Shown piece after piece: positions 1-64,000 of a stretch of 64,000 nt of DNA. A program made the translations under genes and the position numbers. Source of the DNA: Planctomycetota bacterium (GTDB lineage Bacteria; Planctomycetota; GCA-002687715; CAIWVZ01); assembly GCA_044222185.1 (NCBI GenBank), contig JBGANV010000010.1, forward strand, positions 96,001 to 160,000, written 5' to 3'. A model generated the notes under the pieces. The model was not told the DNA's origin. It did not search any database and was given only the letters and a program-made list of their open reading frames with translations. Position 1 is the first letter of the stretch. Each line of letters starts with the position of its first letter.

Positions 1-1
1 T

Positions 2-652
2 TCGCCGAACGACGCCGTGGGAGCGGCGGAGCGCGACCGGTCGCCGTTCTACAGCCTCGATCCAGCCGGCGACGCGGCAGCCGAGCAGGCAGTGGAGGCG
101 GCCCAGGCGGCGGGGGACACCCTCGGCGGCATGTTCGAGGTGCGGGTGGAGGGGGTCCCGGCCGGGCTGGGAAGCCACACGCAGTGGGACGCGCGCATGG
201 ACGGCAGGCTTGCACAGGCGCTGATGTCCATTCAGGGAATCAAGGGTGTCGAGATCGGGTCAGGGATGCAAGCGTCTGTAGAAAAAGGACTTGCATTCCA
301 CGATCCGATCATGCCGGAGGGCGGGGGCTCGTTCCTCCGCCCGACCAATCACGCGGGAGGGATCGAGGGCGGGCTGACCAACGGAGCGCCGATCGTGCTA
401 CGCGCGGCGATGAAGCCGATCCCAACGGTCGGCCGGGCACTCGCGTCGGTGGACCTTGCGACCGGTGAGGCCGCGGCGGCGGCCTATGAGCGGTCGGACG
501 TCTGCGCGGTCCCGGCCGCTTCGGTCGTGGGAGAGGCCATGGTGAGTCTCGTGGTCCTCGACGCGGTGCTGGAGTCGATCCCTGCTCCCACCTTCGGAGA
601 ACTGGTCGCAGGTGTGGCGGCTTTCCGAGAGCGGGTGCGGCGGCTCGCTTGA
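2..652 (+). CDS. aroC: Chorismate synthase, 3' part (5' end outside the window)
   Basis: Motifs GDTLGG, SIQGIKGVEIG, TNHAGGIEGG-TNG, AMKPIPT and ERSDVC are characteristic of AroC. The frame is open from the window start. Confidence 0.95.
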   Translation, partial: SPNDAVGAAERDRSPFYSLDPAGDAAAEQAVEAAQAAGDTLGGMFEVRVEGVPAGLGSHTQWDARMDGRLAQALMSIQGIKGVEIGSGMQASVEKGLAFHDPIMPEGGGSFLRPTNHAGGIEGGLTNGAPIVLRAAMKPIPTVGRALASVDLATGEAAAAAYERSDVCAVPAASVVGEAMVSLVVLDAVLESIPAPTFGELVAGVAAFRERVRRLA

Positions 653-713
653 GCTCACGCCCGCGGTGCCCCGGGCCCCGCATGCCGCTCGCAGATGCTC
701 GCGTTTCGCCACC

Positions 714-741
714 TTGACACCGGGGGCGCGAGCCGTACCAT
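714..741 (+). promoter_or_regulatory. Sigma70-type promoter of the tRNA-tuf operon
   Basis: TTGACA (714-719), 16-nt spacer, TACCAT (736-741), then a C-rich discriminator, 30 nt before tRNA-Thr. Confidence 0.75.
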
Positions 742-771
742 TCCTGCCCCACATCGGGCCGGGATCTCTCG

Positions 772-844
772 GCCAGCGTAGCTCAATTGGCAGAGCAGCG
801 GTTTTGTAAACCGCAGGTTGACGGTTCAAGTCCGTTCGCTGGCT
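772..844 (+). tRNA. tRNA-Thr(TGT)
   Basis: Acceptor stem GCCAGCG/CGCTGGC, anticodon arm GCGGT-TTTGTAA-ACCGC, T-loop GGTTCAAGTCC. CCA is not encoded. Confidence 0.97.
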
Positions 845-879
845 CTTGTCGTTTGACCGGCGCATGCGGGGAACGCAGC

Positions 880-961
880 GGGGAGATACCGAAGCGGTCA
901 AACGGGACAGACTGTAAATCTGTTGTCTTAGACTTCGGAGGTTCGAATCCTCCTCTCCCCA
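880..961 (+). tRNA. tRNA-Tyr(GTA)
   Basis: Acceptor GGGGAGA/TCTCCCC, anticodon arm ACAGA-CTGTAAA-TCTGT, long variable arm, GGTTCGAATCC. Confidence 0.97.
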
Positions 962-988
962 CTACGACGTGGTGAAAGGATCGGCTTC

Positions 989-1059
989 GCGGGTGTAGCT
1001 CAGTGGTAGAGCCCCAGCCTTCCAAGCTGGTTGCGAGGGTTCGATTCCCTTCACCCGCT
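989..1059 (+). tRNA. tRNA-Gly(TCC)
   Basis: Acceptor GCGGGTG/CACCCGC, anticodon arm CCAGC-CTTCCAA-GCTGG, GGTTCGATTCC. Confidence 0.97.
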
Positions 1060-1213
1060 TGTCGCGCACGAAACGCACCGGCGTGAACGCTGGAGCTTCT
1101 GGCGAGGCAGGAGATCGGAAACGTTGATCACGACGCGCGTCGTGAAGCGAGTGCGCACGAGAGTTTGAAGGTCTCGAGGTCAAGCGTCGCGACCTCGGGA
1201 CGGACGGTTCGAG

Positions 1214-1289
1214 GCTGCTGTAGCTCAGCTGGTAGAGCACCTCCTTGGTAAGGAGGAGGTCACGGGTTCAAATCCCGTCAGCAGCTCCA
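1214..1289 (+). tRNA. tRNA-Thr(GGT)
   Basis: Acceptor GCTGCTG/CAGCAGC, anticodon arm CCTCC-TTGGTAA-GGAGG, encoded CCA. Completes the classic thrU-tyrU-glyT-thrT-tuf order. Confidence 0.97.
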
Positions 1290-1329
1290 TCTTCGTTGAA
1301 CGCAAAGGCTACAGGAGTCGGCAAGCACC

Positions 1330-2535
1330 ATGGCAAAGGACGTCTTCAAGCGGACAAAACCGCACGTCAACATCGGAACGATCGGCCACGTCGACCACGG
1401 CAAGACGACGCTGACGGCGACCATCACGGCGACGCTCGCCATGAAGGGCTTCGCCGAGCGCCGCAACTACGATCAGATCGACAACGCTCCGGAAGAGCGC
1501 GAGCGTGGCATCACGATCAACACGGCTCACGTCGAGTACGAGACCGACAAGCGCCACTACGCGCACGTCGATTGCCCCGGCCACGCGGACTACGTGAAGA
1601 ACATGATCACGGGTGCCGCGCAGATGGACGGCGCGATCCTCGTCGTCGCGGCGACTGACGGCCCCATGCCGCAGACGCACGAGCACATCCTGCTCGCCAA
1701 GCAGGTCGGTGTGCCGTCGATCGTCGTCTTCATGAACAAGTGCGACTCGGTCGACGACCCGGAGATGTTGGACCTCGTCGAGATGGAGATCCGCGAGCTT
1801 CTCAGCAAGCACGGCTTCCCCGGTGACAAGGCGCCCGTCGTTCGCGGTTCCGCCCTCGTCGCGTCGAAAGCGGTCGACTCGAACAACTTCGATCACCCCG
1901 ATTTGAAGTGCATCCGCGAGCTGATGGACGCGGTCGATGCGTTCATCCCGACGCCGGTCCGCGAGGTCGACAAGCCCTTCCTCATGCCGGTGGAAGACGT
2001 CTTCTCGATCGAAGGTCGTGGAACGGTCGCGACGGGCCGTGTCGAGCGTGGCAAGGTCCACGTCAACGACGACCTGGAGCTCGTCGGCCTCTACCCGCTG
2101 TCCAAGAAGACGGTGTGCACGGGCGTCGAGATGTTCCGCAAGCTCCTCGACGAAGGAATGGCCGGTGACAACATCGGCGTGCTCCTCCGCTCCCTGAAGA
2201 AGGAAGACGTCGAGCGCGGGCAGGTTCTCGCGAAGCCGGGCTCGATCACGCCGCACACGAAGTTCACGGGCGAGGTCTACATCCTCAAGAAAGAGGAAGG
2301 TGGGCGCCACACGCCGTTCTTCAACGGCTATCGCCCGCAGTTCTACTTCCGCACGACCGACGTCACCGGCACGGCCAAGCTGCCGGACGGTGTCGAAATG
2401 GTCATGCCCGGCGACAACGTCACGATCACGGTCGAGCTGATCGCGCCGATCGCCATGGAGGAAGGCCTCCGCTTCGCCATCCGCGAGGGTGGACGAACGG
2501 TCGGCGCAGGCATCGTTGCGAAGGTTCTCGCCTGA
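1330..2535 (+). CDS. tuf: Elongation factor Tu
   Basis: [34 protein letters not shown] motifs. Confidence 0.99.
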
Positions 2536-2647
2536 TCGAACACGAGCGGTTCTGACGGGCGACCTCCGGGTCGCCTCAACGCGAAACTCAGGTGGCCAGG
2601 GGGTTCACGTGACCCCGTGGCCGCCGGCATGAAGGGCTGAATCGGAA

Positions 2648-3067
2648 ATGGAGCCTTACAAAGAAGGGCACGGAGTCTTTGTGCGGCGCGTGGCGTTCGT
2701 ATCGCTCGCGTTGCTTCTCTTCTGGGGCGGGCTCACGCTCTACGGTTGGCTCCAGTTCTCGTGGGTGAAGGAAGCCCGCTGGGTCGACTACGAGATTCCG
2801 GTCGTCCGGCAGTACATCGATCCGGCGTTCGTCATTTCGTGGCTCGTGATCATCGGCGGCAGCATCCTGCTCTACCGGCTGCTCAATTCGCCCAAGGCTG
2901 CGGACTTCCTCATCGAGACCGATACGGAGGTTCGCAAGGTGACGTGGCCGACGTGGAATGACGCGCTGAGCTCGTCGCTGATCGTTCTCTTGTTCGTGGC
3001 CGTGATGACGAGCTTCATCTTCATCTGCGACTTCGTGATGAACAAAATCGTTGGGTTGATCCTGTGA
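2648..3067 (+). CDS. secE: Preprotein translocase subunit SecE (3-TM form)
   Basis: FLIETDTEVRKVTWP motif, hydrophobic helices, position before nusG. Confidence 0.93.
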   Translation: MEPYKEGHGVFVRRVAFVSLALLLFWGGLTLYGWLQFSWVKEARWVDYEIPVVRQYIDPAFVISWLVIIGGSILLYRLLNSPKAADFLIETDTEVRKVTWPTWNDALSSSLIVLLFVAVMTSFIFICDFVMNKIVGLIL

Positions 3068-3657
3068 CCGAAGGCGCTGAGGAGAAGGCCAATCCCGAGC
3101 TGCGCTGGTACGCGATCCGCGTCCAGAGCAACAAGGAAGACTCGGTGAAGCGAAACCTCGATCGAAAGATCGAGCTTCGCGGATTCACGGATCGCATCAA
3201 AGAGGTCGTCGTCCCGACTGAGAAGGTCGCGGAGATCCGAAACGGCAAGAAGCGGTTCCGGACGGTGAAGACCTATCCCGGCTACGTCCTCGCCCAGATG
3301 ATCATGGACGAAGAGACGTGGCTCTTCGTGCGCGAGACCGGCGGAGTCGGTGACTTCGTCGGTGCGAGTGCCATGCCGACCCGTGGCAGCAGCGGCAAGA
3401 CCCCCAAGCCGTTCCCGCTTCGCCCGGAGGAAGTGGCAAAGATCTTCGGATCGCCGGTGACCGATGCCGGTGGAGCGAAGATCAAGATCGCGTTCCAGGT
3501 CGGGGACAAGGTCAAGATCAAGGAAGGTCCCTTCGAGAACTTCGATGGCGTCGTGGACGACATCAACGAGCAGAAGGGCCTGGTCCGTGTCGTCGTGACG
3601 ATCTTCGGTCGCGCGACGCCGGTGGAACTCCAGTATTGGCAGGTCGAGGCCCTCTGA
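3064..3657 (+). CDS. nusG: Transcription termination/antitermination factor NusG
   Basis: WYAIRV, YPGYV and KOW motif GPFENFDGVV...IFGRATPVEL. Confidence 0.98.
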   Translation: MTEGAEEKANPELRWYAIRVQSNKEDSVKRNLDRKIELRGFTDRIKEVVVPTEKVAEIRNGKKRFRTVKTYPGYVLAQMIMDEETWLFVRETGGVGDFVGASAMPTRGSSGKTPKPFPLRPEEVAKIFGSPVTDAGGAKIKIAFQVGDKVKIKEGPFENFDGVVDDINEQKGLVRVVVTIFGRATPVELQYWQVEAL

Positions 3658-3728
3658 CGCAGGGCCCTCACGAATGGCGCCGTCCGGTGCGCAAGCGCTG
3701 ACGGACGGCGCTCGGAGCGAGAACGAAC

Positions 3729-4154
3729 ATGGCGAAGGCAGTCAAAGCGAAGATCAAGCTGCAGTGCCCGGCGGGTCAGGCAACACCGGCTCCGCCGGTC
3801 GGCCCGGCGCTCGGTCAGCACGGCGTGAACATCGGCGACTTCGTCAAGAAGTTCAACGACGCGACGCGGCCCCAGATGGGGATGATCATCCCGGTGATCA
3901 TCACCGTGTACGAGGACCGCACCTACGAGCTCGAGTTCAAGTCGCCGCCGGCCTCGGTCCTCCTGCGAAAGGCCGCGGGCGTCGAGAAGGGCGCCGGGAA
4001 TCCAAAGCGCGACAAGGTGGGCAAGGTCACCCGGGCGCAGGTCAAGGAGATCGCGGCGACCAAGAAGAAGGAGCTCACGGCCGGCTCCGTCGAAGCGGCC
4101 ATGCGCATCATCGAGGGTACGGCCCGCCAGATGGGCATCACGGTCGTCGACTGA
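3729..4154 (+). CDS. rplK: 50S ribosomal protein L11
   Basis: [18 protein letters not shown] motif. Confidence 0.99.
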
Positions 4155-4251
4155 TGGCACGCCGGCAGGACTGCCGCGCTTGCGCGGGTCCAGCCGGTTC
4201 GAACGAATCACAGATCACTTCCTGCGTCCTCGGAGGGCGTGGGAACCGACG

Positions 4252-4284
4252 GTGGCGGACTGAGCGCAGGTGCGGTCGGACCAC
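4252..4284 (+). promoter_or_regulatory. Candidate L1-binding autoregulatory RNA site upstream of rplA
   Basis: GTGG-C-GGACTG...CGGTC-GGA-CCAC forms a stem/internal loop/stem in a 184-nt rplK-rplA gap, resembling L1 leaders. Not tested against a model. Confidence 0.35.
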
Positions 4285-4338
4285 TGGTGGAATACGGGGC
4301 GGCGCGAGCAGCCCCGGCACCTGCAGAGAGGCGCGTGA

Positions 4339-5019
4339 ATGCCTTTGAACGGTAAGAGGTACCGCGCCGCGGCGAAGATCGTCGACCGCACCAAGACCTT
4401 CTCGGTCGAGGAAGCGGTCGGACTCCTCTCCAAACTGCCCAAGGCCAAGTTCGACGAGACCGTCGAGATCAGTCTCCATCTCGGGATCGACCCGAAGAAG
4501 GCGGACCAACTCGTACGTGGCTCGATCAGCCTGCCGAACGGCATTGGCAAGGAACTTCGCGTCGTCGTGTTTGCCGAAGGGGCGAAGGCCGAAGAGGCCC
4601 GAGCCGCGGGAGCCTTGGCCGTCGGGTCTGCGGACCTGGCGGAGAAGGTTCTGGGGGGATGGACCGACTTCGATGTCGCCATCGCCACGCCCGACATGAT
4701 GAAGCATGTCGGCAAGCTCGGTAAGGTCCTCGGCCCGCAGGGCAAGATGCCCACGCCGAAGGCCGGCACGGTGACGGCGGATGTGACAGCTGCGGTGAAA
4801 GAGTTCCGGGCAGGAAAGATCGAGTTCCGGAACGATGACGGCGGGAATGTGGCCGCTCCAATGGGGAAGCGGTCGTTCACCGGCGAGAAGCTCAAACAGA
4901 ACATCGACGCCTTCCTCGATCACCTCGGGGGGATGCGGCCAGCGACGGTGAAGGGCGCCTTCATTTTGAAGGGCACGCTCTGCTCCACGCACTCGCCCGG
5001 CATCCCGCTGAGAGTCTGA
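4339..5019 (+). CDS. rplA: 50S ribosomal protein L1
   Basis: KFDETVE, LGIDP, VRG-LPNG-GK, LGPQGKMPTPKAGTV. Confidence 0.99.
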   Translation: MPLNGKRYRAAAKIVDRTKTFSVEEAVGLLSKLPKAKFDETVEISLHLGIDPKKADQLVRGSISLPNGIGKELRVVVFAEGAKAEEARAAGALAVGSADLAEKVLGGWTDFDVAIATPDMMKHVGKLGKVLGPQGKMPTPKAGTVTADVTAAVKEFRAGKIEFRNDDGGNVAAPMGKRSFTGEKLKQNIDAFLDHLGGMRPATVKGAFILKGTLCSTHSPGIPLRV

Positions 5020-5035
5020 GGCGAAAGAGGATTCC

Positions 5036-5566
5036 ATGAGCAAAGCCGTCAACGCAGCGATCATCGACACGTTCTGCAAGGACCTGGATGGCCAGGAGTC
5101 CTGCGTCGTGGTGAGCTGGGAAGGCATGAACGTGGCCGAAACGGTCGCGCTGCGTGCCAAGCTCCGCGCGCAGAGCTTCCGGATGCGGGTGGTGAAGAAC
5201 ACCCTCGCTGCCGTCGCCTTCGAGCGTGCGAAGTTCACCGGCCTCGGAAGCCGCCTCGGTGGCCAGAGCGCAGTCATCTTCGGAGGCGAGGGAGCGATCG
5301 GCATCGCCAAGCTCCTCGTCGAAGAAGTCAAGACGAACAAGAAGCTGAAGATCCGCCTCGGGTATTGCGACGGAGAAGTCCTGGATGCCGCAGGCGTCCA
5401 AGTCCTCTCCACGGTTCCGGGCCGCAAGGAACTGATGGGAATGGTGCTTGGTGGGTTCTTTGGACCCGCGAGCGACATGGCCCGCAACCTCGATGGACTC
5501 TTCACGGAGTTCCACGGGCTCGTCGAGGCACTCGAGACCAAGAAGTCCGCCGAGGGCGGAAGCTGA
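5036..5566 (+). CDS. rplJ: 50S ribosomal protein L10
   Basis: RVVKNTL motif and synteny between rplA and rplL. Confidence 0.95.
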   Translation: MSKAVNAAIIDTFCKDLDGQESCVVVSWEGMNVAETVALRAKLRAQSFRMRVVKNTLAAVAFERAKFTGLGSRLGGQSAVIFGGEGAIGIAKLLVEEVKTNKKLKIRLGYCDGEVLDAAGVQVLSTVPGRKELMGMVLGGFFGPASDMARNLDGLFTEFHGLVEALETKKSAEGGS

Positions 5567-5613
5567 TCCACAAACAAGCTGTGCACCCGCGGGGTGCGCC
5601 GTAGGAGATTTCA

Positions 5614-6012
5614 ATGTCGACTGCAACGTACTCAGAGAAGATCAAGAACGTCCTGGACACGATCGGCGCGATGAGCGTTCGCGAGCTCGTCGAGCTCAAG
5701 GAAGCCTTCAAGGCGGAGTTCAAGGTCGAGGCCGCGGCGCCCGTGATGATGGCGGGCGGCGGTGGCGGTGGTGCGGCGGCGGCGCCGGCCGCGGCCGAGA
5801 AGACCACGTTCGACGTCATCCTCAAGGATGGCGGCCAGAACAAGATCCCGGTCATCAAGGTCATCCGCGAGATCACCGGCCTTGGCCTGAAAGAGGCGAA
5901 GGACCTGGTCGACGGCGCTCCGAAGCCCGTCAAGACGAACATCGCGAAGGACGAAGCCGAGGACCTCAAGAAGAAGCTCACCGAGGCCGGCGCGACCGTC
6001 GAGGTCAAGTGA
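5614..6012 (+). CDS. rplL: 50S ribosomal protein L7/L12
   Basis: Gly/Ala hinge, [20 protein letters not shown]. Confidence 0.99.
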
Positions 6013-6020
6013 CGTCGTTC

Positions 6021-6047
6021 GGCCGACCCATTCCGCATGGGTCGGCC
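6021..6047 (+). terminator. Hairpin in the rplL-rpoB spacer (attenuator or processing site)
   Basis: GGCCGACCCAT-tccgc-ATGGGTCGGCC, 11-bp stem just after the rplL stop. No U-tract. Confidence 0.4.
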
Positions 6048-6248
6048 TGTGCGGTACGAGATGAGGCTTGGCCGGCGTGAGCCGGCTTTCCCAATCCAGA
6101 CCGAAACACTCCCGATCGACCCGAGAGCCGCGAACGCGAAACAAGGAGACCGTCGCAAGCACCCCGAGAGGGGCGTTTGCGACTGGGCTCCTCGTGCCGT
6201 TTGTGGGCTCGACGAGGTCGGGCGTCAGAATCGTGGGGTAGCCTGAGC

Positions 6249-9938
<3,690 letters not shown>

Positions 9939-9947
9939 GGCAAGAAC

Positions 9948-12900
9948 ATGGACCCAGTGATCACGTCGAACATGGAGTCGTCGCGCTACGAGCGCGTGAA
10001 TGACATCGGCTCCGTCACCATCCGGCTCGCTTCGCCCACGGACATCCGCAACTGGTCCTACGGCGAAGTGCGCAAGCCCGAGACGATCAACTACCGGACG
10101 TACCGTTCGGAGAAGGATGGTCTCTTCTGCGAGCGCATCTTCGGACCGGAGAAGGACTACGAGTGCTTCTGCGGGAAGTACAAGGGCATCAAGCACAAGG
10201 GCATCGTGTGCGACCGCTGCGGCGTGAAGATCACGCACTCGCGCGAGCGCCGCTCGCGCATGGGCCACATCAATCTCGCAGCGCCCGTCGCGCACATCTG
10301 GTTCTTCAAGGCCATGCCGTCCCGCCTCGGGACGCTGCTGGCGATGAAGACCCACGACATGGAGCGCGTCGTCTACTTCCAGGACTACGTGGTCATCGAC
10401 CCGGGGAACACGGAAGAGACGAAGCTCGCGGAGAAGCAACTCCTCACCGAGGAGCAGTACCGCACCGCGCGGGACAAGTACGGCAGCAAGTTCGAAGCGG
10501 GCATGGGAGCCGAGGCCGTCAAGAAGCTCCTCATGCGCCTCGACCTCGCGAAGCTCTCACAGGAGCTTCGCACGGAGCTGCAGGAGACGCGGAGCAAACA
10601 GCGCGCGAAAGACATCGTCAAACGGTTGAAGACCGTCGAGGCGCTCCGCAACTCCGAGAACCGCGCCGAGTGGATGATCCTGGACGTCGTGCCGGTGATC
10701 CCGCCGGATCTCCGCCCTCTCGTCCTCTTGGAGAGCGGCAACTTCGCGTCGTCCGACCTGAACGACCTCTACCGCCGCCTCATCAACCGCAACAACCGCC
10801 TGAAGAAGTTCCTCGACCTGAACGCTCCGGAAGTCATCATTCGGAACGAGAAGCGCATGCTTCAGCAGTCGGTCGACGCGCTCTTCGACAACGGCCGCTG
10901 CCGCCGCCCGGTGCTCGGATCGAGCAACCGCCCGCTGAAGTCGCTGACGGACATGATCAAGGGCAAGCAGGGCCGCTTCCGCGAGAACCTGCTCGGCAAG
11001 CGCGTCGACTACTCTGCGCGCTCCGTGATCGTCGTCGGACCGGACCTGAAACTCCACCAGTGCGGACTTCCGAAGAAGATCGCACTCGAGCTGTTCCAGC
11101 CGTTCATCATCCGGCGCCTGAAGGAACTCGGGCTCGCGGACACGATTCGCTCCGCGAAGAAGATGCTCGAGCGCAAGGACGAGGAGGTGTGGGACATCCT
11201 CGAAGAGGTGATCCAGAATCACCCGGTCCTCCTCAATCGTGCGCCGACGCTGCACCGAATGGGTATCCAGGCGTTCGAGCCGGTGCTCATCGAAGGCAAC
11301 GCCATCCGCCTTCACCCGCTCGTCTGCACAGGCTTCAACGCCGACTTCGACGGTGACCAGATGGCCGTCCACCTCCCACTGTCGCTCGAGGCGCAAGTGG
11401 AGGCGCGCACCCTGATGTTGTCGACCAACAACATCTTCTCGCCCGCGAACGGCCGTCCGATCATGGCGCCGACGCAGGACGTCGTCCTCGGCTGCTACTA
11501 CCTGACGGTCGACGGGCCGGGCACCGTCGAGGTCCTGAAGTCGCGAGAGGGCAAGGAGTACATGAAGTACTTCGGCTCCGCCCTCGAGGTCTTCCGTGCC
11601 TACGGCGACAAGAAGGTCCGCACTCACCAGCGCGTTCGGCTCCGCCTGCGCGCGCGGCGCAAGGTCATCACCGAGAAGGAGACGGTCGAGCTCGAGAACA
11701 CGACGATCACGACGACCGTCGGCCGCGTGGTGTTCGACGACATCCTTCCCAAGGGGATGCCGTACTACAACCTGCCCCTGAAGAAGAAGCTCCTCGCGCA
11801 GGTCATCATCGACTGCCACAAGCTTCTGGGGAAGCAGGCGACGATTCAGCTCCTCGACGACCTGAAGGCGCTCGGCTTCAAGGCGTCGACTCTCGCGGGG
11901 CTCTCCATCGGCAAGAACGACATGCGCATGCCGGCGCGCAAGGCCAACATCCTCGAGCGTGCCCAGAAGGAAGTCGAGCAGGCCGAAATCCTCCGCGAGC
12001 AGGGCAGCATCTCGGAGAAGGAGCGATACAACAAAGTCATCGACATCTGGTCGCACGCCCGTGAGGAAGTGGGCAAGGAGATGATGGAGGAGCTCAAGAC
12101 GGACGTCCGTCAGGGCGACCCCTACAAGAACCCCATCTACCTCATGGCCGACTCCGGCGCGCGTGGCTCCGTCGAGCAGGTTCGTCAGCTCGCGGGGATG
12201 CGCGGACTCATGGCCAAGCCGTCGGGCGCGATCATCGAGACGCCGATCAAGGCCAACTTCCGCGAGGGTCTGAAGGTGCTCGAGTACTTCTCGTCCACCC
12301 ACGGTGCTCGAAAGGGACTGGCCGACACGGCACTGAAGACGGCCGACTCGGGTTACCTGACGCGCAAGCTGACCGACGTCACGCAGAACGTCGTCGTCAC
12401 GACGGACGATTGCGGGACCGCGCGCGGCGTGCTGAAGGGTGCGGTGCTCAAGGGCGAGCGCATCGAGGTTCCGCTGTCGCAGCAGATCCGCGGGCGCGTC
12501 TCGTTGAACACGATCCGCGACGTCGTCACGGACGAACTCATCGTCGAGGCCAACGGCCTGATCACGGACGAAGCCGCCGAGCGCATCGAAGCCCTGAACT
12601 TCGAGCGCGTCCTCGTCCGCACCCCGATGACGTGCGAAGCGCCCATGGGCGTCTGCGCGCGTTGTTACGGGTCGGATCTCTCGCGTGGCCGTCTCGTCGA
12701 GATCGGCACGGCCGTCGGCGTCGTCGCCGCGCAGTCGATCGGCGAGCCGGGAACCCAGCTCACGATGCGTACCTTCCACATCGGTGGAACGGCCAGCCGC
12801 GCGGTGAAGGACCGCGAGATCATCCTGCGTCGCGGAGGAACCATCCAGTTCCGCGGCCTGCGAGTCGTCGAGAACGACGAAGGCCAGATGGTCGTCCTCA

Positions 12901-14111
12901 ACCGCAACGGCGCGGTCGCGGTCATGGACGACAAGGGCCTCGAGCTCGAGACCCACGACGTGCCGCTCGGCGCGACGATGTTCGTGCGTGACGGCGAGGA
13001 GATCCCCGCGGCCGAGGCCAAGAAGGGCCGCAAGATGTGCGAGTGGGACCCGCACACGAGCCCGATTCTCGCGGACGTCGGCGGTGTCGTCTCCTTCGAG
13101 GACATCGTCGAAAGCGAGACGATGAAGCACGAGCAGGAGGCCGGCTCGAAGAAGCGCCGCATGGTGATCATGGAGCACAAGGGTGACCTCCACCCGCAGG
13201 TCCTCATCCGCGACAAGGATGGGAACGTGCTGCACCAGTACCACCTGCCGGAGCGCGCCCTCATCGACGTGAAGGACGGCCAGAAGATCAAGGCCGGAAC
13301 CCTCATCGCCAAGCGCCCGCGAGAAGTCCAGGGAACGCAGGACATCACCGGTGGTCTCCCGCGTGTCACCGAGATCTTCGAGGCCCGCACGCCGAAGGAC
13401 CCGGCCGTCATCGCCGAGATCGACGGCGCCGTCGAATACGGCGAGCGCAAGCGCGGCAAGCGGATCATCGTCGTGAAAAACCCGGACACGGGCGTCGAGC
13501 GCCCGCACCTGGTTCCGCACGGCAAGTACCTCCGCGTCCACAAGGGCGACCACGTCCGCGCTGGCGAACCGCTGGTCGAAGGGCCGCTGGTTCCGCACGA
13601 CGTGCTGCGGATCTCGGGCGTCGAGGCCCTCCAGGACTACCTCCTGAACGAGGTCCAGGCGGTGTACCGCAGCCAGGGCGTGACCATCGACGACAAGCAC
13701 ATCGAGATCATCATCAGCCAGATGCTGCGGAAGGTCCGCGTCGTCGAGCCGGGTGACTCCGATTACCTGCCGGGTACGGTCGTCGATAGACACACGTTCC
13801 GCAGGGAGAACCAGCGCATCATCGATGCGCAGGGCAAGCCGTCCGTGGCCGAGCCGCTGCTGCTCGGAATCACGAAGGCTGCGCTCCAGTCCGACTCGTT
13901 CATCTCGGCCGCCTCCTTCCAGGAGACGACCAAGGTGCTGACCGAGGCCGCAATTGCCGGAAAGCGCGACCGCCTGATGGGCCTGAAGGAGAACGTCATC
14001 CTCGGGCACCTCATCCCGGCGGGCACGGGGTTCGGCGAGTACCACCGCACGCTCATCCGGCACATCTTCGCCGGGGGAGACGGGCACTCGGCAGGTACGG
14101 TCGCAGGGTAA
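9948..14111 (+). CDS. rpoC: RNA polymerase beta' subunit
   Basis: Catalytic NADFDGD, zinc-ribbon cysteines, [13 protein letters not shown]. Confidence 0.99.
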
Positions 14112-14116
14112 TGGTC

Positions 14117-14142
14117 AACCCCCGGCGTGGCCGGGGTTTCTT
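14117..14142 (+). terminator. Probable intrinsic terminator after rpoC
   Basis: AACCCCCGGC-gtg-GCCGGGGTT followed by TCTT. Confidence 0.5.
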
Positions 14143-14168
14143 GAAGGGGTCAACGCGGGCGGTAGCAT
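14141..14168 (+). promoter_or_regulatory. Candidate str-operon promoter
   Basis: TTGAAG, 16 nt, TAGCAT upstream of rpsL. Confidence 0.55.
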
Positions 14169-14240
14169 GCTCGCTCGCGTTCGCCCGCCGGACGGCAAAG
14201 ATCCGTCCCGTGGACACGTTCGCCAGGGAGTGGTCCGTAG

Positions 14241-14612
14241 ATGCCGACGATCAATCAGTTGGTCCGCAAGGGCCGTGAAAAGGTGCGCTGGAAAAGCAAG
14301 TCGCCCGTGCTCGGGTCATGCCCGCAAAAGCGCGGCGTCTGCCTCCAGGTGAAGACCATGACGCCGAAGAAGCCGAACTCGGCTCTTCGCAAGATCGCGC
14401 GTGTGCGCCTCTCGAACGGGAAGGAGACCACGGTCTACATCCCCGGCGAAGGCCACAACCTGCAGGAACACTCCATCGTCCTCGTGCGCGGTGGCCGCGT
14501 CCGTGACCTCCCCGGTGTCCGCTACCACGTGATCCGTGGAACGCTGGACGCTGGTGGCGTCGATGATCGCAAGCGCAGCCGCTCCAAGTACGGGACGAAG
14601 CGTCCGAAGTAG
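14241..14612 (+). CDS. rpsL: 30S ribosomal protein S12
   Basis: [26 protein letters not shown]. Confidence 0.99.
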
Positions 14613-14740
14613 TTCAGCACGCGGGCGCACCCGGCATGGGTGCGCACGGCCACCCGCAACACCTGGTGGCCGAGACGACTGAGGCGCCAGGGGGCGCAGG
14701 CTGCACCCGGCGATGACGCGGCGGTGCGGAGAGTCAGACG

Positions 14741-15214
14741 ATGTCGAAGAAATACGAGTCGACGGAACGGTTCCTGAAGCCGGATCCCAGGTACGGCAGC
14801 AAGCTCATCGCGAAGTTCGTGAACTCGCTGATGAAGCAGGGCAAGAAGTCCACCGCGCGCCGCGTCTGCTACGACGCGCTCGAGGCGGTCGCCAAGAAGG
14901 TTCCGGAGACCAAGCCCGAGGACATCTTCTCGCAAGCCATCAACAACCTGAAGCCCGTCGTCGAAGTCCGTTCCAAACGCGTGGGCGGTGCGACGTATCA
15001 GGTTCCGATGGAAGTGAAGAAGAACCGCCAGCAGTCGCTCGCGTTCCGCTGGCTCCTCGAAGTCAGCCGTTCCAAGAGCGGGCGGTCGATGAGCTCCCGG
15101 CTCGCCGACGAGATCCTCGCCGCCTTCAAGAACGAAGGCGCGGCGATCACGATCCGCGAGAACACGCACAAGATGGCGGAAGCCAACAAGATGAACGCTC
15201 ACCTCGCGTGGTGA
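14741..15214 (+). CDS. rpsG: 30S ribosomal protein S7
   Basis: RVGGATYQVP, HKMAEANK. Confidence 0.99.
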   Translation: MSKKYESTERFLKPDPRYGSKLIAKFVNSLMKQGKKSTARRVCYDALEAVAKKVPETKPEDIFSQAINNLKPVVEVRSKRVGGATYQVPMEVKKNRQQSLAFRWLLEVSRSKSGRSMSSRLADEILAAFKNEGAAITIRENTHKMAEANKMNAHLAW

Positions 15215-15262
15215 GTGCGCTCGCACCCGGCCTCGCGGACGGGTGCGCCTCGAATGCCCGCG

Positions 15263-15306
15263 GCGCTCTCACGCAGTCTTCATCGCGTAGAGCGTCTTCT
15301 TTTTTT
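15263..15306 (+). terminator. Intrinsic terminator-like hairpin with U-tract between rpsG and fusA
   Basis: GCGCTCT(C)ACGC...GCGTAGAGCGT followed by CTTCTTTTTTT. Confidence 0.55.
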
Positions 15307-15462
15307 GGGCAGACGAGAGTTTGACGCCATCGGCTGCGTAGCGACGGCCGGCCGGACACGCGAGTCCGGATGTGAAATTCGCAGGTGTGCAATGCGCGCG
15401 CCACGTCGGCGCGCCAGGGTCATGACGGCAGGGAAACCTGCCCGAACCACAGGTAGACGACC

Positions 15463-17520
15463 GTGAAGGCTTACGACATATCCAAGATCAGGAACATCGG
15501 GATCGTCGCGCACATCGACGCCGGCAAAACCACGGTGTCGGAGCGCATCCTCTTCTACACGGGAAAGGAGCATCGCATGGGCGAGGTGCACGAAGGCACC
15601 GCGACCATGGACTTCCTCCCTGAGGAGCAGGAACGCGGCATCACGATCCAGAGCGCGGCAACGACCTGCACCTGGCGTGACGTGACGATCAACCTGATCG
15701 ACACGCCCGGTCACGTCGACTTCACGGCCGAAGTCGAGCGCTCGCTCCGCGTCCTCGACGGCGCGGTCGGCGTGTTCTGCGCCGTCGCCGGCGTCGAAGC
15801 CCAGTCCGAGACCGTCTGGCGCCAGGCGAACAAGTACAACGTCCCGCGCCTCGCGTTCATCAACAAGATGGACCGCATCGGCGCGGACTACTTCAAGGCC
15901 ATCAAGTCGATCAAGGACCGCCTCGGCGCCAACCCGGTTCCGGTGCTGATCCCCATGGGCGCGGAGAAGGCGTTCTCCGGCGTCGTCGACCTCGTCAAGA
16001 TGCAGGCCATCAAGTACGACGAGGATTCGCAGGGCGCGCGCTTCGTGCTCGATGCGATCCCACCCGAGTACGTGGAGATGGCGAACGAGTGGCGCGAGAA
16101 GCTCGAAGAGAAGCTCGCTGAAACCAGCGACTACCTCTGCGAGAAGTTCCTCTCGGGCGACAAGATCACGTTCGAAGACATCGTCCGCGGAATCCGCGAA
16201 GCGACCTGCGCTGGCAAGATCACGCCGGTGTTCTGTGGGTCGGCACTCCGCAACAAGGGCGTCCAGCGCCTGCTGGACGGCGTCCGTTCCTTCCTGCCGT
16301 CCCCGCTCGACAAGCCGAAGATCAAGGCAACGAATCCCAAGACGGATGAGCCCCTCTCGGTCGAGCCTGACGACAAGAAGCCGCCGGTCGCCCTCGTGTT
16401 CAAGACCGTGAGCGACAAGCACGGCGAACTGACGTTCATGCGCGTCTACCAGGGCACGCTCCTGCCCGGGATGCAGCTCATGAACGCGCGCACTGGCAAG
16501 CCCGAGCGCATCGCGCACATCTACCTGATGCACGCGAATGAGCGCGAGTCGATCGAGGCGGCCCGCGCCGGCCAGATCTGCGCCGCCGTCGGCATCAAGC
16601 TCGCGGCGACGGGTGACACGCTGTGCCTTCGCGAGACGCCCTACGCACTCGAGGCCCCGACCTTCCCGCCGACCGTCATCTCGATGGCGATCGAGACGAA
16701 GACCTCCGACGACAAGGAGAAACTGGGCGACGTCCTCCAGAAGCTCATGCGTGAGGACCCGACGTTCCGCTTCTCGGTCGACCAGGAGACCAGCCAGCTC
16801 ATCATCTACGGCATGGGCGAGCTGCACCTGGAGATCATTCGCAACCGGATCGTCCGCGATCACCACATCGAAGCGAACGTCGGGAAGCCGCGCGTCGCCT
16901 ACCGCCAGACGATCCGGAACGAGGCGCAGGTCGACCTCAAGTACGCGAAGCAGTCCGGCGGCCGCGGTCAATTCGCGCAGTGCAAGATCATCGTCGAGCC
17001 GGCCCCCGGCCAGGGCGTCGTGTTCGAGAACGAGATCAAGGGCGGGAACATCCCGCGCGAGTACATCCCGTCGGTCGAATACGGCGTCAAGCAGGCCGCT
17101 GAGGGCGGCTGCGGGCAGGGTTACCCGGTCATCGACGTCAAGGTTCGGCTGATCGACGGCAAGTACCACGAGGTCGACTCGTCGGACATGGCGTTCCAGA
17201 TCTGCGGTTCGATGGCGTTCCAGGACGCGGTGAAGAAGGCCGGCCTGATCATGCTCGAGCCGATCATGAACCTCGAAGTCACCGTGCCGTCGCAGTTCCT
17301 GTCGCCGATCATCGGCGACCTGAATTCGCGCCGCGCGTCGATCAACGAGCTCGAGACGAGCGTCGAGCCGAACCTCGTTCGTGCCGACGTCCCGCTGTCG
17401 GAGTTCTTCGGGTACTCCACGGTGGCACGCTCGCTGTCCCAGGGACGCGCGGCGTACTCCCTGGAGCCGAAGGAGTATCGCGCGGTTCCGCCAGGCATGG
17501 TCGAGAAGATCGAGAAGTGA
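15463..17520 (+). CDS. fusA: Elongation factor G
   Basis: [44 protein letters not shown]. Confidence 0.99.
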
Positions 17521-17526
17521 CCGCTT

Positions 17527-17550
17527 CGACCCGCGCGATCGCGCGGGTCG
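17527..17550. repeat. Perfect 24-bp palindrome after fusA
   Basis: CGACCCGCGCGA|TCGCGCGGGTCG is self-complementary. Possibly a 3'-end hairpin. Confidence 0.6.
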
Positions 17551-17875
17551 CCCGCCTCGGCTCCTGATGGCCGAGGCCGGCGCGGCGGCTCGCGGCTGAC
17601 CGCGCCCTCAGGGCCCGCCGGCTCGGCCCGGCCCCACATCCGCCCCCGTTGGTTGAAAGCGCCAACCAGTAGCGGCCTGCGGCGATGTTGCCGCGATACG
17701 TCCATCGGCCGGGCCGGTCGGCCCATTTCGGCGTGAAGCGCTACGGCGCGAATCGGCGCCCGGCGGACGTTGCGTATGCGGCGCATCGATCGCCGCACCG
17801 CCACGTGCGGCGCATTCGCCCACGCCGCAGTTCGTCGGCTGCGCACGACTCCACGGAAATTGCCGTGCCGACCGC

Positions 17876-17903
17876 TTGAAGGCACTGGATTTCTTGCCAC
17901 ACT
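17876..17903 (+). promoter_or_regulatory. Candidate S10-operon promoter
   Basis: TTGAAG, 16 nt, CACACT with an extended -10 TG. Same -35 hexamer and spacing as the rpsL candidate. Confidence 0.5.
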
Positions 17904-18221
17904 CCCCGTCCCAACGTGGTCGGCGAGTGATCGCGACCAGCGGGCAACCCCAGTCCATCGAGGCTTCGACGGACCTCCGGGACGTGACTCCAGTGAGTAA
18001 CTGACGGGTCACCGTTGCATCTCCTCGGAGATGCGCGCCGGAGCGGGGGCAATGCCAGAAACGCCGCGTGCCCGAGGGCGCGCGGCGCTCCTGCTTTGTG
18101 CCCAGCCTGGACGTCGTTCGCTCCAAATGGCAGGCACCGCCTCCATCAGGCCACATGGGAACGGGACCTCTGAATGTCGGATCGGTCCGTTCGGACCTAC
18201 CGGCGAAGAGCGAGCGAAGAC

Positions 18222-18530
<309 letters not shown>

Positions 18531-18580
18531 GTGGTCGCGGAACTCCCTGAGATTCGAGATCGACACCGAGGACAGTCACA

Positions 18581-19285
18581 ATGGGACACCTCTTACTGGG
18601 GCGCAAAGGTCGGATGATCCAGGTCTTCAGTGACACTGGACAGGTCATTCCGGCCACGATCGTCGAAGCGGGACCATGCACGGTCACGCAAGTGAAGACG
18701 GTCAAATCGGATCAGTACAACGCGATTCAACTCGCGTTCGACCCCGTCAAGGAGCGGTCGCTCTCGAAGCCCGAGATCGGCCACTGCAAGAAGGCCGGCA
18801 TCGGACCGCATCGCGTTCTCCGCGAGTCACGGCTCGGCATCGAGCCCACGCAGAAGCTCGGAGAGGTGATCACCTGCGCGATCTTCAAGCCGGGCGATCT
18901 CGTGGACGTCGTCGGTACCACCAAGGGACGCGGAACCGCGGGCGTCATGAAGCGCCACGGCTTCCATGGTCGTCCCGCTTCGCACGGTCACATGTGCCAT
19001 CGCCGACCCGGTTCGATCGGCATGCACTCGGATCCAGGCCGCGTCTTCCCGAACAAGCGCATGGCCGGCCAGTACGGCGTCGAGCGCTCGACGGTCAAGA
19101 ACCTCGAAGTGATTTCGGTCGACGAAGGCCAGCACCTCATGCTGATCAAGGGCGCCCTCCCTGGGCCGCGTGGTGGACTCGTTTCCATCCAGACGGCCAA
19201 GACGGGCGTCAAGAAGGTCCGCGGCGTGGCCCCGGTGTTGAAGGACAAGAAGACCGCCAAGACCGCCCAGAAGGCGAAGAAGTGA
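18581..19285 (+). CDS. rplC: 50S ribosomal protein L3
   Basis: DVVGTTKGRG, SHG..RRPGSIG, MAGQYG. Confidence 0.98.
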   Translation: MGHLLLGRKGRMIQVFSDTGQVIPATIVEAGPCTVTQVKTVKSDQYNAIQLAFDPVKERSLSKPEIGHCKKAGIGPHRVLRESRLGIEPTQKLGEVITCAIFKPGDLVDVVGTTKGRGTAGVMKRHGFHGRPASHGHMCHRRPGSIGMHSDPGRVFPNKRMAGQYGVERSTVKNLEVISVDEGQHLMLIKGALPGPRGGLVSIQTAKTGVKKVRGVAPVLKDKKTAKTAQKAKK

Positions 19286-19296
19286 GGGACTGATTC

Positions 19297-19917
19297 ATGG
19301 AAGTTCCCATTCTGAAACAAGGTCAGGCCGGTCGCACCGAGGTCGATACGTCGTTCCTCGGCGACAAGGTCAAGACTCGCACGCTTCGCAGCGCGATCAT
19401 CATGTACGAGGCCAATCAGCGCGTCGGCACGCACGACACGCTGACTCGCGCCGAGGTCGCCCGCGCCAAGAAGCCGCTGTTCAAGCAAAAGCACACGGGC
19501 CGCGCCCGCGTTCGGCATCCGCAAGTAACCCAGTGCCGCGGTGGTGGCGTGGCTCACGGCCCGCATCCCCGCGACTACTCGTATCGCATGCCGCGCAAGG
19601 CCCTGAAGGTTGCGCTGCAGTCTGCGCTCCTCTCCAAGTTCCGCGACGGACAGGTCGCCGTCGTCGATGCGATCGCGATGAACGCGCCGAAGACGCAGAG
19701 CGTCGCCAAGCTGCTGCGCAGCCTCAACTGCGAGCAGTCCTGCTTGATCGTCGTCGACAAGATCGAGAAGAACGTCCTTCTCTCGGTCCGAAACATCCCG
19801 CGCGTCAAGGTTACGGAAGTGTCGCAGCTGAATGCCTACGACGTCTGCTTCTTCCGCAACATGTTGATCACCGAGCCGGCCCTCGTGGCGCTGAAGGAGG
19901 CCAACTCCGATGCGTGA
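19297..19917 (+). CDS. rplD: 50S ribosomal protein L4
   Basis: KQKHTGRAR, RGGGVAHGP, SVRNIP. Confidence 0.97.
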   Translation: MEVPILKQGQAGRTEVDTSFLGDKVKTRTLRSAIIMYEANQRVGTHDTLTRAEVARAKKPLFKQKHTGRARVRHPQVTQCRGGGVAHGPHPRDYSYRMPRKALKVALQSALLSKFRDGQVAVVDAIAMNAPKTQSVAKLLRSLNCEQSCLIVVDKIEKNVLLSVRNIPRVKVTEVSQLNAYDVCFFRNMLITEPALVALKEANSDA

Positions 19918-20191
19918 TGCCTACCGAGTCGTGAAGCGCCCGCTGGTCACCGAGAAGAACATGGGACGCGCCGAAGGTCGTGGCGTGTACACGTTCGAGG
20001 TCGCCGGCGATGCGAACAAGGTCGAGATCCGCGGCGCCATCGAGAAGCTCTTCAACGTTCACGTCGTGAAGGTGAACACGAGCAAGAAGAAGGGCCTCGA
20101 GCGGCGGATCGGCTGGCACAAGACGATGGGTGTCGACGTCAAGAAGGCCATCGTCACCCTCCGTTCGGGCGAGAAGATCGACATCATCTGA
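19910..20191 (+). CDS. rplW: 50S ribosomal protein L23
   Basis: RPLVTEK, ANKVEI, KKAIVTL. Confidence 0.98.
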
Positions 20192-20226
20192 TCCCGCCTC
20201 ATCGGCGGGGTCGCAGGACCCAGACC

Positions 20227-21063
20227 ATGGCAATTCGCAGATATCGAGCGAGATCACCGGGGCGCCGCGGCGCATCGGTCGTCGACTTCAAGGCGGAGCT
20301 CACGAAACGCGAGCCGGAGAAGTCGCTTCTCGCACCCAAGAAGGGTACGGGTGGTCGCAACGCGCACGGACACGTGACGTCGCGTCACCGCGGTGGTGGG
20401 CACAAGCAGCATTACCGCATCATCGACTTCAAGCGCGACAAGGATGGCGTGCCGGCGAAGGTCGCGGGCATCGAGTACGACCCGAACCGCAGCGCCAACA
20501 TCGCTCTCCTGAACTACGCGGACGGCGAGAAGCGCTACATCCTGGCGCCGGTCGGCCTAACGGACGGCATGACGGTCATCTCGGGACCCGCAGTCGAGCC
20601 CAAGGTCGGGAACTCCATGACGCTCAAGGAGATCCCCGTCGGTGTCGAGGTTCACAACATCGAGCTTCGACCCGGTCGCGGCGGACAGCTCGTCCGCTCG
20701 GCTGGGATGGTGGCCCGCCTCGTCGCCAAGGAAGGCGACTACGCGATCATCCTCCTGCCCTCGACCGAAATGCGCATGGTCCCGCTGACCTGCCGCGCGA
20801 CGCTCGGCATGGTCGGAAACCTGGACCACATCAACATCACGATCGGCAAGGCTGGCCGCCATCGCCACATGGGTATCCGCCCGTGGAGCCGTGGTTCGGC
20901 CCAGAATCCGACCGCGCACCCCATGGGTGGTGGTGAAGGTCGCCGATCAGGCGGTCGTCACCCGGTGTCGCCGTGGGGCAAGTTCGCCAAGGGCGGCAAG
21001 ACCCGCAAGAAGAAGAACGCCACGAGCCGCTTCATCATCCGCGGTCGCAAGAAGGCGAGGTGA
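20227..21063 (+). CDS. rplB: 50S ribosomal protein L2
   Basis: [25 protein letters not shown]. Confidence 0.99.
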
Positions 21064-21066
21064 TCG

Positions 21067-21360
21067 ATGAGCCGTTCCACCAAGAAGGGCCCGTACGTAG
21101 ACGCCAAGCTCCTCGCGCGCACCCTCGCGCAGAAGGAGCGCGGACGCAACGAGCCTCTGAAGACATGGGCACGTTCGTGCACCGTCACCCCGGACTTCGT
21201 GGGCCACACCTACATGGTTCACAACGGCAAGACCCACATGAAGGTCTTCATCACCGAGGAGATGGTCGGTCACAAGCTCGGCGAGTTCGCCCCGACGCGG
21301 ACCTTCCGCGGCCACGGCGGCGAGAAGAAGGAGGCGGCAAGTGCCCCAGCAGCCCGATAA
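21067..21360 (+). CDS. rpsS: 30S ribosomal protein S19
   Basis: [20 protein letters not shown]. Confidence 0.99.
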
Positions 21361-21787
21361 TTCGAACGCGCCCGAGTATCGCGCTCGGTTGCACTACGCC
21401 CCGATGGCCTCGCGCAAGGCGAAGCAGGTCGTCGACCTCATTCGCGGGAAGTCAGTCAACCAGGCTCTCGAGCAGCTCATGTACATCAATCGGCGCGCTG
21501 CGCCGATGCTGTCGAAGCTCCTGAAGTCCGCAGTCGCAAACGCCAGCCAGGCTGGTGCGGTCGACGTGAACGAGCTGTTCGTCAAGTACGTCGTGGCGAA
21601 CGAAGGCCCGCTCAAGCAGCGCCGCATGCGGTTCCGTCCGGGCCCCCAGGGCCGCGCGATGCCGATCCGCAAGCGAACCACGCACTTCGAGCTCGTTCTC
21701 AGTGTCCGGGAGACGAAGAAGGGTGGCGGACGTCGAGCCCGTCGCCAGAAGGCCGAGCCTGCCGCGACCGGCGGCAAGACGGAGTGA
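21341..21787 (+). CDS. rplV: 50S ribosomal protein L22
   Basis: [23 protein letters not shown]. Start codon uncertain. Confidence 0.95.
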
Positions 21788-21793
21788 TCGTTC

Positions 21794-22501
21794 ATGGGGC
21801 AAAAAGTCCATCCACTCGGTTTCCGTATCGGAATCAACGAGCGCTGGCGTTCCCGCTGGAATTCCTCGAAGAAGGACTTCCCGCGCACCCTCAAGGAAGA
21901 CCAGACGATCCGCCGGTACATCAAGTCGAAGTACTTCTTCGCTGGCATCCCGATGGTCGAGATCGAGCGCACGGGTGAGAACACGACGATCATCGTGCAC
22001 ACCGCGCGCCCGGGGCTGCTCATCGGCAAGAAGGGCAAGAAGCTCGAAGAGATCCAGCAAGAGGTCGAGCAGCTGATCAAGGACAAGACGCGGAAGATCC
22101 GCCTCACGATCTCGGAAGTGAACCGGCCGGAACTGAACGGCCAGCTCGTCGCCGAGTCGGTCCGCGAGCAGCTCGAGAAGCGCCAGGCCTTCCGCCGCGT
22201 GCTGAAGAAGGCCCTCCAGACGACGATGAACGCCGGCGCTGGTGGCGTGAAGGTCATGTTGTCGGGTCGCCTCGGCGGCGCCGAAATGTCCCGCTGCGAG
22301 GACTCGCACCTCGGTCGGTTGCCCCTGACGGATCTCGACGCCGAGATCAACTTCGGGTTCACCGAGGCCGTGACGCCGTACGGACACATCGGCGTGAAGT
22401 GCTGGATCTACCTCGGCAAGTACAGCAAGCAGAAGACCGGTGCCGGCATCGGCATGCGTCGCCCCACGGCCGTCCAGCCGCGCGGCGAGGCGGAAGCGTA
22501 A
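21794..22501 (+). CDS. rpsC: 30S ribosomal protein S3
   Basis: MGQKVHPLGFR, ARPGLLIG, SGRLGGAEM. Confidence 0.99.
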   Translation: MGQKVHPLGFRIGINERWRSRWNSSKKDFPRTLKEDQTIRRYIKSKYFFAGIPMVEIERTGENTTIIVHTARPGLLIGKKGKKLEEIQQEVEQLIKDKTRKIRLTISEVNRPELNGQLVAESVREQLEKRQAFRRVLKKALQTTMNAGAGGVKVMLSGRLGGAEMSRCEDSHLGRLPLTDLDAEINFGFTEAVTPYGHIGVKCWIYLGKYSKQKTGAGIGMRRPTAVQPRGEAEA

Positions 22502-22516
22502 TCGGAGAGTCATCCC

Positions 22517-22936
22517 ATGGCGATGATGCCCAAAAGGGTCAAGTACCGGAAAAGCCAGCGCGGCCGCGTGAAGGGCAACGCCACACGTGGCAACGTCGTG
22601 AGCTTCGGCGAGTTCGGGCTCCAGGCGCTCGATGCGGCGTGGATTCCGGCCAAGCAGATCGAAGCCGGGCGCATCGCGGCGAGCCACTTCCTCAGCGGCG
22701 AAGGCCGGATCTTCGTGCGGATCTTCCCGCAGAAGTCCGTCACTGCGAAGCCGCTGGAAGTGCGAATGGGTATGGGCAAGGGTGACATCGAGTACTGGTG
22801 CGCGGTCGTGAAGCCGGGAACGGTCCTTTACGAGATCGGTGGCGTTCCGGTGGAGTCCGCGCGTACGGCCCTGCTGCGCGTCGCCCACAAGCTGCCCATC
22901 CGTTGCCGGTTCGTCCGTCGTCGTCACAAGGTGTGA
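22517..22936 (+). CDS. rplP: 50S ribosomal protein L16
   Basis: PKRVKYRK, QIEAGR, RMGMGKG. Confidence 0.99.
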   Translation: MAMMPKRVKYRKSQRGRVKGNATRGNVVSFGEFGLQALDAAWIPAKQIEAGRIAASHFLSGEGRIFVRIFPQKSVTAKPLEVRMGMGKGDIEYWCAVVKPGTVLYEIGGVPVESARTALLRVAHKLPIRCRFVRRRHKV

Positions 22937-22957
22937 CCGTCCGGGAGTGCTGCGAAC

Positions 22958-23164
22958 ATGAAGATGACCGAGATTCGAGTTCTGAAGGATGACGATCTGC
23001 GCGTGCAGATCGCCACTCTGAAGCGAGAACTCTTCGACATGCGATTCAAGGATGCGGTCGAGCAGATCGCCCAGCCGTCACGCCTGCGCGACGTGCGACG
23101 GGACATCGCCCGGATGAACACCGTCCTTCGCGAGCGTCAGAAGCCTGGGAAGGCAGCGTCATGA
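22958..23164 (+). CDS. rpmC: 50S ribosomal protein L29
   Basis: ELFDMRF, RRDIARMNT. Confidence 0.96.
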   Translation: MKMTEIRVLKDDDLRVQIATLKRELFDMRFKDAVEQIAQPSRLRDVRRDIARMNTVLRERQKPGKAAS

Positions 23165-23469
23165 CCGAAACCAACGACATCAAGGACGATCGCGGCAACC
23201 GCAAGGCGTACATCGGCGTCGTCACGAGCGACAAGATGGAGAAGACCATCACCGTGCGCGTCGATCGCCTCGTCAAGCACGGGGTGTTCGGCAAGTACAT
23301 GCGCCGAAAGACCGTCCTCAAGGCACACGACGAGAAGGAAGAAGCGAGCACCGGCGATCGCGTGGAGATCGTCGAGAGCCGCGCTTTTTCCCGCACGAAG
23401 CGCTTCCGGCTGGTCCGGGTGCTCGAGAAGGCCCGCAACACGGCGCCCGACTTCATCCAGGAGGCGTGA
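23161..23469 (+). CDS. rpsQ: 30S ribosomal protein S17
   Basis: GVVTSDKMEKT, KAHDE, SRTKRF. Confidence 0.98.
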   Translation: MTETNDIKDDRGNRKAYIGVVTSDKMEKTITVRVDRLVKHGVFGKYMRRKTVLKAHDEKEEASTGDRVEIVESRAFSRTKRFRLVRVLEKARNTAPDFIQEA

Positions 23470-23472
23470 TCC

Positions 23473-23841
23473 ATGATCCAAGAACAAACGATGCTCGACG
23501 TCGCCGACAACACCGGCGCCAAGATCGTGATGTGCATCAAGGTGCTCGGCGGCACGCGCCGGCGCTATGCGTCGCTTGGTGACGTGGTCGTCGGCGCCGT
23601 GAAGAAGGCGATCCCGAGCGGCACCGTCAAGCAAGGCGAGGTCGTCAAGGGCGTCATCGTCCGCACGCGCCGTCCGGTGCGGCGTGAGGACGGCTCCTAC
23701 GTCCGGTTCGACAAGAATGCGATCGTGCTCCTGGACGCGGCCAACGAGCCCCGCGGGACGCGCATCTTCGGTGCCGTGGCACGTGAGCTGCGGGCCAAGA
23801 ACTTCATGAAGATCATCTCACTCGCGTCGGAAGTCGTCTGA
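23473..23841 (+). CDS. rplN: 50S ribosomal protein L14
   Basis: [26 protein letters not shown]. Confidence 0.99.
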
Positions 23842-23865
23842 ACCTCGACTGCGACGAGCGAAGCC

Positions 23866-24228
23866 ATGAACAAGATCAGAACGAACGACGAGGTCGTGAT
23901 CCTGGCAGGGAAGGACCGCGGTAAGCGCGGAAGAGTCCTGCGCGTGATCCTGAAGCACAACCGCGTGGTTGTGGAAGGCGTCAACGTCATCACACGCCAC
24001 CTCAAGCGCAATCCCCAGAACCCGCAGGCCGGCGGCCGCGTCCACCGTCCGGGCCCCATCGCGATCTCCAACGTCGCGTTGTGGTCCGACAGCGACGGCA
24101 AGGGCGTCCGCGTTCGCATGACGGGGGCCGGCAAGGACAAGACGCGCGTCTCCGCGAAGTCCGGCGCAACGATCGGCGGAACCAAGGGCGGCAAGGCCGC
24201 TCGCCCCGCCAAGGAAAAGAAGAAGTAG
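23866..24228 (+). CDS. rplX: 50S ribosomal protein L24
   Basis: KOW motif VILAGKDRGKRG, VEGVN, ISNV. Confidence 0.97.
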   Translation: MNKIRTNDEVVILAGKDRGKRGRVLRVILKHNRVVVEGVNVITRHLKRNPQNPQAGGRVHRPGPIAISNVALWSDSDGKGVRVRMTGAGKDKTRVSAKSGATIGGTKGGKAARPAKEKKK

Positions 24229-24261
24229 GCCGCCCGGGGTCACTCGCAAAAGGACTGAGCC

Positions 24262-24825
24262 ATGGCTAGTGCAGTCGTCGAAAAACCGCGGATGGAAGTG
24301 AAGTACCGGACGGAGATCGTTCCGGCACTGATGAAGAAGTTCAATCTGAAGAACATCCATCAGGTTCCGCGTCTCCGGAAGATCGCCCTCAACATGGGCG
24401 TCGGCAAGGCGATCGACAACAAGAAGCGCATCGAGGAAGCGGTGCAGCACATGACCGCCATCGCGGGCCAGAAGCCCGTGATCACGCTGGCCAAGCACGC
24501 CATCGCCGGATTCCGCCTTCGCGAGAACATGCCGATCGGCTGCAAGGTCGATCTGCGAGGCGCTCGGATGTGGGAGTTCCTCGACCGCCTCATCTCGCTC
24601 GCCGTTCCGCGTATCCGTGACTTTCGTGGCCTTAAGGCCAACTCGTTCGATGGCCGCGGCAACTACACGATGGGGTTGTCGGAGCAGAGCGTGTTCCCCG
24701 AGATCAACATGGACAAGGCCGAGTTCACGCAAGGACTCGACGTCACGATGGTGATCTCCGGAGGCAGCGACGAGATGTCCTCCGAGCTGCTCACGCTCAT
24801 CGGAATGCCATTCAAGCGAAACTGA
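24262..24825 (+). CDS. rplE: 50S ribosomal protein L5
   Basis: [27 protein letters not shown]. Confidence 0.99.
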
Positions 24826-24841
24826 AACGGGGATCCACTCA

Positions 24842-25027
24842 GTGGCTACCAAATCGCAAGTCAACAAGTCGCTCGGAACGCCGAAGTTCAAGACTCGCCA
24901 CCGCCGGCGCTGCACGTTGTGCGGCCGCGGGCGCGGCGTGTACCAGAAGTTCGGAGTCTGCCGCATCTGCTTCCGCAACTTGGCGAACCGCGGAGAGATT
25001 CCTGGAGTTCGGAAGGCCAGCTGGTGA
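24842..25027 (+). CDS. rpsN: 30S ribosomal protein S14, short zinc-binding type
   Basis: 61 aa with CTLCGR...CRICFR and GVRKASW. Confidence 0.98.
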
Positions 25028-25047
25028 CCTACCGGACGGAGTGATTC

Positions 25048-25446
25048 ATGAGCAATTCTGATCCGATCTCCGACCTCCTGACGCGTATCCGCAACGCGAC
25101 GCGCAACCGCGTCGCGCACGTGGACGTCCCGGCGTCACGGACCAAGCAGGGTGTCGTCGAGACGCTGAAGCGCACCGGATTCGTCCGCGACTTCCGCGTC
25201 GTGGAAGACGAACAGCAAGGCATGATCCGGGTGTTCCTCAAGTACGGCCCGGACGGCGAGACCATCATCAACCGCATCGAGCGCATCAGCCGCCCCGGGC
25301 GCCGGGTCTACCGGGCCTGTGGCGAGTTGCCGCGAGTCCTCGACGGCCTCGGCATCGCGGTAGTCAGCACGAACAAGGGCATTCTCTCGGACCAGGAAGC
25401 ACGAGCCGCGAAAGTCGGCGGCGAAGTGTTGTGCCAGGTCTGGTGA
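25048..25446 (+). CDS. rpsH: 30S ribosomal protein S8
   Basis: DPISDLLTRIRNA, SRPGRRVY, GGEVLC. Confidence 0.99.
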   Translation: MSNSDPISDLLTRIRNATRNRVAHVDVPASRTKQGVVETLKRTGFVRDFRVVEDEQQGMIRVFLKYGPDGETIINRIERISRPGRRVYRACGELPRVLDGLGIAVVSTNKGILSDQEARAAKVGGEVLCQVW

Positions 25447-25475
25447 TGTCGGACTGAACAGAAGCGAGACGAGTC

Positions 25476-26030
25476 ATGTCCCGTATCGGTGTCAAACCAG
25501 TGGCGGTTCCCTCGGGCGTCACGATCCAGGTCAAGGACCGGACCGTCGTCGCCAAGGGACCCAAGGGTGAACTTCAGTGCGCGATCGGCCCGGGGTTCTC
25601 GGTGCAGGTCGACGACCAGAAGAAGCAGGTCGCCGTCAAGCGTCCCGACGACGACCGCCAGAACCGCGCGCGTCACGGCCTCTACCGCGCCCTCATCAAC
25701 AACATGGTGAAGGGCGTCTCGGTGGGGTTCCAACGCGGCCTCGAGATCGAAGGCGTCGGTTACAACGCACGCCTCGAGGGCAAGAACAAGCTCACGCTGA
25801 ACATCGGGTTCTGCAACCCGGTCGACTTCACGATCCCGGCCGGCCTGACCGTCGAGTGCCCCAAGCCGACCCAGATCATGATCAAGGGCGCCGACCGGCA
25901 GCAGGTCGGCCAGTTCGCGGCCATCGTTCGCAAGGTGCGGCCGCCCGAACCCTACAAGGGCAAGGGCATTCGCTACGAGCGCGAGGTCATCGAGCGCAAG
26001 GCCGGCAAGGCTGTCGGCGGAAAGGCGTAA
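25476..26030 (+). CDS. rplF: 50S ribosomal protein L6
   Basis: MSRIG, KGPKGEL, RPPEPYKGKGIRY. Confidence 0.99.
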   Translation: MSRIGVKPVAVPSGVTIQVKDRTVVAKGPKGELQCAIGPGFSVQVDDQKKQVAVKRPDDDRQNRARHGLYRALINNMVKGVSVGFQRGLEIEGVGYNARLEGKNKLTLNIGFCNPVDFTIPAGLTVECPKPTQIMIKGADRQQVGQFAAIVRKVRPPEPYKGKGIRYEREVIERKAGKAVGGKA

Positions 26031-26036
26031 TCGACC

Positions 26037-26411
26037 ATGGCCACCACCAAGACGACGATCAAGGCAACTCGCCGGCAACGGCGGAAGCAACACATCCGCA
26101 AGCGGGTGTTCGGGACCGCGGAGCGTCCGCGTCTCACGGTCTTTCGCAGCCTGAACCACATCTACGCCCAGGTCATCGACGACATGGCTGGGCGGACGCT
26201 CGTGGCGGCTGGCTCGGGGGACAAGGACCTGAAGGCAGCGTTCAAGACCGGCGGGAACATGAAAGCCGCCGAGTCGATCGGGACGGCCATCGGCGAGCGC
26301 GCCAAGAAGGCGGGCGTCACGAAGGTCGTGTTCGATCGCAACGGGTTCATCTACCACGGGCGGATCAAGGCCCTCGCCGACGCCGCCCGCAAGGCTGGAC
26401 TGCAGTTCTGA
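26037..26411 (+). CDS. rplR: 50S ribosomal protein L18
   Basis: [25 protein letters not shown]. Confidence 0.99.
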
Positions 26412-26450
26412 CATCCGGCTCCCCGTGAGCCGGCTCGACGAGAAGATTCG

Positions 26451-26972
26451 ATGCCACCACCAAACAGAAACAGACGCCAAACGTCCTCGGACAATCAGCC
26501 TCGCGACGACATGCAGGAGACGGTGATCAAGATCAACCGCTCGGCGAAGGTCGTGAAGGGTGGCCGGCGGTTTTCGTTCTCCGCACTGGTGGTCGTTGGC
26601 GACCGCCGTGGCCGCGTCGGTATCGGCTTCGGCAAGGCGAACGAGGTCCCTCAGTCCGTTGAGAAGGGATCGAAGGAAGCGCGCAAGTCGATGACGCCGG
26701 TTGCCATGAAGGGCAGCACGATCCCGCACCGCGTGCAGGGTCGGTACGGCGCGTCATCGGTGGTCATGATCCCTGCGGCCCCTGGCACGGGCGTCATCGC
26801 CGGCGCCACCGTGCGCGCGATCGTGACTGCGGTCGGGATTCACGACATTCTCACGAAGTCGCTCGGGAGCACGAACCCGATCAACCTCGTGAAGGCGACG
26901 ATGGACGCCCTGGCCCAGCTCCGCACGAAGGAGCAGGTCGAGGCACTTCGGGGTGTCAGCCTTCCGGGCTGA
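26451..26972 (+). CDS. rpsE: 30S ribosomal protein S5
   Basis: [28 protein letters not shown]. Confidence 0.99.
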
Positions 26973-26989
26973 GTCTGCGAGAACCACTC

Positions 26990-27436
26990 ATGAACCTCTC
27001 TGACGTCAAGAAGGTGGACGTGCCGCGCAAGTACCGGCTTCGAGTCGGGCGCGGCATCGGATCCGGACGCGGCAAGACCGCCGCGCGCGGATTCAAGGGA
27101 CAGAACTCCCGTGCTGGCTCGCACGCGAAGGTCGGCTTCATCGGCGGTCAGATGCCGCTGTTCCGGCGTCTGCCGAAGCGCGGTTTTTCCAACGCGCTCT
27201 TCAAGGTCGTCTACGAGGTCGTCAACCTTTCCGACCTGGCGGTGTTTGCGGCAGGCTCGACGGTCGGCCCGGACGACCTCAAGGCGAAGGGCCTCATTCC
27301 GCGTCGTGCCGAGCGCATCAAGGTGCTCGGACACGGCACGGTCGACCACGCGCTGACCGTCCAGGCGCACGCCTTCTCGAAGGCCGCCAAGGATGGCATC
27401 GAGAAGAAGGGCGGAACGGCGCAGGAGATCGAGTGA
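26990..27436 (+). CDS. rplO: 50S ribosomal protein L15
   Basis: RVGRGIGSG, GGQMPLFRRLPKRGF. Confidence 0.99.
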   Translation: MNLSDVKKVDVPRKYRLRVGRGIGSGRGKTAARGFKGQNSRAGSHAKVGFIGGQMPLFRRLPKRGFSNALFKVVYEVVNLSDLAVFAAGSTVGPDDLKAKGLIPRRAERIKVLGHGTVDHALTVQAHAFSKAAKDGIEKKGGTAQEIE

Positions 27437-27437
27437 C

Positions 27438-28763
27438 ATGTTCGCCCCGATCCTGAATCTGTTCCGAGTCGAGGAGATCCGTAAGCGGATCTTCATCACG
27501 CTCGCTCTCTTGTTCGTTTATCGCATCGGTTTCCACGTTCCGCTTCCCGGCGTCAATGCGGCGGCCATGCGGGAGTTCCTCGGCAAGAGTGCAGACCAGA
27601 CGGTCGGGCAGCTCGTCGGCTTCATGAATGCGCTGTCGGGCGGCAATCTCCGCGTGCCCGTGTTGTTCTCGCTCGGGGTGCTTCCCTACATCTCCGCGTC
27701 GATCATCTTCTCGCTGCTGGTGAAGGTCATTCCCAGCCTGGAGGCCCTCTCCAAGGAAGGTGCCGCCGGGCAACGCAAGATCAATCAGTACTCGCGCCTT
27801 CTCACCGTTCCGCTGGCCTTGGGCCAGGCGATCGTGCTCTCGCTGACCACGTTCAAGAACCTCGGTGACACGGTCATCCCGGACAGCGGGATCGGCTTCA
27901 CGATCACCGCCGCGCTCGGCATCACCGCAGGAACGGTCTTCCTGATGTGGCTCGGCGAGCAGATCACCGAGTACGGCGTCGGCAACGGCATCTCGCTGCT
28001 CATCGTCACGGGCATCGTCGACAGCGTGCCGCTCGCGTTCGGGCGCATGTTGACCGCGGCGAAGGACGATCGGTCTCAGCTCGTGAACGCGGCCATCCTC
28101 GCGTGCCTGTACTTCTTCATCGTCGTGGGCGTCATCTACATGTCCAAGGGACAGCGCCGCATCCCGATGCAGCAGGCGAAGATGATGAAGGGCCGCAAGA
28201 TGTACGGCGGCAACAAGCACTACCTGCCCATCAAGCTGAACATGGCGAACGTGATGCCCGTGATCTTCGCCTCGTCGCTGCTCGTGCTTCCGCTGCAGAT
28301 CGTGCAGTGGGTGAGCGGCCGCGCCGAGCGCGTGCCGTGGTTCTCCTACGGCAGCTGGCTCCACGTTCTGCTCTATGTGGGCCTGATCGTCTTCTTCTCG
28401 TTCTTCTGGACGTCGATCATGTTCCAGCCGACCGAGATCGCGAACAACCTGAAGGAGTCGGGGGCGTTCATCCCCGGCATCCGCCCAGGTCAGAAGACGG
28501 CACAGTTCCTCGAGAAGGTTCTCGTCCGCATCACGCTGGTGGGCGGCTTCTTCCTGGCGGTCATCGCCGTGATCCCGGAAGTCGCGTCTCAGCAGATGAA
28601 CGTCGACTCGCTCGTCGCAGGCTTCCTCGGCGGTACGGGCATCCTCATCGTCGTCGGTGTCACCCTCGACGTCGTCGACAAGCTGAACGCGAGCCTCCTG
28701 ATGCGGAACTACGAGGGCTTCATGGGCGCCAGTGGCCGCAAGCCCGGCAGCGGTGCGCGCTGA
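27438..28763 (+). CDS. secY: Preprotein translocase subunit SecY
   Basis: LGVLPYISASI, WLGEQITEYGVGNGISL, FIPGIRPG, GGTGILIVVGV. Start at ATG 27438. Confidence 0.99.
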   Translation: MFAPILNLFRVEEIRKRIFITLALLFVYRIGFHVPLPGVNAAAMREFLGKSADQTVGQLVGFMNALSGGNLRVPVLFSLGVLPYISASIIFSLLVKVIPSLEALSKEGAAGQRKINQYSRLLTVPLALGQAIVLSLTTFKNLGDTVIPDSGIGFTITAALGITAGTVFLMWLGEQITEYGVGNGISLLIVTGIVDSVPLAFGRMLTAAKDDRSQLVNAAILACLYFFIVVGVIYMSKGQRRIPMQQAKMMKGRKMYGGNKHYLPIKLNMANVMPVIFASSLLVLPLQIVQWVSGRAERVPWFSYGSWLHVLLYVGLIVFFSFFWTSIMFQPTEIANNLKESGAFIPGIRPGQKTAQFLEKVLVRITLVGGFFLAVIAVIPEVASQQMNVDSLVAGFLGGTGILIVVGVTLDVVDKLNASLLMRNYEGFMGASGRKPGSGAR

Positions 28764-29410
28764 TGCACCTCGTCTTCCTGGGACCTCCGGGTGCTGGCAA
28801 GGGCACTCAGGCGAAGACCTTCGCCGAGGCGCAGGGCATCCCCCACATTTCCACGGGCGACATCTTTCGCGCCGCGGTGAAGGAGGGGACCCCGCTCGGA
28901 ACCCAGGCCAAGGGGTACATGGACCGCGGGGAGCTCGTTCCAGATGCCGTCGTCTGCGGGCTCGTCCGGGAGCGACTGGCCCGGCCGGACTGCCGGAAGG
29001 GCTTCATCCTCGACGGATTCCCGCGAACGGTCCCCCAGGCGGAGTCCCTCGAGCAGGACCTGGCTGGACTGGGTCTCAAGTTGACGGCCTGCGTCGACTT
29101 CCAGATCCCGAGGGACGAACTCGTCCGCCGGCTGACCGCAAGGGTCACGTGCCGCAACTGCGGAACGAGCTTCAACACACTCACGAACCCGCCGAAAAAG
29201 GCGGGGGTCTGCGACGCCTGTGGCGGCCAGACCTACGTTCGGGATGACGACAAACCGGAGACCGTGACGCGCAGATTGGAAGAGTACGACCGAAAGACCG
29301 CCCCCCTCGTGGAGTACTACCGGAAGAAGGGAACCCTTCGTCCCATACCCGCGGCGGGTGCAGTCCAGGACGTAGCTTCGGCCTTGAAACGGGCCGTCGC
29401 CGGCACTTGA
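28763..29410 (+). CDS. adk: Adenylate kinase (zinc-lid type)
   Basis: GPPGAGKGTQA, ISTGD, LDGFPR, lid CxxC...CxxC. ATG overlaps the secY stop (TGATG). Confidence 0.98.
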   Translation: MHLVFLGPPGAGKGTQAKTFAEAQGIPHISTGDIFRAAVKEGTPLGTQAKGYMDRGELVPDAVVCGLVRERLARPDCRKGFILDGFPRTVPQAESLEQDLAGLGLKLTACVDFQIPRDELVRRLTARVTCRNCGTSFNTLTNPPKKAGVCDACGGQTYVRDDDKPETVTRRLEEYDRKTAPLVEYYRKKGTLRPIPAAGAVQDVASALKRAVAGT

Positions 29411-29464
29411 GCCGGTTTTCCGAGGCCGTTACTGTTTCGACCCTTCGAACAAGACGAGAGACGG

Positions 29465-30244
29465 GTGATCACCTTCAAGACCGAGCGCGAGATCGCAAAG
29501 ATGCAGCGCGCGGGGGAGGTGATTTCGCGCATCTTCGAGTTTTGTTCACAGCTCGTTCTTCCTGGGATCACGACGCTCGAGATCGATCGCGCGGTCGAAG
29601 CATTCATCAGGCGGAACGGGGCAGCCCCGGCTCTCAAAGGCCTCTACGGCTATCCCGCTTCCATCTGTGCCTCGGTGAATGAAGAGGTGCTGCACGGTCT
29701 TCCAGCTGAACGCGCGCTCGTCGAAGGCGACGTCCTCACGATCGATGTGGGCGTCGCCTGGGATGGCTACCACGCTGATGCAGCGCGGACCGTCGTCGTC
29801 GGGCGCGGTACGGATGAAGCGCGTCGTTTGATCGCTACGACCGCGGAGGCGCTGGATCGGGCCATCGAAGTTTGTCGGCCCGGGCGGTGGCTCTCGGAAG
29901 TCGCGCATGCGATCGAACGGGTGGCCGCGAGAGACGGATACGGGATCGTTGACGGATACGTGGGTCACGGAATCGGGACGAAGCTCCACGAGGAGCCCGA
30001 AGTTCCCAACCGCGTGACGCCTCGCCTCCGGCGGCAGGACCTGCTGCTCGAGTCGGGGATGGCGCTCGCGATCGAACCGGTCTTCCGAGTGGGAAGCGGG
30101 GCCACGCGACTGCTCGGGAATGGATGGACAGTGGTGACCGGCGACGCCAGGTTGTCGGCTCACTTCGAGGACACGGTGGTCATCATGGACGATGGCCCCA
30201 GAGTGTTGACCAGGGTCGGACACGCACTCGCGTGCGCCGGCTAG
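29465..30244 (+). CDS. map: Methionine aminopeptidase type I
   Basis: Metal-ligand motifs IDVG, HADAART, GHGIG, AIEP, AHFE. Confidence 0.96.
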   Translation: MITFKTEREIAKMQRAGEVISRIFEFCSQLVLPGITTLEIDRAVEAFIRRNGAAPALKGLYGYPASICASVNEEVLHGLPAERALVEGDVLTIDVGVAWDGYHADAARTVVVGRGTDEARRLIATTAEALDRAIEVCRPGRWLSEVAHAIERVAARDGYGIVDGYVGHGIGTKLHEEPEVPNRVTPRLRRQDLLLESGMALAIEPVFRVGSGATRLLGNGWTVVTGDARLSAHFEDTVVIMDDGPRVLTRVGHALACAG

Positions 30245-30257
30245 GAGTGGATAGTAG

Positions 30258-30473
30258 ATGCCCAAGGAAGAGCCGATTCGTTTGACGGCGACCGTGAAGC
30301 TGCCGCTACCGAACGCCTCCTTCTTGGTGCGTCTCGACAATGGACACGAAGTGATCGCGCACGTCTCGGGCAAGATGCGGATGAACTACATCCGGATCCT
30401 GCCTGGCGATCGAGTGACGGTGGAGATGTCGCCCTACGACTTGTCAAAGGGGCGCATCGTCTACCGCGACTGA
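30258..30473 (+). CDS. infA: Translation initiation factor IF-1
   Basis: [26 protein letters not shown]. Confidence 0.99.
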
Positions 30474-30489
30474 GACGGACGGAGTCGTC

Positions 30490-30606
30490 ATGAAAGTCCG
30501 AGCTTCCGTGAAGCGCATCTGCGAGGGTTGCCGCATCATCCGGCGTCAGGGTGTCCTTCGCGTGATCTGCAAGTTGGACCGCCGCCACAAACAGCGTCAG
30601 AAGTGA
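30490..30606 (+). CDS. rpmJ: 50S ribosomal protein L36 (not in the ORF track)
   Basis: Manual translation: [38 protein letters not shown]. Confidence 0.97.
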
Positions 30607-30629
30607 ACCTCGAGTTCTGAGGAAAAAGC

Positions 30630-31013
30630 ATGCCGCGTATCTCGGGCGTTGACATCCCAAACAACAAGGTCGTCAGGATCTCGCTGCGCTACCTCTATGG
30701 CATCGGTCCGCACCTGGCGCTCCAGCTCTGCCAGGAGCTGAACATCGATCCCAACCTGCCGGCGAGCAAGCTGTCGGACGAAGAGGTCGCACGCATCGCG
30801 TCCGTCATCGACCGCAAGTACACGGTCGAAGGACAACTGCGCCGCCAGATCGCGCAGAACGTGGCGCGCCTGAAGAACATTCGCTGCTACCGGGGGCTGC
30901 GCCACATCCGCAACCTTCCGGTTCGCGGCCAGCACACCCAAAGCAATGCGCGCACCCGCAAGGGCCCGCGCAAGACGGTCGCCGGCAAGAAGTCTGTCAA
31001 GGCGATGAAGTGA
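30630..31013 (+). CDS. rpsM: 30S ribosomal protein S13
   Basis: RISGVDIP, YRGLRH, LPVRGQ.T.SNARTRKG. Confidence 0.99.
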   Translation: MPRISGVDIPNNKVVRISLRYLYGIGPHLALQLCQELNIDPNLPASKLSDEEVARIASVIDRKYTVEGQLRRQIAQNVARLKNIRCYRGLRHIRNLPVRGQHTQSNARTRKGPRKTVAGKKSVKAMK

Positions 31014-31087
31014 CGAGGTGCGCGTGACCCGCGCACGACGGTCGGATCCCAAACGCGGCTGCCAGGGCGGCTGCAGAGTCAGAGACG

Positions 31088-31540
31088 ATGGCAACTGAAA
31101 AGAAAGAAGCGACGGCACCGGCGGGCGGAGCAGCGGCAGCAGCGGGCGACAAGCCGGCGGCGGCACCTGCGCGCGCGAAGAAGGTCAAGAAGTCCGTCTC
31201 GAAGGCGCTGGTCCACGTCAAGGCCAGCTTCAACAACACGATCGTCACGATCACGGACGTTCAGGGCAACACGCTCTGCTGGTCCAGTGCCGGGGCGATC
31301 GGCTACAAGGGCTCGCGCAAGAGCACGCCGTTCGCAGCGCAACGCGCCGCCGAACGCGCGGGCGAACTGGCTTCCAAGTTCGGCGTGAAGGAAGTCGAAG
31401 TTCGCATCAAGGGACCGGGCTCCGGACGCGAGTCAGCGGTCCGCGCGCTTCGTCAGTCCGGACTCGAGATCAAGTCCGTGGAAGACGTCACGCCGCTCCC
31501 GCACAACGGATGCCGTCCGCGCAAGCGCCGTCGCGTCTGA
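31088..31540 (+). CDS. rpsK: 30S ribosomal protein S11
   Basis: [27 protein letters not shown]. Has an Ala-rich N-terminal extension. Confidence 0.99.
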
Positions 31541-31573
31541 TTCACCGACCCTCAAGACGAGGCAGAGAGAAAC

Positions 31574-32212
31574 ATGGCACGTTACATCGGTCCGAAATGC
31601 CGGCTGTGCCGGCGTGAAGGCATGCAGCTGTTCCTCAAGGGGGAGCGCTGCCACACCGTCAAGTGCGCGATCGCTCGCCGCGGCGACAACTACCCGCCGG
31701 GCGGCCGCATGATGAAGCGCGGTCGCGGTGGCTCCGACTACGGAAGCCAGCTGCGCGAAAAGCAGCGCCTGAAGCGACTCTTCGGCATGCTCGAGCGCCA
31801 GTTCCGTCTGGCGTTCGCGCGCGCTCAGCGCAGCCGCGGCAACACGGGCGCCACGCTGCTTCAGGTCGCCGAGCGTCGCCTGGACAACATCGTCCGCATC
31901 TCCGGCTTCGGGCACGGCCCGGCCAGCGCTCGCCAGATCGTGGCGCACGGCTGGGTGCTCGTGAACAACCGCAAGGTCGACCGTCCGTCGTACATGGTTC
32001 GAGCCGGTGACGTCGTGACATTCACGCCCCGCGAGAACGCACGGAAGGTTCTGGCGGACATCCTTCAGTCGTCGAAGGCGTATCAACAGGTCCCAAGCTG
32101 GCTGGAGCGGAACGAGGAAGCGATGACCGTCAAGGTCCAGCAGCTTCCGACTCGCGAAGAGTTCCCGTTCAAGATCCAGGAACAGCTCATCGTCGAAGGC
32201 GCGTCGAAGTAA
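31574..32212 (+). CDS. rpsD: 30S ribosomal protein S4 (zinc-binding type)
   Basis: MARYIGPKCRLCRREG, QLREKQ, ERRLDN. Confidence 0.99.
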   Translation: MARYIGPKCRLCRREGMQLFLKGERCHTVKCAIARRGDNYPPGGRMMKRGRGGSDYGSQLREKQRLKRLFGMLERQFRLAFARAQRSRGNTGATLLQVAERRLDNIVRISGFGHGPASARQIVAHGWVLVNNRKVDRPSYMVRAGDVVTFTPRENARKVLADILQSSKAYQQVPSWLERNEEAMTVKVQQLPTREEFPFKIQEQLIVEGASK

Positions 32213-32245
32213 CCCGGAACGTCGACACAGAAGGAATCAACCGAC

Positions 32246-33322
32246 ATGCGCATTCGCTGGCGGAACCTCGAGCTCCCCACTCGCGTCATCGTCGATCGTG
32301 GAACGCTCACCGACACCTACGGGAGCTTCTCGATCGAGCCGTTCGAGCGCGGGTTCGGGCACACGATTGGAAATGGCCTCCGTCGCGTCCTCCTCTCATC
32401 GATCGAGGGCACGGCGGTCCGCTGGGTGACGATCAAGGGAGCTCTCCACGAGTTCCAACCCGTCGAAGGGATCGTCGAGGACGTGACGGACATCGTCCTG
32501 CAGGTCAAGCAGCTTCGCATCCGCAGCCACTCGGATGGCCCGGTGATGCTGCGCATCCGCAAGTCGGACAAGGGCCCGGTCACCGGCGCGGACATCGTCC
32601 CGGAAGGTGACGCCGAGATCGTCAATCCCGAGCTCCACCTCTGCACGCTCTCGCGCAAGATGGACTTCGAGATGGAGATGGAGGCGGCTCGCGGTCGTGG
32701 CTACGTGACGGCGGAAGAGAACGAGCTGGGGTCCAGCCGCTATTCCGACCCCCGCACGCGCCGCAGCGCCAAGGACATCGATCAGGAGATCGGCAAGATC
32801 TGGGTCGACTCGATCTTCTCGCCGATCCTTCGCGTGAAGTACTCGACGCAGGACACCCGCGTCGGAAAGATCACGGACTACGATCGCCTCGTCCTCGAGA
32901 TCTGGACGGATGGTTCCATCCGGCCGGAAGAGGCACTCACCGAGGCCTCGAAGATCTACCGCAAGTGCTTGAACCCGCTCGTGTCGTACGGATCGCTCGG
33001 CAGCGAGATTCCGGCGGCCGACCTCGAGTCGGGCACCGTCATCACGGATGACGCAGCGCCTTCGGCCGATCTGCTCGCCAAGCCGATCGTCGAGCTGGCC
33101 CTGTCGGTCCGTGCGAACAACTGCCTCGAGGCCGAGAAGATCTTCACGGTTGGAGATCTGATCCAGCGCTCCGAGGACGATCTCCTCCAGTTCCGCAACT
33201 TCGGCAAGACGAGCCTCCTCGAGGTTCGCCAGAAGCTTGCGGAGCTCGGGCTGCGTCTGCGCGGGGATACCGGCGAGGAAAGCCTGGAGCCGATCGACCC
33301 GGAAACCACGGCGAACGTCTGA
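32246..33322 (+). CDS. rpoA: RNA polymerase alpha subunit
   Basis: EPFERGFGHTIGN.LRRVLLSS, GRGYV, LSVRA.NCL, NFGKTSL. Confidence 0.99.
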   Translation: MRIRWRNLELPTRVIVDRGTLTDTYGSFSIEPFERGFGHTIGNGLRRVLLSSIEGTAVRWVTIKGALHEFQPVEGIVEDVTDIVLQVKQLRIRSHSDGPVMLRIRKSDKGPVTGADIVPEGDAEIVNPELHLCTLSRKMDFEMEMEAARGRGYVTAEENELGSSRYSDPRTRRSAKDIDQEIGKIWVDSIFSPILRVKYSTQDTRVGKITDYDRLVLEIWTDGSIRPEEALTEASKIYRKCLNPLVSYGSLGSEIPAADLESGTVITDDAAPSADLLAKPIVELALSVRANNCLEAEKIFTVGDLIQRSEDDLLQFRNFGKTSLLEVRQKLAELGLRLRGDTGEESLEPIDPETTANV

Positions 33323-33347
33323 TCGCCTTCGAGACTCGGAGTTTCAC

Positions 33348-33764
33348 ATGCGTCATCGCGTCACTGGTCGTCGGCTTGGGCGGACTTCGGAGCACCGCAA
33401 AGCCCTCGGCATGAACCTGCTCACCAGCCTTCTGCGCCATCACCGCATCATCACGACTCTCGCGAAGGCCAAGGAGTACCGGCCGCACGCGGAGAAGCTC
33501 GTGACGCTCGGCAAGGAAGGCAAGACGATCGTCAACATCCGCCGCGCACTGAAGATCGTCCACGACAAGGACATGGTGAAACACCTGTTCGACGTCGTGG
33601 CGCCGCACTTCAAGGATCGCAAGGGTGGCTACACCCGCATCCTGCGCATGGCGAAGAACCGACTCGGCGACAACGGCCCGCGCGCCGTGCTCGAATTCGT
33701 CGACCTCCCACGCCCGGAAGTGAAGGAGGAGGAGACGGAGACCACGGCCAAGGCCGGCAAGTAG
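33348..33764 (+). CDS. rplQ: 50S ribosomal protein L17
   Basis: MRHR...LGRTSEHRKA, ITTLAKAK, GGYTRI. Start at ATG 33348. Confidence 0.99.
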   Translation: MRHRVTGRRLGRTSEHRKALGMNLLTSLLRHHRIITTLAKAKEYRPHAEKLVTLGKEGKTIVNIRRALKIVHDKDMVKHLFDVVAPHFKDRKGGYTRILRMAKNRLGDNGPRAVLEFVDLPRPEVKEEETETTAKAGK

Positions 33765-33829
33765 TTCGGCCGTCCTTGGACGCGATTCGGGCGCGGTGGC
33801 ACAATGCCGACCGCGCCCGACTTCATTTC

Positions 33830-34063
33830 ATGAGCCACCGCCCAACCATCGCTCGCCTCGGCACGCTCGCGCTGACCGCGCTGACGATTGCCGCGCCCGC
33901 GCTCGCCTCCGACGACGATCTCGTCAAACCGCGCGGCTGGGACCCCAAGCAGTGGGTCGGGTTCTCCGTCTACGCCGTGCTCCTGCTCGGCCTGATCGTG
34001 CTCGCCTGGCGCCTCGCCCGCCCCGACCCCGACGACGGCCCGACGAACCCGCCGACGGGGTGA
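33830..34063 (+). CDS. Small exported/membrane protein, hypothetical
   Basis: 77 aa with a signal peptide ending APALA-S, one TM helix (WVGFSVYAVLLLGLIVLAW) and host-like codon usage. Confidence 0.6.
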   Translation: MSHRPTIARLGTLALTALTIAAPALASDDDLVKPRGWDPKQWVGFSVYAVLLLGLIVLAWRLARPDPDDGPTNPPTG

Positions 34064-34439
34064 AACGAGCCCGCGGCCGCGCCCATCGCTGGGCCGCGAC
34101 GATCGCGGTGCGATATTCGTCCGGTCGGCGGGCCCCCGCTGCTGAGGCCGAGCCACGACGAGTCTGACCTGTACGAGAGCGACGCCTGCACGCGATGGCT
34201 TGGTCCAGTGGCGACGTCGTGCTGCGGTGGGCCACCAGGAAGATCCTCCACGCCGAGGCGAGGTTTCGTCGCAGAATCAGCCACGAATGCATTCCGGCCC
34301 CTGCCGAGGCTGCTCGGGACCCAGCGCTGAAGGAGACGGCTGCAAAGCCTGATCGCCACGTACACGAGCCGCGGAATTTCGACGCTGGTCGGAACATCCG
34401 CAAGCTTCGCCGCTCTCTCGAGGGCCAAGCGGTCGGACC

Positions 34440-37139
34440 TCACTGCTGCAGTACGCGCTCGAAACGCGTGCGGAGCGGGGAGCTGCGCTCCGGGATCGTC
34501 TGCAGTCCCACGATTGCGGCGCGGCGCATCACATCGGTCCTGCCCGCGATTTCTGCGGCATTGATGAGGGTTGCGATTCTTCCCGGGTCGCGAAATCGCG
34601 CCGCATCGAACGCGCAGACGAGGTTGTCGAGCGCCCGACGGAGGTCCGATCTCGTCGCCGCGAGCGGATCGTGACAAATGAGAGGTATCACGAACGCGCT
34701 GCGCGAACCGTCAGCGTCACGGTCGAGAGGGTCGTCGAGACTCGTCCGGATTCCGCCGGTGGCAGCTTCATGCGCCCAATCGGGCCGAAGCCTCGCGAGG
34801 AGGGCGAAGACGTCCTGCTCCGTCTCGCTTGGCGCTCCGCGCAAGGTCGGCGGGCTCGAGTCGACGAGCGCCAGCCCTTTGCTCCGAAGTTCCTGGGCGC
34901 ACGTTCCGTCGCGGCGCAATTCAGCAACTGCCGCGAGTTGGAAAAGAAGGCGAATCGCGCGTGAGCGGATTGGCTCGTTCGGTTCCGCCCGCACGGCCCT
35001 CTCGTACATAGCGTCCAGACTGCGAAGTACGCGGCGCTCGAGGTCGCCCGGAGCGTCCGCGGCACCGGCCACTCCCGAGGGTCGCGACGTTGCCGCAAGC
35101 CGCACACGGCTCCGCTCGAGGGAAATTGCGTGTTCGAGGTTGTCTGGTCGGTCGGGCTCGCGACCCAGGAGCTCCGTGAGTAGGGGACCAGCCTCCGCGA
35201 TCAGCTTGCGATCGAGCGCGTCGTCCAGCGTTGCCTCTGCGAGGAGCGCGAGGTGATGGCGCGCGAGGTACCTGGCTCGAAGCCCTGAGATCCGACCGGG
35301 CTCGAGTTTCCCGAGTCTGTCCGCCGTGACGCGCATACGGTCGAACAGCCTCTCGGCCTCCTTCCAGTTGCCGTGGATCCGAAGTTCGAGCGTTGCGCAC
35401 CGCTCGTAACTCCACGCGAGATCATCGAGAGCTCGTGCCGTCGGACGTCGCGCGGCCTCGGCTTCGTTTCGACGTAGGACATCGAGGAACAGTGCCTCGC
35501 ACCTGGCTTCGTCACCGCGGTCCCGCGCCACTTCGCCGCGCTTCACCAAGAGCACTGCCGCATCGAGCACATCCTCTTGCGGGGCGTCGGGTCGGGCGGC
35601 AAGTCGGTCGTAGTAAGCCGCGGATTCCCGATAGGCGGTCTCTGCGCCGATCGTCTCCGAAGCTTCCTGCAGACACTCACCCCGGAGGAGGATGGCGGCT
35701 GCGAGTATCCGAATGACGGACCGTTCCTCGGGCGGTGGATCGCGGAACAGAGCAAGCAGCGGCTCGATTCCCTTCAACATTCGCAGCTGTGCCGCGACCG
35801 TTAGTCCAGCATCACGTGCCGCTGCGACCTCACGGATGTAGCCTGGCAGAGCGCTGTAAGCCGTCTCGGCACACATCGCGCTCTGGAGGCGTTCCTCGTT
35901 CCTCTGTCGTTGGAGGTCAAGGATGATGAAGCTCGCCGCAACTGAGATGGCGAACACGGTGAGCATGGCCGCCGCTACCACAGGTCGACGTTGGATCTCG
36001 CGGCGCAAGAGATCCTTGATGCCGGGGCCGCGCACCGAGACCGGTCGCCGTTCGCGAAACCGTCGCAAGTCGTCCGCAAGCTGCGCACAGGTCCGGTAGC
36101 GCCGGTCCGGATTCCGTTCGAGCGCGTGGTTGACGACAGCCTCGAGGTCCGGCGAGATGGTCGGTCGGAGCTCAGCCAGGCGCCGTGTCCTCTGCATCCT
36201 GACGGCATCCACCAGGTCGAACAGTCCGCCATCTTTGAGCCGGTAGGGTGTCGTGCCGGTGAGCAGCTCGAACAGAACGACGCCGAGCGCGTACACGTCG
36301 GCCCGTTCATCGACGCGTCGCCCGCCAATCTGCTCGGGTGCGGCATACGCGACTGTTCCGACGAATGCACTTCCCGCTGACGTTTGGATGAAATCGAGTA
36401 TCGATGGATCGACGGCGGCGGATCCGAAATCGATGATCTTCACCCGTCCTTCGGGATCCACGAGCATGTTCGCGGGTTTGAGGTCTCGATGGATCACGCC
36501 CCTGCCGTGCGCGTAACCAAGCGCGGTGCAGGCCTGCTCGATCAGCAGCACCCGAGCCGCGTCGTCGAGGCCGCGCTCCGTAGCATGCTCGGTGAGAGGC
36601 CGCCCGTTCACGAGTTCCACAGCCACGAAGGAACGGGAAGTTCCCTGGTCGGCTGGACCCTCGTCGAGATAAGCAGCGATGCCGGGGTGCTGCAGCTCTC
36701 GAAGAAGCGCGATCTCACGCTCGAATTTTCGCTGCTGGCGAGGATCGAGCCGGCTGCGTCGCAGGATCTTCATCGCAACGCGCCCGCCAGGTCCCATGGC
36801 TTCGAACACGACCCCGCTGGCACCTTCGCCGAGGCGTCGGACGAGCACATAGGCGCCCACGCGCGTGCCCGGCATGTAGCCGTACGTGGACCCGTCGCTC
36901 GGCGCGGCTTCGTCGCCGCGCAGAAACGCGTCGAACGGTTGCGGCGTGGCGTTCGCTTCGTGGATATCCCGCAGGAGGCGTTCCGTCTCGCACCGGAGCG
37001 ATTGGTCTGCGCCGCAACAGTCGTCGAGCAGCTCCGACCGGTCCTCGGCGCGTACGTGAAGGGCTGCGCGTGCCAAGAGTTCGGCCTCGCGTCGGAGTGT
37101 GTTCTCGTCGTTCACTGGTGAAGGTGTTGGCGCAGCCAT
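34440..37139 (-). CDS. Membrane Hanks-type Ser/Thr protein kinase with C-terminal TPR-like region
   Basis: LGEGASGVV, VAMK, HRDLKPAN, DFG, APEQ, DVYALG, then a TM segment (VVAAAMLTVFAISVAASFIIL) and helical repeats. Confidence 0.93.
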   Translation of the reverse strand: MAAPTPSPVNDENTLRREAELLARAALHVRAEDRSELLDDCCGADQSLRCETERLLRDIHEANATPQPFDAFLRGDEAAPSDGSTYGYMPGTRVGAYVLVRRLGEGASGVVFEAMGPGGRVAMKILRRSRLDPRQQRKFEREIALLRELQHPGIAAYLDEGPADQGTSRSFVAVELVNGRPLTEHATERGLDDAARVLLIEQACTALGYAHGRGVIHRDLKPANMLVDPEGRVKIIDFGSAAVDPSILDFIQTSAGSAFVGTVAYAAPEQIGGRRVDERADVYALGVVLFELLTGTTPYRLKDGGLFDLVDAVRMQRTRRLAELRPTISPDLEAVVNHALERNPDRRYRTCAQLADDLRRFRERRPVSVRGPGIKDLLRREIQRRPVVAAAMLTVFAISVAASFIILDLQRQRNEERLQSAMCAETAYSALPGYIREVAAARDAGLTVAAQLRMLKGIEPLLALFRDPPPEERSVIRILAAAILLRGECLQEASETIGAETAYRESAAYYDRLAARPDAPQEDVLDAAVLLVKRGEVARDRGDEARCEALFLDVLRRNEAEAARRPTARALDDLAWSYERCATLELRIHGNWKEAERLFDRMRVTADRLGKLEPGRISGLRARYLARHHLALLAEATLDDALDRKLIAEAGPLLTELLGREPDRPDNLEHAISLERSRVRLAATSRPSGVAGAADAPGDLERRVLRSLDAMYERAVRAEPNEPIRSRAIRLLFQLAAVAELRRDGTCAQELRSKGLALVDSSPPTLRGAPSETEQDVFALLARLRPDWAHEAATGGIRTSLDDPLDRDADGSRSAFVIPLICHDPLAATRSDLRRALDNLVCAFDAARFRDPGRIATLINAAEIAGRTDVMRRAAIVGLQTIPERSSPLRTRFERVLQQ

Positions 37140-37657
37140 CCCCGTACGAATCGAATCCGGCGCTCGGCTGTCGCCAGCGAGATCCTGAACACTTGCGCCA
37201 CCTCGGCAACCGTCAAGCCAAGAAAAAAGCGCAGAACGAAAGCGCGCGCGGCCGGCTCGGTCTTCGGGTCGGCCGCGAGTTTGTCGAGGAGCTCATGGAG
37301 ATCGAGTATCTCCGCTCCTTCGACGGCTGGACCATGCGCAATTGGCTCCGCGTCTTCTGAAGTCCTCGACGCCCTCCGCCGGAGCGCCGTCCGTCGCCGC
37401 ACGTGATCGACGACGGCGCAGCGTACCGCCTGGCCAATCAGCGCAATGGCGTGCTCCGGGTCAGGAGGCTCGGGCACTCCGCCCCGCATGAGACGAATGA
37501 GCGCGTTGTGCACCACATCGTCCGTCTGAAGCGAGAACCCGGGAGGGGTGCCCCGGAGCGCCGCGCGAGCGAGGCGCCGGGCCTCCTCGCGGACCTGCCC
37601 GAGCCAGCCGCCGCCCGACAGCCGTGCTCCTGATCTCGCGTGTAACGACTTCGCCAT
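37112..37657 (-). CDS. ECF sigma factor, kinase-associated (TIGR02999/ECF43-like)
   Basis: SLQTDDVVHNALIRL, VVDHVRRR and LRFFLGLTVAEVAQ...ATAERRIRFVRGWL resemble the family patterns LQxTALVHEAYLRL and ELRFFGGLT. Overlaps the kinase start. Start codon approximate. Confidence 0.85.
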   Translation of the reverse strand: MAKSLHARSGARLSGGGWLGQVREEARRLARAALRGTPPGFSLQTDDVVHNALIRLMRGGVPEPPDPEHAIALIGQAVRCAVVDHVRRRTALRRRASRTSEDAEPIAHGPAVEGAEILDLHELLDKLAADPKTEPAARAFVLRFFLGLTVAEVAQVFRISLATAERRIRFVRGWLRQHLHQ

Positions 37658-37839
37658 TCGGCCCACACTATATTCGAGTCGAGTGCGCCCCTGCGGAATG
37701 ACAACGCGGGTGAAATGCAGGCGCGGCAGCGGAATCACCGTTACGGCCCTCACACACCGAAGAGTAGGGCCGGCGCCACTTGCCTCGTGGGATTCTCGGG
37801 CTCGGCGTGGCGCCGCTGCCCGCCTCGATGCAAATCCAA

Positions 37840-38805
37840 TCAGAACGGCTTCCCACCATTGGTCGGGAACACATAGATCCCCTCGTTTCGGTAGGAGACA
37901 ACGGTAGCGATGAGGGCCTCCTTGCTGGCTCCGTTCTGTTGAGTCCAACTCACCGTTCCCCAGCACTCCGCGAAGTTCGCCGTCGTCTCATCGCCGGGAA
38001 TCTGGAACTGTATTCCACCGATTGCGTGTGGGAGAACCGTCACCGTGAGGGTCTTGCCGCTGGAGTAGAACGTAGCCGGGTCGGAGAGCCCGGCGGTCGG
38101 ATACTCCGGCGCAACGCTCTCGAGCGCCGGCACCGCCGACGTCGTGAGCAGTGAACCGTCGCGGCCAAAGAGCGAGACGGTCACCGAAAGCGGCTGGTCC
38201 GTGATATTCGTGAGGTATAGGAAGCTCTGGACGCCGTAGTTCCACGCGCTCGCCACGTGAGGGAGAATCGCGGAGCCTTGAGCGGCCGTAGTCTCGATCT
38301 TTACGGTGTCGGCGCGAAGCACTCCGACCCCGCTCGGAGCGTTCGCGACGGTGACGACGAGGTTGCCGCCCGTCGCGTCGACCCATCCCAAGGAGACATA
38401 CGCCCCTCCAACATTTGCCTGTGCGCGAAGCGCCGTCCCAACGAGGACGCCGCCGCATTCGATGAGGTAGAGCGCGTTCGTGGTGCTATTTGCGTGTGCC
38501 GGCCAGCTCGCGAACACCTCGAAGCGGCCGGACTGCGGACCAAATGAGAATGTCGCGACGGCGTCTGCACTCTGAGAGAACTTCGAATCGCCAACGACCC
38601 CGGCCAGGCCGCTTACGCTCCAACTGCCGCGGGGTTCGGCGTACCCTGACGTTCCATTGTCGACGACGACAGCGGTCAGGGCGGTGGCAGCGGCAACGGG
38701 CGCAACACCGGACGACGGGCCGGCGGAGGCGAGCGGCGCGACGTCGATCGTGGACCACGTGAGGAACGGAACGGCGAGCGCGGCAGAGAGTGCGAGACGC
38801 AGCAT
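37840..38805 (-). CDS. Secreted protein with a golvesin/xanthan-lyase-CBM-like domain and an unknown C-terminal domain
   Basis: Signal peptide, GGAG RBS, and the pattern VVVDN...GSW...G.FEVFASWPAHANSTTNALY...YVSLG...ADTVK. Confidence 0.65.
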   Translation of the reverse strand: MLRLALSAALAVPFLTWSTIDVAPLASAGPSSGVAPVAAATALTAVVVDNGTSGYAEPRGSWSVSGLAGVVGDSKFSQSADAVATFSFGPQSGRFEVFASWPAHANSTTNALYLIECGGVLVGTALRAQANVGGAYVSLGWVDATGGNLVVTVANAPSGVGVLRADTVKIETTAAQGSAILPHVASAWNYGVQSFLYLTNITDQPLSVTVSLFGRDGSLLTTSAVPALESVAPEYPTAGLSDPATFYSSGKTLTVTVLPHAIGGIQFQIPGDETTANFAECWGTVSWTQQNGASKEALIATVVSYRNEGIYVFPTNGGKPF

Positions 38806-39023
38806 GAGATTCTCCCAATATGGAGCAACGGCAGGTGATTGTCCGCCATGAAGCTCGTAATCGGGTCCGCTTGCCCATCACCAGGTTTCCAGAATTCTGC
38901 GATGGCCCCCGCCGCGGCGCGACCCCGCCCCAGACAGTGCGGTGCGCAAGGGCCCGTCGAGAACCTCACGAAGCGTCGCGTGACCTCGTCCACGGAAGGC
39001 GTGACCGAAGTGGGGAGACGAGG

Positions 39024-40250
39024 ATGTCGATGGGTCGCATCGGGTAAGGCGAAGGTGAGCTGATCGGGGCGACGAGATCGACCCGGACGCCGACCCAATC
39101 GCTCTCCGGCGGGCTGAACGTGTTCCTGCCTCTCACGACTTCGACGCGAACATCGAGGGGCTTGGCACGAGGGCCTACGCTCACTGCAGCAATCGCCCTA
39201 CGCTGCCGCTGGGCCACCCTTTCAGATGGTGTGGACGGCTACTTCGCGTCGATCGGCGCCGAACGTCGATTTGTCCGGCGTTTGGACGACACGATGGCTC
39301 TCGATGCATTCCTCGGGCACGGCGTCAGGGATCCTGCTCCCGACCGCAGCTCGCTCTCGACCGTGCGGCGTCAGCCTCGCGTCGAATTGCTCAACGCCAT
39401 GAGCAGCCTCGTGCTCGACATCCCGGAGAAAGCCGGGCTCTTGAAGTGCTGCGCGCGGGCACTCGGGCATCGACGAAGGGCGCGAATGCGGCGATGAAGG
39501 CGGTCATGCGCCAGGACACCAACGAGAGCCAATTCGGCGACGCGGAATGCCTCGCGAGGGAAGCCCGCGGCGCGGCCCAACTCGGGAAACGCCGGCGCAG
39601 TTCGACCGCAAGGGCACGGGACCGCTCGACCTCGAAGAAAGTCCGGAAAACACCGACGGAACCGATCGCTCGGCTCAGCCACGGGAGCGGCGGGGGAACG
39701 CGCGTCTCATACCAGCCCGAGCCTGCGGTTGACGTCGAGACAGGGGCGATCGTCGCGGCCACCATCGATTTCGCGGACCGGTGCGATGCCGCGACGTCGG
39801 CGACGACGGTGATGGCTCTGATGGGCACGCCCGAGGAAACGGGATTGCCCTGCAGGGAATTCACGGCGATCGCAGACAAGCGCTACGGCGCGGAGACCTC
39901 GTGATCCCTGGTTGTGCGACTATCGGGATTAAGGCCGGCATCGCGGCGCCCGCCGTTCACGGTGAACGGGGGTCGCAAGCGAAACCAGCAATTGCGCACG
40001 GATGCGGAAAGCGAAACGGTCGCCGCCTACGAGGTGGATGAGTGGGACGGCGCCGAAGGGGGCGGGGCGCGACGGTGGAGCAGCCGTTCGCGCGCCTGCT
40101 CGACACAGACGCCAATCGCCGCGCGTAGATCCCATCGCGCGAGGCCAAAGGGGCGAGGAGTCTGCGGAACGTGAGCGGTTTCAAGCATGGCTTGGCGATG
40201 CGGACATCGTGCGGGTTCGGAGCTCCGACACGCCCCTCCGAAGCCCACCG
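39024..40250 (+). pseudogene. Heavily decayed IS1182-family DDE transposase
   Basis: Fragments in several frames match the family in the expected order: MSMG, FDANIEGL, RPTLP.G, GYF, PDRSSLS..RR, ANAAMK..RQDT, AVDVETGAIVA, ADKRY, VEQPFA, GF..GL.MR. Multiple stops and frameshifts. Ends approximate. Confidence 0.75.
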
Positions 40251-40457
40251 GTCGCGCGTGTCCCTGCTCAGCCTCACCGTGCGCAGGTTCCCGCGCTTGC
40301 TCTTGAAGGAGGCGCACGCGGAGCTCATCTCGAATCGCGCGCGCTCGACCGAGCAGATGGTGGTGCTTGGTGCTCAAGACGCGCGCAACGCCGAGCGGAA
40401 CTGCGGACCGTTCCGCCGGGGGTTAGCGGTCGGTTCGTCGCACCCGCGTGCGGCCCT

Positions 40458-41501
40458 TCAGAACCCGACGAGGAGAACGAGCGAGTTCGTAAGGCGGACG
40501 TTGAGGCCCGGAACGCCTGACGGGACTCCGGCGGGATCCACGATCACGCACTGCACCGCAATGGAGGTGCCCGCGAACGATGGAACCGGTGGGATCGGCA
40601 CCTGGAACGTCGGCGAACCCGTGGCCCAGATCGCCGTCGCGAGCGGCTCTGCGCCACTCGCCCCCAACGTCCCGAGCGACAAAGGGTCGAGCCAATGGCT
40701 GCACGGGCTCGTCGCTCCGAGCGGCGCACCGCCCAGGTTCGATCCGATGGACCAGAACAGCAGGGCCTGGGCGTTCAGGGGGACGGTGGCGCCAGTGCTG
40801 ATGCCGAGGGTCAGGGGCACTCCCAGCAGAGGGCGCCCGCCGGTCGCCGCGAACGGATCCGTGAACGTGAACAGGAGCGGCTGCCACGGCGTTGCGCCGC
40901 CGCACGAGGGGCCGCCCGTTCGAAGCTCCGCCAGTCGTGGTGCGCACGCGGTCCCGTTGAACGAGAACTTGAACCCACCGGTGCCGGGACTCAGTGGGTT
41001 GGGCGAGCCTCCCGTGTAGGGAAGCTGGGTGCTTCCCGACTGCTGCGAGAGCAGGACGCTCGCAGCCACGACGGGCCCGAACGTGGCGTTGAGGTTCGTG
41101 GAGGTCGGCGCGGCTGAGAGCGCGAGGACGTAGGTCGTGCCCGCGACGATCGACACGGGAGGCGTGAGGGTCTTCACCTGCCACCCGTAGCCTGAGGAGT
41201 AGGGACCGCCCGGCGCGCTCGAGAGGGGCGGCACGACCGGGAATCCCGTCAACGGGTTGATCGCGTGCACGGCGACAGCGGTGGACGCGTTCCAACCCGT
41301 GCTCTCGAACACCGAGATCTGATCGACGGTCGCGGTCACCGGGGCCGTGAACCGAATCCGAAGCGGGCTCGCGACCGGGATCAGAAGCTCCCAATCGAAC
41401 GTGTCAGCGGAGCTGTTGAAGCCGAAGCACTGAGCTGGCGGTGTTTGCGCGACTGCGCACGATCCGCAGAGCAGGAGGGCGATGAGCACGCGGCGCGACA
41501 T
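40458..41501 (-). CDS. Secreted Gly/Pro/Thr-rich beta-sheet protein, hypothetical
   Basis: GGAGGT RBS, signal peptide MSRRVLIALLLCGSCAVA-Q, C-terminus VPIPPVPSFAG...QCVIVDP...LTNSLVLLVGF. Confidence 0.75.
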   Translation of the reverse strand: MSRRVLIALLLCGSCAVAQTPPAQCFGFNSSADTFDWELLIPVASPLRIRFTAPVTATVDQISVFESTGWNASTAVAVHAINPLTGFPVVPPLSSAPGGPYSSGYGWQVKTLTPPVSIVAGTTYVLALSAAPTSTNLNATFGPVVAASVLLSQQSGSTQLPYTGGSPNPLSPGTGGFKFSFNGTACAPRLAELRTGGPSCGGATPWQPLLFTFTDPFAATGGRPLLGVPLTLGISTGATVPLNAQALLFWSIGSNLGGAPLGATSPCSHWLDPLSLGTLGASGAEPLATAIWATGSPTFQVPIPPVPSFAGTSIAVQCVIVDPAGVPSGVPGLNVRLTNSLVLLVGF

Positions 41502-41741
41502 GGACACCTCCGGAACGATGCCGTTGCTGGACATCTCGCCGGGGATCGTACCCGACCGTTTGGCCGGCCGGATGCTCCGCACGGCCGGGCCGGTCGTTAC
41601 GCCGTGGCTGGGGGCCGGAGGCGAGGAGCCACCACAGGCGCCGAGACGTCGACCCTGCGCCGACGGGCGTCCTGTGACCCGCGCTTGGGAAGCCCGGCTA
41701 CGATGGCGCGCGGCGCAACCGCGCCAGCGAGACTCCCACGG

Positions 41742-42863
41742 ATGCCGCACCTGTCACGATCGCTCACGCCATCGACACCTGGACGGAATGCGTCGACGGT
41801 GGTTCGTCTCATCGCCACCTGCTGTGTCGCGTCTCTCGTTTCGACGTGTGCGGCTGACAGCGCGCCTGTCGTGACGTTCGATGGCGTCCCTGACATCGAT
41901 GCGAGCTGTTGGGTCGTGTTTCAGGACAGGAGCGACCACTACTGGTTCGGCAGCGACGGGCGCGGCCTCTTCCGTTACGACGGAAAGGCCCTGACGCACT
42001 TCACGACCGCAGACGGCCTGTGCAACGACCACGTTCGCGGGATCCAGCAACACGCATCGGGTGACTTGTTGATCACCACGTTGGGCGGTGTGAGCAGGTT
42101 CGACGGACGGCGGTTCGTGACGCTGCCCGTGGCCGAGATGACGAACCCGACCGACGGATGGGCGCTCGATCCCGATGACGTCTGGCTTCCGTTCCAACCG
42201 ATGCAAAAGGGGCCCTACCGCTACGACGGCAAGACGCTCTACCACCTGCGATTTCCGAAGAGCCCGCGCGAGGACGCCTACTTTGCGAGTTCGCCCAATC
42301 TCTCGTGGAGTCCCTACGAGATCTACTGCGTCTACAAGGACCGGCGGGGGTCCATGTGGTTCGGGACGGCGAATCTCGGCATCTGCCGCTACGACGGGAA
42401 GTCGCACGACTGGATGTACGAGAACCACCTGACGCAGCTCGCCGGCGACCGCATGTTCGGCATCCGCTCCATCATCGAGGATGACGACGGTGCGTTCTGG
42501 TTCTGCAACACCCGCTACCGGTTTCGGATCGGCCCACGCACCGCATCACGGCCTGGTCCCGGATCGATCGAGTACACACGCGAGACGGGCATCGACCTCG
42601 GCGGCGTGGCCGGGAGTGACCAGGAGATCTACTTCCAGTCCGTCGTCATCGGTGAGAACGGTCACCTTTGGATGGCGACGTTCGGTTTCGGCGTCTGGGA
42701 GTTCGACGGAAAGAAGCTCACGCACCATCGGATCGAAGAAGACGGCAAGACCGTGCAGATCGTCTCGATCTCCAAGGACAATCACGGCGAGCTCTGGCTC
42801 GGAACGCACGCCCACGGCGCCTACCGGTTCGATGGCGCCACGTTCAGGAAATTCAGACCTTGA
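41742..42863 (+). CDS. Secreted beta-propeller protein with two-component-regulator-propeller (Reg_prop)-like repeats
   Basis: Repeated [QK]Dxx[DG]xxWFG...G.xRYDG units. No kinase domain. Start uncertain (41742 or 41799). Confidence 0.8.
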   Translation: MPHLSRSLTPSTPGRNASTVVRLIATCCVASLVSTCAADSAPVVTFDGVPDIDASCWVVFQDRSDHYWFGSDGRGLFRYDGKALTHFTTADGLCNDHVRGIQQHASGDLLITTLGGVSRFDGRRFVTLPVAEMTNPTDGWALDPDDVWLPFQPMQKGPYRYDGKTLYHLRFPKSPREDAYFASSPNLSWSPYEIYCVYKDRRGSMWFGTANLGICRYDGKSHDWMYENHLTQLAGDRMFGIRSIIEDDDGAFWFCNTRYRFRIGPRTASRPGPGSIEYTRETGIDLGGVAGSDQEIYFQSVVIGENGHLWMATFGFGVWEFDGKKLTHHRIEEDGKTVQIVSISKDNHGELWLGTHAHGAYRFDGATFRKFRP

Positions 42864-42983
42864 GCGTGCCGGCATGTTGCGGGGCGTCGTTCGCGGCGCC
42901 CTCGAGCGCGTCGGATGCAGAGCGCCAGTGCACGGTGTCGGAGGTCATTCCCGGTTCGATACGGGGATCGTGACGTCCACCGC

Positions 42984-43196
42984 ATGCACGTCGAACTGGT
43001 GCGTGATCGAGCCTCCGAGTTTCCAGATCTCCCGGCGCCGGATGCCGCTCGCAGCCTGAGCGTGTAACAGGTGCCCGTGATCCGGTCGCTCGATCCGATC
43101 GCGAGTCTTCCGCGCCTCGAGGATCTGCAGTTGCTGGGGTTTGACCGGCCCGTCCGAGCGTCGAAGTCCGGGAATTCCTCCGACGCACCGGGTTGA
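42984..43196 (+). pseudogene. Possible remnant of a leucine-rich-repeat gene
   Basis: Manual translation MHVELVRDRASEFPDLPAPDAARSLSV*QVPVIRSLDPIASLPRLEDLQLLG... has one LRR-like unit and an internal TAA. Confidence 0.3.
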
Positions 43197-43340
43197 GGGA
43201 TGCGCGGCCGCCCGATCCCCAGTTCGATGACGGGGGGAACCCGGGAAGCGCTGCGGAGCCGAACGTCGTGAGACCGTTCCGCGTCGAGGCAAGTCCGTGG
43301 ATCGCTCGTGCGGGGCAGGCGCGCGGCGCCCGCCGCGGCG

Positions 43341-43904
43341 TCACATCCCCACGAACATCCGGTGGATCCGATCGTCGCCCGACAGCTCCGGATGAAACGT
43401 CGTCGCGAGGATCCGGCCCGATCTCACGGCGATGGGCGTGGCGTCGTGCCAGGCGAGGACTTGCACGTCCGGACCGACGCGCGCGAACTTCGGCGCGCGG
43501 ATGAACACGCAGGGAAAGGGCGGGGCGCCGAGGAGTTCGATGGGAGCCTCGGCCGTGAACGAATCCACCTGGCGGCCATAGGCGTTGCGCGACAACACGG
43601 CGTCAAGCAACGCCAGGCGGTTCGGTCGCGTGCCGTCATCGGCACCAAGCAGGATCGCTCCCGCGCAGGTGCCGAAGAGTGCCAGCGATCGCTCGCGCCC
43701 CCGGCGCGTGATCTCGCTCGTGAGGGCGAAGAGATCGAGCAAGTGGCGGATGGTCGTGGACTCGCCGCCGGGGAGGATGAGGTGCGTGAGACCCTGCAGG
43801 TCCGCCGGCCGCCGCACTTCGCGCACGGGGACGCCGAGCCGCGCCATCACTTCGACGTGCGGCTCGAACCCGCCCTGGAGCGCCAGCACTCCCGCGCTCG
43901 TCAT
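43341..43904 (-). CDS. pdxT: PLP synthase glutaminase subunit
   Basis: GVLALQG, LPGGESTT, GTCAG (catalytic Cys), RNAYGRQVDSF, FIRAP, FHPE. Confidence 0.97.
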   Translation of the reverse strand: MTSAGVLALQGGFEPHVEVMARLGVPVREVRRPADLQGLTHLILPGGESTTIRHLLDLFALTSEITRRGRERSLALFGTCAGAILLGADDGTRPNRLALLDAVLSRNAYGRQVDSFTAEAPIELLGAPPFPCVFIRAPKFARVGPDVQVLAWHDATPIAVRSGRILATTFHPELSGDDRIHRMFVGM

Positions 43905-44821
43905 CACCAGCCTCGGGATGCGAGACGCTCGCCTTCCGGGATCGTGTTCATGGAGATGCCGGTCATGGCGGCGCCGGCTTCGCGACACGCCTCGGCCACG
44001 ATCGCGGCTTCGCGGTAGCGGGCCGTCGCCTTCACGATCGCCTTGGCGGTGGCGACGGGGTTCGCGGACTTGAAGATGCCCGAGCCGACGAAGACGGCCT
44101 CGGCACCGAGCTGCATCACGAGCGCCGCGTCCGCCGGGGTGGCGACGCCGCCAGCGGCGAAGTTGGGGACCGGCAGCCGGCCGAGCCGCGCCACCTCGCG
44201 CACGAGTTCGAACGGCGCGCGAAGCTCCTTCGCCTGGGCCATCAGCTCCTCGGGGGGCGCCGACGCGATCCGTCGGATCTCGCGGTTGATGAGGCGCAGG
44301 TGGCGAACGGCCTCGACGATGTTGCCCGTGCCGGCCTCGCCCTTGGTGCGGATCATGGCGGCGCCTTCGCCAATGCGACGCAGCGCTTCACCGAGGCACG
44401 TCGCTCCGCAGACGAACGGCACGCGGAAGCCGCTCTTCTCGATGTGATGCTCTTCGTCCGCCGGCGTGAGCACTTCACTCTCGTCGATGAAGTCGACGCC
44501 GAGGTGTTCGAGCACCTGGGCTTCGGCGAAGTGTCCGATGCGCGCCTTCGCCATGACCGGGATGGTGACGATCGCCTTGATCTGTTCGATGCGATCGATG
44601 GCCGCCATGCGGGCGACGCCGCCATCGCGGCGGATGTCGGAGGGGACGCGTTCCAGTGCCATGACGGCCGACGCACCCGCCTCCTCCGCGATCCGCGCCT
44701 CTTCCTGCGTCGTCACGTCCATGATGACGCCGCCGCACAGCATGCGGGCGAGGCCCACCTTCACGTCGTAGGCGGGGACCTTCGCCTCCGCGCCGTTCGT
44801 CGAGTTCTTGCTTCCTGTCAT
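43904..44821 (-). CDS. pdxS: PLP synthase subunit
   Basis: [44 protein letters not shown]. Confidence 0.99.
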
Positions 44822-44845
44822 GAGTGAGCTCCAGTCGCGCCGCGG

Positions 44846-46015
44846 TCAGACGGCGGCCAATGCGGAATCGAGATCGGCGACGAGATCGGCGGGATCCTCC
44901 ACGCCGATCGAGAGCCGCACGAGTTCGTCCGAGATTCCCATGCGCGCGCGCTCGGCCGGAGCGACCGACCGGTGCGAGGTCATCACGGGACGTGTGATCA
45001 ACGTTTCGATGCCTCCCAGGCTCGGACCGACGACGGGGACTCGGAGTCGATCGAGGAACCGCTCGGCCCCATCCGCGCCGCCCGCCACTTCGAACGCGAG
45101 CACGCCGCCGCAGCCCGTGAACAACGATCTCGCGAGCGCCGCGAAGCGATTCGTTTCCAGGCCCGGGTAGTGGACGGAACGTACCTTCGCGTGTCCCGAG
45201 AGGAACGTCGCCACCGTGCGCGCCGCGTCGTTCTGGTGCCGCACGCGAAGGCCCAGCGTCTTCATCCCGCGATAGAGCAGGAAGCACGCGTGTGGATCCA
45301 GGGATCCGCCCAACTGCTCGAGCCGCTTCTTGATTGGCGCGACGACGGCGGCCTTTCCGATGACGGCGCCCGCGACGAGATCGCTGTGACCGTTCAGGTA
45401 TTTCGTCGCCGAATGCAGGATGACGTCATACCCGAGAGCCGCCGGACGGAAGTTCACCGGGCTGAGGAACGTGTTGTCGATCATCGACACCAGTCCGCGA
45501 TCCCTCGCGAACGCCACGACGGCGCGATGGTCGATCAATCGCAGGGTCGGGTTCGTGAGTCCCTCGGTGTAGATGACCTTCGTGTTCGGCTTGACGGCGC
45601 GGGCCCAGCCGGACGGGTCGTCGGCGTCGATGAAATCGTGGGTGACGCCGGCTGCGCGGAGCCCGTCACCGAGGAAACCGTAGGTGCCTCCATACACCGC
45701 GTCCTGGACGAGGACGTGACTGCCCGCCGGCAGGTGAGTGAGGAGCGCCGTCGTGATCGCCGCCATGCCGCTCGACGTCACGACGGCGGCTTCCGCGTCC
45801 TCCAGGTCCGCGAGCTTGCGTGCGAGCACCTCGTGATTCGGCCCGTTGTTGTACCGGGAGTAGCGGAGTTCCTCGCCCGCGCGCCCTCGGTACTCGTACA
45901 CGGTGGATTGGAAGATCGGTACGGATGCCGCACCGCCAATCCGCGGCTCCGGCTCGCCGGCATGGATCACGCGCGTGTCGAAGCGAAAGCGAGCGGCTGG
46001 GTTCGACGGGTTCAT
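44846..46015 (-). CDS. PLP-dependent trans-sulfuration enzyme (cystathionine gamma-synthase/lyase family)
   Basis: PIFQST, YSR, SSGMAAI, YGGT, DNTF, HSATKYLNGHSD (PLP lysine), SLGG.ETL, RLSIGVED. GGAG RBS before ATG 46015. Confidence 0.93.
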   Translation of the reverse strand: MNPSNPAARFRFDTRVIHAGEPEPRIGGAASVPIFQSTVYEYRGRAGEELRYSRYNNGPNHEVLARKLADLEDAEAAVVTSSGMAAITTALLTHLPAGSHVLVQDAVYGGTYGFLGDGLRAAGVTHDFIDADDPSGWARAVKPNTKVIYTEGLTNPTLRLIDHRAVVAFARDRGLVSMIDNTFLSPVNFRPAALGYDVILHSATKYLNGHSDLVAGAVIGKAAVVAPIKKRLEQLGGSLDPHACFLLYRGMKTLGLRVRHQNDAARTVATFLSGHAKVRSVHYPGLETNRFAALARSLFTGCGGVLAFEVAGGADGAERFLDRLRVPVVGPSLGGIETLITRPVMTSHRSVAPAERARMGISDELVRLSIGVEDPADLVADLDSALAAV

Positions 46016-46048
46016 CGCGAGTCTCCCAAAAGTGCGACATCTTGCATC

Positions 46049-46101
46049 GAGACAATCGGAGACTATGCTCTGACTTGTCACCTATCAACCGAGTAATTGT
46101 C
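46049..46101. promoter_or_regulatory. Candidate MocR operator in the divergent promoter
   Basis: Direct repeats GAGACAAT (46049) and GAGACTAT (46059) plus an inverted ATTGTC (46096-46101). Confidence 0.5.
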
Positions 46102-47496
46102 ATGATGACACTCTGGCGACCGGATCTTCGCGGACAACATGGCCCCAAGTACTCCGCCCTGGCGGACGCCATCGCGCTCGACGTGCAGGCGGGGAGGCTC
46201 AAACCGGGCACACGCCTGCCGACGCACAGGGACCTGGCCCGCCGGCTCGGCGTGACGATCGGCACGGTCAGCCGCGGCTACGCGGAAGCCCACCGGCGCG
46301 GGCTCGTCATGGGCGAGGTCGGTCGGGGGACGTTCGTGCGAGCCACGCGGCCCGAACCCGTCGGCTTCGCCCGATCCCACGACCCCGACCCCAACGTCCT
46401 CGAACTGAACTTCAACCTTCCGACCCTCGACATCGTTGTCGACCTCATCAGGGCCGCCCTCGCACGTCTCGCCGAGTCGCCGGATCTGGTCAACGTGCTC
46501 CAATATCAGGCGAATGCCGGATCGTTGCGGCATCGCGAGGTGGCGGCGAGGTGGCTCTCCAGCCGCGGCGTCTCGTGCACGACGGACGAGGTCGTCGTCA
46601 CGAGCGGCGCTCAGCACGCCATGCTCACGGTGTTCTCGGTCGTCGCCGAACCCGGGGACATCGTGCTCGCGGAGAGCGTCACGTTCCCCGGCATGAAGGC
46701 CGTCGCGCGCCTCCTCCGCCTGAACATGGAGCCCGTCGCCATGGACGACGAGGGGATCCGTCCCGACGCGCTCGCCGAGGCGTGTCGAAAGCATCGCCCG
46801 AAGGCGCTCTATGCGACTCCCACGTTCCAGAATCCCACGGGCCGCGTGATGTCCGAAGCGCGTCGTCGCGACATCGCGGAGGTCGCCCGCGCCAACCGCC
46901 TTCCGATCGTGGAGGACGACATCTATGGCTTCCTGCACAGCGGCGCGCTGACGCCGCTCGCGGCGTTGTCCGAGGGCTCGGGGTACTACATCACGAGCTT
47001 CTCCAAATCCGTGGCGCCGGGGCTTCGCCTGGGCTATCTCGTCGGCCCACGCGCGGTCGCGCCTCAGCTTGCTGCGTCCGTGATGACGACGACGCAGGTG
47101 TCGTCGCCGGTCGCCGCCGAGGTCATCACCGGCCTGATCGAGGACGATACGCTCGAGACCCTGTTCCGGCGCCACCGCAAGGAGATCGGCGCACGCCAGG
47201 CGATCGCCCGCGCGCTGCTCGGGCACCACGTTCCCAAGGACAGCCACGCGGAGAGTCCCCACGTCTGGGTGAACCTGCCGGATCCCTGGCGCGTCGAGGA
47301 GTTCGTGGCGCAGGCGCGCGCGCGGGGCGTGGCCCTCGCGTCAGGCGAGGTCTTCGCCGTCGGGCGGGGCGCCGTTCCGCACGGTGTACGCGTGAGCCTG
47401 GGCGCCGTTCGTGAACGCGCTCAACTCGAACGGGCGCTTCGCACCGTCGCCGACATCCTGTCGGAGCAGCCGCGACCCCTCGTCACCGGAATCTGA
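46102..47496 (+). CDS. MocR/GabR-family GntR regulator (wHTH plus PLP aminotransferase-like domain)
   Basis: LPTHRDLARRLGV..GTVSRGY, GRGTFV, TSGAQHA, FQNPTG, EDDIY, SFSK..APGLRLG. Confidence 0.95.
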   Translation: MMTLWRPDLRGQHGPKYSALADAIALDVQAGRLKPGTRLPTHRDLARRLGVTIGTVSRGYAEAHRRGLVMGEVGRGTFVRATRPEPVGFARSHDPDPNVLELNFNLPTLDIVVDLIRAALARLAESPDLVNVLQYQANAGSLRHREVAARWLSSRGVSCTTDEVVVTSGAQHAMLTVFSVVAEPGDIVLAESVTFPGMKAVARLLRLNMEPVAMDDEGIRPDALAEACRKHRPKALYATPTFQNPTGRVMSEARRRDIAEVARANRLPIVEDDIYGFLHSGALTPLAALSEGSGYYITSFSKSVAPGLRLGYLVGPRAVAPQLAASVMTTTQVSSPVAAEVITGLIEDDTLETLFRRHRKEIGARQAIARALLGHHVPKDSHAESPHVWVNLPDPWRVEEFVAQARARGVALASGEVFAVGRGAVPHGVRVSLGAVRERAQLERALRTVADILSEQPRPLVTGI

Positions 47497-47617
47497 CCCG
47501 GAGCCACGCCGGCCACCGGGCCTGCATCGTTCCGGCCGCGATCAGTTCCGAACGTCCACCGTCATTGCGAAGCTCGGAACGCGTCGCGTAAGCTCCCCTC
47601 CGTCGGCTGGGGCGACT

Positions 47618-50125
47618 ATGTCCGCGAAACGGATCGGGATCATCTACGCGCTGATTGCGCTCGCGTTCTGCGTCCTCATCGGGAGGCTCTTCTACCTCCA
47701 GGTCGTGACGGGCGAGCCGGGCAACGTCGACGAACAACTCGACGAGCCGCACGCGATCGAGATCCCTGCGGCGCGCGGCGCGATCTACGACCGAGACCGG
47801 ATCGTGCTTCGAGCGTCCCGCGACACCTTCGACGTCGACGTCTTCGCAGGTACGTTCCGCGAGACCAACCTGGTGGATGCGTGCGCCGATCTCATGGCGC
47901 TGTTGTCGCCGGGACGGCGCGGCGACGGCCTCACGGCTGCCGAGCGGGCCGACCTCGTCGCGAAACTCCGCACGGCGGACCTTCCGACGATCGAAGCCGT
48001 CCTCGACCTCGACACGACGTCGATCGCGGGGAAGGACCCCGTGGCCATCCGACTCGTGCCGCGGATGGAGCGGCTGGTCGAGCCGGAAGGGTCGCTGATC
48101 CGCCCACGCTCGTTCGGGTGGAATCGGGTGGTCAGTGCCGTCGTGATCCTCTCGAATCCGGACGCTCGCGTTCTCCCGCGCGAGCTGCGCGTCCGCCTCC
48201 GCCAGCCTGGCGAACGCATCGGCGCATGCGCGGGCGTGGCCGCCGCGGACGTCGCCGCCCGCATCCGTGAGGAGGAGCGCGCGCTCGGCCTCGTCGCCGA
48301 CGAATTGGGATTCGGCGACGCGAGGTCCGTGCGTGTCGCCATCGAGCAACTCTGCGATCGCCACGCTCGCCGGGTCGACGAGGAGATCGAGCGACGCCTC
48401 GACGATGCGATCTGCCTGCAGCACTTCGGCTCGTGGAAGCTCGATCCGTCGGTCGTCGGTGAAACCGAATACGCGCGCATGGTTCGCGACGCAGCGACGC
48501 CGTTTCACGCGGACGAGCGCGCGCTGGATGCGCTCGACGCGGTGTCCGCGATCCTCGCCGGAGCCGTCCCCGGGCGGAAGCGACACGTGCCCGACACCAC
48601 GCCTGCGGCTCCGAAGGTCGCCGAATCCTGGGGACTCGTGGACTGCGACTCGCACGCCGTGCGCACGGCCGTGTGCCGAACGATCCGCGCCGCCGGGTTC
48701 GAGCGCGAGCGTTACCTCGACGAGCGGAAGGAGACGCAGGCACGCAACGACCTGGCGTCCTATCGAAGCGACACGCTCGGCTGGGGCGCAAGCTTCGCAT
48801 TGGCCGACGTCATCGACGGAGCCGGCGGATTGCGTCGCATGGGATTCCGTCTGCGGCCAGGCTTCGGCCGCGACCCGACGCGGTTTGCCAGCGGGGAAAG
48901 CCTCGCACTCCTGCTTGGTGGCGTGACGAATCAAGGTTCGCCGCTCGGGACCGGCGTCGAGTTGCGCATGGACGATGTGCTCAGTGGGGACCCGGGCGAG
49001 GCCGAGACGACGGCGGACGGCACCGTCACTCTCAAGCGGCCGGCGCAGCATGGCAACGACGTGCAGTTGACGCTGTCGTATCCGTTGCAGAAGAAGCTCG
49101 AGGGGTTCCTGCACCAGCAGGGTGCCATCGCCGTCGTGGACATCGCGACCGGAGGCATCCTCGCGGCGACCACGTACCCGTTGCCGGTCGACGGGTGGCA
49201 ACGTGCGATCGCGGAGTACGACGAGCTGAAGGCGAAGAAGGCAGAGCTGGGGCTGCCGGTCGATGCCGCGAGCCGATCCGTGCTCGATGCGCTGAACGAG
49301 CGAATCCTCGGGACTGCGGCGATCAACCGTGCCTATGGTTCGCCGGGGTACGTGCCGCCCGGTTCGACGATGAAGGCCGTCACGATCCTGGTCGGACTCG
49401 AGCGGGGCGTGATCACGCCCGAGTCGACGGTCGATTGCAAGCCGCGCCGCACGCTCAACTATGGATGTCACGGGCATGGCATCGTCGACCCGCTGATGGC
49501 GCTGGAGGCCTCGTGCAACGAGTTCTGCTACCAGACGGCGACGAAGCTCGGGCATGCACCGCTCTTCGAGATGTACGACAAGCTCGGGCTGTTCGATCCC
49601 ATCCCCGGGCTGATCCCCGCATCCGAGGGACAGCGCCAGCGGGAGCAGTTGCATGAGCGGCCCGGAGACGTCCGCGCTCTCGCCATCGGTCAGGGAACGC
49701 TGAGTTTCTGGCCGATCCGACTGGCCGGTATCGCGGCGTCGATCGCGTCCGGGCGCGTCGTGCGCCCGCACCTCGTCGTGCCGAAGGACGGCGAGCCGGC
49801 GATCGGCCCTGTGTTCGCTTCGGAGAAGAACCTCGCGCTCATCCGGGCGGGGATGAAGCGCGTCGTGACCGGATCGCGGGGAACGGCGTATCCGCACCGC
49901 AAGGAGCTCATCCCGCTCCAGGTCTCCGGCAAGACGGGGACGGCCGAGTTCACGGACAACACGCCCGTCTACGCGGCGTGGTTCGTGGGATTCGCTCCCG
50001 ACACCAATCCGCGCTACGCCTTCGCCGTGCTCTTCGATCGCACACCCCAGAGCGGTTTCGCGGCATCGCCGACCGCGGCGAAGGTGATCGAGGCCTGCTA
50101 CGAGATCCTGGGAGGGCGGCCGTGA
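47618..50125 (+). CDS. mrdA: Class B penicillin-binding protein (PBP2-like) with a large insertion
   Basis: N-terminal TM, RLFYLQV, ARGAIYDR, GVE..MD..LSG.PG and catalytic SxxK (STMK), SxN (SCN), KTGT. Adjacent to rodA. Confidence 0.85.
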   Translation: MSAKRIGIIYALIALAFCVLIGRLFYLQVVTGEPGNVDEQLDEPHAIEIPAARGAIYDRDRIVLRASRDTFDVDVFAGTFRETNLVDACADLMALLSPGRRGDGLTAAERADLVAKLRTADLPTIEAVLDLDTTSIAGKDPVAIRLVPRMERLVEPEGSLIRPRSFGWNRVVSAVVILSNPDARVLPRELRVRLRQPGERIGACAGVAAADVAARIREEERALGLVADELGFGDARSVRVAIEQLCDRHARRVDEEIERRLDDAICLQHFGSWKLDPSVVGETEYARMVRDAATPFHADERALDALDAVSAILAGAVPGRKRHVPDTTPAAPKVAESWGLVDCDSHAVRTAVCRTIRAAGFERERYLDERKETQARNDLASYRSDTLGWGASFALADVIDGAGGLRRMGFRLRPGFGRDPTRFASGESLALLLGGVTNQGSPLGTGVELRMDDVLSGDPGEAETTADGTVTLKRPAQHGNDVQLTLSYPLQKKLEGFLHQQGAIAVVDIATGGILAATTYPLPVDGWQRAIAEYDELKAKKAELGLPVDAASRSVLDALNERILGTAAINRAYGSPGYVPPGSTMKAVTILVGLERGVITPESTVDCKPRRTLNYGCHGHGIVDPLMALEASCNEFCYQTATKLGHAPLFEMYDKLGLFDPIPGLIPASEGQRQREQLHERPGDVRALAIGQGTLSFWPIRLAGIAASIASGRVVRPHLVVPKDGEPAIGPVFASEKNLALIRAGMKRVVTGSRGTAYPHRKELIPLQVSGKTGTAEFTDNTPVYAAWFVGFAPDTNPRYAFAVLFDRTPQSGFAASPTAAKVIEACYEILGGRP

Positions 50126-51255
50126 TGAAGCGCGTCATCGGCGAAGCTCTCGCTCGCATCGATCGTCCGGTCATCTTCCTCGCTGCGGCGCTCGTGCTCT
50201 TCGGAATCCTCACGATCGCGTCGGCGACGAACGACGGCGAGGGCGACCTCCCCATGCGTCAGGTCCGCGCGCTCGGTGTGGGATTGCTCATCGGCCTTCC
50301 GGCGCTCCTCGTGCCCTACCCCAAGCTCTTGAAGGTGGCGCCTTTCGCTTACGCTGCGCTCGTCGTCGCGCTGGGCCTCGTGCTCGAGATCGGGCCGAAT
50401 CGCTTCGGCGCCCAACGCTGGCTGGTGCTCGGGGGCTTCCAGATCCAACCGTCCGAGCCGCTGAAGCTCGTCCTCATCCTCGTATTGGCGCGCGTGCTTC
50501 GGTTCGGACGCGAGATCGCGCGCGTTCGCGATTGGCTTCCGCTGCTGCTGCTCGTGCTCGTTCCGTTCGGGCTCATCGTGAAGCAGCCGGACCTCGGTAC
50601 GTCGCTGATCTACCTTCCGGTGGGAATGTCGATCCTGTTCGCGGCGGGGATCCCCGCGCGCACACTCGCCATACTGCTGCTCGGCGGCGTCCTCGTCGGC
50701 GCCTTCGCGTTCTTCTTCCTCCTGCACCCCTATCAGAAGGAGCGGATCCGCAGCACGATCTTCCTCGACCGGCTCGCGCCCTATGAAGCCAATCGCGAAG
50801 GGTTTCAGTTGAGGCAGTCGCTCCTCGCCGTGCGGAGCGGGGGAGTGCTGGGACGCGGATGGGGAGCGGGGCCGGTCACGCAATCCGGGAAGCTGCCCGA
50901 GGCGCACAACGATTTCATCTTCGCCGTCATCTGTGAGGAGTTCGGGTTCCTCGGAGCGACGGCGGTCCTCCTGGTGTTCCTCCTCCTGATCCTCGCCATC
51001 GTCCGCGTCGGGCTTCGAACTCGTGATCCTCCGGGACGGGTGATCTGCATCGGCACGGCGGCGTTGGTCGCGGCGCAGGCGGGCGTGCAGGCGGGGGTGT
51101 CGATCGGCGTCGTTCCGACGACCGGAATGCCCCTGCCCTTCGTGTCCTACGGCGGATCGGCCATGGTGACGTTCGTCGTCGCCACCTGTCTGGTGCTCAA
51201 TGTGTCGTGTCACCCGCTCGGTGGGCTCGCGGGCGCTCGTTTCGAGCGCGAGTGA
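50125..51255 (+). CDS. rodA: SEDS peptidoglycan glycosyltransferase RodA
   Basis: GAQRW, IQPSE.LK, QPDLGT, LPEAHNDFIF, PLPFVSYGGS. Coupled to the PBP stop (TGATG). Confidence 0.92.
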   Translation: MKRVIGEALARIDRPVIFLAAALVLFGILTIASATNDGEGDLPMRQVRALGVGLLIGLPALLVPYPKLLKVAPFAYAALVVALGLVLEIGPNRFGAQRWLVLGGFQIQPSEPLKLVLILVLARVLRFGREIARVRDWLPLLLLVLVPFGLIVKQPDLGTSLIYLPVGMSILFAAGIPARTLAILLLGGVLVGAFAFFFLLHPYQKERIRSTIFLDRLAPYEANREGFQLRQSLLAVRSGGVLGRGWGAGPVTQSGKLPEAHNDFIFAVICEEFGFLGATAVLLVFLLLILAIVRVGLRTRDPPGRVICIGTAALVAAQAGVQAGVSIGVVPTTGMPLPFVSYGGSAMVTFVVATCLVLNVSCHPLGGLAGARFERE

Positions 51256-51560
51256 TCGCAGCGCCGCGTTTCACGCGGCCGGATGGCAGGGCTCCGCCCT
51301 GCCGGAACTCGCGACGAAGCTCGTGCGTGGGGGTGTGTGAGGTGGGGCGGGTAGCGGGTTGAGGGGGCAGTGGAGGTCAGGCGAGCCCGGAGGTCTCGCC
51401 GACCGGCCAGGACCCCTCGTCGGACTCGGGGATCCTGGCGCTCCTCGTATTTGGTGAGCTCGGGGACCGTCGGGCTTCGGACGGTGAGGCGGGGAGTGAA
51501 GGCGCTCTGGGCCGGCGGCGGCGCCGGGCGGGGGTACCCGCGTGTTAGCTTCGCGGCCCG

Positions 51561-52640
51561 ATGAACGACGCGCGTCCGAACATCAAAGGCCTCACCGTCG
51601 AGCAGGTCCGTGACCGGCTCGCCGCGTGCGGCGTTCTGGAAGGCGCAGCGCAGCTTCCATACGCCCTCTACCACGGCATTCACCGTGATCGGGGCGAGTC
51701 CATTCCGGGCATCGCCGACGTGGCGCCGCACAAGTTGCGCCTTGCCGATGCCCTGTTCAGCACGCACGCACTGGAACTCGTTTCGATGCGGAAGTCGTGG
51801 GACCAAAGCGCCCGGTACGCGTTTCGGCTTCATGACGGTCCCGTGATCGAGTCCGTGCTGATCCCGCACCACGGGCTGTGGACCGTCTGCGTCTCCAGTC
51901 AGGCTGGCTGCCCGCTCGCCTGCGGGTTCTGTGCAACAGGCATGCTGGGACTGCGCCGAAACCTCGAGGCGTGGGAGATCGTCGACCAGGTGCTGCAGGT
52001 CGGCAGGCAGGCGCAAGTCCGCATCTCCGACATCGTGTTCATGGGGATGGGCGAACCGCTGCTCAACACGGACGCGGTCTATCAGGCAGCGGAGATCCTC
52101 CGAGCCGAGCACGGACTGCAGATCAGCGCACGACGTCTCACGATCTCGACCGCGGGGGTGATACCGGCGATCCACGAGTTCATCGACCGGGAGCTGCCCT
52201 ATCGGCTGGTGTTCTCGCTCGGCTCCGCCGTTCCCGAGAAGCGCCTGCGGCTCATGCCGATCCAGGAGCGGTGGGGGTTCGATGCGTTTCTCGACGCCGT
52301 GCGCCGTTACGAGCGCTACCGCAAGGGCAAGCACGTCACGCTCGAGTACGTCGCCATCCGGAACCTGACCATGGGTGACGACGACGTCGAGGCGATGGCG
52401 CGCCACCTGGTTGGGTTCAAGTTCATCCTGAACGTGATCCCGCTGAACCCCATCGGCAATGAACTGGCGTCGCCAACCATGGAAGAGGTCCGCGAGTGGA
52501 GCCGGAAGCTTCGCCCGCTCGGCTTCCCGGTGAAGATCCGGTACAGCGGGGGGAAGGACCAACTCGGCGGCTGCGGCCAGCTCGGGCGCGAACTTCTCGA
52601 ATCCGGACGGGCGCAGGCCGTCGGGTATCGCCCGGCCTGA
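51561..52640 (+). CDS. rlmN: RlmN/Cfr-family radical SAM RNA methyltransferase
   Basis: IESVLIP, CVSSQAGC, CxxxCxxC (CPLACGFC), MGMGEP and C-terminal CGQL. Confidence 0.8.
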   Translation: MNDARPNIKGLTVEQVRDRLAACGVLEGAAQLPYALYHGIHRDRGESIPGIADVAPHKLRLADALFSTHALELVSMRKSWDQSARYAFRLHDGPVIESVLIPHHGLWTVCVSSQAGCPLACGFCATGMLGLRRNLEAWEIVDQVLQVGRQAQVRISDIVFMGMGEPLLNTDAVYQAAEILRAEHGLQISARRLTISTAGVIPAIHEFIDRELPYRLVFSLGSAVPEKRLRLMPIQERWGFDAFLDAVRRYERYRKGKHVTLEYVAIRNLTMGDDDVEAMARHLVGFKFILNVIPLNPIGNELASPTMEEVREWSRKLRPLGFPVKIRYSGGKDQLGGCGQLGRELLESGRAQAVGYRPA

Positions 52641-52680
52641 CCAGGCGCGGCAACCGGTCGTTGGGTATCGGCGGTCGGGC

Positions 52681-52708
52681 CCCCTGGGTTTACAAGGAAA
52701 CCCAGGGG
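52681..52708. terminator. Strong hairpin between convergent genes
   Basis: CCCCTGGGTTT-acaagg-AAACCCAGGGG, 11-bp stem. Confidence 0.5.
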
Positions 52709-52917
52709 ACCCATCTGTCACCACCGCCCCGCGGACCCCGAAGGGGATGCGGAGTCACACGCGCGCTCCCTCGCAACTCAGCGTTTTGACTGATCTGTCG
52801 ACGGGACGGGCTCCCGTCACAGTCGACACGTACTCCAATGGTCGGATCCGTCATTTCGTGACGGAAAGTGGGAGAAAAAATGATCCGCGGGGGACATCGG
52901 GGGGAACGGGCCCTCCG

Positions 52918-55900
52918 TTATTTCGAATTTCCGCCCTCCGGACCGTCCTTGACCGTGAATCGGAACGACGACGTCGTCCCGGAGATGGCGGGGGCGTACA
53001 TCGCTTCGCCCCGACCCGGCCGGGCCTTGAGCGTCCCGGGGAGTTCGGCCCGCAGGCGGTACTTCAGCGTGTGGGTCCCCTGCTGGAGCCACGTCACGAA
53101 GAAGGCCGTCTTCGCATCGCGGAACTCCACGTTCGAACAGATGCCTGCGCCGTACTGCGGGCCGGATCTGACCTCGAGCGCCTCGAAGCCGGCTGGTTTC
53201 AGGTCCTCGAAGAGCAGGTAGTCGTAGTCGTTCTTGGCGTCGATCTTGAACCAGACCTCGATGACGTCACCCGAGGCTACGGTTGCGCCGTTGGCGAGCG
53301 GCTCGAAGCTCTCCTGCGTCGTGACGACCGTCCGTCCGTTCTCCGACCTCTCGACGGCCTTCGACGTCACTCTCACGTACGCACGTTCGACGAGCAGGTC
53401 CTCGCCAGCGGCGGCGATGTCCGCCTCCTTCGTGAAGAACGTGGCATCGGCCGAGACGTAGATCCGTCCCTTGCCGTGCGTGCGCACGGTCAGCGTGGCA
53501 TCCCCGGTCGACAACTCACCGGCACCGAAGGACAGGGTGTTCTGGAATGTGAGCAGGTTCTCGCGTCCAACGTGAACCGTGTGCGTCCCTCCGCCCTTCA
53601 GCGACACGGTGACGTCGAGGTCGGGCTCGAGCTGCCCCGAGGCACGAGCGTAACGCACGAGCGCTTCCACGGCCTGCGCCGTGTCACGCGTGTTGAGCCA
53701 TTGGCCGCCACGTCGATTCGTCACGAGCCATTTCACGAGCGGCTCCACCAACTCGTGCTTGGGGTCCACGTCGACGAACGCGTTCAGGACGGCGGCGTTC
53801 GTCTCCACGAGGTTGTTCCACCACCACCACCAGTCGCGGCTCTCGGATTGCCAGTGCGCGGTGCCGCCGTCGCGATCGACCTTGGCGAAGTCGGCGAGAT
53901 TCGAGAGCACCAGTCGCGCGTGTTCGGTGTCCTTGGCGGAAGCGAAGGCGCTCGCGAGCAGCGCCTTGCCGTAGGGGGTCAGGTCATCCCGGTTGGTGTA
54001 GATCCGCGCGAGCAGCGCCGCGTCCGCATGCCGCGCCTTCGCGAGCGCGTACGCGATGTAGGTTGCCACCACGAGCTTTTGCTCCTTGGGGGCCTGCGCG
54101 GCGAGGAACGCCACCGCGCGGTCGATCATCCCCGCGGGAACGGGGAGGTCGGCCTCTCCCGCAGCGACGAGCCCGCAAAGGACGTACGCCGTGAGGTAGG
54201 ACGACGACTGGTCTGCGCGCCACCAGCCGAACCCTCCGTCACCGTTCTGCATGGAGGCAAGCCGCGCCAGTCCATCACGCACGGCCGAGTCGAGTGCGGC
54301 TTGAGTGACGATCGGCTTGTGATCCGTGGCGCGGTCACGCATGCCTCGCGTCTGCCGGGCCTTTGCCACTTCGTCGAGCGTCGTCCCCAGCTCACCCAGC
54401 ACCCGCGACACGGCGACGGCAGGCATGAAGCGGCTCATGGTCTGCTCGGTGCAGCCGTAGGGGTAGTCGATCAGGTAGGGGAGGGCGTCGAGGAGCGTCA
54501 GCGCGAGGCTCGGGTTCAGCGTGACGTCGAGCCGCGTCGTCTCCTGATGCCGCTCGGAAGGGATCGTGAAGGTGAGCGCCTGCTCGGCGTCGCCGCTGAG
54601 CACGGCGTTCCGGGGGATGCGCTTGTCGTGGCCCCATTCGATTGCGGTGAACTCCTTCACCATGGCGTCGCTGTCGTTCAGGCCCAGCGCGGTCACGGTG
54701 ATCTTCGTCCGGCCGGGCTTCTGGACGCCGACGAGCCAGTCGATGCGACGCGCCTCGCCGGGCGGGACGTCCGTCGCCTGCTCCAGCGCGGATTGTGTCG
54801 TCAGCACCTGGCCGTCGAGTTCGATCCGAACGCGAGCCGCCTGCCCGACCGCGGTGCGATTGTTCACGAGCGCTGTCACGGTGATCTGATCGCCCTCGAC
54901 GAAGAAGCGAGGTGCGCGGAGGCGGACCAGGAGATCCTTCGTCGTCTTCGTGTCCGCGGTGATCTCGCCGACCCTGGTGTCGGCCGTCCACGCCCAGACC
55001 TTCGCGCGCCAGGTCGTGAGCGACTCGGGGAACGGCACCTTGACGACGGCGCGGCCGGTCTCGTCCGTCGTCACGTCGGCGGTCCAGAGTGCGGAGTCTC
55101 GGAAATCGCTGCGGACCTTGGGCGCCGGCCCCGCCTGGCCGGGCTCGCGGGCGTTCGAGTCGTCTTCGGAAGAGTCCTGATCCTTCAGCTCGCGGTTGAA
55201 ATGGTCCGCCTTCTCCTCCGCGCGCGCCGCGCTCGTGGGGGCGGGCGCCGCGGCCAGGCCGACGGCGGTCGCCTTGTCATCGCCGGCGAACGAGCCCCGG
55301 CCACCGCCTCGGTCGCCCTTTTCGCCCGCTGGGCGCCCATCGCGGAGGCGGCCGCGGATGTGTTCGAACTCGAGTGCGCCGAAACCGACGCCTTCGAGCA
55401 CGCGGGACGCGATCCCCGGCATGTTCGACCACGCCGGCAGCGCGCCGATGACGTCGTACCGGCCCCATGCGACGTTCCTCACGAGCTCTCCGTCGAAGGC
55501 CGAGCGCGCGGACGAGTTACGCGCGACATCATGCCCGCGGCGCGATCCCCAGAAGAACCGGCGGATGTCCGGCGTAGTGTCCGATTGGATCTCGAGGATC
55601 GACGCGTCGAGCACGGTCACTGCTGCGCGCGCCGACACGGGGTTGCCAGCGTCATCCCGAGTCGTGACGACGAGGTCGCCGGATGCCCCCGGCCGATAGT
55701 CGGGCCGATCGAACGTCGCCGTCACGTTCAGGAACTGCTCGACGGGCGGCACGAAGATCTCCACCTCGTCCTCGAAGTACTCGCCCCCACGTACCGAGGC
55801 GACGTGCACGTGGAAGTTCGGGACGTGCGTGCGCTCGATGGGGATTTCGATCACTGCGAGCTTCCCGTCGAGCTTGACGACGTCGCACTTCAGCATTCGG

Positions 55901-58845
55901 CGCCCGCCATCCATCGACAGAAGAAGCGTGCCGTCGGCGAAGTTCGACGTGACGAGAACCAGGGCCTTCTCGCCGACCTTGAACGTCCGGCGATTGGGAA
56001 TCAGCTCCACATTCTTCATGGCGAAGTCACGGGCACCGAAGCCCGGCTTGTGGACCCACAGTCGGCTCTCCCCGGTGACGAGCTGCTCGAAGCGATCGAG
56101 CGCTTCGAAGGCGATCGCGAAGTTTCCGGGCGCGTCGGCCACCCAACGGAAGAAGGCGCGGCCTTCGTCGTCCGTCTTGACGGCCGTCTCGTGGACTACC
56201 GTCCGGGCCTCGTTGAGACCGCCCTTTTCGTCGAGTGATGCGTCGATGCGGTAGACCCGCACCTTGCCCTCCACGGCGACGGGCGTTCCCGCGGGCAGGC
56301 GGCTGTGGATCTCGCACTCGACGTTCTCGCCCGCGAGATAGAAGTTCTGTTTCGGTGTGACGTCGAGAGAAAGCGCGCGCTTCGTCACCAGCAGCGACCC
56401 GGACCCGTCCAGCGTCCGGCGCGACTCGTCGGTGACTTGCGCTTCGATCAGGAAGCGCGATCCGTCGCCGGGGTTCGCGGCTTCCGTCCCCGTTTCGAAT
56501 CCGATCGGCAGCTTGCCGCTTCCATCGAGGACTCCAGATCCCGAAGCCACGAGTTCGCGTCCCGACTGTTCATGTCGGGGGCGGATCCAGGCGTCGGACC
56601 CAAACAGGTAGTCGTATTCACCGCGGCGACCGAACCATGGCCACCACCCCGTGCGGAACACCTTCCACTCGACGCGCCCGCCCGCGACGGCACCACCGAA
56701 GAAGTACTGGGCTTCGACGGTCGCGTTGACGCGCGTCCCGAATCGCACCTGCTCGGTGGGCAGGCCGACCGTCACTTTGAACTCGGGTTTGAGGTACTCC
56801 TCGACCCGGAAATGGCCCTGCGCCACGTACTCGTTGCCGCGTTGGACCTGCACCACGTAGACGCCGAGCGGTGGCTCCTTGCCGAGGACCAACTCCTGCT
56901 TGAACGCGCCGGATTCATCCGTCCGGAGCTCCTGCTCCATCACATGCTGCCCGTTGGGGGCGTGCACGCTGACCTTGAAGCGCGTGTCTGCGATCGCCGT
57001 GTATTCGTTCCCGTGGCGAGTGCGGATGATCGACGCGAACCGGATCGGATCCTCGGGCCGATACACCGGCCGGTCCGTCATGACGTACGCCGTCGTCGTG
57101 TCCGCGGCTTCGTTCTGCCGGTAGGCGTAGTTCCGGTGAGTGAACGCGCAGCGCTCGCCATCGGCGGCGAACACCTCGATCTGGAACGACTCCCCGGGAC
57201 CGACGGAATGTGCGCGCTCGAAGATCCCGCGCTCGTCCGTAGTGCCCTTCGAGTACCGGACCTTCCATCCGCTGCCAAAGAGTCCACGGCTGTAGTACCG
57301 CTCGCGCACCGCCACGTCGGCGCCGCGGAGCGGGGAACCGGTGACCCGGTCGACGACGAACACGATCGTCCGGTCGTTGTCCTGCTTCGTGATGATCCCG
57401 ACGTCGGAAACCTGGACGAGCGTGTTCCACTGAAGCCCCTCGCCGCGCGCCTCGAGCACGTAGCAGCCCGCGGGCAATCCTGCGATCGCAAGGGCGGTCT
57501 CGCGATCGACGTGACGCCCGTCGTCGCGTGTATCCGCAGTCAGCGTGACCGCTGGGGTCGTGGCCTCGAAGCCGGAAGGGAGCCCCTTGATCACTCCTGA
57601 CGTGGTGCCAAGCCAAAGGTCGTCATCCGACAGGAAACCGTCCGAGAGGTAGATCGACGGCAACTTCACGGGTCGGAGCGTGACGGCAATCGCCTTCATG
57701 TTGCGCGAGTGCGCCGTGAGCTCGAACGGCTTTCCGGGGAGCCTTGGCTCGCCGGCTGCAATCGAGAGCCGCGGGAACGTGATCTGCTCGATGGCCGACT
57801 TCGCATCTCCGATCCACGGCGACTTGGGGAAGTCGGCGACGAGCTTGCGGTACGACGCCACCGCATCGACGAGGAGGCCGAGCGTCTCCTGGGCCTTCGC
57901 GAGGCTGACGAGGATCTCGTCGCCGAGCGCGGACGTCGCGCAGCGCGCGAACGCCTCCGATAGGACCTTCACCGGGTTGCGATCCGCGGGGACCGCGACC
58001 GTCGGCTTGTCGCCGCCGAGCGGCGCGACGAGAATTTCATCGGCAGAGCGGACGTCGCGCGCGGTGGACCGCGTGAACATGCGCAGGCACGCGGCGCCTT
58101 TCATGTATCGCGCGAGTGCTTCCCCGTCCTGGTTGGCGACGGCGACCTGGTGACTGATGGCTCCATCGAACGCGCCGACGATGCGATCGTTCCAAGCGGT
58201 TTCGAGTTTCTGATCCTGCTGGACATCGCCGCTGACGTTGAAGGCGAGTCCGTGGTCCCGGAACGCCTCGAGGACGGAACCCAGCTCGAGGTGAGCGCGG
58301 AGGTGCTCGGCCGAGAGCCCCTTGTCCGTGGCATTCGGAGTCGGAGTGGCATTCGCGACCTGCGCGGCGAAGATCGCAGTCGAGGCCTCCAGATCCGTAC
58401 GAGCGAGGGTCATGTCGTCCGTGACCGCCCACACGTAGGTGCCACCCTGGATGTAGGTTCCCCGCGAGCGCTGCCCGTCCTTCTCGTAGAAATAGTGCGG
58501 CATCGTCGCCGCGATCACGCCCCGCTCGAGCCGCGCGCGGGCCTCGGCGAGAGGTGCCGGCCGCTGCTCGACGAATGCCTTCAGGTGCGCGATTGCCTCG
58601 TCGAACTTCGAAAGGCGCGCGAGACAGACCCCGATGCGGACCTCGACCCGGGGGCGTTCCGCGGCGAACTGCGAATCCTTCGCCGCGCTCCGGTAGTTCT
58701 CGAGCGCCTTCTGGTACTCGTGGTCGCTGAAGGCCTTGTCCGCGACCTTCAAAGGATCGTCCCTGCGGTCGAAGTGCTGGTGTGCTGCCGTGAGAAGTCC
58801 GAGAACGGACGCCAGGACGGCGCCGACGACGAGTTTGCCGAGCAT
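52918..58845 (-). CDS. Bacterial alpha-2-macroglobulin with N-terminal TPR-like region
   Basis: TDRPVYRP, FRVEEY.KPEF, VRSDF..SALW, PESLTTWR, thioester YPYGCTEQ, QNGDGGFGWW, AMYAP. N-terminal signal peptide. Confidence 0.95.
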   Translation of the reverse strand: MLGKLVVGAVLASVLGLLTAAHQHFDRRDDPLKVADKAFSDHEYQKALENYRSAAKDSQFAAERPRVEVRIGVCLARLSKFDEAIAHLKAFVEQRPAPLAEARARLERGVIAATMPHYFYEKDGQRSRGTYIQGGTYVWAVTDDMTLARTDLEASTAIFAAQVANATPTPNATDKGLSAEHLRAHLELGSVLEAFRDHGLAFNVSGDVQQDQKLETAWNDRIVGAFDGAISHQVAVANQDGEALARYMKGAACLRMFTRSTARDVRSADEILVAPLGGDKPTVAVPADRNPVKVLSEAFARCATSALGDEILVSLAKAQETLGLLVDAVASYRKLVADFPKSPWIGDAKSAIEQITFPRLSIAAGEPRLPGKPFELTAHSRNMKAIAVTLRPVKLPSIYLSDGFLSDDDLWLGTTSGVIKGLPSGFEATTPAVTLTADTRDDGRHVDRETALAIAGLPAGCYVLEARGEGLQWNTLVQVSDVGIITKQDNDRTIVFVVDRVTGSPLRGADVAVRERYYSRGLFGSGWKVRYSKGTTDERGIFERAHSVGPGESFQIEVFAADGERCAFTHRNYAYRQNEAADTTTAYVMTDRPVYRPEDPIRFASIIRTRHGNEYTAIADTRFKVSVHAPNGQHVMEQELRTDESGAFKQELVLGKEPPLGVYVVQVQRGNEYVAQGHFRVEEYLKPEFKVTVGLPTEQVRFGTRVNATVEAQYFFGGAVAGGRVEWKVFRTGWWPWFGRRGEYDYLFGSDAWIRPRHEQSGRELVASGSGVLDGSGKLPIGFETGTEAANPGDGSRFLIEAQVTDESRRTLDGSGSLLVTKRALSLDVTPKQNFYLAGENVECEIHSRLPAGTPVAVEGKVRVYRIDASLDEKGGLNEARTVVHETAVKTDDEGRAFFRWVADAPGNFAIAFEALDRFEQLVTGESRLWVHKPGFGARDFAMKNVELIPNRRTFKVGEKALVLVTSNFADGTLLLSMDGGRRMLKCDVVKLDGKLAVIEIPIERTHVPNFHVHVASVRGGEYFEDEVEIFVPPVEQFLNVTATFDRPDYRPGASGDLVVTTRDDAGNPVSARAAVTVLDASILEIQSDTTPDIRRFFWGSRRGHDVARNSSARSAFDGELVRNVAWGRYDVIGALPAWSNMPGIASRVLEGVGFGALEFEHIRGRLRDGRPAGEKGDRGGGRGSFAGDDKATAVGLAAAPAPTSAARAEEKADHFNRELKDQDSSEDDSNAREPGQAGPAPKVRSDFRDSALWTADVTTDETGRAVVKVPFPESLTTWRAKVWAWTADTRVGEITADTKTTKDLLVRLRAPRFFVEGDQITVTALVNNRTAVGQAARVRIELDGQVLTTQSALEQATDVPPGEARRIDWLVGVQKPGRTKITVTALGLNDSDAMVKEFTAIEWGHDKRIPRNAVLSGDAEQALTFTIPSERHQETTRLDVTLNPSLALTLLDALPYLIDYPYGCTEQTMSRFMPAVAVSRVLGELGTTLDEVAKARQTRGMRDRATDHKPIVTQAALDSAVRDGLARLASMQNGDGGFGWWRADQSSSYLTAYVLCGLVAAGEADLPVPAGMIDRAVAFLAAQAPKEQKLVVATYIAYALAKARHADAALLARIYTNRDDLTPYGKALLASAFASAKDTEHARLVLSNLADFAKVDRDGGTAHWQSESRDWWWWWNNLVETNAAVLNAFVDVDPKHELVEPLVKWLVTNRRGGQWLNTRDTAQAVEALVRYARASGQLEPDLDVTVSLKGGGTHTVHVGRENLLTFQNTLSFGAGELSTGDATLTVRTHGKGRIYVSADATFFTKEADIAAAGEDLLVERAYVRVTSKAVERSENGRTVVTTQESFEPLANGATVASGDVIEVWFKIDAKNDYDYLLFEDLKPAGFEALEVRSGPQYGAGICSNVEFRDAKTAFFVTWLQQGTHTLKYRLRAELPGTLKARPGRGEAMYAPAISGTTSSFRFTVKDGPEGGNSK

Positions 58846-58921
58846 GTTGACTCCGAGGGCGTGTGAGACGACGGGGTTGGACGCCGCCGACGAACCCGGA
58901 GTTCCGCCGGCGGGGCGCCCC

Positions 58922-59362
58922 TCAAGCGAGCGTCTTCAGGAGTGCGTCGGCCTGGCCGGCCGGGTCCTTCGTTTCGACCGCGGACTCGATCTTCCCGTCG
59001 GGTCCGACGACGTAGGTGATGCGTTTGGCGTAGGTTGCCGTCGCGTCATCGCAGGCTTCGTAGGCGAGTCCCACCTTGCGGTCCGGATCGCAAAGAAGCG
59101 GGTAGGCGAAGCTGAACTTCTCCGCGAAGGCCTTGTTCGCGGCGACGCCGTCGAACGAGACACCGAAGATCAGCACGTTCTTCGAGGTGAATTCGGGGGT
59201 TCTGTCACGGAACCCGCAGCCCTGGCGCGTTCAACCCGGGGTGTCGGCCTTGGGGTAGAACCAAAGCACGAATCGCCTGCCCTTCAGGTCGGCGAGGCGG
59301 ACCCGTTTTCCCGTGTGATCCTGAACGTCGAACGCGGGGGCGGTCGTACCCGGTTTCAGCAT
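58922..59362 (-). CDS. bcp: BCP/PrxQ peroxiredoxin, probable selenoprotein (TGA at codon 44)
   Basis: Manual translation MLKPGTTAPAFDVQDHTG...WFYPKADTPG(TGA)TRQGCGFRD...GVSFD...FAEKFSFAYPLLCD. AGGAG RBS. The TGA occupies the peroxidatic Cys position. Confidence 0.9.
59197..59215 (-). promoter_or_regulatory. Putative bacterial SECIS hairpin
   Basis: On the minus strand GGGTTC-CGTGACA-GAACCC. The loop starts 21 nt after the TGA and has G at loop position 2. Confidence 0.65.
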
Positions 59363-59469
59363 GGCGCCATCTCTCCTGTGACGTGTTCCAGCGGTCGATT
59401 GGGGGGCGCTGCTCTACGCCACGAAGCGTGCGCGTCGCAAGCATCCGGCGTCGCGCCCCTGAACTTCAA

Positions 59470-59497
59470 TTGCCGCATCGCCGACGCCTGGTAGAAT
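59470..59497 (+). promoter_or_regulatory. Candidate promoter of the microcompartment operon
   Basis: TTGCCG, 16 nt, TAGAAT with an extended -10 TG. Confidence 0.6.
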
Positions 59498-59538
59498 CCG
59501 GGCCGTTTCCCGAGCCCCAGCCGCCATGCGGCATCTCC

Positions 59539-61161
59539 ATGATGGATCAGGACTTAGCCTCAATCGCCGAGGCTCGCGCGCTGCTTCGGCGCACCCGCCA
59601 GGCATTCAACCAGTACCGGTCGTTCGACCAGGCTCGGGTCGACCGCATCGTCTACGCGGCGGTCGAAGCCGGCTATCGGGCGTCTGAACGCCTCGCGCAG
59701 GTCGCCGTCGAGGAGACGGGCATCGGCCGTGTCGACGGCAAGACGGCGAAGAACCGCTTCGCGACGCGAGGACTCTGGGCCGCGATCCGCGAACTCCGAA
59801 CCTGCGGAATCCTGAACGAGGATTCCGAGCGAGGCGTCACCGAGGTGGCAGACCCGTTCGGGATCGTCGCCGCGATCATCCCCACGACGAACCCCACGTC
59901 GACCGCGATGTTCAAGGCTCTCATCTGCCTGAAGTCGCGTAATGGAATGGTGGCCTCGCCACACCCGCGGTCCGTTCGGTGCGTGAACGAATCCGTTCGC
60001 GTGATTCACGAGGCCGCCGTCGAGGCAGGCGCGCCCCGCGACATCGTCGCGTGCATGACGAACGTCAGTCTCGAGGGAACCCAGGCGCTCATGCGCCACG
60101 AAGAGACCGACCTCATCCTCGCCACGGGTGGCTCGGGGCTCGTACGGGAAGCCTATTCGTCCGGCAAGCCGGCGTTCGGCGTGGGCCCCGGGAACGTGCC
60201 CGTCTACGTGGACCGTTCCGCCGACATCGCCTATTCGGCGCGCTGCTTCGTCGAGAGTCAGACGTTCGACAACGGCACGATCTGTTCTTCCGAGCAGGCG
60301 ATCGTGTGCGACCGGCCCGTGAGCGACCGGCTCCTGGCAGAGCTTCGCGCACGAAAGTGTCACGTCTGCACTCCTGAAGAGGTCAAGCGGCTCGAAGCCA
60401 TCGCGTTGAAGGGCAAGACGATGAACCCCGACATCGTGGGTCTTCACGCGAACAAGGTCGCGGAAAAGGCCGGGTTCACCGTGCCCGGCGACACGACGGT
60501 GCTGATCGCCCCGACGTCCGGCGTCGGCTTCGCCCATCCGCTCTCACACGAGAAGCTCTGCCCCATGCTGGCCTTCTACGTCGTGGATGGTTGGGAGCAG
60601 GGCTGCCACCTCTGCCTGGACATCCTGGGATTCGGCGGATTGGGACACTCGATCGGCCTTCACTGCGAGGACGAGTCGATCATCCGGCGGTTTGCCCTGG
60701 AGAAGCCCGTCAACCGCATCATTCTGAACAGCCCCACGTCGCAGGGCGCCGTCGGGTTCACGACGCGACTGTTCCCGTCCATGACGCTCGGATGCGGGTC
60801 CTTCGGGGGCAACATCACGTCGGACAACATCGGCCCTCAGCACCTCTTGAACATCAAGCGGCTGGCGCGCGTTCGTCCCGAGTATCGCGACGGAACGATG
60901 ACCGCCGAGTTCCCGCACCTGCCTCCGACTGGCGCGGCGGACCCCGTGACGAGTCCCTGGGACCCCGCCGATCGATTGGTCTCGCGGCCGGAGCCCGACC
61001 CCGCCGCGCCTCCCCGGCCGGCCCTCGCGAATCCGGCTCGCCCCTTTTCGCGCGACGTGCTTGCGGGCATCATTTCCGGACATTTGCGGGAGCGGGGGAG
61101 TCAGTTGGAGGGACGGGTCGATGGTCGTGATCCGCCCCGAAAGGGTCACGGCGGATGTTGA
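59539..61161 (+). CDS. CoA-acylating aldehyde dehydrogenase (EutE/PduP-like) with C-terminal extension
   Basis: AVEETGIG, IPTTNPTST, LATGG.GLV, GVGPGN, FDNGTICSSEQ (catalytic Cys), EKLCP, SMTLGCG. Confidence 0.93.
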   Translation: MMDQDLASIAEARALLRRTRQAFNQYRSFDQARVDRIVYAAVEAGYRASERLAQVAVEETGIGRVDGKTAKNRFATRGLWAAIRELRTCGILNEDSERGVTEVADPFGIVAAIIPTTNPTSTAMFKALICLKSRNGMVASPHPRSVRCVNESVRVIHEAAVEAGAPRDIVACMTNVSLEGTQALMRHEETDLILATGGSGLVREAYSSGKPAFGVGPGNVPVYVDRSADIAYSARCFVESQTFDNGTICSSEQAIVCDRPVSDRLLAELRARKCHVCTPEEVKRLEAIALKGKTMNPDIVGLHANKVAEKAGFTVPGDTTVLIAPTSGVGFAHPLSHEKLCPMLAFYVVDGWEQGCHLCLDILGFGGLGHSIGLHCEDESIIRRFALEKPVNRIILNSPTSQGAVGFTTRLFPSMTLGCGSFGGNITSDNIGPQHLLNIKRLARVRPEYRDGTMTAEFPHLPPTGAADPVTSPWDPADRLVSRPEPDPAAPPRPALANPARPFSRDVLAGIISGHLRERGSQLEGRVDGRDPPRKGHGGC

Positions 61162-61204
61162 TCGTCGTGCAGACCGGAAGGTTCGAACCGAGGACTGAAG
61201 TTCT

Positions 61205-61498
61205 ATGAGCATGATTGCGCTTGGCATGGTCGAGACCCGCGGTCTCGTGGGTGCCGTCGAAGCCGCGGACGCCATGGTGAAGGCCGCCCAGGTCACGCTG
61301 ATCGGCAAGGAGAAGATCGGTGGCGGTTTCGTCACGGTGATGGTTCGCGGCGAGGTCGGAGCCGTGAAGGCGGCGACCGATGCGGGCGCAGCTGCCGCGA
61401 AGCGTGTCGGCGAGCTCGTTTCGGTCCACGTCATTCCCCGTCCGCACGACCAGGTCGAATCGATCCTTCCGTCCGCGCCGGCCCGCGACGAAGGCTGA
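61205..61498 (+). CDS. BMC hexamer shell protein (BMC-H)
   Basis: [36 protein letters not shown]. Confidence 0.98.
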
Positions 61499-61542
61499 TG
61501 GGAGCGCAGGCACTCCTGCCCGCGCACCCGAGTCACTGAATC

Positions 61543-62169
61543 ATGGCCGACATCGAACTCCGCACGTTCGTCTTCCTCGACAGCATGCAGCCGCAGTTCG
61601 CGTCGTTCGTAGGCACGACGTCGCGTGGCTATCTGCCGGTCGAATATCAAGCTGCCTTGTTCGTCGAGATCGCCCCCGGCATCGCGATCAACAAGGTGAC
61701 TGACGTCGCACTGAAGAAGAACGACGTGCAGCCCGGCGTCCAGGTCGTCGAGCGGGCCTATGGTCTGCTCGAGGTCCACGCCGACAGTCAAGCCGAGGTC
61801 ATCTCGGCCGGCGAGAACATCCTCCAATCGCTTGGACTCAAGCGCGAGGATCGTTTGAAGCCCAAGGTGATGTCGTCGCAGATCATCACCAACATCGATC
61901 CTTACCAGGCGCAGCTCATCAACCGCATTCGCTTCGGCAACATGATCCTCGGAGGGGACACGCTGTACATCCTCGAGGTTCATCCCGCTGGATACGCGAC
62001 GGTGGCTGCGAACGAAGCCGAGAAGGCTTCACCCATCAGCCTCATCGAGATGCAGATGTTCGGCGCCTACGGCCGCCTGTATCTCGGGGGGACCGAGGCT
62101 GAGATCGAGGAGGCGGCAGCCGCCGTCCTCCACGCCCTCGATTCGATCGACGGGCGTCCCAACAAGTGA
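61543..62169 (+). CDS. BMC tandem-domain shell protein, double-stacking type (BMC-Tdp, CcmP/CsoS1D-like)
   Basis: ELRTFVFLDSMQPQFA, VEIAPG, VVERAYGLLE, LEVHPAGYA..AANEAEK, GAYGRLYL. Confidence 0.92.
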   Translation: MADIELRTFVFLDSMQPQFASFVGTTSRGYLPVEYQAALFVEIAPGIAINKVTDVALKKNDVQPGVQVVERAYGLLEVHADSQAEVISAGENILQSLGLKREDRLKPKVMSSQIITNIDPYQAQLINRIRFGNMILGGDTLYILEVHPAGYATVAANEAEKASPISLIEMQMFGAYGRLYLGGTEAEIEEAAAAVLHALDSIDGRPNK

Positions 62170-62181
62170 AGGGACGAGAAC

Positions 62182-63705
62182 GTGTTTGTCGGAACAGTCA
62201 GATGTGAGATCGAAGTCGGAAAGGCCTCCCAGGCGTTCCGCGGCTTCCGGCTCCTCCTCGTGGAGCCCGAGCACAAGGTCGATTGGGATGGACCCGTGGT
62301 CGCGGTTGATACGGTGCAGGCCAACGTCGGCGACATGGTCGTCGTCGCGCTCGCACCATTCGGCACGGGCCTCAACATCCCCGCGGATCTTCCGGTCGAG
62401 GCCGCGACGGTCGCGATCGTGAAGTCACTGTCGGGTACGCCGGCCGCTGCGCCGGCCCAGCGTCACGGCACGCCTCCGCCCGCGGCGCCCGCCCGTTCGC
62501 CGGACGGACCGCCGCGTCCGGAGCGCGCACCGGACGCGCCCCGGGGTGAGCGCGAGCCCGCGTTGCCGAGCCACATTCGGGACCTGATGGAAACCGCTCG
62601 GCCCGCCGCGCCACGCGATGCGGACGAGGGCGGTGCGCGGTTCGCCGACGAGGGACCGGGTGGTCCCCGTCGTCGCCGCCGCCGTCGCGGAGGTCGTGGG
62701 GGTCGCGGCCACGAGGACGGGTTCGAAGGCGGGCCCGAGTCCGAGGGCCAGGACGACGTGGCGTTCGCCGAGCCCGCCGACGAGCCGCGGAGCGGCGACG
62801 TACGCGAGCCCGTGGATGCACCGCCGGCCGCATTGCCGCCGCGCGACGATCGCGGTCACGGTCGTCGTGACGACCGCAGGCCACGCGATGATCGCGGCCC
62901 TCGCGAAGACCGTCCGATGCGCGACGATCGCGGCCCGCGTGAAGATCGCCCCATGCGTGAGGATCGCCCGGCACGCGACGAACGCCCCATGCGTGACGAA
63001 CGCCCCATGCGTGACGAACGCCCCATGCGTGACGAACGCCCCATGCGTGACGAACGCCCCCCGCGTGACGAACGCCCCCCGCGTGACGAACGCCCCGCGC
63101 GTGAGGAACGCCCCGCGCGTGAGGAACGCCCCGCGCGTGAGGAACGCCCCGCGCGTGAGGAACGCCCCGCGCGTGAGGAGCGCGGCCCGCGCGACGATCG
63201 CCCCATGCGGGACGACCGTCCAGCGCGCGACGACCGTCATCAAAGGGACGATCGCACGCGGGATGAACCCCGTGGTCCGCGCGAGGATCGCCCGCAACGC
63301 GACGAGCGCGGACCTCGAGAAGACCGGGGCCCGCGCGGCGAGGATCGGCCCCGCCGTGACGACGGTCACCGCCATCACGGCGGACAAGATCGCGGCCCCC
63401 ATGGCGAACCCCGTCCGCCCCGCGAGCCTCGCGAGCCGCTGCGCCCCGAGCGTCGCGAGCCGGCGTCGCCGGTGAGCGAGGCGAAGGCCATCGAGGGTTT
63501 CGACGCGCCCGCCGAACGCAAGCCAGCTCGCCAGGAGCCGTCGGGCGATCGTGGTGCGCGCCGGCCTGCGGGCGAGTCTTCCGCCGTGGTGTGGGACGCG
63601 TCGCCCGGTCCCGTCGGCGGCTTCGAGATCGCCGAGGACGTCGCGCTGACGTCGACCTCCGGCATCAAACGCCCCGTGAAGCGTCGCGGAGGCCTGCGTA
63701 AGTGA
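62182..63705 (+). CDS. Divergent BMC pentamer (BMC-P, EutN/CcmL-like) fused to a ~420-aa disordered charged tail
   Basis: Residues 1-83 (MFVGTV...RLLLVEP...VVAVDTVQANVGDMVVV...PVEAATVAIV) follow the EutN/CcmL pattern. The rest is low-complexity P/R/D/E/G sequence. Confidence 0.8.
   Translation: MFVGTVRCEIEVGKASQAFRGFRLLLVEPEHKVDWDGPVVAVDTVQANVGDMVVVALAPFGTGLNIPADLPVEAATVAIVKSLSGTPAAAPAQRHGTPPPAAPARSPDGPPRPERAPDAPRGEREPALPSHIRDLMETARPAAPRDADEGGARFADEGPGGPRRRRRRRGGRGGRGHEDGFEGGPESEGQDDVAFAEPADEPRSGDVREPVDAPPAALPPRDDRGHGRRDDRRPRDDRGPREDRPMRDDRGPREDRPMREDRPARDERPMRDERPMRDERPMRDERPMRDERPPRDERPPRDERPAREERPAREERPAREERPAREERPAREERGPRDDRPMRDDRPARDDRHQRDDRTRDEPRGPREDRPQRDERGPREDRGPRGEDRPRRDDGHRHHGGQDRGPHGEPRPPREPREPLRPERREPASPVSEAKAIEGFDAPAERKPARQEPSGDRGARRPAGESSAVVWDASPGPVGGFEIAEDVALTSTSGIKRPVKRRGGLRK
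62866..63243 (+). repeat. In-frame 18-bp tandem repeat, 21 units encoding R-[DE]-[DE]-R-x-x
   Basis: Near-identical core 62974-63171 (CGTGA[CG]GAACGCCCC[ACG][TC]G x11) with degenerate flanking units. Confidence 0.95.
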
Positions 63706-64000
63706 GATCGGCGACGGGCAGCGGATCGAGCCCACTCGGCGCCGTCGAGTGGGACAGCGTGGCGCGCGGGATCCAATCCGCCGATGCCCTGCTGAAGGCC
63801 GCGCCCGTCACGCCCCTTCTCATGCGACCGATCACGCCTGGGCGCTACCTGGCGCTCTTCACCGGCGAGGTCGAGGCCGTGCGTGCGTCCGTGGCGCGCG
63901 CCCTCGAGACCGGTGGCGAAAGCGTGATCGACCACCTCGTCCTGCCGAATCCGCACTCCGGGTTGTGGCTCGCGCTCGGTGCCCGCGGGCAGGATGGCGC
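63702..64000 (+). CDS. BMC tandem-domain shell protein, PduT/BMC-T1-like (3' truncated by the window)
   Basis: Manual translation from a GTG overlapping the upstream TGA: LGAVEWDSVARGIQSADALLKAAPV..LLMRPITPGRYL..GEVEAVRASV...DHLVLPNPH..LW. Confidence 0.85.
   Translation, partial: MRSATGSGSSPLGAVEWDSVARGIQSADALLKAAPVTPLLMRPITPGRYLALFTGEVEAVRASVARALETGGESVIDHLVLPNPHSGLWLALGARGQDG

What the first reader, a model, noticed from the sequence alone, without database searches (positions are those of the whole stretch)
62182..63705. Microcompartment vertex protein carrying a ~420-aa disordered polyampholyte tail
Seen: an ~83-aa EutN/CcmL-like domain continues in one frame into a Pro-rich linker, a PRRRRRRRGGRGGRG patch, an acidic stretch, 21 tandem R-[DE]-[DE]-R-x-x hexapeptides and a basic C-terminus (KRPVKRRGGLRK). 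Known: BMC-P proteins are normally ~90-100 aa and cap the 12 shell vertices, and C-terminal tags on Haliangium BMC-P are accessible from outside. Arg/RGG and mixed-charge disordered regions in RNase E and some Rho proteins bind RNA and drive condensation. Inference: a shell could display up to 60 such tails, which might cluster shells by phase separation, tether them to RNA or the nucleoid, or position them. I do not know of a described BMC-P with this architecture, so this is the best candidate for a new system here.
Basis: partly seen in the sequence, partly recalled or inferred. Interest (0 to 1): 0.88.

Follow-up and report, generated by a model that had tools for sequence, protein, structure and literature searches.

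The report
Microcompartment vertex protein with long tail
A corner protein of a bacterial microcompartment shell carries a 420-residue floppy, highly charged tail ending in a conserved docking motif; related Planctomycetes share this design, which probably tethers the organelle inside the cell.

Summary
Window 62182-63705 (+) is one 507-aa gene. Residues 1-84 are a divergent BMC-P/EutN domain (Pfam above cut-off; predicted fold matches solved pentamers). The other 423 residues are a predicted-disordered, Pro-rich, near-neutral polyampholyte with 22 in-register R-[DE]-[DE]-R-x-x units.

It is not an artefact. A contig from an independent DNA run spans the domain-tail junction. In a pair of orthologs, synonymous changes dominate only in this frame. 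The stop overlaps the next gene's start by 4 nt.

It is not a one-off. The same slot of a syntenic operon (AldDh, BMC-H, CcmP-like BMC-T, tailed BMC-P, BMC-T) holds a tailed BMC-P in 17 inspected species genomes of one Planctomycetota order. Tail sequence, length (about 95-423 aa) and charge patterning vary freely. Every complete tail keeps a W-acidic motif and a polybasic element.

With a satellite locus (BMC-P triplet, DeoC, RpiB, nucleoside phosphorylase) the organelle is SPU-type.

The closest precedent is a 2025 preprint on Asgard archaeal pentamer-IDR fusions that bind DNA/RNA; it calls the feature "not observed in BMCs".

My best reading (0.4) is an outward tether to nucleic acid, with the W motif docking a protein. 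Function is untested.

The parts
59539..61161 (+). Acylating aldehyde dehydrogenase, first gene of the operon. Its C-terminal extension carries a conserved W motif and an amphipathic encapsulation-peptide-like helix.
   Evidence: PF00171; TIGR02518 EutH_ACDH at 549 bits. The ORF listing opens the frame at 59383. The ATG at 59539 fits ortholog lengths of 539-569 aa; the start is inferred. C-terminal extensions are compared.
61205..61498 (+). BMC-H hexamer shell protein (97 aa)
   Evidence: PF00936 at 100.8 bits; 82-90% identical to orthologs.
61543..62169 (+). CcmP-like tandem BMC-T shell protein (208 aa)
   Evidence: NF053796 CcmP at 290 bits, below its equivalog cut-off of 340; weak PF00936 match; 65-81% identical in all syntenic loci.
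62182..63705 (+). The finding: a 507-aa BMC-P with a 423-aa disordered tail (stop codon included)
62182..62433 (+). BMC-P (EutN/CcmL) domain, residues 1-84
   Evidence: PF03319 at 30.8 bits, cut-off 25. Family profile against PDB: best hit is the H. ochraceum shell BMC-P 5v74, E 4e-07. AF2 pLDDT is 71-87 over res 1-60. Foldseek top hits are all BMC-P pentamers, TM 0.6-0.7 normalised to the target.
62434..62565 (+). Pro/Ala-rich linker, residues 85-128
   Evidence: Sequence; low AF2 confidence (10-residue block means 38-55 over res 81-130).
62566..62604 (+). Short helix motif P-S-H-I-R-D-L-M-E-T-A. It is shared (P.H[IV]R.[IL][IM]) with the closest family only.
   Evidence: The only helix in the AF2 model (res 130-138; block mean pLDDT 64 for res 131-140). 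Present in L006/L007 and in fragment P0022.
62665..62712 (+). Arg/RGG patch PRRRRRRRGGRGGRGH, residues 162-177
   Evidence: The best 12-residue stretch has net charge +8. A similar patch is in fragment P0022 and in 16 of 24 tails.
62713..62841 (+). Acidic stretch, residues 178-220
   Evidence: the sliding charge map is.
62866..63261 (+). 22 in-register R-[DE]-[DE]-R-x-x hexapeptides (residues 229-360). Three more units lie at 63280-63333.
   Evidence: Kappa of this block is 0.003, against 0.115 +/- 0.035 for shuffles.
63580..63600 (+). W-acidic short linear motif S-A-V-V-W-D-A (W471)
   Evidence: W471 is invariant in alignment A2. [FILMV][IV]W[DE] is present in 19 of 19 complete close-family sequences and in L040. 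A variant, [IVF]W[GK][DE], is in 5 of 5 tails of the more distant family.
63667..63702 (+). Polybasic C-terminal tip KRPVKRRGGLRK
   Evidence: 19 of 19 close-family sequences and L040 end in K..RRR[RK]-type tips. The combination of W motif and basic tip occurs once among 45,997 open frames of at least 80 aa in this genome.
63702..64000 (+). Tandem-domain BMC-T (200 aa). It overlaps the stop of the tailed gene by 4 nt and runs off the window (to genome C10:160304).
   Evidence: Two PF00936 domains, 139 bits; overlap geometry.

Best explanation
The gene encodes a specialised fourth BMC-P vertex protein of a split-locus, sugar-phosphate-utilising (SPU-type) metabolosome. Residues 1-84 form the pentamer that plugs shell vertices. 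The C-terminus, which is accessible from outside in engineered Haliangium shells, continues into a 423-residue intrinsically disordered tail. Most of that tail is a well-mixed polyampholyte (RDERPx units). I infer that this part behaves as a swollen, non-sticky spacer whose length drifts by repeat slippage. The functional parts are an Arg/RGG patch and a conserved bipartite end: a W-acidic motif followed by a polybasic tip. I propose that the tails act as flexible tethers. The polybasic elements bind nucleic acid, either the nucleoid or DNA/RNA destined for the organelle's nucleoside and deoxyribose catabolism. The W-acidic motif docks a protein surface, possibly the shell itself as in McdB. 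The organelle would thereby be anchored, spaced and inherited without a dedicated ParA ATPase. Shown here: gene integrity, domain identity, predicted disorder, selection in the reading frame, and conservation of synteny and of the motifs. Inferred: outward orientation, nucleic-acid binding and the tethering role.
For: Domain and disorder: (383 of 507 residues with pLDDT below 50). Real and translated. Conserved slot: the operon AldDh > BMC-H > BMC-T > tailed BMC-P > BMC-T is syntenic in 11 of 12 fetched loci examined (7, 5); the twelfth, L028, starts inside the operon at BMC-T. I inspected the sequence from 17 of the 23 species genomes of the order: 14 are complete with tails of about 95-423 aa and 3 are cut by contig ends. 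Tail sequence is not conserved, but all 19 complete close-family sequences plus L040 keep [FILMV][IV]W[DE] and a terminal K..RRRR. All 5 tails of the more distant family keep [IVF]W[GK][DE] plus an internal Lys patch. So every tail has one W-acidic motif and at least one polybasic element. Some orthologs replace the polyampholyte with K/A/P-rich repeats, such as AAKKKPAAKKAAKK and (KAAPA)n, a composition I recall as typical of DNA-binding tails. The repeat block is almost perfectly charge-mixed (kappa 0.003). Outside orientation: a Strep tag on the C-terminus of H. ochraceum BMC-P pulls down whole shells (PMC10853475 and PMC6056538, passages read). Precedent: K/R-rich IDRs fused to Asgard AMC-P2 co-purify with DNA and RNA, and the IDR is required (PMC12747264, passages). 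That compartment is also SPU-type, as is this one: DeoC, RpiB, PNP_UDP and a BFN nuclease domain lie beside the BMC-P triplet. No ParA-type gene lies near either locus or in five relatives' 16-20 kb loci.
Against: No binding of any kind was tested. The window's tail is net neutral (+3 over 423 residues), unlike the net-positive archaeal IDRs. An internal basic patch is missing in 8 of 24 tails. The tails of the more distant family end acidic, with no poly-Arg tip. Nucleic-acid binding does not explain why a Trp-acidic motif is the most conserved element. Orientation is taken from a different BMC-P. With three untailed paralogs present, incorporation of the tailed form into shells is not shown.
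Confidence: 0.4

Rival explanations
1. McdB-like adaptor fused to the shell. The tail is the functional equivalent of McdB (disordered, biased composition, basic region, Trp-acidic C-terminal motif). It would stimulate a ParA-type ATPase on the nucleoid, so that the organelles are actively spaced by a Brownian-ratchet mechanism.
For: Published alpha-McdB features are a charged N-terminus, an invariant C-terminal W in V(I)WPD, low hydrophobicity, biased composition and disorder (PMC8359340 passages). The W is needed for shell association and has acidic neighbours (PMC11321042 passages). The tails match on disorder, hydrophobic content of 4-10% and biased composition, and an invariant W preceded by I/V and followed by D/E. 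Tails of the more distant family have the McdB order: basic patch first, W-acidic end. Orphan McdBs without McdA are known.
Against: The genome has only three PF13614 matches, none near either BMC locus. One is a Soj-like protein, one an Mrp-like protein and one an orphan ParA-like protein (names from reading, not tested). That orphan is found in only 4 of 41 genomes searched and in 0 of 4 same-family relatives. No ParA-like gene lies in five relatives' loci. A shell-binding W motif is redundant on a protein that is already part of the shell. In the close family the W lies 12-36 residues from the end, not within the last five. The resemblance rests on a 3-4 residue motif.
Confidence: 0.12
2. 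Entropic and electrostatic brush. The tails act only as steric bristles that keep shells from aggregating with each other or with other cell components. The conserved end would be incidental or would serve assembly.
For: High charge fraction (0.38-0.55), near-zero net charge and few hydrophobic residues in all 19 close-family tails. Well-mixed charges in the window and its family (kappa 0.04-0.10, below shuffles). Length varies freely and repeats have expanded recently.
Against: A brush needs no specific end, yet the W-acidic motif and polybasic element are the only conserved parts. Charge patterning is blocky in several orthologs (kappa 0.25-0.39, 3 to 6 SD above shuffles), which would favour stickiness rather than repulsion.
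Confidence: 0.15
3. Shell-to-shell cross-linker or condensate driver. The W-acidic motif binds hexamers or trimers of neighbouring shells, or tails associate through opposite-charge blocks. Multivalent vertices would then cluster organelles into a phase-separated body.
For: Up to five tails per vertex gives multivalency. McdB's W motif binds shells, and McdBs form condensates in vitro. Blocky charge patterns occur in some orthologs.
Against: The window's own tail is well mixed, and I infer that it is a poor self-associating sequence. There is no direct evidence that the motif binds any shell protein.
Confidence: 0.12
4. Lumenal scaffold. The tail lies inside the shell and organises cargo, like CsoS2 or an encapsulation peptide.
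For: The closest family has a short helix in the tail (res 130-138). The AldDh C-terminal extension also carries a conserved W motif, next to its encapsulation-peptide-like helix.
Against: C-terminal tags on H. ochraceum BMC-P are reachable from outside. The helix is not conserved beyond one family. Sixty 46-kDa tails would crowd a small lumen (my estimate, no call).
Confidence: 0.05
5. Artefact. A misassembled repeat or a chance open frame behind a normal 85-aa BMC-P.
For: The repeat core 62965-63177 is not covered by contigs of the three other DNA runs laid, so the copy number is unverified. The DNA is 74% GC, and shadow ORFs occur on both strands.
Against: An 828-nt contig of a different study spans 62014-62841 with no gaps. 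Tails occur in every complete ortholog, with an in-frame conserved end. Synonymous changes are in excess only in this frame. The next gene starts within 5 nt of the tail's stop in the window and in 6 of the 7 loci.
Confidence: 0.02

Closest known systems
AMC-P2 pentamer-IDR fusions of Hodarchaeales (Asgard) microcompartments (bioRxiv 2025, PMC12747264; abstract and passages read)
   Same: [quoted passage not shown] The compartment is SPU-type (DERA, AldDh). Untailed pentamer paralogs are also present. Basic residues are present. The preprint reports that the IDR is required for co-purification of DNA and RNA.
   Different: The host is archaeal. The IDRs are 36-137 aa, K/R-rich and net positive. 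Here the tails are about 95-423 aa and mostly near neutral (net charge per residue -0.03 to +0.09), with a conserved W-acidic motif and polybasic tip that the passages I read do not mention. I did not see their sequences (supplements are closed), so homology of the tails is untested. The preprint states that the feature is 'not observed in BMCs'; this clade is a bacterial counter-example.
McdB, the carboxysome positioning adaptor (PMC8359340, PMC11321042; passages read)
   Same: Disordered, low hydrophobicity, biased and repetitive composition, very variable length. It has an invariant Trp with I/V before it and acidic residues nearby close to the C-terminus, plus a basic region. It is associated with a BMC.
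   Different: McdB is a free-standing protein that needs the Trp to reach the shell, and it usually sits beside mcdA. Here the sequence is covalently part of a shell protein, no ParA gene is nearby or co-conserved, and in the close family the Trp lies 12-36 residues from the end.
Canonical BMC-P proteins (EutN, CcmL, CsoS4, H. ochraceum BMC-P 5v74)
   Same: Same domain by Pfam, by PDB profile search and by predicted fold. Encoded in a shell operon.
   Different: Canonical forms are about 80-110 aa. This N-domain is divergent: 30.8 bits against 77-102 bits for the genome's three other BMC-Ps. It also carries a 423-aa tail.
BMC-H proteins with C-terminal extensions of up to 200 residues (Sutter et al. 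2021 catalog, PMC8217296; passages read)
   Same: A shell protein with a long terminal extension on the face that points outward.
   Different: A hexamer, not a pentamer. The passages I read of the catalog's main text mention no BMC-P extension.
Tether architectures recalled from memory (no call): the PhaM PAKKA tail that links PHB granules to the nucleoid, and the FtsZ variable disordered linker with a conserved C-terminal peptide
   Same: A globular part, a variable disordered linker, and a short conserved docking end. K/A/P-rich DNA-binding repeats resemble those in some orthologs here.
   Different: Unrelated proteins and cargos. The comparison is by analogy only.

Membership tests
BMC-P (PF03319 EutN/CcmL) | Sequence match to the family model above the curated cut-off | tested here: met
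   30.8 bits against a cut-off of 25, residues 1-80; 32.1 bits in the genome scan. The family profile hits PDB BMC-P 5v74 at E 4e-07.
BMC-P (PF03319 EutN/CcmL) | OB-like beta fold of the solved pentamer subunits | tested here: met
   AF2 pLDDT is 71-87 for res 1-60. The Foldseek PDB top hits are all BMC-P (CcmL 4jvz at 8e-04, GrpN 4i7a, 5v74, EutN, CsoS4), with target-normalised TM 0.5-0.7. The last strand has low confidence (res 73-98 below 50).
BMC-P (PF03319 EutN/CcmL) | Forms pentamers that cap shell vertices | not testable with these tools
   The complex tool takes at most 4 copies of a chain. No pentamer or shell model was made.
BMC-P (PF03319 EutN/CcmL) | Encoded with BMC-H/BMC-T shell genes | tested here: met
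   Flanked by BMC-H, a CcmP-like BMC-T and a tandem BMC-T. These are the only PF00936 genes in the genome.
McdB | Invariant Trp in a C-terminal motif (V(I)WPD at the very end in alpha-McdB) | tested here: inconclusive
   The Trp is invariant and preceded by I/V. However, the motif is VW[DE], not VWPD. It lies 12-36 residues from the end in the close family and 9-11 residues from the end in the distant family.
McdB | Intrinsic disorder, low hydrophobicity, biased composition | tested here: met
   AF2 pLDDT is below 50 for 383 of 507 residues. Hydrophobic residues are 4-10%, and R/P/D/E/G/A dominate.
McdB | Free-standing protein, usually next to a cognate mcdA (ParA-type) gene | tested here: not met
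   It is fused to BMC-P. PF13614 matches lie only at three distant places. No ParA-like gene is in five relatives' loci. The orphan ParA-like protein is found in 4 of 41 genomes.
McdB | Stimulates McdA ATPase and localises to the shell through the Trp | not testable with these tools
   This needs biochemistry.
SPU-type metabolosome | DERA (PF01791) and RPI (PF02502) with N-terminal extensions, acylating AldDh, and a BMC-P triplet | tested here: met
   The satellite locus on contig C1 holds DeoC (domain from res 77), RpiB (domain from res 143) and three BMC-P, plus PNP_UDP_1 and BFN_dom. AldDh is in the main operon. The defining features are taken from PMC11585597 and PMC8217296 passages. The subtype was not assigned.
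Asgard AMC-P2-type pentamer-IDR fusion | K/R-rich, net-positive IDR fused to a pentamer | tested here: not met
   A fusion to an IDR is present, but the window's tail has net charge +3 over 423 residues and only 1% Lys. Some orthologs are K-rich with net charge +11 to +14.
Asgard AMC-P2-type pentamer-IDR fusion | IDR binds DNA/RNA | not testable with these tools
   This needs gel-shift or co-purification assays.

The most novel reading that the evidence does not exclude
The vertex protein carries its own positioning and tethering device. A McdB-like adaptor (disordered spacer, basic element, Trp-acidic docking motif) has been fused to BMC-P. The metabolosome would then hitch-hike on, or fish for, nucleic acid without a dedicated ParA system. 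The same solution, a pentamer with a nucleic-acid-binding IDR, would have arisen in bacterial and in Asgard SPU compartments that catabolise deoxyribose, linking organelle surface chemistry to DNA as anchor or substrate.
Probability: 0.25. Interest if true: 0.8.

Novelty: new variant of a known kind. Interest (0 to 1): 0.62.

Why it matters
How non-carboxysomal microcompartments are positioned, spaced and inherited is largely unknown, as is why many loci encode more BMC-P paralogs than 12 vertices require (PMC8217296 and PMC11585597 both raise the second question). Here a fourth paralog is set apart by a conserved outward-facing tail with a defined short motif. That gives a concrete, mutable handle (W471, the basic tip, tail length) for testing organelle tethering.

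It also shows that pentamer-IDR fusions exist in bacteria, contrary to a statement in the only paper I found on such fusions. The tolerance of the vertex to a 46-kDa natural appendage is useful for shell engineering and surface display.

Tried and rejected
Complex prediction: three copies of BMC-H plus the last 54 residues of the tail, both as alignments. The verdict was 'no answer' (score 0.00, controls not run). This is neither support nor evidence against.

I therefore could not see whether the short representatives P0005 (85 aa) and P0002 (130 aa) sit at contig ends. As a substitute, the listing of cluster members shows that NCBI labels P0005 'partial' and that P0002 lies on an 813-nt contig.

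First homolog search: residues 1-90, proteins of 278-888 aa. It gave only 1 hit (P0001) because of the word index. The HMM search of representatives and the genome searches replaced it.

'Longer' BMC-P search: 19 hits among 8000 scored candidates. I fetched 14 of them; four of the other five had been fetched earlier or were fetched. Nine of the 14 (P0090-P0098) contain two or three BMC-P-like domains in tandem. Three (P0099, P0101, P0104) are BMC-P joined to other sequence, possibly mis-called frames. Two (P0100, P0105) belong to this clade. No second family of disordered-tail BMC-Ps appeared, but the search is word-limited and starts at 192 aa, so the archaeal fusions could not appear.

Pfam on six ortholog tails at E up to 1 and NCBIfam on the window protein recognised nothing in the tails.

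Protein atlas on the 98-aa operon protein gave no usable hit.

Orphan ParA-like protein as a possible McdA: rejected as a conserved partner (4 of 41 genomes).

The small 98-aa protein as co-varying partner of the poly-Arg tip: its profile finds nothing in the five loci L038-L042. These include L040, which does have a poly-Arg tip, so the correlation is imperfect and I dropped it.

Internal basic patch as a universal feature: only 16 of 24 tails. Dropped as a defining trait.

Conserved charge patterning: rejected (kappa 0.04 to 0.39).

Read laying: only Logan contigs were available. There is no cover of 62965-63177 in X2, X5 or X7. The RNA-library run X20 has one identical 178-nt contig at 63238-63412 and one partial contig. 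This does not prove transcription and I do not use it as evidence of expression. I did not lay X1, the likely source sample.

Reverse-strand ORF 62425..63735 (436 aa): treated as a shadow frame of the repeat. The frame test covered only the other two frames of the same strand, in the ortholog pair L025/L026.

Outgroups: syntenic operons in G032 (98 aa) and G257 (96 aa) have untailed BMC-P, and G026 has a 117-aa form. The profile of the close family matches 12 of 401 sampled genomes of the phylum, 11 of them in this order. That profile misses the more distant tailed family, so this is not a census of tails.

Supplements of all papers were closed. The Sutter 2021 and Asgard supplementary tables may list tailed BMC-Ps that I could not see.
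Full report
**What is there**

Window 62182-63705 (+) is a single open frame of 507 codons with a GTG start. Pfam places PF03319 (EutN/CcmL, the BMC-P vertex domain) on residues 1-80 at 30.8 bits, above the curated cut-off of 25.

- a Pro/Ala linker (res 85-128);
- PRRRRRRRGGRGGRG (res 162-176);
- an acidic stretch (res 178-220);
- 22 in-register R-[DE]-[DE]-R-x-x hexapeptides at res 229-360, with 26 matches in all;
- a mixed region;
- the end ...SAVVWDAS...KRPVKRRGGLRK.

Tandem Repeats Finder reports an 18-nt period with 15.2 copies. Two runs of four units are identical in DNA, so part of the array expanded recently. The tail has 48% charged residues, net charge +3, 17% Pro and 8% hydrophobic residues.

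**Is it real?**

GC is 74% here and long shadow frames exist on both strands, so I tested the frame in four ways.
- In the orthologs L025 and L026, tail codons that differ are 75 synonymous and 57 non-synonymous in the annotated frame. The other two frames give 12:122 and 7:123.
- The C-terminal motif is conserved in frame in every complete ortholog.
- The gene starts 12 nt after the preceding BMC-T, and its stop overlaps the next BMC-T start by 4 nt. In 6 of the 7 relatives' loci the next gene starts within 5 nt of the tail's stop, whatever the tail length.
- An 828-nt contig from a different study's DNA run (X2) spans 62014-62841 with three substitutions and no gaps. That covers the domain-tail junction. 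Other contigs cover 63233-63468 and 63575-64000.

The repeat core 62965-63177 is not covered by any of the three other DNA runs, so the copy number rests on this assembly alone.

**Domain identity**

A profile of seven N-domains finds the Haliangium ochraceum shell BMC-P (5v74) as best PDB sequence match, at E 4e-07. AlphaFold2 with a 19-sequence alignment gives pLDDT 71-87 for res 1-60. It gives below 50 for 383 of 507 residues. The only tail element is a helix at res 130-138. Foldseek against the PDB returns BMC-P pentamers as all top hits (CcmL, GrpN, 5v74, EutN, CsoS4), with target-normalised TM 0.5-0.7 and best E 8e-04. Pentamer formation itself could not be modelled.

**Context**

The operon is acylating AldDh, BMC-H, a CcmP-like BMC-T, the tailed BMC-P, a tandem BMC-T, and a 98-aa protein without a family match. 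These are the only PF00936 genes in the 7.08-Mb genome.

A second locus on contig C1 holds three ordinary BMC-P genes interleaved with RpiB and DeoC, both with N-terminal extensions. A nucleoside phosphorylase lies beside them and a BFN nuclease-domain gene upstream. Together this fits the published definition of a sugar-phosphate-utilising (SPU) metabolosome: DERA, RPI, AldDh and a BMC-P triplet (passages of PMC11585597 and PMC8217296). The tailed protein is thus a fourth BMC-P beside the triplet.

This corrects the scan's earlier titles that call the operon one with 'no signature enzyme': the signature enzymes lie in the satellite locus.

**Distribution**

Record titles of related loci name Planctomycetota MAGs. 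The order holds 23 species genomes in the collection.
- I inspected the protein in 17 of them. Fourteen are complete with tails of about 95-423 aa, and three are cut by contig ends.
- An eighteenth genome (G018) matched but was not inspected.
- Of the other five, two have no PF03319 match at all. Three have only the triplet, and I could not find the operon's BMC-T in them. They are 76-97% complete.
- So I saw no operon without a tailed BMC-P. Most genomes show the '3+1' pattern.

Synteny of the operon holds in 11 of 12 fetched loci. The twelfth, L028, starts inside the operon.

In the 1.84-billion-protein representative library the N-domain profile has 12 hits below 1e-30. Ordinary 80-140-aa BMC-Ps begin only near 1e-07. 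Of the best 14 representatives:
- ten are complete, 203-355 aa, and carry the motif;
- P0009 and P0015 match contig-end fragments that I had already seen;
- P0005 is labelled 'partial' by NCBI;
- P0002 lies on an 813-nt contig.

The window's 507 aa is the longest form seen. Syntenic operons outside the order have untailed (98 and 96 aa) or short (117 aa) BMC-Ps. The close-family profile matches 12 of 401 sampled genomes of the phylum, 11 of them in this order.

**What is conserved in the tail**

Sequence, length and charge patterning are not conserved. Kappa is 0.095 for the window, 0.003 for its repeat block and 0.04 for the nearest genus. It is 0.25-0.39 in several other members, which is blockier than shuffles. 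Some tails are RDERP-type polyampholytes. Others are G/R/E-rich, and others are K/A/P-rich with AAKKKPAAKK or (KAAPA)n repeats.

Two things persist.
- A Trp-acidic motif. [FILMV][IV]W[DE] is in 19 of 19 complete close-family sequences and in L040. [IVF]W[GK][DE] is in 5 of 5 tails of the more distant family. W471 is one of only two invariant tail columns, with R502.
- A polybasic element. The close family and L040 have a terminal K..RRRR. The distant family has an internal Lys patch and an acidic end.

An extra internal Arg/RGG or Lys patch occurs in 16 of 24 tails. In this genome the combination of W motif and basic end is unique among 45,997 open frames.

**Interpretation**

The pattern is a folded anchor, a freely evolving disordered linker, and a short conserved end. 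That is the signature of a tether that presents a docking motif, not of a sequence selected for a bulk property.

Outward orientation is inferred. A Strep tag on the C-terminus of H. ochraceum BMC-P pulls down intact shells (PMC10853475 states the terminus; PMC6056538 shows the pull-down).

The well-mixed repeat block should behave as a swollen coil. My rough estimate, from no call, is a contour length near 150 nm and a coil size of 15-20 nm.

Nucleic acid is the most likely ligand of the basic elements, for three reasons:
- the K/A/P-rich and RGG-like compositions;
- the only described pentamer-IDR fusions (Asgard AMC-P2) co-purify with DNA and RNA in an IDR-dependent way (PMC12747264);
- both compartments are SPU-type and sit in a nucleoside/deoxyribose catabolic context.

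I cannot tell whether the purpose is anchoring to the nucleoid or capture of substrate DNA.

The Trp-acidic motif resembles the C-terminal motif of McdB: alpha-McdB ends in V(I)WPD, and the W is required for shell association. However, no ParA-type gene is near or co-conserved, so I rank an active McdAB-like mechanism below passive tethering.

**Novelty**

Full-text searches returned no description of a bacterial BMC-P with a long disordered tail. The searches were for BMC-P with extension and disordered, pentamer with intrinsically disordered region and fused, and BMC-P with C-terminal extension (listings read).
- The 2021 catalog's main-text passages mention long extensions only for BMC-H.
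- Supplements were closed, so I cannot exclude that such proteins are listed there.

I therefore class this as a new variant of a known kind. It is a bacterial, order-wide clade of tailed vertex proteins with a distinct composition and a defined terminal motif. The scan has noted this same stretch in overlapping windows of this genome, but not on other DNA.

**Limits**

There is no experimental evidence for expression, shell incorporation, orientation or any binding. The repeat number is unverified.

Noticed in passing
Just beyond the window end: genome C10:160339-160635 (L036:6339-6635): A conserved 98-aa protein closes the operon in the two closest families (8 sequences, 19 invariant columns). 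It has no Pfam or NCBIfam match. AF2 predicts a small beta-barrel (pLDDT 72). Its weak Foldseek matches are mostly PilZ domains (best E 0.011, none at or below 0.001). Its profile finds nothing in the five loci of the other two families.
   Followed up: partly
window about 60990-61161 (C-terminal extension of AldDh): The AldDh C-terminal extension carries a conserved Trp motif: [SRK]PW[DEGP] in the 7 close-family loci and LW[QV]P in the 4 loci of the distant family. The motif sits upstream of an amphipathic encapsulation-peptide-like helix. It changes between families in parallel with the tail's own Trp motif.
   Followed up: partly
genome C1:1527939-1532957 (L037:8939-13957): A satellite SPU locus on the minus strand. 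It holds a BFN nuclease-domain gene, BMC-P, RpiB with a 140-aa N-terminal extension, two more BMC-Ps, DeoC with an N-terminal extension, and a PNP/UDP phosphorylase. It has no BMC-H or BMC-T genes.
   Followed up: partly
L038:9732-10274, L041:8650-9195, L042:9361-10074, L039 (tails of the distant family): These shorter tails share a second short motif, [DE].(.)DLF, between the Lys patch and the acidic region. They end in [FI][DE][DA]V[DE].[IVF]W[GK][DE] followed by acidic residues.
   Followed up: no
genome C1:1073251-1074381 (-): An orphan ParA-like ATPase (376 aa, NHKGGVSKTT Walker A) with patchy distribution: found in 4 of 41 genomes searched.
   Followed up: partly
proteins P0090-P0098: Public gene calls of 193-360 aa contain two or three BMC-P-like domains in tandem. 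Some have Arg-rich stretches between domains that look like frame-shifted reading of adjacent triplet genes.
   Followed up: no
L025 and L029 record titles: Two loci with this Planctomycetota-type operon come from MAGs titled 'Candidatus Kuenenia stuttgartiensis' and 'Deltaproteobacteria bacterium'. These labels sit oddly with their close relatives' Planctomycetota labels and may reflect binning or naming problems.
   Followed up: no
window 58922-59362 (-): An 84-aa peroxiredoxin-like ORF fragment lies just upstream of the operon. I did not examine it.
   Followed up: no
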